Position numbers and translations under genes: made by a program. From Bacillus safensis (GTDB lineage Bacteria; Bacillota; Bacilli; Bacillales; Bacillaceae): DNA of 40,000 nt. The notes under the pieces were generated by a model. The model ran no database searches, was not told the origin of the DNA, and saw only the letters and a program-made list of their open reading frames with translations. Positions 1 through 40,000 of the stretch are shown piece after piece. The stretch spans positions 8,737 to 48,736 of the forward strand of contig BSBG01000008.1 in NCBI GenBank assembly GCA_030159235.1, in the 5' to 3' direction. The stretch's first letter is position 1. Each line of letters starts with the position of its first letter.

Positions 1-67
1 TTTTTCTCACTCCAAACCATGATAGTGATTTGGTCGATTATATCATATATGGTGTCATTTTTTGTTA

Positions 68-105
68 GCTATCAGCAAGGAAGCAACTCTTCACTTGCTG
101 ATAGC
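68..105. other. Perfect 12-bp stem hairpin (GCTATCAGCAAG / CTTGCTGATAGC, 14-nt loop) just beyond the xlyA stop
   Basis: Read directly. The T-run lies 5' of the stem on the plus strand, so this is not a canonical terminator for the minus-strand lysis genes. Confidence 0.4.
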
Positions 106-120
106 ACTTTAGATAGATAG

Positions 121-924
121 TCACTTTTTCTGCAATTGTTCGATTTTGTTCTTCGTCTTCGGTCCGTAAATTCCGTCTGCAGCTAATCCGTTCATGAGCT
201 GGAATCGTTTAACCGCATTTGCCGTTTTCGGTCCATAATAGCCATCAATCCCGTTGTTTTTTGCCCCTTTGTCTGGGTAAAAATAGAGAGAAGATAAGGC
301 TTTTTGCACCGCTGTGACTTGAGGTCCTTTTGTTAAGGGCTTGGTTATTTTTAAGATGCCAGATGGCAGATTTGACGATTTCTGTTTGGAAACGGATGCT
401 TTGTGGCTCAAGCCTTCTGCCTGAACTGGTTTTCTTGTGTTTTTGCTGCCAGTATGCGCTGTGGCTATTCCAGCTTTAAACTGATCCCATCGTCCGAGAA
501 GTTTCCTTGGACACTCTTTTCCGCTCCAATGTTTATGTGGCACAACATTTGATAAAGGAATTCCGAAATCTCCTATCAGCTTCCGAATAAGCCATTGGGC
601 ATTTTCTACTGCTTGTTCAAAGTTGCCGTCTACATTTTCACAAATTTCAATTCCGATTGATTTCATATTGCCGGTGCCTCTGCCATCCCCTGCGTGCCAG
701 CCGTTTTCATCTAACGGTAAATGCTGATAAATCACCTGATCATCAACAGTGTAATGCCAGCTGACTCCAGTGCTTGAACGTGCAACAAACGCTGCATGAC
801 TGGCCGCATTTGCACCTTTTGCTGTGTTTGATGTATTATGCACCGTAATATAGAGCGGCTTCATCCTATTTGCTGGTCTGTTTCGATTTTGTTTTGGGAT
901 GAATGCTTGAATGATTTTAACCAT
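121..924 (-). CDS. xlyA: N-acetylmuramoyl-L-alanine amidase endolysin (amidase_2 catalytic domain + C-terminal peptidoglycan-binding repeats)
   Basis: 267 aa. Blocks YITVHNT..WHYTVDD..NGWHAGDG..IGIEICEN..HKHWSGKECP, then GYYGPKT..GLAADGIYGPKT. Closely resembles PBSX XlyA as recalled. Last gene of the lysis cassette. Confidence 0.93.
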   Translation of the reverse strand: MVKIIQAFIPKQNRNRPANRMKPLYITVHNTSNTAKGANAASHAAFVARSSTGVSWHYTVDDQVIYQHLPLDENGWHAGDGRGTGNMKSIGIEICENVDGNFEQAVENAQWLIRKLIGDFGIPLSNVVPHKHWSGKECPRKLLGRWDQFKAGIATAHTGSKNTRKPVQAEGLSHKASVSKQKSSNLPSGILKITKPLTKGPQVTAVQKALSSLYFYPDKGAKNNGIDGYYGPKTANAVKRFQLMNGLAADGIYGPKTKNKIEQLQKK

Positions 925-943
925 GCTGTTTCTCCTTCACATA

Positions 944-1207
944 TTATTTTGTTAGCCCTCTTTGTTTCAAGGCATCTTTTTGCAATTGACCTTTGTAGGT
1001 CACATAATTGTTTTTAAACCATGCGATAACAGCTGTAACCATGGTAAAAATTGTTGAACCCGCTACATAAAGTGCCTCTCCAGCGGTTTGCACTTGCTCC
1101 TCGCTAATTGGCAGCACCGTCTGTCCAAACATGACAAGCGTTTGATTGATAAGAGCAATAAAAAGAAGCACTGTGCGAATCACAGTGCCTTTGTCGAATG
1201 TTTTCAT
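944..1207 (-). CDS. xhlB: Phage holin, XhlB family
   Basis: 87 aa, the same length as B. subtilis XhlB. Shares [21 protein letters not shown] and ..[11 protein letters not shown].. motifs with it, has two hydrophobic helices, and sits immediately upstream of the amidase. Confidence 0.9.
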
Positions 1208-1220
1208 GATTTTTTTCCTC

Positions 1221-1433
1221 CTATTTTAAATTCCGTTCAATTTTATCGAGTTTGTCGATCACGACGTCATACTTCTCACTAAACTTTGCCAACACATCAT
1301 TTTGCGCCTCGATTTGTGCATTGAGCTTGTTTTCTCGTTCCTTCGTTGTGTTGAGAACATAAAACAGAATCCAGCAAAAGAGAACGGCAAATGGGCCTTG
1401 TGTCATTAAGTTTTGAACGACATCTACTTCCAT
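1221..1433 (-). CDS. BhlA/UviB-family holin-like (bacteriocin-type) membrane protein; start moved to the ATG after the SD GAAAGAAGGTGAT
   Basis: [49 protein letters not shown] matches the SPbeta BhlA pattern as recalled. It occupies the position PBSX gives to xhlA. Confidence 0.8.
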
Positions 1434-1454
1434 TGGAATCACCTTCTTTCCGGC

Positions 1455-1478
1455 AAAAAAATAAAGCCTTTAGGCTTC
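1455..1478 (-). terminator. Weak candidate intrinsic terminator between the tail genes and the lysis cassette
   Basis: Minus strand reads AAGCC-TAAA-GGCTT followed by TATTTTTTTG. The stem is only 5-6 bp. Confidence 0.35.
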
Positions 1479-1613
1479 GTATATTTCTCCTGTTATATCT
1501 TGATAGTCATCTGCGGATATCCAGCTAATATTTACATAAAATGCGATATCCTCTGGGCCATAACACCGCCAGTCCCAAAATTGTTTGATATCTGCAACGG
1601 TTGGAAACATCAT
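1470..1613 (-). CDS. xkdX: XkdX-family small phage protein (47 aa, below the ORF-track cutoff)
   Basis: Hand translation: MMFPTVADIKQFWDWRCYGPEDIAFYVNISWISADDYQDITGEIYEA. The W..Y...V....I(S/T)..DY..ITGE.Y pattern is typical of XkdX. Its ATG overlaps the upstream stop (ATGA). Confidence 0.75.
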   Translation of the reverse strand: MMFPTVADIKQFWDWRCYGPEDIAFYVNISWISADDYQDITGEIYEA

Positions 1614-1930
1614 TCTGATTCAGCTCCTTTAAAGATAGCAAATAGCTGCGTTAATTGTTTAGATAATAAAGCATTTTGTTTCTTTAAAAGTTCTATATCA
1701 CTTGGCGGGAGAGGGGCTGGTTTTAAGCTATCTATATACGCCTGTGTCGCTGATTCATACCATTGTTGTTTTTCCACATCAAATGTAGCTTTATAAAAAG
1801 AAGGATTATTGGGTGGTGCAATTGTTGTGCATTGATCTGGAATGACATAATTGCCTTCATCATCCCTTTCGAACACTTCTATAGGTCTGACCAATTCATA
1901 TTGATGATTGTATTCATAGACTTGTATCAT
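1610..1930 (-). CDS. Putative tail-fibre assembly/accessory protein (second XkdW-position protein)
   Basis: 106 aa, directly after fibre paralog 3. Its C-terminal Pro-rich segment plus coiled coil (PLPPSDIELLKKQNALLSKQL...GAESE) mirrors the XkdW-like ORF at 4725-5054 (..LPLDYLAQEV..LKNEILLIKGESES). Confidence 0.6.
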   Translation of the reverse strand: MIQVYEYNHQYELVRPIEVFERDDEGNYVIPDQCTTIAPPNNPSFYKATFDVEKQQWYESATQAYIDSLKPAPLPPSDIELLKKQNALLSKQLTQLFAIFKGAESE

Positions 1931-1942
1931 ACTATCACTTCC

Positions 1943-3325
1943 TTAATTTAATGGGACGACCGTGTCTAAATAGTAGCCAGTTACCGCACTTTCATTCGCT
2001 GCCAGTAAACCAGTTAGCTTTAGCTCTCCTGTCTTATATATAAGTAATTTACTATGGCCTGTTGTACCTGATACTGGAACTGATACTACTAGACCTTTAT
2101 CTGGTAAGCCCGTATTTGGAATACTTCCACAGATCACTTCTCGATTTGCTTTTAGGTGACCTCTCAACAATAATAAATTTCCCCATCTAGTATATTCAAC
2201 TGGTCTATCTCCAATAGAAGAACCGCTGCCTAAGGTAACATTTAGCCACTTAACATTTTCAAAATCAGCATCAGTGACTAATTTTTTCCATCCTTTAAAG
2301 ACACCGTCAGTATGAACAGTACCGAACCAATGAGTGTTGTCGAAACTTCTGATGACATGAAAGGTCTTTCTACCATTTACAGTTTCTAAGATATCGATAT
2401 TAAACCAAGAAGAATCATTATCGACAGGCATATTTAAAACATTAGATCCAACAGCAAAGTAAAATCCGGATGGTAACGTTAAAATATCAGTTCCTATTGA
2501 CATTGAAAGTCGTAATCCCTTTGAGTTTAATAGGTTATGGTCATTGAGACGTTTCCAACCGCTCCACTCTTGTTGGGTACCTGTTACATCAGTTGTTGAA
2601 CGGTTAATATAGACATCTCCTGTATTGTTTGCACCGATGACCCAGCCGTAGGTATTTTCACTAAAGACAGACAAAGCCCTCATAGAGCTTCTTGTCGGAA
2701 GATCTGGATGTGCTTCATGGATGTACCATGAGTGAACTCCTGGCAATTTTAACAGTTTATCTAAAATACTAGGATCATCTGCATTAATTCTTTCAAAAGC
2801 TTTTCCATCGTCAGCAGTGATTTTAGACAATTGTCCTGCATTCCATTTGTTTTTTTCATTTTGAGTCGGCATTTGCACCCAGTTGATTCCGATGTCTTTT
2901 ACATAATAAGAAAAACAAAATGCATTGCCTAATGTGTCAATTGCAATTCCTACACCAATATTGTTTTGTCCTACAAGCTGGAAGCCTCTTAATGCAGCGT
3001 TCCCAATAGCAGGAGAATCGACTACTCCAACACCACCCGGGGCATAGAATGAGCAAGCACCTAGCGCTTTAATTTCCTCATAAATACTGCCGCCAGCAGG
3101 AATGCTGACCAAATGCGAGCCGTTATCATTTGTCAATTTATATAGCTGGGATTCATTCCATTTCTTCTTTTCTGAACCAGATACGTGAGGAATTTCATCT
3201 CCAGTATGAAGGTTGAGTTGTTCTAATAGTTCTTGGTCATTTTCAATCAATATCTTCACTAGATCGTTAAAGAGATCTGCATGAGCCTTATCGTTCGTCT
3301 GAAAAGGTTGAGGTGTTTTTATAAT
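1943..3325 (-). CDS. Tail fibre / receptor-binding protein paralog 3; 5' end extended to a non-canonical ATT (or ATA) start behind a strong SD
   Basis: The ORF track starts at GTG 3259. The 22 in-frame codons upstream read IIKTPQPFQTNDKAHADLFNDL, the same N-terminal motif as the other two fibre proteins. AAAGGAG lies 6 nt before the ATT, and an in-frame TGA lies just upstream. Confidence 0.7.
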   Translation of the reverse strand: MIKTPQPFQTNDKAHADLFNDLVKILIENDQELLEQLNLHTGDEIPHVSGSEKKKWNESQLYKLTNDNGSHLVSIPAGGSIYEEIKALGACSFYAPGGVGVVDSPAIGNAALRGFQLVGQNNIGVGIAIDTLGNAFCFSYYVKDIGINWVQMPTQNEKNKWNAGQLSKITADDGKAFERINADDPSILDKLLKLPGVHSWYIHEAHPDLPTRSSMRALSVFSENTYGWVIGANNTGDVYINRSTTDVTGTQQEWSGWKRLNDHNLLNSKGLRLSMSIGTDILTLPSGFYFAVGSNVLNMPVDNDSSWFNIDILETVNGRKTFHVIRSFDNTHWFGTVHTDGVFKGWKKLVTDADFENVKWLNVTLGSGSSIGDRPVEYTRWGNLLLLRGHLKANREVICGSIPNTGLPDKGLVVSVPVSGTTGHSKLLIYKTGELKLTGLLAANESAVTGYYLDTVVPLN

Positions 3326-3384
3326 CTTTTTCTCCTTTCAAAAAACTATTATTATTCAGGCATTGTTATGATAAATTAGTTATT

Positions 3385-4548
3385 TCACTTTGTTCTAAAC
3401 CGGAAACCAAACGTGATAAATTCATTAGGATTCAGATCATTAGAACAATATTGAACACAGACTTTTCCATCAGTACCGATTGCGGTCCTATGAATTTGTG
3501 GTGTATTGCCCTTACCTATGCTTGACGCTACTCCAATAAAGTGTGTCGATTGCATTGGTCTGAATCCTTCTTTTAAGGTAAAAACAACAGAGTCAAAACC
3601 AACTTTACCACCGGTAATTGATCCAACTATTTCAACAACACCTAGTGCATCTTTACTATATTGCACGGTGTGGGGGATACCATCGACAGAATTATATATT
3701 TTCCAACCGTTATCGAGCATCGAAACATCTACCTTGTTCCACTTCACCTCTTCATCCGCAGCAGACAGTAATCTACGCCAGCCCTGCCAGCCTAAATTTA
3801 AATCAAGATAATTTGTAAAAATGTTATTACGATAATCTACAGCAATGACCCATCCAAAAGTTCCCTTGTTATTATTATCAGCAGATGTAAAGTGATAAAA
3901 ACCTCGTGCAGATAAAGCAGACGGATTGTCTTGTACTCCAGCTGGTGAATAAAATGTACCGAATACTTTCCCTGCTTGAATAATTTTATCGAGTAAACTC
4001 TCTGTAGCTCCTACAGATACACGAACTCCACCCGTATCATTTGTAATTTTAATTAATTGGCTGCCATTCCATTTATTTAAATCTGATATATTTGGTAGAG
4101 GTGTCCACGTAATCGTAGTGTGACCAGAATTGTAGTAAAAACTGTACGCATTTCCCGCTATGTCTACTGCAAAGCCTGCCCCTATATTATTTTGGCCTAC
4201 TATTTGCATACCTCTCAGTGATAAATTTGACGGTGATGGAGAATCTTCGACTCCAGAAGCTGCGTAAAATGTACATGTCCCTTTATCCTTAATTGCATCA
4301 AATATTTTTGAATCAGCTGAGACATTGATGAGCTGCATACCGTTGTCTGCAGTTATTTTATAAATTTGTGATTCATTCCATTTTTTCTTTTCCGCATCTG
4401 AGGAATGTAAATTGACGTCATTTTTATGCATCAAGAGTTGCTCGATCACTCCCTGATCATTCTCAAGTAAAACCTTCACCATGTCATTGAATAAATCAGC
4501 ATGGGCTTTGTCGCTAACTTCAAATGACTTTGGTTTTTTTATCTCCAT
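3385..4548 (-). CDS. Tail fibre / receptor-binding protein paralog 2
   Basis: 387 aa. N-terminus is MEIKKPKSFEVSDKAHADLFNDMVKVLLENDQ. It has two internal KKWN.SQ.YKIT.DNG modules shared with paralog 3 and a distinct C-terminal domain. Confidence 0.8.
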   Translation of the reverse strand: MEIKKPKSFEVSDKAHADLFNDMVKVLLENDQGVIEQLLMHKNDVNLHSSDAEKKKWNESQIYKITADNGMQLINVSADSKIFDAIKDKGTCTFYAASGVEDSPSPSNLSLRGMQIVGQNNIGAGFAVDIAGNAYSFYYNSGHTTITWTPLPNISDLNKWNGSQLIKITNDTGGVRVSVGATESLLDKIIQAGKVFGTFYSPAGVQDNPSALSARGFYHFTSADNNNKGTFGWVIAVDYRNNIFTNYLDLNLGWQGWRRLLSAADEEVKWNKVDVSMLDNGWKIYNSVDGIPHTVQYSKDALGVVEIVGSITGGKVGFDSVVFTLKEGFRPMQSTHFIGVASSIGKGNTPQIHRTAIGTDGKVCVQYCSNDLNPNEFITFGFRFRTK

Positions 4549-4554
4549 TCCAAT

Positions 4555-4713
4555 CTACTCCTTCTTTCTAAAGTTTGGGTCAATTTCTTTTAATTGCTTT
4601 AAAGTCAGCAAGTGCTGCTGATATCCCTCATTCATTTCTTCCATTGAACAATCACCTAGTTCAATGGCTTGTTTGACTAGCTCAGGTGTCGCCCATTGAA
4701 AATATAATGCCAT
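4555..4713 (-). CDS. Small hypothetical protein (52 aa) in the xkdX position of the first fibre set
   Basis: Hand translation: MALYFQWATPELVKQAIELGDCSMEEMNEGYQQHLLTLKQLKEIDPNFRKKE. It is tightly packed between neighbours, and its last codons form the SD (AAGGAG) of the next gene. No clear XkdX motif. Confidence 0.5.
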   Translation of the reverse strand: MALYFQWATPELVKQAIELGDCSMEEMNEGYQQHLLTLKQLKEIDPNFRKKE

Positions 4714-4724
4714 GACCCAATAAT

Positions 4725-5054
4725 TCATGATTCACTCTCTCCTTTAATTAAAAGGATCTCATTTTTTAACGCCTTTAGTTCGTTTGTTAGAAGATCATAT
4801 TGGTGTTCAAGCTGTTTTCTTATCAGCTTTTCTTTCGCTACTTCTTGCGCTAGATAATCTAGTGGAAGAGGTGGTTGATACCTCGGATTGGCTTGGGATT
4901 CCTCCCACCATTTTTTCAATTCTTCTGCCGTTGGCTTTGGCACATCTAGATGCCACTCGTTTATATACGAACCGTCGCCGTCATTTCTTAGTTCAAAATC
5001 CTTTTGCGGGTCCGCATCAGGGTATTTATATTTAATCGCTTCATATAAAATCAT
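4725..5054 (-). CDS. xkdW: XkdW-like protein
   Basis: 109 aa. MILYEAIKYKYPDA...DFELRNDGDGSYI..W....P.PT.EEL..WWEE closely follows PBSX XkdW as recalled. Confidence 0.85.
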   Translation of the reverse strand: MILYEAIKYKYPDADPQKDFELRNDGDGSYINEWHLDVPKPTAEELKKWWEESQANPRYQPPLPLDYLAQEVAKEKLIRKQLEHQYDLLTNELKALKNEILLIKGESES

Positions 5055-5064
5055 CAGAATCCTC

Positions 5065-5943
5065 CTACACTCTCGGGAAATTTCGGCCGCCTAATTCCGT
5101 AATATCGAAATAGTTGTACCAGCCTGAATTATCAGATACGTAGCGGCTAACATCTCCGTCATATCCTACATACATATAAATTTCTAAATAATCCCCTTTA
5201 TTAGCCGGTACATTGGCAGCACCATAAATCCCCGTACTTAAGCTCAATGTATCAGATGGGCTTCCAGGACTTTGTCTATGGTGTGCGATATTTTTATATC
5301 TTTTTCCATTCAAATAGATTGATAATTCAAAGTTTGCATATCTTTGAAAACTGTCAATATAAACACCTGCATTTACTAAATACATCCCATTTTCGGGACA
5401 GATGAAGCGATTATTATTGATGTCAAAATTATTATGACTATCTTTTATCTTTCGATTAAAGAGGACTTTTTGATACTCTCCCTTGGTTAACAGCTGCTTA
5501 CCAGTTGTACCAATGTTCGTATGAAGAAAACCAGAGATTTTGTGCCACTCGGTCCAGCCAGAGGCCATATACCATTGTCTAAACCAAATACCAGTACTAG
5601 TAAAATAACTACTTGATTCATTACCGTTGCCATAATAATATTGTACAAAACGATACTCATTTATTTTTTCGTTCTTCACAAAACCTAATTTTGTAGGATA
5701 TCCGGTATCATTCGCTTGACTAATAGCCATCAACGTAATCCCTTTTGGATATTGCTCACCGCTGACTGATGCATCTTGAATGGCTTGATCACCTGTTAAT
5801 ATGAACAAACTTTCATTTGTGATTCCTTCTATCTGTGTACTGAGTGCATGATCATTCTCTACAAGTGTGTCGACCATCTGGTTAAACAAATTGGCATGGG
5901 CTTTGTCTGAGGTTTCAAACGGTAAAGGTGATTTTATGTCCAC
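5065..5943 (-). CDS. Tail fibre / receptor-binding protein paralog 1 (xkdV position) with a possible C1q/TNF-like jelly-roll C-terminal domain
   Basis: 292 aa. N-terminus is MDIKSPLPFETSDKAHANLFNQMVDTLVENDH. The C-terminus FICPENGMYLVNAGVYI...ELSIYLNGKRY...GDYLEIYMYV resembles the C1q-head pattern (inference). Confidence 0.75.
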   Translation of the reverse strand: MDIKSPLPFETSDKAHANLFNQMVDTLVENDHALSTQIEGITNESLFILTGDQAIQDASVSGEQYPKGITLMAISQANDTGYPTKLGFVKNEKINEYRFVQYYYGNGNESSSYFTSTGIWFRQWYMASGWTEWHKISGFLHTNIGTTGKQLLTKGEYQKVLFNRKIKDSHNNFDINNNRFICPENGMYLVNAGVYIDSFQRYANFELSIYLNGKRYKNIAHHRQSPGSPSDTLSLSTGIYGAANVPANKGDYLEIYMYVGYDGDVSRYVSDNSGWYNYFDITELGGRNFPRV

Positions 5944-5958
5944 TTCATTTCCCCTCCA

Positions 5959-6342
5959 TTAATAAATATCATCAATCTCAAAAACAAATTCGATGTCGCC
6001 GTCTTTTTGTTTGTCTGTCATGGTGCGGATGGCGGTGAATTTGCCGTCTTCATCGACAAGAGCTAGTTCATTGATGACTTCTCCTGCAAGTTCTCCTTCG
6101 GCGATCGTGCAGGTATAGCGAATTTTTGCTGGCTCCATGAAGGTAAATGAATCAATATTTTTTTGGACCAGTTCCTTTTTGAGTGCTTGTTCGGTGCCAT
6201 CGAGAGAGAGTGGTTTTCCATCCTTCGTTCCCCCATTTCCAAATGCCATTTTGACGACTTTTGTGAGTTTTGTTCCTTCTGCTCTTGCCTTTGCCATTTG
6301 TTGACGTGCATATAGTGTTGTTACGGTTAATTGATCAGCCAT
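5959..6342 (-). CDS. Stand-alone phage tail-collar fibre N-terminal domain protein (P2 gpH N-terminus-like, DUF3751-type)
   Basis: 127 aa. The pattern T...A....AKA.AEG.KL....MAFGNGG......L....T.L..E......I........YTC.I...E..GE.INELAL.D.DG...A matches the P2-type collar domain as recalled. Confidence 0.65.
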   Translation of the reverse strand: MADQLTVTTLYARQQMAKARAEGTKLTKVVKMAFGNGGTKDGKPLSLDGTEQALKKELVQKNIDSFTFMEPAKIRYTCTIAEGELAGEVINELALVDEDGKFTAIRTMTDKQKDGDIEFVFEIDDIY

Positions 6343-6353
6343 TGTGATCCTCC

Positions 6354-7277
6354 TTATAGCTCTATTTTTTTAGAAGTTGCTGCTAGCATTTTTGATCCAT
6401 CCAGCGGAACAGATCCATCGAGAATCCAGTAATGATCCTTGATCAGTAAGCTGCCACCCTGCTCAGTTTGGACATGTACTGGCAGGCGGAACGTCATCTT
6501 CTTCTTGGTGTGATGCGAAAGCTGGTTCTTGGTGCGTAAAGTCAGCGCCGCTTTTTGTTCCGTCTCATGTACCGCTCCAGTTATGACATAGTTCATGCGA
6601 TATGCTGTTTCTGACTTATGCTGAAGCGGCATTTTCATCTTCAATGAATGCCGAAAACGAGCAGGTACATCCGTTGTACCTCGTGTTCCACTGAGATAAA
6701 ACGTACCATTTAATACAAATTCACCATTGAGTAAAATCGGAATATGATCGAAAAAACCCACCCTGCTTCGCAGTGTGAGTCTTTGATGATGTTCATTTTT
6801 TTCATGCACATCAGTATGATGAAAAGCAGTGAACGTATAAGCCAAGTGAGCAGGCTTTAACGTTTCAAGAATTTCTACAATATATCTCGTGTTTTGCAGA
6901 TCATCTAGGTTCACACGTAAGGCGAAGTGGTAGCGATTAGTTGTAAGACGGATGATGGCACTTGGATTCTTGAGAAAGCGATTCACTGATTTCTCTAATG
7001 AAAGATATGTGATTGGCGGAATATTCGACATCATATTGAGTAAGCGCGCTCTGCGCAGTTCAATGGAATCATCTGATTCCCGCTGCACCTTCAGCATTCT
7101 TTCCCATCTATTCAATCCCCATGTCGCTGTTAAAGGAAAGAACTGATCCGTTAAGTCGAAAATGGATTCATCCAATTGCTCAAATTCAGGTGCCTCTGTC
7201 TTGAGCAGGTGATCTACTTCATAAATTTCTGTAAAATATGGCGGCAAGTAGTTTTTCAATTCATCCTGTTTGCTCAA
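6354..7277 (-). CDS. xkdU: Baseplate/tail protein, XkdU-like (P2 gpI-type, DUF2313) with a long C-terminal extension
   Basis: N-terminus ...YLPPYF.EI.E...L...E..EF..L...I.DL.DQFF...ATWGL.RWE..L is typical of the family. Positioned after the baseplate J gene. Confidence 0.75.
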   Translation of the reverse strand: MSKQDELKNYLPPYFTEIYEVDHLLKTEAPEFEQLDESIFDLTDQFFPLTATWGLNRWERMLKVQRESDDSIELRRARLLNMMSNIPPITYLSLEKSVNRFLKNPSAIIRLTTNRYHFALRVNLDDLQNTRYIVEILETLKPAHLAYTFTAFHHTDVHEKNEHHQRLTLRSRVGFFDHIPILLNGEFVLNGTFYLSGTRGTTDVPARFRHSLKMKMPLQHKSETAYRMNYVITGAVHETEQKAALTLRTKNQLSHHTKKKMTFRLPVHVQTEQGGSLLIKDHYWILDGSVPLDGSKMLAATSKKIEL

Positions 7278-8310
7278 TAACCTTCACCTGCCTCAGACGC
7301 GGAATCTCAATGTCCTGTAATACTAAGTTTTTCGACTCTCCATTCAATAACACATTTGCATAATCTGACACACTTTCTGAGTGATACAGAATATCATTTA
7401 AGGCAGACATTCGAATGGTACTCTTTTCAAATGCGATTGATTTCAACAGCGCTTTGACCTTTTCTTCTATTTCTTTCTGAGCCCCCTCAAGGGTCCAGTC
7501 CATTTGAAGTTCGACTGCCACTTCTACGTCGATATCCAGCCATTTGGCGCTTTCAACAGTTGCTTTTGAGCCTATAGGCGCTTGTCCTTCTCCTTCACCT
7601 GGCTCTGGATCGATATATTCCTGTACCCTTTTGACAAGAAGATCGGATGCAACGTCTAGATTGCCGTCTGTGATGACGATTTTGACCGTCCCTTCTCCGT
7701 TCCAAAGCGGGAACACCTTCGCTCTGCCAACACCAGTGACTTCCTCAGCCCATTTTTTATAATGCGCCCTGTTGGCACTGACAGCCTCTCGCCTCGCACG
7801 TATTAAATATCGATCATATAAAGAAGCGTCATCTTCTTCTTCTTGACCTGGTATCACCAGTTCTTTCATCGTCATGGATTCGAGTCCTGGAATTGTATCA
7901 AGAGACAGCAGCGGCTGATCTGTTAATTGACCATTTCCGACTTTACCAGGTGTCTCACATTCTAACGTGCCATCGTTCGAATATTGAAAATAAACGTCTT
8001 CAATAAAAAAGCGTGAGCCAACTGGGATGTCGATGTTCTCTGGCTGAATGGCTACTGACCATACCGCTCTAGTGGCTGGTTTTCTTTCAATCCCCACTTC
8101 AGCAGCCCGCCGATCTAGAAACTCTCCTTGTGCTGTATCTGCAAAGACCAGTTCGAACACTTGATCAAGCCAAATATAGGACTGTGCCAATTCAGCGGCA
8201 GCAGGTGCCAAGGCATTCCAAATCACACTGTTTTCTCTTTTATCTATGTCATCTGGCAGTCTGTCCATCATTCTTTCCATCAATGCTTCATACGTTTGTT
8301 CCTCAAACAT
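7261..8310 (-). CDS. xkdT: Baseplate J-like protein
   Basis: 349 aa. [47 protein letters not shown] is the typical gpJ/XkdT N-terminus. Synteny agrees. Confidence 0.88.
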
Positions 8311-8734
8311 CGCCCTCCATCACCTCCTCTATTTCTAATGTGCCCTCGTCTGTGACAATTGCTAGTTTGACATGAAACGAGTCATTTTGCTTTGTGACTT
8401 CTAACTCTTCAATATGATCAATCCGCTCGTCAACAAGCAGCGCTTCCTCTAGCAGCCTTGGAATCTCCATTTCTTTGTATTCATCCGTGGCTTCTGTATC
8501 CGTCAATAGCTCCTGAATTTCAGTGCCAATGTCGTGGCTGTAGATAGGGTGTGCATACCGCTCTGTCCTTAAAGTCATATAAATGAATTGCCGGATTGCC
8601 TCAATACCTGAAATCGTTTCGCCTGTCAGTCTGCCAATGTCAAAATCTATTTGATACGTCGTCGAGGTTTCGACCTCTTCGTCTTCTTCTGTTTCCTCGA
8701 TTTCTTCCTCTGGTGAAAGTGCCACGTTCATCAC
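8303..8734 (-). CDS. xkdS: Baseplate wedge protein, XkdS-like (DUF2634, gpW/gp25-type)
   Basis: 143 aa. [36 protein letters not shown]; synteny agrees. Confidence 0.8.
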
Positions 8735-8739
8735 CTCCC

Positions 8740-9006
8740 TTACAATTTGTCGATGATGTAGAAAGACTGTCCTCCTGCCATTGCGAGCACCATAATGCTG
8801 TCTCCCCTTTTCAGCTCATCATCTTCACCCTTATTTAAGCGCTTCGGCCAAATCAGTAATTCTTCTGGAATGATCAGCTTATGATTTTCATTTAATCGGA
8901 TGCTCAAAGGGGAAACCGCCGTGACTTCTCCTATGACAAGGTCAATTGGAGATGCTGCATCTACTGCATTCACAGCCAATCGTTTAATCGCTTCACTCAA
9001 TTTCAC
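8740..9006 (-). CDS. xkdR: XkdR-like small baseplate/spike-associated protein (DUF2577)
   Basis: 88 aa; synteny with PBSX xkdR. The motif ..[14 protein letters not shown]... is typical. Confidence 0.7.
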
Positions 9007-10064
9007 GCTTGATCACCCTTTGGCATAGAATTTTTCTCAACGACATCAATGGTCATGGTGTGTTTTCCCCCACTAAATTCATGTTTGTCTTGATCGATCC
9101 AGTAGGTTTTTTTGACGTTGATTTCAGGAATTTTCAAATAGATTGGAAGACCGCTTTGTAGCTCAGGAATTCCTAGCGCTTGAATGCTTTTGACTTCTTG
9201 TTTGACGCCTTTTTTCTCCGCCAGCCGTACTTCGGCTCTTTTTTGCAGCTGAGGCTGGTTGATTTGCCCTGTGACCGTCTCAACATGCTGTAAAATACCG
9301 TATTTACTCTGACCTGCTTTATCTTGTTCGATCACCACAATCTCTGATTTACTGCCTTTTTTCTTATTCTTCCCTTGTTCATCAGCAGACGTACGCATCT
9401 TCACACGAGTGGCTGTCTCTTCAATCGAGGTGCTGTATTGATAGCTGATGAGATTGACGCCCGATTCAATGACCCATACATCCTCTGGATCAGGCCAAGC
9501 TCTCAGCCCCATCTTGCCTTTAACAGAATAGATTTGATAGTTTCTCCCCGTTTGCCGCTTCGTTTCTTTCAATGCTTTCAAAATGATGTCATACAAACTC
9601 GTATCATTTTTAAACACTAGTGATTTTATGACATGCCCTGTATTGGCGATGGAGGTCATTGGAATTTGAAAGTCAGCTCCAATCCGCCTCAAGATTTGAT
9701 CTGCTCTTTGCTTTGAGAAAACATAGACATCTTGGTTTTTCACCAAATATTGAAGCATATCGTATGCGGTAAAGGTCAGCTTCCCTTCAACAGGCGTCCG
9801 GGAAAAAACAATGCCTCTGAACAGCTCTTTTCCTTTCCATTTAAAAAGAACCGTGTCCCCTTCTGAGACACGGTAATACGTTTGACTGCCTTGTTTTGTG
9901 ATAATATTTGCCTGAATAGAGCGAGGGGCTTGATACCTTTGCCCCTGAAGTGTCACACTCTCTGTGACAAGCTCATACATGGTGCCGCTTCTGATGGCAA
10001 AAAGCTCAATCAATGCCAGCCCCCCTATTGTGGTATTTTTAATTTTTGCCCCGGGAAAATCCAA
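9003..10064 (-). CDS. xkdQ: XkdQ/YqbQ-family tail protein (gpD/late-control-D-like baseplate hub)
   Basis: 353 aa, assigned by synteny. It overlaps upstream xkdP by 40 nt, so the true start may be the internal ATG (MYELVTES..., about 9980). Confidence 0.75.
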
Positions 10065-10693
10065 TGCCCCGGCTGCTTAATATTGCGTTTGCTTCGTTTA
10101 ATCATCGCTGCTTTATTGGCATTCCAAATACGCCGCCATTTCGTACTGTCACCATAAAATCGGCCTGAAATGGCCCACAGAGTATCACCTTTTTTGACGG
10201 TGTACAATTTTGGTGGTGTTTTTGATGGCCTTTTCTTTTTGGTTTGTTTTGCTTTTTTCTTTCGTTTGATTTTCCTAGGTGATGCGGTTTTATATTCTTT
10301 TAACTCGATTGTAAATTCACGATCTCCAATATCATATGACCCTTCCTTGTGGGTGAAGCTTTCAATGCTGCATGTCATATTGATTTTTGTCCCAGTTACA
10401 ATCAACCGTACGGATTTCTTTGAACGCATCATTCGTTCAATTTTCGCTATCGCATTCTCTGGAGATGGAATGCTTTTATATTCAGCAATCGGCGAATATT
10501 TCTTAGGAAATAATGAGGTGAATGATACTTGTTTCGCCGATGGTACGTCAATAAAGGTCAGTTCTCCAAAAGAGGCGACCTTCACTGTTTCATTTTGTAC
10601 GTTATTTGTGATTTCGAGTTCGGATGGAAGGACAGGGAATCGCAACTTGTCCTTTCCTTGGGAAATCCACAGTTGATATACTGATTTACCCAT
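10025..10693 (-). CDS. xkdP: LysM-domain tail protein, XkdP-like
   Basis: C-terminal LysM motif [25 protein letters not shown].......[10 protein letters not shown]. Positioned right after the tape measure. Confidence 0.85.
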
Positions 10694-13600
10694 CGATCAC
10701 GACCCCCTTCGTTCCTGTATGAAGCTCTATTTCCAGTTCATCTACAAGCATTTGTTTAATTTTTTCGACAAGCGATTGCTGGTCTTGTCCATTATGAAAA
10801 TGCTGATCGCCATTGAATTGAATCGTGATTTGTTTATTACCTGACGATGTTGTACTGCCAGCAGACTGAGCTGAGGTGACTTGCTGCATCTGTGCTTCTG
10901 GTAAAGGAGCAGATGTATTTGATGGATCATATACTTGCATCCCAAGTGCCTTGGCTGCCTGCGTCAATAAATACCTTCCGCGAATGCCTCTTTCTTCGGG
11001 AATAATCCATTCACGTTTGTTTCCTTCACCAACTCTAGCAACCTGCTCCTGAGTAATCAATCCGCCATTTGCGTAGCCTTTATAAGGACCGCCTCTTCTC
11101 ATACTTCGTAATCCCGGCGTGTTGAAGACTGAACCATATCTTCCCTTAATGTAGTTAATGGCTGCTACGGCATTATGAATTGGGTTCCAAATGTCATTCA
11201 TGCCCTTGCCTTTATTGGCGTTAAACGTCGTTCCAATGGTTTGCATTAACCCTTTAGAAGGCGTTCCCTTCTTGGCGTTGGAATCCCATAAGTTGATCGC
11301 TCTCGGATCTCCATGTGACTCATTCTGCGCGATGGTCATCAGACCTGGAAGCCAGCTCATAGATGTGCCAGTTGCCATGATAGCCGCCATGAGCCATTGC
11401 TTCACATTAAGATTTGAAGCTCCCATGCCGCTGAAGGCTCCAATTAATGAACCAGCCTGATTCTCAGCAAATTTTTTCACATCAACTGAGTCGAGCCCTT
11501 TGACGACACCGATTGATGCAAATTTCCCAAGACTCATCATGACGCGTGAAGGGGAGTGAATGTCTAATTCCTCTCTAAACGCCTGCTCTACTTTCTTCGC
11601 CATTTCTTTGGCCGCCTGCGTGACTTCGCTTCCTTTGGAACGCATGCCGCTGTTAAAGGCGTCAATCATTCCTGAACCCCAGGTAGGTGATTCTTGTTTT
11701 GCTTGCAGGAAAGGTTGTTTGATATGTTGATCTACGTATAAGTTTGTGCCAGTTGATGTAGCATTTTGACCTGCTGCAAAACCACTCACCGTCCCAGTAC
11801 CCCAAGTTGGTGATGTTGTCATTACTTGTTGGTATGGCGCTTTTACACGACTTTGCAAGAAGCTGTCTGTTCCTGTTGGTGTCATCTGCTGACCATTTGC
11901 AAAGGCTGAAACCGTTTGTTGACCATACTTTCCTGAGTCTGATGTCAATTGACCAAAAGGCTGCTGAATATTCTTTTGTTTCCATTGATCAAGTGTAATC
12001 ACTTTTTGATTTAATCCTTGTTCAAAATCCTGATTAAATTGCTCGCCTATGCTGGAGGCTTGAATATTCCCAGTCATCGAGACCGAACCGTCTATTGAAC
12101 CGACAGAAGATGATGAAGCTACTGCTGTAGGAGCTGGAGAGCTTGATACTTGATTTCCAGCTGCTCCGCTTGGCATAACAGACATTCCAAGATGAGAAGC
12201 AGCCTGTGCAAGCAGCATCTTTCCGCGTCCTCGGTTATTTTGAGTTGGAATAACAAATTCGTTACCAGCTTCTCCGACCCATGATAAGGTTGGCTGGGTG
12301 ATATAGCCGCCTGTGGCTTTTTTATCAGGTTTAAAATCTTTTTTCCCGTTTTCTCGACCTTTTTCAAATTTTGCAAAATGCTTACCAACAATTTTTGCGC
12401 CTTTACTTTTAACTAAATCCCAAGTATCTCCTAAAATATTTTTACCCCAAGACTGTACACTATTCCACTTACTTGACCACCAGTCTTTATTAAATAGAGT
12501 AGAAGAAATAGTTGCTTTTGCAGTTGACCAAATTGTATTTGACTGTTTCCATTTACTTTTTGACCAACTTTTTACATCATCCCACTTCTCCCCCCACCAA
12601 TCTTTGTTAAAGACCGTTTCACGAACTTTTCCTTTGATAGAATTCCATATTTCAACGGCACCATCCCATTTTTCTTTGGTCCATTTTTTTACACTATCCC
12701 ATTTCTCTCCCCACCAATCTCCGTTAAAAACAGTCTCACTAAGTTTCCCCTTAATAGAATCCCATATTTCGACTGCACCATCCCATTTTTCTTGAGTCCA
12801 GTCCTTTACATTATCCCATTTCTCTCCCCACCAATCCCCGTTAAAAACAGTCTCACTAAGTTTCCCCTTAATAGAATCCCATATTTCGACTGCACTATCC
12901 CACTTTTCCTGAGTCCAGTCCTTGATAGCATCCCATTTTTCGCTCCACCATTCGCCATTAAAGACAGTAGATTCTAGAACTCCTGTTACATATCCAGCTT
13001 GTTCTGCCCACCATTCTGAATTAAACAGTGTATTCGATGCTGTAGTTTTTATATCTTCCCATTTTTCACTTAAGTTTCCTAAAGACGTTTCTGCAGAAGT
13101 TTTCACACTCCCCCACTTTTCACTCCACCATTCGCCATTAAATAAAGTGTTTGAAATATCCTCTTTAAGTTTTGAAGTATCAAATATCTCCCCTAGTTTT
13201 GACCCTCCAAAGGTGCCAGCCAATCCTCCAGCAACGCCACCAATTGCAGCCCCTACAACTGGTATCGGAATTAGAGCTTGGCCAATTGCAGCTCCACTAA
13301 CTCCTCCTGCAAGCCCACCAGAGAAACCACCTACTTTTTCCCCAACGTTTTCTTTCGTTGTCCCTATTAAATCTGTGGCACTTAATAAGTTCCCCAATAT
13401 AGGCACTCTTTTTAATAGCTTGCTACTTCCTCGACCTATATTTTTAAATACATCGCCTAACCCACTTAATCCTCCGGTACCTTTCATTAGACCTGCAAGC
13501 CCCGCAACAGAAGTTGCTATAGCCGCACCTTTCTTTAATCCACTAGGAATTTTCCCAATAAATTTCCCTGCATTTGTTTTCAGTTTTCCTAATCTACCTG

Positions 13601-14768
13601 GAGGTCTTCTATTTCTTTCAACTCTTGCAGTAGCCGTAGGATTTGTGGACTGTCTTTGCGAACGACCATTTCTATTTCTAGCCCTATCAGAACCACGTCT
13701 ACTTAAACCTCGAGCACAACAAGGACAACAGCTATTACGAAACAACCCTTTTCCACTTTGTTTATTTTGCTGCGTATTAGGAGTTGGATTTGTTGGTGTG
13801 TCTGTCGTTTGATTTTGAGCTGATGGGTTACTGTCGTTTTCGCTCGTTTGATTTTTCGGACCAAGGATCAAATCCAATCCTTTGTTCACCCATTTATCTA
13901 GATACTCCTCAGGGTTGATTTTAATCTTCTCACTAATTCGTCCGATCACTTCTTGCTTGTATTCGTCTATTTTCGTTTCAATCCAAGGGAGCGCCTTATC
14001 ATCCCAAAATTTTCTAGGACTTAATTGTTCCTTCAATTTGTCTGAAACGTCACCTGCATATTTTTCAATTTCTTTTAACGCCTTGTTTCCCAAATTCCCC
14101 AGCCAGCTCTGGTTGTTTTCATTCGTTTTCGCAGCAGCTGTTGCATTAGGTTTCTTTTTTATTTTCTTTTCTTCCACAACAGACTCTGCCTGATCTCGTT
14201 TTTTCAGCTTACTTTTTGCATTGTCTTGAACAGATACTCTGATTTCGTGTTTGGACATCGTCAAGCTTTTGAGTGTCTTTTTGATTCGTTGAATTGCAGC
14301 GGTGGCTTGGTCAACCATGTTTAATCTCATATAGTAGGTTCTGTTCATGAGCTGAAGGATTGATTTTTTGATCGTTGACATTTTCCCTGACAATTGATCG
14401 TTCAGTTTAAACGTCAGCATAACGGGGCTTGTCCCCACTTGTTTCAAACGATCTATGCTGGATTTAATGACATCCAGCCCCTTCGCTTGAATGGATATGA
14501 CCATATGATTCGGTAACATATTTAATTGATTTTTTAATGTTTTTAGATCACGATAGATTCCCTGATCTAGCCTCATGGAAAAAGCTGAAATTTTCCGTAG
14601 CGATAAAGTGAGATTTCTCAGCTTCTTTTCATCCATTTCTAGGCTTATTTTCACCGGTTTTCTAAATGGTTTGAGTTGCTTCTCAAACGTTCGAAACCTT
14701 TTTTGAATGCGTAGTAGTTTCTTCGACACCCGGTCTTCTAATTCAAAACGTGCTGTGAGTTTCGCCAA
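10686..14768 (-). CDS. xkdO: Tail tape measure protein with internal Trp-rich tandem repeats and a C-terminal lytic transglycosylase (SLT) domain; TTG start
   Basis: 1360 aa. Features are an N-terminal coiled coil, a Gly-rich hydrophobic core, FN(G/K)(E/D)WW..KW repeats, and an SLT block [13 protein letters not shown]....F........I..P..N..AAI.YI..RYG (about 11150-11400). It follows the chaperone genes. Confidence 0.92.
12390..13155 (-). repeat. In-frame tandem repeats within the tape measure; core period 117 bp (39 aa)
   Basis: Units starting at 12696 and 12813 are near-identical at the DNA level, with flanking units progressively diverged. About 6-7 copies of [38 protein letters not shown] are visible in the protein. 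Confidence 0.9.
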
Positions 14769-14957
14769 TTATTTACCTCCTTTCTTTGATTCTTTTTCTA
14801 ACATGTCTAGCTTGTAGCTGATGAGTCCGAATAGGAATGCTTTGAACGGTCTTGGTGATTCGTATAAATCAAGGAGTTCAGATGGGGAGTAGTGAAGCTC
14901 GTGCATGGCGTAATATAAAAACACCGCTTCTTTATCCCCATCTTTTATTAGTTTTTT
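14769..14957 (-). CDS. -1 frame extension of the tail assembly chaperone (G/GT-type frameshift product; often annotated as a separate tiny ORF)
   Basis: The -1 frame is open from the slippery site to a TAA abutting the tape-measure TTG start. It reads LIKDGDKEAVFLYYAMHELHYSPSELLDLYESPRPFKAFLFGLISYKLDMLEKESKKGGK (60 codons, hand-checked phase). Confidence 0.7.
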   Translation of the reverse strand, partial: KKLIKDGDKEAVFLYYAMHELHYSPSELLDLYESPRPFKAFLFGLISYKLDMLEKESKKGGK

Positions 14958-15388
14958 GCTGCTTCTTCTAAATCTTCAATTTCATCTTCAAATCCGTTGA
15001 TTTCAATGGCTTTGTTTAACCAGTTCGCATATTCACCGCCGACTGACAGGACACGTTTTGCTACTTCAACTGGATCTTGTGTGCTGTAGGCTTCTCTTAA
15101 TTCCTTTGAGCGGAAATCTGGGTAAATCGTTGATTCAATCGCAATACGTGCATAGAAGCGCTGACTGTCTAAGTCTTTCACACGTCCTCTGCCTTTGACA
15201 TTTTTGAAGGTCGTATTTTCTTTTTCCAGTTCATCAATCCGTTCAGTTGTAATGGCTTTAAAGACAAAAGGAATGACATTCCCTTTTTTATCAACAAAAC
15301 GCTTAGAAATCGGTACCTTCACTTCTTCCGCTTCTACTGTTTGTCCTGGCATAAAAAATGAAAGATCAAATGTTTGTTTTTCGCTCAT
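14948..15388 (-). CDS. xkdN: Phage tail assembly chaperone, XkdN-like
   Basis: 146 aa with an acidic C-terminus, positioned between the tube and tape measure genes. SD AAAGGGAG lies upstream. Confidence 0.85.
   Translation of the reverse strand: MSEKQTFDLSFFMPGQTVEAEEVKVPISKRFVDKKGNVIPFVFKAITTERIDELEKENTTFKNVKGRGRVKDLDSQRFYARIAIESTIYPDFRSKELREAYSTQDPVEVAKRVLSVGGEYANWLNKAIEINGFEDEIEDLEEAAKN
14951..14957 (-). promoter_or_regulatory. Programmed -1 ribosomal frameshift slippery heptamer A_AAA_AAC
   Basis: The plus strand reads gtttttt. On the minus strand the heptamer is in the correct X_XXY_YYZ phase, covering the last two sense codons of xkdN (AAA AAC TAA). An 8-bp GC-rich helix (GATGGGGA 14942-14935 with TCCCCATC 14888-14881) starts 8 nt downstream. 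Confidence 0.7.
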
Positions 15389-15420
15389 GTTTAAAAACTC
15401 CCTTTGTTATGTTTTTTTGA

Positions 15421-15453
15421 ATGCAAAAAAGCACATCCATTTTTTTGAATGTG
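15421..15453 (-). terminator. Candidate intrinsic terminator on the minus strand, about 35 nt upstream of the xkdN start
   Basis: Minus-strand RNA: CACAUUC-(8-nt loop)-GGAUGUG, then CUUUUUUG. The stem has a G.U pair on the minus strand but a C.A mismatch on the plus strand. Confidence 0.5.
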
Positions 15454-15471
15454 ATTTCCAATTTTTTCATG

Positions 15472-15477
15472 TATAAT
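15472..15477 (+). promoter_or_regulatory. Candidate -10 box (TATAAT) for the toxin mRNA; -35 poor
   Basis: A perfect TATAAT lies about 70 nt upstream of the toxin ATG, with a T/A-rich upstream region. The leader contains CCCC..GGGGG pairing that could sequester the SD. Confidence 0.4.
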
Positions 15478-15547
15478 CTTAATTGTACAATTGAACGGCT
15501 TGCTCAAGGGTGTCTGGCTCATCCCCGATAGGAAGGGGGTGATGCTC

Positions 15548-15631
15548 ATGTCAACATTTCAAGCGCTTATGTTAATGCTTGCATTCGGGTCATTTATTAT
15601 TACCCTGTTGACGTATATAGACAAAAAATAG
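15548..15631 (+). CDS. Type I toxin, holin-like toxin (Hol-Tox; BsrE/BsrH/TxpA-like) 27-aa hydrophobic peptide
   Basis: Hand translation: MSTFQALMLMLAFGSFIITLLTYIDKK. The N-terminal MSTF(Q/E)ALMLML..G signature matches Bacillus type I toxins as recalled. SD GGAAGGGGG lies 8 nt upstream. The gene is on the strand opposite to the whole tail operon. Confidence 0.75.
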   Translation: MSTFQALMLMLAFGSFIITLLTYIDKK

Positions 15632-15666
15632 ACTCCCCTTGAGCTGTGGAAGGTTAAAGGGAAGTC
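15620..15666 (-). terminator. Intrinsic terminator of the antisense (antitoxin) RNA, overlapping the toxin stop codon
   Basis: Minus-strand RNA: GACUUCCCUU-(16 nt)-AAGGGGAGUC, then UAUUUUUUG. The 10-bp stem has a G.U pair on the minus strand and a C.A mismatch on the plus strand. Confidence 0.65.
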
Positions 15667-15840
15667 TACCTAAAGAACCTATTCGAAAAGCCAGCCCCTT
15701 GAAGGGCCTTATTGTACATTGCCGGGATGTTAGCGCATCCTGGCTTCTTTTTATTTTATGCAAATTGCTTTGCATGTAAACATATTTTAATTAATCGAAT
15801 ACAAGACGTTACCAGACGAAATTAACACGGCTGTATTACA
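15622..15840 (-). ncRNA. Candidate cis-antisense antitoxin sRNA (about 210 nt), convergent with and overlapping the 3' part of the toxin mRNA
   Basis: Extended -10 TGCTATAAT on the minus strand (15854-15846), and the terminator at 15620-15666. The predicted overlap with the toxin mRNA is roughly 15623-15752, the architecture of txpA/RatA and bsrE/SR5 (established knowledge). Confidence 0.55.
15721..15757 (+). terminator. Intrinsic terminator of the toxin mRNA
   Basis: GCCGGGAUG-UUAGCG-CAUCCUGGC, then UUCUUUUUAUUUU. The stem contains a G.U pair on the plus strand that would be a C.A mismatch on the minus strand. Confidence 0.7.
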
Positions 15841-15903
15841 ACTGCATTATAGCATATTCGGTTTTTATTTAGCTAATAAATTAGCTAATTTCCTCCACTT
15901 TTC

Positions 15904-16347
15904 TTAGAAAGTACTCTTCAGCTTCTCAGGAAGATCAAAGTCTTCAAACGTGAAAGGGACCTCTTCCTCCAGCGCTTCCGAATCCACATCCAGTCCAGCG
16001 ATTTTAGCTGAATCAAAGTTGACATCAAATAATGTTACACGCTCAGTGCCTCGGCCTGATGACTTATCGTCAATTACAGCTTGAAGAGTGAAATATGGGT
16101 CTTCCCCTTTTTTCACATAGTTGAGCATTAATTGAACGAAACGTGACGTGACTTTATAGAATGTTGCCGTTCCGGTTCCGTTTGCCCCTGTTGTTTTATG
16201 ACCAGTCATTCGGCGGCCCATCACGTTGACTTCTGATTTGTTTTTCTCCACGTTTGCTTCAAACGTTTTAATAAAGGCAAGCTCCTCACCTTCTAAGAAA
16301 AGACGACCCTCTTTACCTGAAATCGTATTTTGCGCTTTAAAAGCCAT
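15904..16347 (-). CDS. xkdM: Contractile tail tube protein, XkdM-like
   Basis: 147 aa. MAFKAQNTISGKEGRLF..GEE.A..K.FEA.V.K.K.EV...G is typical of XkdM/DUF2001. It follows the sheath gene. Confidence 0.88.
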   Translation of the reverse strand: MAFKAQNTISGKEGRLFLEGEELAFIKTFEANVEKNKSEVNVMGRRMTGHKTTGANGTGTATFYKVTSRFVQLMLNYVKKGEDPYFTLQAVIDDKSSGRGTERVTLFDVNFDSAKIAGLDVDSEALEEEVPFTFEDFDLPEKLKSTF

Positions 16348-16348
16348 C

Positions 16349-17695
16349 TTACTTCACCTCCACATTGAAATAGAATTTTTCTGCTGCATCTACTGGTTGA
16401 ACCGCTAAATCGATGTTAAATCCATCACGATCTTCATTGAGACCAATCACGATATCTGTTTCTGAATTAAAGCCTGTAATGCCACTGCCATCTTGAAGCT
16501 GAGTGAGGTACTGTGTAATCAGTGTTTTCACAAGCTGCACACCATCATCTGATGCTGGAATGTCATTGCCATTGGCTTTGCGTAATTTAATCAGATTTTT
16601 TAATTCGAATGTTAAATCATTGTTGATCGCATCAAGCACACGAATGATTTTGTTTTTCGCCATTTGCTGGTTCTTTTCAACTGTAAAACTTGTCAAGGAG
16701 TTAATATCTTTTTCAACACTCACAGTACGATCTCTCGCATCAAAGGTGAAAAGGAACTCCCCTTGTGATAATCGGTATTCGACTTGATCATTGTCAAGGC
16801 GTTCTAATGTATCGACTGCTCCTTCGTATTCAACAAAGGTCAGTGACTGATTGAAGTTTGCTCCGGCACTTGCACCTGCGACCCATGCTGTTGCTTGAGC
16901 AGGCGTTAGTTCTGTTCCATCTTCCAGCACAACACCGCTTGTCACATTGATGATGCCTTCTTGGTCAGCTGCATAGTTGGCCACAACTCCTTGCACCTTA
17001 CGTCCTTGTTTATCACGTAAACGCTCGATAAAGGAAGCGAAGGTCGCTTTTAATTGCTCACTATTATCGACTGGTAGAGCAATCACATCAAAGTATTCTG
17101 TTTCAGCAGCTTCTAAGAAAGCTGTATAATCTGCGACACTTGCCACGCCGTTTTTCCCGCCGCTTAGTGCCATACCAGCTGTGATGACCGCTTCACCTTC
17201 ACCAGAAAATTGAACGTACTTGTTTTTCACAAGATCTTTGACATCAGTGACGACCTGCTTATCCACAATATCTGTGCCAAGATAAGTAATAACATCACGC
17301 TTTGTGCTATCAAGTACATTTTCTGCCACTTGGACTGTGATCTCATTTCCTTTTAGGCCGCCATAATTTGCTGTGACCACAAAGTTTTCAGCAATTTCAG
17401 CTTTGGCCGGCTCCCCTTCATTTAAGCGGTAAAGCAAGACCGTTTGCGCTTTTTTCTTTGCTTCACGGAAAAGAAGAAGTGACTTATCATCAATATTAAG
17501 TCCAACCTTTTTATTTAAATCTTCCATATTGGAAACGGAAATAAAGGTTTTTGGTTCTCCCCAGCTCATCACAAGAGGAAGTGCCACCGTACCTCGATCG
17601 CCTAAAGTAATTCGCTGCTCTGCTGTTGTTTTAAAATTAAAGTAAATGCCAGGACGCTTTTTCTCTGTACCTGGTGTAAAAGTGCCTCCGTTCAT
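16349..17695 (-). CDS. xkdK: Contractile tail sheath protein, XkdK-like
   Basis: 448 aa. N-terminus GTFTPGTEKKRPGIYFNF; size and synteny agree. Confidence 0.9.
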   Translation of the reverse strand: MNGGTFTPGTEKKRPGIYFNFKTTAEQRITLGDRGTVALPLVMSWGEPKTFISVSNMEDLNKKVGLNIDDKSLLLFREAKKKAQTVLLYRLNEGEPAKAEIAENFVVTANYGGLKGNEITVQVAENVLDSTKRDVITYLGTDIVDKQVVTDVKDLVKNKYVQFSGEGEAVITAGMALSGGKNGVASVADYTAFLEAAETEYFDVIALPVDNSEQLKATFASFIERLRDKQGRKVQGVVANYAADQEGIINVTSGVVLEDGTELTPAQATAWVAGASAGANFNQSLTFVEYEGAVDTLERLDNDQVEYRLSQGEFLFTFDARDRTVSVEKDINSLTSFTVEKNQQMAKNKIIRVLDAINNDLTFELKNLIKLRKANGNDIPASDDGVQLVKTLITQYLTQLQDGSGITGFNSETDIVIGLNEDRDGFNIDLAVQPVDAAEKFYFNVEVK

Positions 17696-17698
17696 CCT

Positions 17699-17911
17699 TT
17701 AAACCTCCTTGGACAAAAAAGCATCAATGTGCTTTTTCGCTTCTGTTTTTGTAATTGGTTGATGTTTGATATAAAAAAGAGCCCCTTCAAGGATTTCTGG
17801 TTTGACTCCAAAAAGATCCTTGCTGTGCTCCTTTAAGGCTTCAAATGAAAAGCCAAATTCTTTTTCTTCGCCGGCTGTTTGAGCGGCCTGTACATTTTTA
17901 GTCTTGCTCAC
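17699..17911 (-). CDS. Small hypothetical structural-module protein (GTG start)
   Basis: 70 aa, tightly packed between the xkdJ-like and sheath genes. SD GGGGTGAT. Confidence 0.55.
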   Translation of the reverse strand: MSKTKNVQAAQTAGEEKEFGFSFEALKEHSKDLFGVKPEILEGALFYIKHQPITKTEAKKHIDAFLSKEV

Positions 17912-18353
17912 GTTTGATCACCCCATCTGAAAAGTTGATATCTTCAAGGCTTGCCTGTTTGTCTCGGTTGTACCAATAGCTGCTATCCCACGTCAGGACA
18001 ATCGCTGCTACGCCTTGATCTATCATTCTTGTTTCCACTCTTTTTATGCGGACATAATCATCAAGCACCTCTCCGTCTTCACTCATCATCTGAATGATTT
18101 GACGATCAGCAAGCAATGCATCAACGATTGTTTCTGCCGCATCATGTGCTTTTTCTGTATCAATATGAAAGACTTTCACTTGCAGAGAATAAGACTTCAT
18201 AAAGGTAGATACCGTATCCGGACCGCTGATGACTGTGACAGGCGGCACATAAACGGATGGCACTTGAAAGCGTTCTGGCAAAAGACGATCATACATTGTC
18301 ACAGGAAAGTGTGTGTAAATATAATGCATGATTGCCCCGACTTCTTGATTCAT
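17898..18353 (-). CDS. xkdJ: XkdJ-like tail-completion/neck protein; start moved to the internal ATG with SD GGGAGGTGAT
   Basis: The ORF-track start (18482) would overlap the upstream gene by 125 nt. The ATG at 18353 lies 5 nt after the upstream stop and has a strong SD. Confidence 0.7.
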   Translation of the reverse strand: MNQEVGAIMHYIYTHFPVTMYDRLLPERFQVPSVYVPPVTVISGPDTVSTFMKSYSLQVKVFHIDTEKAHDAAETIVDALLADRQIIQMMSEDGEVLDDYVRIKRVETRMIDQGVAAIVLTWDSSYWYNRDKQASLEDINFSDGVIKREQD

Positions 18354-18357
18354 TCCA

Positions 18358-18855
18358 TCACCTCCCAAAATGTCGATCGAACCAGCTTTGCAGCTTTCGA
18401 TCCAGTGACTGTTCAAACATTTGCTCATAGAGCATGACAGCATGATCCCAGTAGCCGTTTCCATCAATCCATTGTGAGGCAAGCATCATTCCTGTACTTG
18501 CATTCGGATCATATTCAAAGCGGCTGCCAGTCCATCTGCCAGGCACCCATCTTCGCTCTCCACTTGAAGAAGTGGCATGTCCATCATTGACATAGGAGGC
18601 ATATTCAAGCTGCGTCCCCACTTCAAGTGTGAGACCGCCTCTTGAAATAAGAAAATGATTCTCCTTGTCGCCTTGCTTAAAGGAGCTTAGAAGCCGGCTT
18701 GTATCAACAGCATTCTCCTTGATTAATTCATCTTGAATGATGTCTAAAAGCTGTAAGCCCATGTCCTCTAGCCAATCTTGATATTCTGCCTTTAAGCCGC
18801 CATCACACGCTGACTGCAGCTGTGAAAGCAGCCGGTCAAGTCCATCAATTTTCAT
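18358..18855 (-). CDS. xkdI: HK97 gp10-family tail-completion protein, XkdI-like
   Basis: 165 aa. MKIDGLD.L...L......L........E.......I......AVDT..L..S and Y..YV..G motifs; synteny agrees. Confidence 0.75.
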   Translation of the reverse strand: MKIDGLDRLLSQLQSACDGGLKAEYQDWLEDMGLQLLDIIQDELIKENAVDTSRLLSSFKQGDKENHFLISRGGLTLEVGTQLEYASYVNDGHATSSSGERRWVPGRWTGSRFEYDPNASTGMMLASQWIDGNGYWDHAVMLYEQMFEQSLDRKLQSWFDRHFGR

Positions 18856-19208
18856 AGATTTTCCTTCCTGACTGCCATCACTTCAATGTGATGATTTTTC
18901 ACTTTTTTAGGCTGCTGTAATTTGAGTGTGACACCATTCCACACCATTTTGTCATGCAAGCGAATATCACTTGCTAAAGGAAAATGGACAAGATAGGATT
19001 GATAAATGACTGTATTCGGCTCTTCTTGCACAAGTGACTGGTTTTTTTCTATGACATAACAAGCTAGATCCGTCAGGCTGGGAGCACCCGGATAGGAAAG
19101 TGTCATTTGTAAATCACCAGCTGGAATCCCAAATTTCCCGCTGGCAGACTCCTTATGTTCAAGGTGAAAAAGATCACAGCGGTCTGTTAATAGAGATTGA
19201 TAGCTCAT
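18852..19208 (-). CDS. xkdH: Head closure / head-tail adaptor, XkdH/YqbH-like
   Basis: 118 aa; synteny, with 4-nt overlaps to both neighbours. Confidence 0.7.
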   Translation of the reverse strand: MSYQSLLTDRCDLFHLEHKESASGKFGIPAGDLQMTLSYPGAPSLTDLACYVIEKNQSLVQEEPNTVIYQSYLVHFPLASDIRLHDKMVWNGVTLKLQQPKKVKNHHIEVMAVRKENL

Positions 19209-19588
19209 AATGATCTCACCTTTAATTTTGCACTGCCGCCAGTCAATGTTGGTTCAATGTAATCTACAAGCAGGGCATATACATAGGGTCTACCTTTCAC
19301 TTGATCAGCTGCCTTCGCATATGAATAATCGCCCATTTTTTCTGACGTAAAGCCTTTTATCATAGACTCGTCATCATTTAGCATGGCAAAATATTGAGCC
19401 ATTTTTAATAATGCGATTCTTGCTTTTTCTGGGAGGGGCTGATATTTTTCACTTGAGAAATCGTGACCTACGATCTGAAATACCGCAGCTTCCGCTTCGA
19501 TAATATCTGCTGTCAGTCTTTCTACAGATCGATTTTTCACACGATCAAATACAGAATAGGCTTGCAGTTCTTCAGCAGAAATCATCAT
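19205..19588 (-). CDS. gp6-like head-tail connector protein (YqbG-like)
   Basis: 127 aa, immediately downstream of the capsid gene. The N-terminal IS.EEL.AYS........R....I.EAEA.V pattern is typical of connector proteins. Confidence 0.65.
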   Translation of the reverse strand: MMISAEELQAYSVFDRVKNRSVERLTADIIEAEAAVFQIVGHDFSSEKYQPLPEKARIALLKMAQYFAMLNDDESMIKGFTSEKMGDYSYAKAADQVKGRPYVYALLVDYIEPTLTGGSAKLKVRSL

Positions 19589-19601
19589 GGTCTGCCGTCA
19601 C

Positions 19602-20525
19602 CTACTCTTTCACTTTCATCACTTTTGCTACAGCATCCTCTTCCTCAAATTTGCTGTCCAGCTTCGCTGTTAAGACAATAATAAATTTACGACTGCGAAT
19701 ATCTTTTTCTACTTCAATCCGAATATTGCGAGAAAAACCTACGATAATATTTTTAGGGTGTGTCAGCAAAATATCTGATACGTCTGTTCCCGCTTCGTCA
19801 TATGGCTGCATATTGGCAAGACCTTTGACCGGCACACCGAATGCAGAAGAAAGCCCGCCTTGAATGGCTGCATCTCCGAGTCCTGTCTGACGGTTTGCTA
19901 CTTGATCCTTCCACTCAACCTCTAAGCTTGGGGATGTGTAGAAACGAAAATCCTGAGGTACACGTAAATATTTTGACGGCATCGCTTTATAGGCTTGCTT
20001 AAACATTTGGCGGCTAATTTCCGCTCCATTTGCATCTACAATATGAGATACCGCTTGTTTTCTCACGCCATCCATTTGAGCTAAAAATGGATCTGCTGAA
20101 GCCGTATCACCATTGACGATGAGCTCTTCAATGTCGACCGCTGCTCGTTCAGCGAGCATTTGCATAATCGTTTGCTGAATTCCGTCTTTCTCAATATTGT
20201 TTTCAATACTGTCGTAGGTCATATGAATCTCTGCGATGACCTCTTTTGCATTTAGCTGGACAGTGCTTGTCGCTGGGACAACACGGTCTTTCTCATCAAG
20301 CGCTTTGCCTTCTTCTGCTGGGCGCAAAATACGCTGGCCAAAGCCGATTTTTTCGATTTTTTGTGAATCACTTTCCATCGGAATGATACGTGCATCATTT
20401 AAAACGGTTGGTGTGTTTTGCATCATTCTAATAAATGTGTTGGATTGGGTTGCGTTCATGAGACCGCCGGTTTTTAAGCTGGCAAGTGTCATTTCGGCCT
20501 TGCGAATCAACTCTTGATTTCTCAC
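19602..20525 (-). CDS. xkdG: Major capsid protein, XkdG-like
   Basis: 307 aa; position after the scaffold/protease gene and size match PBSX XkdG. Confidence 0.85.
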
Positions 20526-20547
20526 ACTGTTTCCTCCTTATTTAGGC

Positions 20548-21636
20548 TTATAGTAAGCCATCCCATATGGGCTTTGTCTTGTCGTTTTGTGTATCGTGGA
20601 TTGTTTGTTTTGACATGCCGCGCGCTTTTTCAAGCATGTGAATCCGCTCTGAAATAGGCAAAAGCTGCTGCTTAAGCACTTGCTCAAGCGCTGCATTTTC
20701 TCTGCTGGCTGATTTCTCTAAGGAAGAGAGCTGATGACGAATCGGTGCAACCACTTGCTCGAGCACCTTTTGGACAGGTTCTTCCCCTGTTTGATCTGTT
20801 TCCTGTTTTTCAGCCTGCTGTAAGACGTTTTCGATGGCCATTTTTGCTTTTTCGAGCTCTCGTACTTGATCTGTCGTCAAAGCAGCATCTTGTTTTTGTA
20901 CAGAGGCTGGCCTTTCCCCAATCGTTTGAAGCACATCTTCTGTCTTCAAAATGTCTTGCAAGATTGGCAGCAATTGCTCAAGCGCTGCTCTTACCCCCGC
21001 CTCATCACCGTCATTTGACTGTAAGGTTTCTAGCAGGTGGTCTAAAACGCTCCAAAATGGTTGTGACATGTTTGCACCTTCCTCTTTCAAAAAGAAATTT
21101 TTCAGCAAAGAAAAAAGCCCTCTCTCATTTGTGCTTTGAGATAGAAGCTGATCTTGTTCTTCTATTGCGACGATGTCCGCCGTTCCAGCCATTGAATAAC
21201 CAGTAATGTGGCCATTTTGAATTTGATCCCAAATCTCTTGGGAAGCCTTTGTCACAAGCACCCAAGATCCTTTTCGAATCAGCTCACCGCCTACTTCAAA
21301 ATCAGCTGGAGCAATGTAGGATTCGACAACTTCGCCCACACCATCTTGAAAATCATGCTGCTTGTCAATGTGACGGGCGTCCTTCATAAAGCCATGTGCC
21401 GCTCTTTCAATTTCTTTGGCTGACATAAAGTCTTGGTGTGCATCAGGTGTATTTGGTTCATATACGACACCATACACGAGGCGATGAGCATCTTCTGCCT
21501 TTGTCAGAACACTGACCTCCTTTTGAAAGTCAGGCTGCCTTTTCTTTGCCTTCATCAAAAAGAATTTCTTTTGGTTTGCTGCTCTGTCCACATAGGAAAC
21601 ATGCGTAATTTTTGCGTTTCTTAATTCTCTTGGCAT
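20548..21636 (-). CDS. xkdF: XkdF-like prohead protease/scaffold fusion; start moved to the ATG after SD GGGGGTG
   Basis: N-terminus ITHVSYVDRAANQKKFFLMK is characteristic of XkdF. The C-terminal half is a Q/E/L-rich coiled coil (scaffold-like). Confidence 0.85.
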   Translation of the reverse strand: MPRELRNAKITHVSYVDRAANQKKFFLMKAKKRQPDFQKEVSVLTKAEDAHRLVYGVVYEPNTPDAHQDFMSAKEIERAAHGFMKDARHIDKQHDFQDGVGEVVESYIAPADFEVGGELIRKGSWVLVTKASQEIWDQIQNGHITGYSMAGTADIVAIEEQDQLLSQSTNERGLFSLLKNFFLKEEGANMSQPFWSVLDHLLETLQSNDGDEAGVRAALEQLLPILQDILKTEDVLQTIGERPASVQKQDAALTTDQVRELEKAKMAIENVLQQAEKQETDQTGEEPVQKVLEQVVAPIRHQLSSLEKSASRENAALEQVLKQQLLPISERIHMLEKARGMSKQTIHDTQNDKTKPIWDGLL

Positions 21637-21674
21637 ATGTTCACCCCCTTTCAAAAAAGCTGACGCGCTTTTGG

Positions 21675-23132
21675 TTATTTCTCTAGCTGATTTGTCTCTC
21701 GTTGAGGCTGTTCTTCAGCTGATGTCATGCGGCTTTCTAAAGGTCGGTGATAGAGATCCTCCGGCCATTCCTCTAACGTTTTCCCAAGAATACGGCCCGC
21801 CAGATCTCGCAAATCGTTTGGTGATACGGCCCCAGCCTGAATAAATGGTGCTAGAACCTTAGCAATCTCTAATGGGTCTCTAAAATCAGGACCATTTAAT
21901 AGGAAACGGACATGCCAAATATCAAGATCAGGCAGGAAAAGGGTATTGAGTTTTCCTGTGATGAGGTGCCGTTCAGGCTGAAATACCTGCTCCTCTGTTG
22001 TTTTCCGCGCCGTATCTGCTGTCGCTTTGTTATAGTCCTGAGACTCACCTGTGTAAATGGGCGGCAGGCGAAAAGAAGAGCGGATTTTGTTTCTTGTTTT
22101 TTCATCGTATTCTAAAAAGAGCGCATCCTCTTGCAAGATCTCTGCTAGGGATTTAAAGTTCACTTTGACGTTTGAGACATCTTCTTCTCCAGTTAACCCT
22201 TTTTCTGTTGGGAGACCTTCGACTTCAAGCAATAAAAACTTATGCGCATGATCGGAGCCTTCAATATCGTCCATATAATCCTGAAGCTGCTGATAGGAAG
22301 ACTCTGACAGCATTCCATTTTCGACAATGATGGCACCAGGTACATGTCGCCCTTGTTTAAAATAAAGATAGTTCAGCTCTTCTGCCTTGCGTGCTCCATA
22401 CATATTGACGATGTTGCCAATCCAGCGGGGAATTCCATATGTTCCACTGCCGATTTTAAAATGGATCACTTCGGTTGCGCGAAGCGGCTCTGGGGTGGTG
22501 TCATCATATTTGCCTGTTTCACAATGTAAAATGCGCGGATCACCATACTCCTTAAAGAAGACTTTCTTTTCATTGATTACCTGCACATATTTACGGAATC
22601 GTTTCTTTCGATTCATTGTTTTCAATTCGCCGTTTTCTGTGTACTGGAATTCGACGTCGACTGGCTCACTAAGCTTGCAAATGCGGATATGGAGCGCATC
22701 CAAATACTCAATCCCTGCCGGCTTTCCCTGACCATCCCGGAGCACCTCTAAAAATCCATTGCCCGTTTTTTCCCGGTCTTCGAGGACATAGCCAAGAATC
22801 ACATCGGCAGATTCATCATAGTTCATGTATTTCGTAAACTCTTCGAGTCTTGTCCATTCCTTCTCTGCGGCCTTCTTTTTTGCCAGTTTCACACCTTCTG
22901 CATTAAAATCAAAGGCGTATTCTACACCAAAACCAAAGCCTAAAATATTTGTTTTGTACGCATCAATACATTGCTGAAGAATGGTTGAATATTCTGCCAT
23001 GCTCTTTAATTCATTGATGTTGTAAGGCGGGGGAACAATGTCATCTTTTTCGTAGGAAAATTCATCTGCATACATTTGTTTTGTATGATCAGACATGTTC
23101 GCCTTCATAATTGTTGCTTTCAATTGTTTCAT
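21675..23132 (-). CDS. xkdE: Portal protein (PBSX family)
   Basis: 485 aa, follows the large terminase with an ATGA overlap. Confidence 0.88.
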
Positions 23133-24442
23133 TGTATGGACCTCCTCTCTCTGTTTGGACGGACACGCTCCGAGGCGGTCTGTTTCAAATCCGTCACTTC
23201 ATAATCATCCAGCGCATACCAGATGGCTGATAATGTGTGCGGATCGATTTGAAATTCATCTTCCTCAAGACGTCCGTCCTTATCTGCCTTATAGGTCAGT
23301 GATTGAAGTTCATAGATGGTATACGGGCAAGCATCAGAGCAAATGATTTTTTTAAATCGTTTGATCTTTTTTGTATATTGCAAACGTGAGCCTTGAAATT
23401 TATGTGCCGCGACCATTTGAAAGCCGCGCTGACGAAAATAGTGAATGGTTTTAGGTTCGGCTGCGTCTGCTTTAATCAGTTCCTTTGATTCAATGAACTC
23501 TTTCAGGTCATTGGCTGTTTCATCATCTGTTTTTCCGCGGTCGTAATATTCCCAATAAATATATAAGTACTTTTTTTCGTGATCGACAGCTAACCGAATG
23601 AGCGCATTGTATGATTCAACAAAACCAAAATCCATGCCTGCTCGTTTCAGCGGTCTGTCAATCTGCTGAATGGCTGCTAATACGTCAGAATGGCTCCTCA
23701 CCTCAAATTGAGGAAAAACCTTTGTGCCATTAATCCCGAAATACCCCTTCCTCGCAATTCGATAAAGGTCTGGGTCATACTCTTTCAGTTCATCCAACTG
23801 CTGCACGTAGCTTTTAGGTAGGAATAAGTTATCTTCCGCCGTGGAGTGATGATAGTACGTATCCTTGATGACAACGGTTCGCTTTTTGTACAAGGTCTCG
23901 TCATCTAAAACGAATCGCTTCAGCTGTTCATCTCGAAAGAAATGCCTATATGTCCAATTATCCTGACCAACAGGATTGGTCGATAACATCATATAAAGAG
24001 GCAGGACTGGATGTCTCAGTCTTCCAAGCAGCTCTTTAAAGCCTTCATATGAAACCTCTGAACACTCCTCAATCCAAATGATCGAGATGTTGTTGATTGA
24101 TTTTAATTTTTCAGGCTTGTCCAGCCCTTTAAATAAGATGCTGCTGCCATTTCGAAATGTCAGTGCAAGTGGCGAGCTTCTGCACTTCACCACATGATCG
24201 ATGCCTAGGTCGCTGACGATCTCTTGTAATAGAGAAAAGGTTGATTCGCGGTGCGTATCATATACTTCCCGGATGACAAGTGCTGTCCGCTTTTCCTCAA
24301 GCAGCTTTAAGACGAGCTTTAAAGCAATGTGATAGCTTTTGGAGGAGCCGTAGCCGCCTACTAAAAATTGAAACTTTTGATTCCAATCGAATAGAAAGTG
24401 TTCAAAGTGAGGATTGACTTCTTTTTCAATCAATGGCGTCAT
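23129..24442 (-). CDS. xtmB: Terminase large subunit (PBSX family)
   Basis: 437 aa. Walker A-like GGYGSSKS near the N-terminus; overlaps the small subunit stop. Confidence 0.92.
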
Positions 24443-25083
24443 GAGTCATCCTCTTTTCGCTTGATCATGATATGAAGATCCTCCTCTTTTTCTTCACGCA
24501 CTGCTTTTTTTGTTTTTTCGATCGTCAGTTCAATTTGCTTCAGCCTTAATCTTCGTTCATCCTTCGCATGAGCAAGCTCTTCAAACTGTTTGATCAGGCG
24601 TCTGAGTTCACCCATTGCACGGGATTGGGCATTTAAAAACGTGGCATGCCGATCCCATGAAAATTGAAACGAATATTCTTCTGCGCTGATTTCTGGTTCT
24701 GGCTGAATGCCTTCTGCTGTTTCTTCTAAAGAAGAAGGCATGTATGACGCCTTTTTCAGCTCTTTGATCATGTCCTCTTGTCCTGCTACATACATGATGC
24801 GCTGCGCCCGAATAATGGCTGCATATTGAATCTGAATTTGGTCCCAGATTAAATCAAGTGATGTGCGTCCACCCATTTTCTCCATGATTTCAATCGTTTC
24901 ATTTGAAAGAAATTGATTGAAGATTGAGTGTGCCTGCTTGGACGAATTTTTTTGTCTTTGCCATCCATATCGTCTTTTCCATGATTTGACGGTATGGATC
25001 GAGACATTGTAATGATCAGCAATTTGCTGGTACGTCATCCCTTTCATATAATCCTGCTTGGCTTCTATCCGTTTATCTTTCAT
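24439..25083 (-). CDS. xtmA: Terminase small subunit
   Basis: 214 aa. N-terminal [31 protein letters not shown] is typical of XtmA-type small terminases. Confidence 0.88.
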
Positions 25084-25111
25084 TTACATTCACCTGCCGC
25101 CTCCTTTTAAT

Positions 25112-25136
25112 TCGAATAATTCCCTTTGAAGGAATT
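25112..25136. promoter_or_regulatory. Perfect 9-bp inverted repeat AATAATTCC-N7-GGAATTATT in the late-operon leader
   Basis: Read directly. It lies about 15 nt upstream of the xtmA SD (AAAAGGAGG). There is no U-run, so it is not a terminator. Confidence 0.4.
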
Positions 25137-25222
25137 ATTTGTGTAGGGCTAGCAAACATCCATTTGGTCTTTCTAACTATAGGTGGCAACTGTAAGACAA
25201 GCTTTAACTGATTTATTTTCGG

Positions 25223-25260
25223 ATAAAAAAACGCCTATTCAGCAGCTTTGAATAGGCGTT
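25223..25260 (-). terminator. Intrinsic terminator at the end of xpf (the hairpin includes the last xpf codons)
   Basis: Minus strand: AACGCCUAUUCA-AAGCUGC-UGAAUAGGCGUU, then UUUUUUAUCC. Perfect 12-bp stem. Confidence 0.8.
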
Positions 25261-25753
25261 CTTGGACTTTTTTGGACATCTTCGTCCGAGCTCGTTCCAT
25301 ATGTTTTTGGACAGTTCCTTTTTTGACATCCAGCATAACTGCAATCTCGCTAAACGATAACCCTTGTGTTGTGTGCATAAAGAATACGTCCTTTTCTCGA
25401 TCTGTTAACACAGATAAAGCTTTATCAATTCGTTTTTTGTCTCTCTCACTGACTTCTCTTTCTTTCTCTTGGATAAGGGTATATTCATGTGATAAGGCCT
25501 CTAACACTTCTGGATTTGCAAGAATCGTACGCTGATAGACTGAGCGTCTGTCCAGTCCTCTGCGCGCGCCTGGCTCTCTTCCGATTTGAAGCCATTCCAC
25601 CACGTATTCTAGATCACTGACCATGCTAGCGATCATTTTTTTATCATGCTTGTCTTGAACGGATAGCTGATGTTCTTCTTTTTCTTTAAACGGTTCATAT
25701 TGTTTTCTAGCATTCTTTAATGCTCTTTTATATTCAATGAGTAAATCTTGCAT
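25235..25753 (-). CDS. xpf: PBSX late-gene positive control factor, sigma-70-like (region 4 HTH)
   Basis: 172 aa. C-terminus LTDREKDVFFMHTTQGLSFSEIA.MLDVKKGTVQKHMERAR is sigma region 4-like. Positioned just upstream of the terminase genes, as in PBSX. Confidence 0.88.
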   Translation of the reverse strand: MQDLLIEYKRALKNARKQYEPFKEKEEHQLSVQDKHDKKMIASMVSDLEYVVEWLQIGREPGARRGLDRRSVYQRTILANPEVLEALSHEYTLIQEKEREVSERDKKRIDKALSVLTDREKDVFFMHTTQGLSFSEIAVMLDVKKGTVQKHMERARTKMSKKVQERLFKAAE

Positions 25754-25781
25754 AATGGCTCTCTCCCTTTTTTAAGAAAAT

Positions 25782-25833
25782 AAAAAACGGACACCAATCA
25801 AGTCCCTTTTTAACAGGGTCTTGATCAGTGTCC
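25782..25833 (-). terminator. Strong intrinsic terminator/attenuator in the xpf leader, about 28 nt upstream of the xpf ATG
   Basis: Minus strand: GGACAC-UG-AUCAAG-A-CCCU-GUUAAAA-AGGG-A-CUUGAU-UG-GUGUCC, then GUUUUUUAUUUU. 16 paired bases. Confidence 0.75.
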
Positions 25834-25890
25834 GCAGGCTTTCCGTCTTGGACGTATTGTGTTGTGATGTGATGTGATGTGTTCAGTCAG

Positions 25891-26097
25891 CTAGCTGATT
25901 TTAAAACCAATCTCGTGATCCACTCTTGCAAAATGACCTTTCGCTGTTTGAATAATGGTTTTCCCATGTTCAGGTACATCCATTTTATAAGCCGTTCCTA
26001 CATTCCCATCTAACACGATGACTTGAATTTTTCCTTTTTCCATCTCACCGACAAATGTTTGGTTTTCTTGAATGAATAGTTGTTTTGGCTCGTTCAT
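25891..26097 (-). CDS. xtrA: XtrA-like small protein
   Basis: 68 aa, the same length and position as PBSX XtrA. The ..PEHG...I.T.KG...RV.. pattern is as recalled. Confidence 0.7.
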   Translation of the reverse strand: MNEPKQLFIQENQTFVGEMEKGKIQVIVLDGNVGTAYKMDVPEHGKTIIQTAKGHFARVDHEIGFKIS

Positions 26098-26516
26098 ATG
26101 CTTGTCTCCTTTTTTGGTGGTAATCTCGCGTCATCATCACCCACCGTATTTAAAATAATTTCAACTCTTGGACGCATACTATAAAACTGAGAAACTCTTA
26201 AATCGACAATCTGTAGAGGAACTTCATTGGCAATGATATGAAGTGCTTCTTGAATATGCTGTAGTCTTGGCTGAAGGATGCTGACGTGCACCGGACGTAT
26301 CAACCCTTTTTCTGCGTATGTACGCTTGTTTTGACATTCAGCTATGGCAAGCGGCATGTGATCAAATAAACGAATGTCAAGTGATAATGCACCTTCCAAT
26401 TTTTGCGAGCATTGCGCTTTTGCAGCTGATCGTATTCTTTTCATCAATGTCTCTTTTGTTAACAAATACTCTGCTTCAATGATTAAATGGATGACCATCT
26501 TATGATCTCCCGTCAT
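26094..26516 (-). CDS. Hypothetical early protein (xkdD position)
   Basis: 140-aa ORF with a 4-nt overlap with xtrA. No motif recognised. Confidence 0.55.
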   Translation of the reverse strand: MTGDHKMVIHLIIEAEYLLTKETLMKRIRSAAKAQCSQKLEGALSLDIRLFDHMPLAIAECQNKRTYAEKGLIRPVHVSILQPRLQHIQEALHIIANEVPLQIVDLRVSQFYSMRPRVEIILNTVGDDDARLPPKKETSI

Positions 26517-26548
26517 CCTTTGCCCACTGGCGGATGTCTTGTTCGTTT

Positions 26549-26791
26549 TTACTCGCTTTGAGCAAGCATTTCAAGAAAGTCATGATGTGCTTCCATCGTT
26601 TCACGTCTCCCTGATTCCTCCTTTTTTACAGCATCGACGTTTGCATTCAGGAGGGTCAGATATGTCTGCTTCTCTTCTGCTGTGGGGAAAACAAACATCG
26701 GCTTCTGATGATGAAAGGCGATCCAGCCTCCAGCTTGGACTAAACAAAGCTGCGCTTCTTTTCTGGCATCAAACGTCAACTGATGTCTCAT
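26549..26791 (-). CDS. Hypothetical early protein; start uncertain (26839 by the ORF track, 26791 if MRHQL...)
   Basis: No SD precedes ATG 26839. GGAGG lies 12 nt before ATG 26791. Either start overlaps the upstream small ORF. Confidence 0.45.
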   Translation of the reverse strand: MRHQLTFDARKEAQLCLVQAGGWIAFHHQKPMFVFPTAEEKQTYLTLLNANVDAVKKEESGRRETMEAHHDFLEMLAQSE

Positions 26792-26921
26792 CTTCTTCAG
26801 ATTCCTCCAAACTGTCCTCAATTTCTGTTTGATATCCATATCGTTTCATGTCATATGACCAATAACTTTTTGGATATCCAAAATCATTCATCTGTGTCAC
26901 CATTGGATGTTCGATATTCAT
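26769..26921 (-). CDS. Small acidic hypothetical protein (50 aa); start moved to the ATG after SD AAAGGAGAG
   Basis: MNIEHPMVTQMNDFGYPKSYWSYDMKRYGYQTEIEDSLEESEEDETSVDV. The ORF-track extension would overlap the cro-like gene. Confidence 0.5.
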   Translation of the reverse strand: MNIEHPMVTQMNDFGYPKSYWSYDMKRYGYQTEIEDSLEESEEDETSVDV

Positions 26922-26958
26922 TCTGTTCGTCTCTCCTTTTCTAAGAATCGTTCTCCTT

Positions 26959-27180
26959 TCATTTGTTACTCTTTTCGTGTAACTTTTGGCCAAAAAAAAG
27001 CTCTTGAACACCAGTATTCAGCAAATCTGCAATACGCTTTGCTATATCTAAGCTAGGCTTTGTTCTGCCCATTTCTATATTTGCATAGCCGCTTGTGTAC
27101 TTGTATCCCAATTTTTTCGCCATATAGGTTTGTGTTTTTCCTTGTAAAATCCGTTCTTCTCGTAAATTTTCAAGTTTCAT
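26959..27180 (-). CDS. XRE-family HTH regulator (Cro-like), first gene of the early leftward operon
   Basis: 73 aa. L...R...G.TQ..MAKKLG......YANIE.G...PSLD.A.RIADLL is the HTH_3 pattern. Divergent from xre. Confidence 0.8.
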   Translation of the reverse strand: MKLENLREERILQGKTQTYMAKKLGYKYTSGYANIEMGRTKPSLDIAKRIADLLNTGVQELFFGQKLHEKSNK

Positions 27181-27339
27181 CTTTCCACCTCTTACTCAAT
27201 ATGTGTAAGTTATATTCATTATGATAATATACACGAAACGGGTAAGTCAACTAATTTTTTATTCTTTTTGTGTATTTATTTATCTTTTCCGTGTAATTCA
27301 TGATAAAATTTACTCATAACATGAAAAAAGGTGTTTCCA
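27181..27339. promoter_or_regulatory. Divergent promoter/operator region of the xre / cro-like switch
   Basis: Minus strand: TTGACT (27250-27245)-18 nt-TATCAT (27226-27221). Plus strand: extended -10 elements TGATAATAT (27222-27230) and TGATAAAAT (27301-27309). There are four GTGTA(A/T) motifs at about 27203, 27230 (inverted), 27270 and 27291. Confidence 0.55.
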
Positions 27340-27717
27340 ATGGATAATTTGACTGGGAAGATTTTAACTGAATTAAGAGAGAAGCATGGATGGAGCAAGT
27401 CAACAGTTGCTAAAAAACTCGGATTAAAAGCGATGTCCACTTATGCAAACTGGGAATATGGCTTGAGAAAGCCCGACGGTGAAATGATTGTGAAAATCGC
27501 TGAATTATATGGGGTCTCAACCGATTATCTTCTCACAGGTAAGGACAAAGGCAGGCATGATGACGATCTTGCAGACGATCCTGATTTGCAAATTGCGTTT
27601 AAAGCCGCTTCCGATTTTTCTGAAGAAGCACGAAGACAAACCATCGATTTTATTAACTACATTAGAGAGAAAGAGAAGCAAAAAGGCCGTCAGCCAAAAC
27701 CGTCCGAAGACGAATAA
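27340..27717 (+). CDS. xre: PBSX-type repressor, XRE-family HTH
   Basis: ATG at 27340 follows AAAGGTG. L.ELREKHGWSKS.VAKKLG....TYANWEYG.R.PD.E...KIAELY.VS.DYLL.GK is the HTH_3 pattern. Divergent from the early operon. Confidence 0.85.
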   Translation: MDNLTGKILTELREKHGWSKSTVAKKLGLKAMSTYANWEYGLRKPDGEMIVKIAELYGVSTDYLLTGKDKGRHDDDLADDPDLQIAFKAASDFSEEARRQTIDFINYIREKEKQKGRQPKPSEDE

Positions 27718-27754
27718 TGGAACCGCCTCAATCTCTTATCATAAGCATGACTTT

Positions 27755-27779
27755 GCTGGGTATATCCCAGCTTTTTTTA
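27755..27779 (+). terminator. Intrinsic terminator after xre
   Basis: GCUGGG-UAUAU-CCCAGC, then UUUUUUUAU. Confidence 0.7.
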
Positions 27780-27909
27780 TGCCACTTTTTCCCCCTAAAA
27801 ACGACAGACATATGAATAAAGAATCATGCGTTTTTTTATTCCTCTAGTCTTCTTTTCAAGAATATGTGACAATTTTCACCAAAATTACTTATTTTTTTAC
27901 TATTTTTCA

Positions 27910-27938
27910 TTGACATATAATTCTATTATTATTAATAT
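27910..27938 (+). promoter_or_regulatory. SigA-type promoter TTGACA-17-TAATAT for the small secreted protein gene
   Basis: Read directly: consensus -35 box and exact 17-nt spacer. Confidence 0.6.
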
Positions 27939-27969
27939 ATGTATATACCAAAAAAAAGGAGTGTTACCG

Positions 27970-28320
27970 ATGAAAAAATTAATGAAAGCTTGTACATTGT
28001 CTTTAGCTGCTGTTGGTGCTCTTACGTTCTTCCAAACTGAAGGTGCCCATGCAGCTGCACAGCCTAAAGAACCAGTTATAGCAAAAGCTCCTATTATGAA
28101 TAAAGTGATTACGGTGAACCGTACGCTTTCTGTCGGTTCTTCAATTGCTGTCTCCCTGCCAGCAAGCCAAATTTCTGTGTCAGGTGCAACATATGCGATT
28201 CAATTAGATCAAACAGCTCCAAACTTCACTTGGATTCGTGCCGTACAACGCGGTTCTGTGACAGTATCTTACTATAATTCACAAGGCGAGCGTGTGATTA
28301 ACTATATTACAGTTCGATAA
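27970..28320 (+). CDS. Small secreted protein of unknown function (116 aa, Sec signal peptide)
   Basis: SD AAAGGAG then ATG. MKKLMKACTLSLAAVGALTFFQTEGAHA|AAQ is a signal peptide with an AHA-A cleavage motif. The mature part is rich in beta-type residues. Confidence 0.75.
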   Translation: MKKLMKACTLSLAAVGALTFFQTEGAHAAAQPKEPVIAKAPIMNKVITVNRTLSVGSSIAVSLPASQISVSGATYAIQLDQTAPNFTWIRAVQRGSVTVSYYNSQGERVINYITVR

Positions 28321-28340
28321 GCAATCTAGCTTTACATATC

Positions 28341-28378
28341 AAAAGGCGATGACTTCATGTCATCGCCTTTTGGTGTTT
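28341..28378 (+). terminator. Intrinsic terminator
   Basis: AAAGGCGAUGAC-UUCAU-GUCAUCGCCUUU, then UGGUGUUU. 12-bp stem. Confidence 0.75.
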
Positions 28379-28420
28379 CGAGTTGGATTCATTTGATCCG
28401 TGGTTGCCAACATTTCTCCA

Positions 28421-28455
28421 ATATGTTAACTTTTAATTCAAATAAGTTAACATAT
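28421..28455. promoter_or_regulatory. BirA-type biotin operator: perfect inverted repeat ATATGTTAACTT-N11-AAGTTAACATAT
   Basis: The 12-bp arms are perfect reverse complements, and TGTTAAC/GTTAACA half-sites fit the Gram-positive BirA box as recalled. It abuts the bioB SD. Confidence 0.7.
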
Positions 28456-28469
28456 TGGAGGAGTTTATA

Positions 28470-29465
28470 ATGGGAAAACAAACATCTTTGTCCTGGGAAG
28501 CGATAGCTGAGCAGGCAATGTTAAATAAACCGATCACCATAGATGAAGGTTTAGACATTCTGAATGCAGATGACAGAGAATTGTTACCTATTATGCACGC
28601 AGCCTATCAAGTGAGATTTCATTTTTTTCAAAATAAGGTGAAATTAAATATGATTTTTAACGCAAAAAGTGGATATTGTCCTGAGAACTGCGGGTATTGC
28701 TCACAGTCGATCATTTCAAAGGCACCCGTTGAAAAATACACGATGCTTGATCAAAAAACCATTGTGGCTGGCGCACGTGAGGCGCTTAAAAGAAAAGCGG
28801 GGACTTATTGTATTGTAGCAAGCGGGAGAGCACCATCTCACAGGGAATTAGATGAGGTGACTGCAGCAGTAAAGGAGATCACTGACACGATGCCTTTGAA
28901 GGTGTGTGCTTGTCTTGGGTTATTAAATAAAGACAAAGCGAAGCGGCTGAAGGAAGCGGGTATTCATCGGTATAATCACAATATTAATACACATCATGAT
29001 CACCATGCTCAAATTACGACAACTCATACATATGATGACCGCGTGTCGACCATTGGGCAGGTCAAACAGTCGGGTATGTCACCTTGCTCAGGGGTCATTA
29101 TTGGAATGGGTGAAACCAATCAGCAAATTGTTGAAATGGCTTTTGCGCTCAGATCTCTTGATGTGGATTCAATCCCAGTCAACTTTCTTCATGCCATTGA
29201 GGGAACACCGCTTGAGCATCAAGAACGAACACACCCGATCAAAGCATTGAAAGTGCTGGCACTGATGAGATTTGTCAATCCAACAAAGGAGATCCGCGTA
29301 TCTGGAGGCAGAGAGTTTAATTTACGGACACTCCAGCCGCTCGCACTTTATGCCGCGAATTCCATTTTCGTTGGCGATTATTTAACAACAAAAGGCCAGC
29401 AAGTCCAAACAGATCACCATATCATTGAAGATTTAGGTTTCGAAATAGAAGAATGCGCGATATAA
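28470..29465 (+). CDS. bioB: Biotin synthase (radical SAM)
   Basis: ATG at 28470 follows GGAGGAG. The CPENCGYCSQ radical-SAM CxxxCxxC motif is present, and the length and overall pattern are typical of BioB. Confidence 0.9.
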   Translation: MGKQTSLSWEAIAEQAMLNKPITIDEGLDILNADDRELLPIMHAAYQVRFHFFQNKVKLNMIFNAKSGYCPENCGYCSQSIISKAPVEKYTMLDQKTIVAGAREALKRKAGTYCIVASGRAPSHRELDEVTAAVKEITDTMPLKVCACLGLLNKDKAKRLKEAGIHRYNHNINTHHDHHAQITTTHTYDDRVSTIGQVKQSGMSPCSGVIIGMGETNQQIVEMAFALRSLDVDSIPVNFLHAIEGTPLEHQERTHPIKALKVLALMRFVNPTKEIRVSGGREFNLRTLQPLALYAANSIFVGDYLTTKGQQVQTDHHIIEDLGFEIEECAI

Positions 29466-29495
29466 AAAAGTCTGCCGATTCACTGGCAGACTTTT
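29466..29495. terminator. Bidirectional intrinsic terminator between convergent bioB and the yvgO-like gene
   Basis: AAAAGUCUGCC-GAUUCACU-GGCAGACUUUU, with an A-run on one side and a U-run on the other. Confidence 0.8.
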
Positions 29496-29504
29496 GACGA
29501 TAGA

Positions 29505-29978
29505 TTAGAATCTTTTATGGAAATCGACAGTTCCGCTTCCATCTTCACGATCAAAGCTGCCAACAAACGTCCAATTAATATACCCACCGTCACCATTGTT
29601 GACAAACGTACCATCTTCAAATACCCAAATACCAAACGTAATCCCGTCATATTCAACACTATCATAGTAGACAACATTGTTCAGTCCGCTAAAGTCATGA
29701 TCTTGGCTTAAGTTCTGGACAACAACGTTGTAGTTTTGACCTGCTTCATAAAATGCACTGTACGCCGCATTTTTTACGAATCCATCACGATTTTGAGATG
29801 ATTTGACTGCTTGTTCAATTTTATCGGCAATGGCTACTGGATCAATAGAGACACTTCCATCAACACCTGTTGTTGTAGCAGCTTCAGCCGTTTGACCAAA
29901 AATCGTAAGAGATAGAGGGGCAGCAACCATTGACGTAGCGATAACAGAACCAACAAACATTTTACTTGTTTTTCTCAT
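29505..29978 (-). CDS. yvgO: Secreted stress-response protein, YvgO-like
   Basis: 157 aa with a signal peptide. The block SQNRDGFVKN...Y.VV..NLSQ......Y....YDG.T.GIWVFEDGTF.N.GDGG.INW.F.G.FDR matches B. subtilis YvgO as recalled. Confidence 0.75.
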   Translation of the reverse strand: MRKTSKMFVGSVIATSMVAAPLSLTIFGQTAEAATTTGVDGSVSIDPVAIADKIEQAVKSSQNRDGFVKNAAYSAFYEAGQNYNVVVQNLSQDHDFSGLNNVVYYDSVEYDGITFGIWVFEDGTFVNNGDGGYINWTFVGSFDREDGSGTVDFHKRF

Positions 29979-30112
29979 TATTTCTAACTCCTCCTTTAAT
30001 TGGTATGTTTATGTACTACCCCTTCATCTGTCTCTTAAACACTAATTTATAAAAAAAATTCTTATTATACCAATTAAGAGGGTGATTTTACTGTTTAAAG
30101 AGGTGGAATAGC

Positions 30113-30142
30113 AAAAAAACTACTCTTTAGAAAGAGTAGTTT
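30113..30142 (-). terminator. Intrinsic terminator after uppP
   Basis: Minus strand: ACUACUCUUU..AAAGAGUAGU, then UUUUUUUGC. Confidence 0.7.
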
Positions 30143-30148
30143 CCAGTA

Positions 30149-30982
30149 TTACATGAACAGGATAAATAAAATCACACCTAGGATGATTCGGTATATCGCA
30201 AAAGGCACCAGTTTAATTTTATTGATCAGCTTTAGGAAGAATCGAACAACAAAGAGAGCCACAACAAACGCACTCACAAAGCCGACGATAAAGAATGGCA
30301 GCATGTCTGTTGTTAAATATTCGGCATTTTTCACAAGGGTTAACAAGCTTGCTCCTGCCATAATCGGCATTGCCATGATAAATGTGAAGTCAGCCGCAGC
30401 ACGGTGATTCAAACCAAGAATAACCCCACCTGCGATCGTAGAACCTGAACGCGAGAAGCCTGGCCATAATGCCAAACATTGAAACAGTCCGATATAAAGT
30501 GCCTGTCTGTACGTCATGTTATCGACAGAGCTTGTTTCAGTTTTACGTTTATTGATCCAGTCAGCGACAAGCATCAGAACTGCCCCTAAAATCAAACCGA
30601 CTGCGACCGTTCTAACATCGAACAAGTATTTATCAATATAATCTTCAAATAAGAATCCTAAAATGACGGCTGGAACAAGTCCAACAGCAATTTGGGCGAT
30701 GGTCAGCTTATGCCCGCTGCGCTTCTGTTCTTCCGTGATATTTTTCTTTAAGCCCAATAAGTTTAAAATACGATCTTTAAACACAATCATGACAGCTAAA
30801 ATAGAGCCTAACTGAATCACGACTTTAAATGTGTTAGCCGCTTCTGGCGTAATTATTTCCTTCGATTTTAGCCAAAGATCATCGACAATGATCATGTGAC
30901 CTGTAGATGAGACAGGTGCATACTCTGTTAATCCTTCGACAATTCCTAAAACCAGTGCCACAAATAAATCCCATAGATTCAT
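30149..30982 (-). CDS. uppP: Undecaprenyl-diphosphate phosphatase (BacA/UppP)
   Basis: LG.VEGLTE..PVSSTGHM and FSRSG.TI.G motifs; polytopic membrane protein. Start set at MNLWDL after the SD. Confidence 0.9.
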   Translation of the reverse strand: MNLWDLFVALVLGIVEGLTEYAPVSSTGHMIIVDDLWLKSKEIITPEAANTFKVVIQLGSILAVMIVFKDRILNLLGLKKNITEEQKRSGHKLTIAQIAVGLVPAVILGFLFEDYIDKYLFDVRTVAVGLILGAVLMLVADWINKRKTETSSVDNMTYRQALYIGLFQCLALWPGFSRSGSTIAGGVILGLNHRAAADFTFIMAMPIMAGASLLTLVKNAEYLTTDMLPFFIVGFVSAFVVALFVVRFFLKLINKIKLVPFAIYRIILGVILFILFM

Positions 30983-31110
30983 GATTTTCTTTCCTTTCAA
31001 TTCTGATCTTTTGAAGCAGGGCTAACATCTATGTCCACATAAAGACAAGCTTCCTTCATCGAAAGCTCGTCTTTATGATACTATATTTTTTTCAAAAAAA
31101 GATTATGACA

Positions 31111-32253
31111 TCAAACCTTTTCTTCTTTATACAAATTGGATCGTATTTTGAACCAATCAAACAAGTGGGTTGTGATGACCTTTAGAACGGCATACGTCGG
31201 AATTGCGACAATGATGCCGACTACGCTGAACAATTTACCGGCTGTTAATAGAACGAAAATGATTGTGATTGGGTGAATATGGAGGTTTTTCCCCATCACC
31301 TGAGGAGAAATAAATTTCCCTTCAATGAGCTGAACCACTGTCCAGACGATGATGAGTTTTAACAGCATCACTGGCGACGTGACAAGTGCAATCACAATCG
31401 CTGGTGTAATCGCAATGGTTGGACCAAGGTAAGGCACTACACTCGTACATGCCGCAATGATAGCAAGCAGCAGCGCATAGTCAAGTCCAATGATCAAATA
31501 ACCGATTAAAAGAAGAAAACCGATACAAAAGCTGACAATGATCTGTCCGCGAATATATGAGCTCAGGCGATGATTCATTTCGTGAAGCACGATATGTGTA
31601 TGTTCTCTCAGCTTATTCGGAATAAATTTCAGGAAATAGTCAGGCAGCTTTTTGCCGTCTTTTAATAGATAAAACAAAATGAACGGCACCGTCACGATCG
31701 AGATGATGACTTCTGTGAGCGCCCCTAAGAATGTCCCTACTCCGGTAAAGGTGCTTTCCAAAATCTTCGTCGCTTGACTGGATGCTTTACTCACCAATTC
31801 AGATACGTTAAAGTTCATCGTCTTCTGTACTTGATTAATAAAGTTGCTTCCTGTCAATTGTCTAATTTGATCTTCTACCGTATCGACGTATTTCGGAAGG
31901 TTATGAAATAAACTCATGGTTTGAGCTTGTAAAAAAGGAATAATGGACACGATGGTCACTGTAATAATCCCAATAATGACAATATATAAAAGCAAAATGG
32001 AATAGATCCGCTTGACTCTTGCTTTCTCTAACAAGTTGACAATCGGATTTAGTAGATAATACACAACCCCCGTTAAAATAATCGGTAAGGCAATGGTTTT
32101 GACGAGTACAATGAGCGGTGTGAAAATAAATGATGTTTTCATGAAAACAAGGATATTCAATCCGATTAATAGCAGGATGAGTAAAAAGAGAACAAACTTG
32201 TTATCAAGAAAAAATTTTCTAAATCGACTGCTCCACATTTGCATAGAATTCAT
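31111..32253 (-). CDS. AI-2E family (PerM/UPF0118) transporter
   Basis: 380 aa, about 8 TM segments. The C-terminal ..Q..EG..I.P...G..L.IHP...I...... pattern is typical of the family. Confidence 0.8.
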
Positions 32254-32304
32254 ATCGTTCCTCCAAACACGGGCTATTTTATGAGTAAATTGTACACTAC
32301 TTGA

Positions 32305-32658
32305 TCATGATATGGTGGTCATTGTTTCAGCTTTTTTCCCATATCGCAGGTGGACATTGCCCAACCAATGAGAATCGGCTGTCCAATCAGCCTTATACAT
32401 AGCAAGGCTCGTTATGTGCATTCTTGACCTGGGCATAGTATTCCCTCTCGCGCAGCAAATAAGTTTGCAGGGAATATAAGCACAAGATAATAGGTTTTGC
32501 CGCTGCGTCCCTGACATTTGGTAGAAGTAGCAACACGGCCAGCTTGACATCATACGGATAAAACCACTCGGCTCTATCATATGAAAAATGCCGGCTGCTA
32601 TAAATAAAAGCGCAAAGACGTATGTAGTTCCTGCATGCAGGATGCGCTTCATGTTCAT
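32305..32658 (-). pseudogene. Decayed small membrane-protein gene (frameshift/deletion plus an in-frame stop)
   Basis: The first ~37 codons read as a normal TM segment (MKRILHAGTTYVFALLFIAAGIFHMIEPSGF). The frame then turns Cys-rich and implausible. The +1 frame reads TYYLVLIFPANLFAAREGI...(TAA)...RLIGQPILIGWAMS, and a third frame reads KLAVLLLLPNVRDAAAKPIIL. Confidence 0.55.
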
Positions 32659-32851
32659 TTTCTCTCTCCCTTCTATCTGAGTATTACCCGAAGAAGGAAG
32701 AAACTACCCACTTTTCGTACATTTATATCCTTTATGTAAGACGCATCAACCCATATAAAGGTTTCATCCGCATCTCAACAAAAAGAACATTCTTTCATAC
32801 AAACGCTTTCAAAGCATGTATAATCAGAGAAAAGCAGAAGGAGGGAATGAC

Positions 32852-33844
32852 ATGGTTCGATTTGCTGTCATCGGAACGAACTGGATTACAGATCGGTTCT
32901 TACAGGCTGGTGAAGGAATAGCTGATTTTATTTGTACAGCCGTCTATTCACGTTCGGCTGAAAAAGGCCAGGCCTTTGCCGAGAAATATGGGATTGATAC
33001 GGTTTTTACGGACTTACATCAAATGGCGGAAAGTGATGTGTTTGATGCCGTGTATATCGCGAGTCCAAATGCCCTTCATAAAGAGCAAGCCATGTTGATG
33101 ATGGAGCATCAAAAGCATGTTTTATGCGAAAAACCATTCGCCTCTCATCGAAAAGAAGTAGAAGAAATGATTGCCGCTTCGAAAAAACATCAAGTGTGTT
33201 TAATGGAAGCGATGAAAACGACATTTCTGCCGAATTTTCTTCAAATCAGACAACACCTCGATCAGCTGGGACCTATCAGACAAGTGATTGCTCATTATTG
33301 TAAATATTCCTCTAGATACGATGCTTATCGTAATGGCGAGCTTCCAAATGCTTTTAAGCCGGAATTATCCAATGGTTCTTTAATGGATATCGGTGTATAC
33401 CTCGTCTACCCCATCATGTATTTATTTGGTCTGCCGAATCAAATCACGGCGAGAGGCTATAAGCTTTCTTCTGGTGTGGATGGGAGCGGTTCAGTCCTTT
33501 TACAGTATAACGGGCATCAAGCACTTCTTTTTCATTCTAAAATTTCAACGTCTCATTTATCGGCTGAAATTCAAGGGGAGGATGCCACGATGGTGATTGA
33601 TCAATTCCACCGTCCTTCACGAATTACGATCCATGACCGTGATGGACACCAAACTGACATCTCTCTCAAGGATGATCAGCCAGCCATGTATTATGAAATC
33701 AATCATTTTATTGAGTGTATTCAGCAGGGCAAGGGGCAGTCTCCGGTCAATACATTTGCCCTTTCTGTTCAAACCATGTCCGTCATAGACGAGGCAAGAA
33801 GACAAATGGGTGTTATCTATCCTGCCGACAGACAAAATGTATAA
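32852..33844 (+). CDS. Gfo/Idh/MocA-family NAD(P)-dependent oxidoreductase
   Basis: ATG follows GAAGGAGGG. N-terminus VRFAVIGTNWI...F is a Rossmann motif, and the EKP motif (CEKPFA) is present. Confidence 0.85.
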   Translation: MVRFAVIGTNWITDRFLQAGEGIADFICTAVYSRSAEKGQAFAEKYGIDTVFTDLHQMAESDVFDAVYIASPNALHKEQAMLMMEHQKHVLCEKPFASHRKEVEEMIAASKKHQVCLMEAMKTTFLPNFLQIRQHLDQLGPIRQVIAHYCKYSSRYDAYRNGELPNAFKPELSNGSLMDIGVYLVYPIMYLFGLPNQITARGYKLSSGVDGSGSVLLQYNGHQALLFHSKISTSHLSAEIQGEDATMVIDQFHRPSRITIHDRDGHQTDISLKDDQPAMYYEINHFIECIQQGKGQSPVNTFALSVQTMSVIDEARRQMGVIYPADRQNV

Positions 33845-33861
33845 GGCATGAAATAATGAAC

Positions 33862-33900
33862 AAAGGGCGAAACTGTTTTTTATGTTCGCCCTTTGTGTTT
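33862..33900. terminator. Intrinsic terminator between the convergent oxidoreductase and DJ-1/PfpI genes
   Basis: AAAGGGCGAA-(13 nt)-UUCGCCCUUU, then GUGUUU. Confidence 0.7.
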
Positions 33901-33918
33901 ACGTTTCGTATCAATCGT

Positions 33919-34443
33919 TTATTTTGCCGCTAACACATCCGCAAATGCTTTCACATACGGAGGAAGATCGGGCGGACGTCTGCTGGAGACGAGATGACCA
34001 TCTGTGACGACTGCTTCATCAAACCAGTCTGCACCAGCATTTGTCATATCATCTTTAATACCTGGTGTACTTGTTACTTGTTTGCCTTGCAAGATTCCTG
34101 CTGAAATCAGCACCCAGCCAGCATGGCAAATTTGACCGATTGGTTTTGACTTCGCATCAAATGTACGGACGATGTCTAATACTTCTGGATAACGTCGCAG
34201 TTTATCAGGCGCCCAGCCGCCAGGGACAAGCACAGCATCATAATCATCTGCTTGAATGGAATAAAAATCGGCATCGGATACAGCCGGCACACCATACTTC
34301 CCGATGTACTCATGATTTGCTTTTTCTCCTACAAGATGGACAATTGCCCCTTCTTCTCTTAAACGCAATACCGGATACCACAGCTCTAAATCTTCAAAAT
34401 CATCGCTGACAAACGCAATGACCTTCTTATCTGATAAACGCAT
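33919..34443 (-). CDS. DJ-1/PfpI-family protein (type 1 glutamine amidotransferase-like protease/deglycase)
   Basis: Start at MRLSDKKV after SD AGAGGAGAG. Nucleophile elbow motif GQICHAGW, and D.AVLVPGG. 174 aa. Confidence 0.85.
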   Translation of the reverse strand: MRLSDKKVIAFVSDDFEDLELWYPVLRLREEGAIVHLVGEKANHEYIGKYGVPAVSDADFYSIQADDYDAVLVPGGWAPDKLRRYPEVLDIVRTFDAKSKPIGQICHAGWVLISAGILQGKQVTSTPGIKDDMTNAGADWFDEAVVTDGHLVSSRRPPDLPPYVKAFADVLAAK

Positions 34444-34493
34444 AACTTCTCTCCTCTTCTCTCTATTTCCTCTATTGTACGAGATGACCTCAT

Positions 34494-34525
34494 AAAAAGA
34501 AAAGCGGTTCCCCTTGAGGAGAACC
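34494..34525 (-). terminator. Intrinsic terminator after the first MCP gene
   Basis: Minus strand: GGUUCUCC-UCAA-GGGGAACC, then GCUUUUCUUUUUAUG. Confidence 0.6.
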
Positions 34526-34533
34526 ACTTGACC

Positions 34534-36525
34534 TTATTCGCTAATCTTGAATTTTTTAATTAAATCACGTAATTCTTCCGCCATTTGGGAAAGAGTCGTC
34601 GATGAAGAACTAATCTCTTCCATAGAGGCAAGCTGCTCTTCAGCAGATGCGGCGATATCTTGGATGCTAGCTGAACTCTCTCTCGATACATCGGCAATTT
34701 CATTCACTGCTTTAGAAATTTGCTCAGATCCTTTTGAAAGCTCACGTACCGTTGTATTCATTTCATTCATTTTTGATGCGATTTCCGCTGTTTGCTCATT
34801 TATTTGTGAGAAGCTTTCTTTCGTTTGATCTGTAATTGTAAGACCATTCTTTACTTCTTCATTGACTGATTTGAACATATTTTGAGATGTTTCGATTTCA
34901 GATACGATTTCTTTCACAAGCTTTTCAATCTCTTTTGCTGAATCGGATGATTGAACCGCTAGTTTACGTACCTCTTCTGCAACAACAGAGAATCCTCTGC
35001 CTGAGTCGCCTGCGCGTGCGGCTTCAATGGCGGCATTCAGTGCAAGTAAATTCGTTTGATCCGCAATGCCGTTAATGACACCTAGGATGTTTGTGATATC
35101 TTTTGATTTATGCTCAAGCCCATTGATCACGCCTTCAGCTTCTTTCACTGAATGGTCGATCGTCTTCATTTGGCCGACGGTTTGCTCTACAAGCTGTCCG
35201 CCTGTTTCCGCGACTGTTTTTGATTGTACAGATGACGCTGTGATGACATCAGACGTTTCTGCAACTTCGTTCAGTCCTTCATTCATTTGCTTTAAATGAA
35301 TCGCACTTTGTTCCACCATTTCGCTTTGATTTTCGTTACCATTTGAGAATGTTTCGATAGATGATGTAATATGTTCAGTTGCTTTTGTTGTTTGTCCTGC
35401 GCTTGCCGTCAGTTCTTCAGATGATGAAGCCACATTCTCAACAGATGTTTGTACAGCTTGAATCACATCTCTTAGGGACTCACTCATTTCATTAAAGCTT
35501 GTGCCAAGCTGTCCAATTTCATCTTTTGACCGAACATCAATTTTTTCTGTCAAATCTCCATCACTAATCTTCTTCGAAGAAGAGACAAGCATAGAAAGTG
35601 GTTTTGTAATGGAACGGATAATAAAGAAAATGAGAATACCGCCAATGATGAGTGCGCCGGCTAAAATGGCGGCTGCCATGTTAAAGACTGGCTGTGCAGC
35701 AACTTCTACTTCACTGACAAACATCGTACCGGCAATCTTCCAGCCAGTCGCCTTGTTTGTGGTGAACTCCATTTGCTTTTCTTTTCCTTCAAACATGTAA
35801 CTCATAGATCCTTTATCTTGTGAATACAGCTTCTGTAACCATTCACCACCAGATAATTTTGTCCCCGCTTTTTTCTTTGGATGTGCCACATATGTGCGAT
35901 CTGGACTTGAAATAAAGGCATAGCCTTGTTTCCCAATATTAATGCTATTGGACTCTTTTACGAGATTCGCAATGTCTAGGTTCATCGCAATAACGCCTGA
36001 TCCATCTTCTAGTTTTTTAGAGATTGTGATCACAAGCGTACCAGTTGATGCCGTTGGATATGGTGCTGAAATGGACAGTTCACCATTTTTCGCCCAGCCG
36101 TCTTTATACCAATCCCTCTCAGTGGCAACATAACCTGCAGGCATTTTTTGATTAGGATATCTCGAAAACACTTTGCCATCACTTGAAGCGACAAAAATGC
36201 CTTCTGTGTCATCATTCATACTCATAAACTGCTCAAAACGTCCTTGAATATCGATCGTTCCTTTTTGTTTGAGCTTTTTCTCTGTGATCCATTGACTAAA
36301 GAAATTGGCTGCGTCTGTTTTCACTTTCACAACATTCGTAATATTTTTATCTAGCTGCTCTACGTTTTCCTTTGCGCTTTGCATAATTTGATCATTCAAA
36401 GAGGTACTTGCTGTTTGATATGATGAGAATGCCAATACAATGATTGGACATAAAAGAATAAATAAGAAAGAGAATACGAGCTTTTTTGATATAGATGGCT
36501 TTCTGAAATACTGTATAAATTTCAT
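34534..36525 (-). CDS. Methyl-accepting chemotaxis protein (dCache-type sensor, HAMP, MCP signalling domain)
   Basis: 663 aa. N-terminal TM, periplasmic sensor, second TM, HAMP (ITKPL..L......I..GDLT..I), and a highly conserved hairpin tip [36 protein letters not shown]. Confidence 0.92.
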
Positions 36526-36644
36526 AGAAAAGAAAACTCCTTTTAGTAAGATAGTACATATATCGGAAGTACTACTATGTTCTTTACTTTTTTAACTTAT
36601 TAAAGTGCAAATAAGCCCAAAATACCCAATTTATATGCATTGAA

Positions 36645-36679
36645 TGGAAAAACACCTGACGTTTTTGCGTCAGGTGTTT
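36645..36679 (-). terminator. Intrinsic terminator after the second MCP gene
   Basis: Minus strand: AAACACCUGACG-CAAAAA-CGUCAGGUGUUU, then UUCC. Confidence 0.75.
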
Positions 36680-36690
36680 CACTGTATCTC

Positions 36691-38670
36691 TTACATTTTA
36701 AACTGTTTAATGAGCTCTCTTAGTTCTTCTGCCATGTCGGATAAAGTGGCAGAGGATGAACTGATCTCTTCCATAGATGCCAGCTGTTCTTCTGCTGAAG
36801 CCGCGATATCTTGGAAGCCTGCTGAGCTTTCTCTTGAGAGCTCTTTGATTTGATTCACCGCATGTGAAATATCGTTTGAGCCATGCGATAGCTCTTTGGC
36901 TGATCCATTCATTTGTTTCATTTGTTCCGTCATTTCTGATGTTTTATCAGTGATTTTCTCAAAACTCACTTTCGTTTCATCTGTAATGTTTAAACCAGAT
37001 TGTACTTCTCCTGCTACTTGTTTAAACATTTTCTGCGATTTTTCTATTTCCTCCACAATTTCGTTCGTCAGGCTTTCAATTTCTTTTGAAGAGCTTCCTG
37101 ACTGCTCTGCCAGCTTGCGGACTTCTTCTGCTACAACAGAGAAGCCTCTGCCTGCTTCACCAGCTCGTGCGGCTTCTATCGCAGCATTTAAAGCAAGGAG
37201 ATTCGTTTGATCTGCTATGCCGTTGATGACACCCAAAATATTTGTAATATCCTTTGATTTCTGCTCTAAGCCTGCAATGACAAGCTCGGCTTCTTTAACT
37301 GCCTGTTCAATGGTTTGCATTTGTCCAGCAGTTTTTTGAACGAGCTCTCCTCCAGCCTGAGCGGTTTTGCTCGATTCGATCGACGATTCCATCATATGAG
37401 AGGTCGTGTCGACCATATGCGATAAGCTGCGATCCATTTCGTTTAACTGGACTGAGCTTTTTTCGATCATATCATTTTGATGCTCAGTGCTGTTTGAGAA
37501 CTGTTCAATAGATGACGTAATATGCTCGGTTGCTTGGGCTGTTTGTCCCGCACTTGCTGTTAACTCTTCAGAAGAGGCAGCCACATTTTCAATTGAATTC
37601 TGAACAGCTTGAATGACTTGTTTTAGTTTTGCTGACATGTCGTTAAAACTCTGCGCAAGCTTACCGATTTCATCGTGTGTACGAACTTTAATATGCTGGG
37701 TCAGATCACCCTGACTGATTTTCTCAGCCGATTCAGAGAGCTCTATCAGTGGCTTTCGAATCGATTTAATAATAAAATAAATCGCGATTCCGCCAATAAC
37801 AATCGCAGCCGCAAGGATGATCATTGTTAAGTCAAGCACTGGCTTTGCGGCTTCTTTTATTTCATTAACGTACATCGTTCCAGCAAGCTTCCAGCCTGTA
37901 GCTTCATTTGTTTCAAAAAACATTTGCTTCGGCTGACCATTGTATTCATATTCAAAGCTGCCTTCTTTTTTATCATACAGTTTCGTGATGAAGTCACCGG
38001 TCAGTTTTGTCCCGGGCTTATCGGTTTTATGGGCAACATAAAGCTGATCTGAGGTGGCGACAAACGCATAGCCTTCTTGTCCAATTTTGATGCTTTTTGT
38101 ATCTTTCACGACCGTATTCAATCGAACATTCATCCCAATGACTCCAGATCCATCCGCTAACTGTTCTGATATTGTGATGAGCAGGTCATCAGATGACTTG
38201 TCGACAAATGGATCTGAGATGATGAGTTTTTTATCCTCCATCGATTGCTGAAACCATGGTTCATTTTTTGTGATCTTTGCACTATTACCTTTATGGAGCT
38301 CGGAGTATTCAGTTAGTTGACCATTTTGATCTGCAATAAATACTTCCACCACATCGTCATCTGTTTCCGACAGCTGTTCTAATTTTACCCTAAGTAAATT
38401 TTTGTTTTTTGTAGACAATTCATCTTTTTTTACCGATTTGGCTAAGTATGAAACAATGTCCATTTTAGGATGTATATCTTTATTAATGAGTTCGTTTAAT
38501 TGTTGAACACCATTTGCAGCACTAGACATAATTTCATCATTAAGAGACTTTGATGCCACTTCATAAGAAAATGCTGCCAGTACGAGAATTGGCACTAGGA
38601 GAATCGCTAAGAATGCAGTAATTAATTTCTTCGACATCGTAAAGTGTTTAAAAAAGTTGATTTTTTTCAT
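36691..38670 (-). CDS. Methyl-accepting chemotaxis protein (paralog 2)
   Basis: 659 aa, the same architecture and tip motif as above. The sensor domain is diverged. Confidence 0.92.
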
Positions 38671-38814
38671 GACTCTACTCCTTTTGATTTATGATTTATG
38701 ATTTGTGATCTTCCTCTTCTATTCTTAGGTAATATGAATTATTTTTCAAGGAATAATGTTCAAAAACACACAAAAATAAGCATATTTACCCATTTCTTTT
38801 GGTGTATACAAACG

Positions 38815-38843
38815 AAAAAGAGCCTCTAGCTGGAGGCTCTTTT
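38815..38843 (-). terminator. Intrinsic terminator after the third MCP gene
   Basis: Minus strand: AAGAGCCUC-CAGCUA-GAGGCUCUU, then UUUCGUUUG. Confidence 0.75.
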
Positions 38844-38851
38844 CATCATGT

Positions 38852-40000
38852 CTATTCGACCTTAAATTTGCTAATTAAATCACGTAATTCTTCTGCCATA
38901 GAAGAGAGTGTGGCAGAGGACGAGCTGATTTCTTCCATTGATGCCAGTTGTTCTTCTGCTGAAGCGGCAATGTCTTGAATGTTTGCAGAGCTTTCACGTG
39001 ATACGTCTGCAATCTCTCGGACAGCCTCTGACACATGTGCAGAGCCATTTGAAAGCTGGACAACGGTTTGATTCATCGTTTGGAGCTGGTCAGATATTTC
39101 TTTTGTCATGTCGAAAATATTGTGGAAGCTTACTTTCGTTTGTTCAGTGAAGCTTAAGCCTGATTGTACTTCTCGATTAACCGCAGTGAATACTTCCTGT
39201 GATACATCGATGTCCTGCACGATTTCGTTGATTAGATTCTCAATTTCTTTTGCCGAGTTGGCAGATTGGACCGCAAGTTTCCTTACTTCTTCTGCTACAA
39301 CGGAGAAGCCTCTGCCAGATTCACCAGCTCTTGCTGCCTCAATCGCTGCATTTAGTGCAAGTAAATTCGTTTGATCGGCGATTCCATTGATGACACCAAG
39401 AATTTGAGTGATGTCTTTAGATTTACTTTCAAGCGCACTGATGACATTCTCTGCTTTTTTGACAGACTGATCAATGACGTTCATTTGAGATGCGGTTTTT
39501 TCAACAAGCTGTCCGCCTTCTCCTGCGATATCTGTTGATTTAATGGATGAAGCAGTAATAGATTCAGCCGATTCATTCATATGTTGAAGACCACGGTTCA
39601 TTTCCTCTAACTCTTCTGAGCTCAATTCGACTTTATCATTTTGACTTTCATTTCCACTGGAGAATTGTTCAATGGCTAGTGTAATATGCTCTGTTGCTTT
39701 ACTTGTTTGTCCTGCACTGGCAGTCAGTTCTTCTGATGAAGATGCGACATTTTCGACTGAAGCTTGAACGGCTCCAATGAGGGATCGTAATGAGTCAATC
39801 ATCGCATTAAAGCCTTTACCAACTTGTCCAATTTCATCATCTGATTGGATCTGAAGCTTATCGCGTAAATCACCTTCGCTAACTTTTTTCGAGAAGCGGG
39901 CAAGATTGGATAATCTTTTTGAAATAGAGCGGACGATAAAGAAGATGAGGGTCCCTGCTACAATGAGTGTGATACTGAACACAATAATGGCTGTATGGAA
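38852..40000 (-). CDS. Methyl-accepting chemotaxis protein (paralog 3), 5' part outside the window
   Basis: The ORF is open to the window end. The visible part covers TM2, HAMP and the signalling domain, with the same tip motif. Confidence 0.88.

Follow-up and report, generated by a model that had tools for sequence, protein, structure and literature searches.

A probable bsrH/as-bsrH-type toxin-antitoxin cassette beside the tail tube gene of a PBSX-like prophage of the Bacillus pumilus group

Introduction

The closest described relative of the locus reported here is bsrH/as-bsrH, a type I toxin-antitoxin pair of the skin element of B. subtilis 168 (PMC2965217, PMC3531473). There, bsrH adjoins yqbM, the skin tail tube gene, and is recorded between yqdB and yqbM (PMC2965217); its toxin mRNA and antisense RNA are 285 and 200 nt long, and those of txpA/RatA are 270 and 222 nt (PMC6562991). 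Two further pairs, bsrE/SR5 of the P6 prophage-like region and bsrG/SR4 of SPbeta, have a BsrG-family mRNA fold, a sequestered Shine-Dalgarno sequence (SD) and a 3' overlap of 100-140 nt (PMC6562991); their antitoxins form several stem-loops, with a terminator at the toxin stop codon. SR5 acts solely by promoting decay, to which SR4 adds a block of translation through remodelling of the SD helix; BsrG is grouped with TxpA, in another toxin subgroup (PMC6562991). In the same review BsrE is only weakly toxic, and the toxicity of BsrH is called probable, not demonstrated (PMC6562991). Decay of bsrH mRNA is independent of RNase III (PMC6562991, PMC3531473).

The locus analysed here is an uncharacterised orthologue of the bsrH/as-bsrH system at its known position. 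It has the same peptide and mRNA families, the same layout and the same site as bsrH/as-bsrH of skin, and the lengths that we predict for its two RNAs, about 272 and 220 nt, are similar to those published. Like bsrE/SR5 and bsrG/SR4, it combines the BsrG-family fold and a sequestered SD with a multi-stem-loop antitoxin, predicted to end at the toxin stop codon. It differs from skin bsrH in its host, a member of the B. pumilus group, in having no adjoining txpA/RatA cassette, and in its toxin, which has 27 residues and ends in DKK where skin BsrH has 29; its antisense promoter region cannot be aligned with the B. subtilis-group loci save for the -10 motif. A literature search on type I toxin systems of B. 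pumilus found no relevant paper, and a search on ComI together with BsrH found nothing relevant.

Results

An island in the structural operon of a PBSX-like prophage

The window, which is the whole stretch of 40,000 nucleotides analysed, contains a structural operon (4725-25083) interrupted by one long gap:

15389-15903, gap of 515 bp between the XkdN-like chaperone gene and the tail tube gene
14948-15388, minus strand, XkdN-like chaperone gene (Pfam Phage_TAC_5)
15904-16347, minus strand, tail tube gene (Pfam DUF2001)

An earlier note on this DNA, made from the letters of the sequence, had singled out the gap as an outlier and placed a type I toxin-antitoxin island in it. The gap does stand apart: all other junctions of the operon are 23 nt or less, or overlapping, and on inspection of the sequence every feature that the note had described is where it had put it. 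Its expectation of 0-25 nt for a normal junction does not carry over to this particular site, as the usual tube/chaperone gap in island-free Bacillus relatives is 74-94 nt.

Besides the tube and chaperone genes, the element carries XkdW-like, baseplate, terminase and sigma-like genes, the last of these in the position of Xpf. The host element is a PBSX-like prophage of the Bacillus pumilus group, and is probably a particle-producing PBSX-like element rather than a sigK-interrupting skin; a PBSX-like element of B. pumilus is lysis-competent and makes particles (PMC8347963). The island lies in a prophage-like element, beside the tail tube gene, as bsrH/as-bsrH does.

Among related tail tube/chaperone junctions that could be measured, 25 of 62 hold the island. 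Two more islands, on cut-off contigs, bring the set to 27 loci, all of which carry a full-length BsrG-family RNA and, behind an AGGGGG SD, a Hol_Tox-like ORF, both on the strand opposite to the operon; these loci share phylogeny, and the counts are not of independent events. A survey of PBSX-like relatives had been proposed in the earlier note. PBSX proper has no island and has a gap of 74-94 nt with an operon-strand terminator.

The PBP180 / B. pumilus 15.1 element is the same element with the same island, at 84% identity over 100% of the 515 bp. The PBP180 record has operon-strand ORFs annotated across the island, and neither that record nor the B. pumilus 15.1 paper (PMC8347963) mentions a toxin-antitoxin cassette. 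We considered minus-strand ORFs as genes (61 and 52 aa in the window; ORF18 and ORF19 in PBP180) and rejected them, because relatives have them at anything between 21 and 83 aa, with reading frames disrupted by single-base indels. Farther afield, the core of the island (15503-15763) has 72-88% identical stretches in SPbeta-like phages and 42 plasmids, the majority of the latter conjugative. These phage and plasmid Hol_Tox cassettes, including ComI of pBS32, share only the core in which mRNA and antisense RNA overlap; their flanks and contexts differ.

At the chaperone side of the gap there is a second minus-strand terminator, which went unmentioned in the earlier note and belongs to the operon:

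15432-15453, minus strand, operon-strand terminator hairpin with a T run to about 15426 (terminator scan)

It sits about 38 nt upstream of the chaperone gene start. Among the island loci it is conserved with compensatory changes, and the minus strand is the more stable one in 10 of 15 distinct homologues (the plus strand in 4). Island-free PBSX-like loci have an equivalent hairpin and T run in the same place, and the stem CACTCTC...GAGAGTG is common to two island-free loci (L022, L023) and two island loci (L014, L019). Its presence in island-free loci led us to reject it as a part of the cassette. It is the ancestral intercistronic terminator between the tube and chaperone genes, and the insertion has its left border here.

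The toxin gene is kept as a coding sequence

The plus strand of the gap, opposite to the operon, encodes a short peptide:

15531-15539, plus strand, SD GGAAGGGGG, ahead of the ATG at 15548
15548-15631, plus strand, toxin ORF of 27 codons plus TAG (15629-15631), product MSTFQALMLMLAFGSFIITLLTYIDKK

The strong SD and the 27-codon ORF are both at the positions claimed for them. Membership of the Hol_Tox family, which the earlier note had proposed, is borne out by a profile search: Pfam PF16935 Hol_Tox matches the peptide at 54 bits (E=1.5e-14; gathering cut-off 23.3 bits), with residues 1-27 aligned to positions 1-33 of the 34 in the profile. A comparison with BsrE, BsrH and TxpA had also been suggested, and the peptide proves to be identical at 25 of 27 residues (93%) to an NCBI protein named 'type I toxin-antitoxin system toxin BsrH'. 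MSTFQALMLMLAFGSFIITLLTYIDKK is also exactly the product of BPUM_2759 of B. pumilus SAFR-032, where it is labelled 'hypothetical protein'.

The ORF is under coding selection, as seen from a dN/dS of about 0.23 (55 pairs) against 1.43 in a control frame and from variable sites distributed 10/4/16 over the three codon positions. Its hydrophobic sequence and Hol_Tox match predict a single-helix membrane peptide, with a charged C-terminus formed by the KK tail. By analogy with its named relatives, this small hydrophobic peptide would be a toxin.

The NCBIfam scan of the peptide found no model above its cut-off. The best match was the competence inhibitor ComI (NF052249; 29.1 bits, E=6e-07, cut-off 55), and the PepG1 type I toxin model (NF041589) reached 14.1 bits against a cut-off of 70. 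By these scores the peptide is related to ComI, but is not an equivalog. The ComI match raises the question of whether the product might instead be an accessory membrane peptide, either a PBSX-type holin-like lysis helper or a ComI-like competence inhibitor, whose level an antisense RNA merely tunes. The name of the Pfam family, 'putative holin-like toxin', the weak toxicity of BsrE (PMC6562991) and the fact that the B. pumilus element is a lysis-competent particle producer (PMC8347963) would all suit such a role. Yet the gene runs against the late operon, under a promoter and with a terminator of its own, in contrast to the lysis genes at the operon end. PBSX proper functions without the cassette, and the same cassette recurs in SPbeta-like phages and many plasmids, in unrelated contexts; the ComI score, moreover, is under the cut-off. 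An accessory peptide therefore seems decidedly improbable to us, and we continue to treat the ORF as a type I toxin gene.

The toxin mRNA belongs to the BsrG family and sequesters its SD

The signals assigned to the toxin transcript are as follows:

15472-15477, plus strand, probable toxin -10 box TATAAT, with a predicted start at about 15484
15484-15757, plus strand, predicted toxin mRNA of the BsrG family, about 272 nt
15519-15542, plus strand, SD-sequestering hairpin (Rfam structure line and MFE fold)
15721-15757, plus strand, intrinsic terminator of the toxin mRNA, stem 15721-15744 and T run to 15757 (terminator scan)

The Rfam model BsrG (RF01412), which describes the toxin mRNA of bsrG, bsrE and bsrH, matches the plus strand at 15486-15743 with 158.5 bits (gathering score 55 bits) over the full model, positions 1-259. 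Position 1 of the model is the UACAAU hexamer at 15486, which pairs with UUGUA at 15713-15717 and for that reason must be transcribed; a start at about 15484 would include it. The -10 box of the toxin retains the pattern G-TA-A/C-AAT in all aligned islands, and the predicted mRNA folds with a z-score of -3.9.

The pairing of a leader CCCC with the GGGGG of the SD, noticed earlier by eye, is confirmed: the Rfam BsrG model has it as its SD-sequestering hairpin, and the SD lies in a stem both in the Rfam alignment and in the MFE fold. In 14 of the 15 distinct homologues compared, the plus strand gives the more stable version of this hairpin; G.U pairs number 16 there and 2 on the minus strand. 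It is also retained when the 3' region of the mRNA is forced single-stranded; with that region blocked the SD is predicted to stay paired, in a slightly longer helix.

Our terminator scan recovered the plus-strand terminator that had been proposed at 15721-15757. Covariation is unable to separate the two strands in the overlap region. Hairpin stability favours the plus strand at this terminator in 14 of the 15 distinct homologues, never the minus strand, and the plus strand carries 23 G.U pairs to 2 for the minus strand.

A predicted antisense RNA converges on the toxin gene

On the operon strand, we assigned the following features to a predicted antisense RNA or to its possible promoters:

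15854-15846, minus strand, extended -10 TGCTATAAT, with a predicted start at about 15839 (pattern search)
15620-15839, minus strand, predicted antitoxin RNA (as-bsrH/SR5-like), about 220 nt
15629-15668, minus strand, antitoxin terminator stem, with a U6 run templated by 15623-15628 (sequence and conservation)
15693-15709, minus strand, internal hairpin GGCCCUUCAAGGGGCU of the antitoxin RNA (strand asymmetry)
15758-15775, minus strand, palindrome ATGCAAA-N4-TTTGCAT just beyond the overlap (MFE and centroid folds)
15780-15753, minus strand, proximal promoter-like site TTTACA-16-TAAAAT, an alternative start for an RNA of about 125 nt

The predicted RNA is complementary to the toxin mRNA over about 15620-15755, or about 135 nt; the sizes first suggested, an RNA of ~210 nt and an overlap of ~130 nt, shift slightly with this new prediction. 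In silico, it is a convergent cis-antisense gene with its own promoter and terminator and with an overlap within the 100-140 nt of the known pairs, and comparison with the 27 related loci supports both the convergent 3'-overlap layout and the antisense promoter and terminator. In relatives, the predicted antitoxin RNAs are 193-246 nt long. The RNA is predicted to fold into the short hairpin at 15758-15775, the complement of the toxin terminator, a GGCCC hairpin and its own terminator.

The weight of the extended -10 comes from its conservation in relatives, since its count in the window is within chance: the motif proposed earlier is present at 15854-15846, but TGNTATAAT has 3 matches in the 40 kb of the window alone versus 2.0 expected. 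Of 21 distinct relatives, 15 have the pattern TGnTAnA[AC]T on the operon strand and 1 has it on the other strand; shuffled sequences gave a mean of 1.3 and a maximum of 5. It forms a conserved patch amid DNA that cannot otherwise be aligned.

The minus-strand terminator, given as 15620-15666 in the earlier note, is present and conserved, with its stem at 15629-15668. Its U6 run is templated by the two Lys codons of the toxin (15623-15628), and the toxin stop codon forms the base of the stem; AAAAATAGAC within it is invariant in 23 islands. Our terminator scan missed it because of its 16-nt loop. The earlier note had argued that both terminators carry G.U pairs on their own strand that become C.A mismatches on the other, as expected of hairpins selected on one strand. 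That argument stands for the toxin terminator. For the antisense terminator, the consensus does have U.G pairs within the stem where the plus strand would mismatch, but the energy of the whole hairpin favours plus in 8 homologues and minus in 10; the plus strand adopts an alternative inner stem.

The internal hairpin at 15693-15709 is the best evidence for selection acting on a minus-strand RNA, as judged from sequence comparison. Of 15 distinct homologues, 13 have the more stable hairpin on the minus strand; that strand has 17 G.U pairs and the plus strand 0, and a G.U closing pair is retained in 15 of 16 sequences.

These asymmetries bear on whether the plus-strand RNA could function by itself, as an orphan toxin gene or a BsrG-family regulatory RNA, with the minus-strand signals arising as by-products of operon read-through and of the structure of the toxin mRNA. 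The lack of net strand asymmetry at the antisense terminator (8 vs 10) would fit this, as would an Rfam search of the minus strand in which no model matched. It would leave unexplained the extended -10, found in unalignable DNA at 15/21 versus 1 on the other strand, and the G.U pairs of the 15693-15709 hairpin, all of them on the minus strand; and an antisense partner is present in every characterised relative (PMC6562991, PMC2965217). We hold a plus-strand RNA without a partner to be highly improbable, and prefer the reading of a toxin gene paired with an antisense RNA.

The palindrome at 15758-15775 is likely to be the 5' stem-loop of the antitoxin RNA, or else an operator. B. pumilus-group loci conserve it apart from a variable loop, and it shows no strand asymmetry. 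A conserved antisense 5' hairpin as a general feature was dropped: among the loci covered, such a hairpin is significant in some relatives (L002, L006, L007, L012 and L013), marginal in L003, and not significant in the window (z=0.02) or in L001, L004, L009 and L010.

The palindrome also matters for where the antisense RNA starts. If the proximal site at 15780-15753 were the promoter, the same cassette would make an antitoxin RNA of about 125 nt, wholly complementary to the toxin mRNA, and the distal extended -10 would serve some other purpose or yield a longer, minor species. The proximal site is the best promoter-scan match of the region (10/12 positions), and the B. pumilus group retains its TTTACA and TAnAAT, the third position of the -10 being free (TAAAAT, TACAAT, TAGAAT, TATAAT) as in a true -10 box. 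However, it overlaps both the palindrome and the tail of the toxin terminator, and its conservation could be explained by this overlap, given that the same conserved block holds the toxin terminator U tract. A start at about 15746 would also omit the palindrome, which corresponds to the first of four stem-loops described for this antitoxin class (PMC2965217), and would give an RNA shorter than the published antitoxins, which are 163-222 nt (PMC6562991). Finally, the minus-strand cDNA of B. subtilis starts about 115 nt past the toxin 3' end (PMC2965217), and the TTTACA is absent from the B. subtilis-group islands. We judge the proximal start rather unlikely and favour the distal one, at about 15839.

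Discussion

Taken together, we conclude with a rough probability of 0.87 that the gap holds one bsrH/as-bsrH-type (bsrE/SR5-like) type I toxin-antitoxin cassette with a predicted antisense RNA. The family membership of the peptide and mRNA, the coding selection, the conservation of promoter and terminator motifs and the presence or absence of the island among relatives are direct observations. The cassette would have been inserted between the stop codon of the tail tube gene and the ancestral tube/chaperone terminator. A constitutive-looking plus-strand promoter (-10 at 15472-15477) would produce a highly structured mRNA of about 272 nt that holds its own SD in a hairpin and encodes a 27-residue, single-helix membrane peptide of the Hol_Tox family. 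From the opposite side, the minus-strand extended -10 (15854-15846) would launch a non-coding RNA of about 220 nt, ending at a terminator for which the toxin's Lys-Lys codons supply the template of the U tract. At their 3' ends, about 135 nt of the two RNAs would pair without a mismatch.

By analogy with the five characterised B. subtilis systems, loop-loop contacts probably initiate a duplex that targets the toxin mRNA for degradation, and the antitoxin would leave the ribosome-binding site uncovered. The route of decay is not safely transferable to this locus, because BsrE is weakly toxic and decay of bsrH mRNA is independent of RNase III. We infer that the cassette probably serves to stabilise the prophage-like element.

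It is also conceivable that the cassette is coupled to the late operon and is not a passive passenger, so that toxin expression and tail-gene stoichiometry are tied to induction of the particle. Late-operon transcription would then run antisense through the entire toxin gene and serve, during induction, as an additional antitoxin or as a source of transcriptional interference. The cassette, being upstream of the ancestral terminator, would add a second operon-strand terminator, with further attenuation before the chaperone and tape-measure genes. We regard such coupling as improbable.

The cassette reading improves the annotation and does not amount to a novel type of system. With it, a gene pair labelled 'hypothetical protein' in SAFR-032 receives a name, and the doubtful operon-strand ORFs of PBP180 are replaced. 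BsrH-type cassettes occupy one fixed site, from the tube stop codon to the ancestral terminator, across many PBSX/skin-like elements in the B. subtilis and B. pumilus groups alike, and are absent from PBSX proper. The Lys-Lys-stop codons of the toxin would have a second use in the antitoxin terminator, as its U tract and the base of its stem, a dual coding that would constrain both partners. Those who engineer or delete such particle-producing elements of the B. pumilus group should expect a toxin gene at this site.

A BsrG-family toxin gene lies within the tail operon

The window carries a PBSX-like element on the minus strand, with genes for an amidase, XkdW-like and baseplate proteins, the tape measure, an XkdN-like chaperone, the tail tube, the sheath and the terminase; a gene for a sigma-like protein occupies the position of PBSX Xpf, and host genes follow from ~28 kb onward. 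The earlier note had pointed to a gap at 15389-15903 as exceptional. Indeed, this stretch holds no long ORF, and elsewhere in the structural operon (4725-25083) neighbouring genes are separated by at most 23 nt or overlap. The gap and its flanks are laid out as follows.

14948-15388, minus: chaperone gene (XkdN-like), left flank of the gap
15432-15453, minus: operon-strand hairpin just upstream of the chaperone gene, absent from the earlier note
15531-15539, plus: Shine-Dalgarno (SD) sequence GGAAGGGGG
15548-15631, plus: 27-codon toxin ORF, from ATG at 15548 to stop codon TAG at 15629-15631
15629-15668, minus: predicted antisense terminator hairpin, followed by U6
15721-15757, plus: toxin terminator, stem 15721-15744 and T run to 15757
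15854-15846, minus: extended -10 TGCTATAAT
15904-16347, minus: tail tube gene, right flank of the gap

The SD, the ORF, both terminators and the extended -10 had all been proposed from the sequence, together with a fit to the Hol_Tox family (BsrE/BsrH/TxpA), and each of these features is indeed there. The peptide matches Pfam Hol_Tox at 54 bits (E=1.5e-14; cut-off 23.3 bits), is identical at every residue to BPUM_2759, a hypothetical protein in the annotation of B. pumilus SAFR-032, and differs at 2 positions from a 27-aa protein that NCBI names 'type I toxin-antitoxin system toxin BsrH'. Searching NCBIfam yielded only sub-threshold matches, to ComI (29.1 bits against a cut-off of 55) and PepG1; since the best of these, though below the cut-off, is ComI, a plasmid-borne competence inhibitor, this suggests that the peptide family includes ComI as a diverged member. 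The sole Rfam match in the window is to RF01412 (BsrG), at 15486-15743 on the plus strand (158.5 bits, gathering score 55 bits, model positions 1-259), and it takes in the SD-sequestering helix and the long-range closing helices.

By its sequence, the toxin ORF is a real gene. Across 11 distinct versions of 27 codons, dN averages 0.129 and dS 0.554 (ratio 0.23, with 1.43 for a control frame), and variable sites fall 10/4/16 by codon position.

Elsewhere in the element, the tape-measure protein (10686-14768, minus, 1360 aa) contains tandem repeats of ~40 aa with FNGEWWxEKW motifs. Between its gene and that of the chaperone, starting 23 nt past the chaperone stop codon, lies a 51-aa ORF (14769-14924, minus) with no match in Pfam or NCBIfam, which we take to be in the position of PBSX xkzB.

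The cassette is inserted ahead of an ancestral terminator

A search with the tube protein, limited to one genome per species, retrieved 71 related loci, the closest from B. altitudinis, B. safensis, B. pumilus and allies.

Length of the tube/chaperone junction gap in related loci
Clostridia and other distant relatives: 0-24 nt
Other bacilli (Listeria, Oceanobacillus and similar): 56-103 nt
Bacillus, PBSX-proper type: 74-94 nt
B. licheniformis group, island-free (L022, L023): 124 and 166 nt
B. pumilus and B. subtilis groups, island-bearing: 428-1245 nt

The island is present at 25 of the 62 measurable junctions, and two more contigs end inside it. All 27 islands carry a full-length BsrG-family RNA opposite the operon strand and a Hol_Tox-like ORF behind an AGGGGG SD.

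All island-free Bacillus loci retain, shortly ahead of the chaperone gene, a strong operon-strand hairpin with its T run, and most other island-free bacilli retrieved also keep a terminator-like hairpin and T run between the two genes (gaps of loci L022-L052). We infer that the hairpin at 15432-15453 is the ancestral intercistronic terminator, because it lies in the same place, folds more stably on the minus strand (10 homologues versus 4), and in B. subtilis-group islands has the stem sequence of the island-free L022 and L023. The insertion point of the cassette lies between the tube stop codon and this terminator, which now stands downstream of the cassette. Such an intercistronic terminator may set the ratio of the sheath and tube proteins to later tail proteins.

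Several islands depart from the usual form. In L012 (Bacillus sp. 179-C3.3, island 4445-4975), an ATG-to-AGG change removes the toxin start codon, the SD stem carries a one-base insertion, and the sole remaining in-frame ATG abuts the SD; this toxin may be attenuated or inactivated, in an island otherwise 93% identical. The larger island of L021 (B. swezeyi, 4445-5607) holds two tandem BsrG-family cassettes. That of L033 (B. rugosus, 4445-5689) encodes the exact BsrH peptide and a 69-aa ORF (5264-5473, minus in the locus) whose product is hydrophobic at the N-terminus and very basic at the C-terminus, resembling YonT-type toxins as described in publication. Two contigs each carry two PBSX-like elements ~45-50 kb apart, L003 and L009 on B. 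safensis FO-36b contig5 and L005 and L044 on B. pumilus 36R contig00015; all of these elements carry a cassette of their own, and the toxins encoded are different variants.

An antisense RNA gene is predicted on the operon strand

The antisense gene is predicted from four observations: a promoter, a terminator, a strand-specific hairpin and the non-coding character of the strand. Although most relatives cannot be aligned between the toxin terminator and the tube gene, the extended -10 motif TGnTAnA[AC]T occurs there on the operon strand in 15 of 21 distinct regions and on the other strand in 1 (shuffled control: mean 1.3, maximum 5 in 1000); counted in the window alone, its frequency is not beyond chance. 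A second promoter-like site, proximal (15780-15753) and kept across the B. pumilus group, could instead give an RNA of ~125 nt, and we consider this start unlikely. From the extended -10, the predicted RNA would run from ~15839 to ~15620 on the minus strand (~220 nt; 193-246 nt in relatives) and fold into a short hairpin (15758-15775), the complement of the toxin terminator, a GGCCC hairpin and the terminator.

The terminator block AAAAATAGAC...TCTA is nearly invariant among relatives. The earlier note had argued from G.U pairs that each terminator is selected on one strand. This holds for the toxin terminator, which is more stable on the plus strand in 14 of 15 distinct homologues (G.U pairs 23 versus 2). 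For the predicted antisense terminator, U.G pairs within the stem of its consensus fold would become A.C mismatches on the plus strand, but whole-hairpin energy shows no asymmetry between strands. At 15693-15709, the minus strand forms the more stable hairpin in 13/15 distinct homologues, with 17 G.U pairs on that strand and none on the plus strand; the toxin terminator and the SD hairpin (plus strand in 14/15, G.U pairs 16 versus 2) are biased the opposite way. Operon-strand ORFs across the island range from 21 to 83 aa among relatives, with frequent single-base indels.

A 20-bp palindrome, TTAGCTAAT-AA-ATTAGCTAA (15870-15889), lies directly past the tube stop codon, centred ~40 nt upstream of the predicted RNA start. 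Among the relatives, only L001 and L003 share it; it could be an operator.

Toxin and predicted antitoxin share bases

The two predicted RNAs overlap over ~135 nt (~15620-15755), including the last three toxin codons (TAT GAC AAA... through the Lys-Lys pair) and the stop; the overlap ends ~80 nt short of the SD. Read on the minus strand, the Lys-Lys codons (15623-15628) supply the U tract of the predicted antisense terminator and the stop codon forms the base of its stem, so the KK tail and antitoxin termination would use the same bases.

The antitoxins characterised in B. subtilis bind the toxin mRNA at its 3' end and promote its decay; SR4 alone also blocks translation, and for bsrH mRNA the dependence is on RNase J1, not RNase III (PMC6562991, PMC3531473). 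When we folded the toxin mRNA with the overlap forced single-stranded, the SD was predicted to stay paired, in a slightly longer helix. Given this prediction and the B. subtilis precedents, the antitoxin would act mainly by promoting decay of the toxin mRNA.

Relation to known systems

In skin, bsrH lies between yqdB (txpA) and the tail tube gene yqbM and has an antisense partner (PMC2965217). In the window the same system occupies this site, with the txpA/RatA neighbour missing. Along its full length the island shares 84% identity with PBP180, a published defective phage of B. pumilus, whose record (KC847113, 1503-1942) spans the island with ORF18 and ORF19 in operon orientation and leaves the toxin ORF unannotated. 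ORF18 and ORF19 are probably spurious, because such operon-strand ORFs are not conserved among relatives. The paper on the PBSX-like particle of B. pumilus 15.1 does not mention the cassette (PMC8347963). The cassette core (15503-15763) also occurs in SPbeta-like phages and 42 Bacillus-type plasmids, in agreement with the view that such cassettes travel on mobile elements (PMC6562991).

The original reading as a type I toxin-antitoxin island is supported; the system is a member of a known family at a known position, and curated Pfam and Rfam models recognise it. The analysis gives the B. pumilus-group element a corrected annotation, defines where the cassette was inserted and the pattern of presence and absence among relatives, lends strand-specific support to the predicted antisense RNA, and points out the dual use of the bases encoding the KK tail and stop codon in the predicted antisense terminator.
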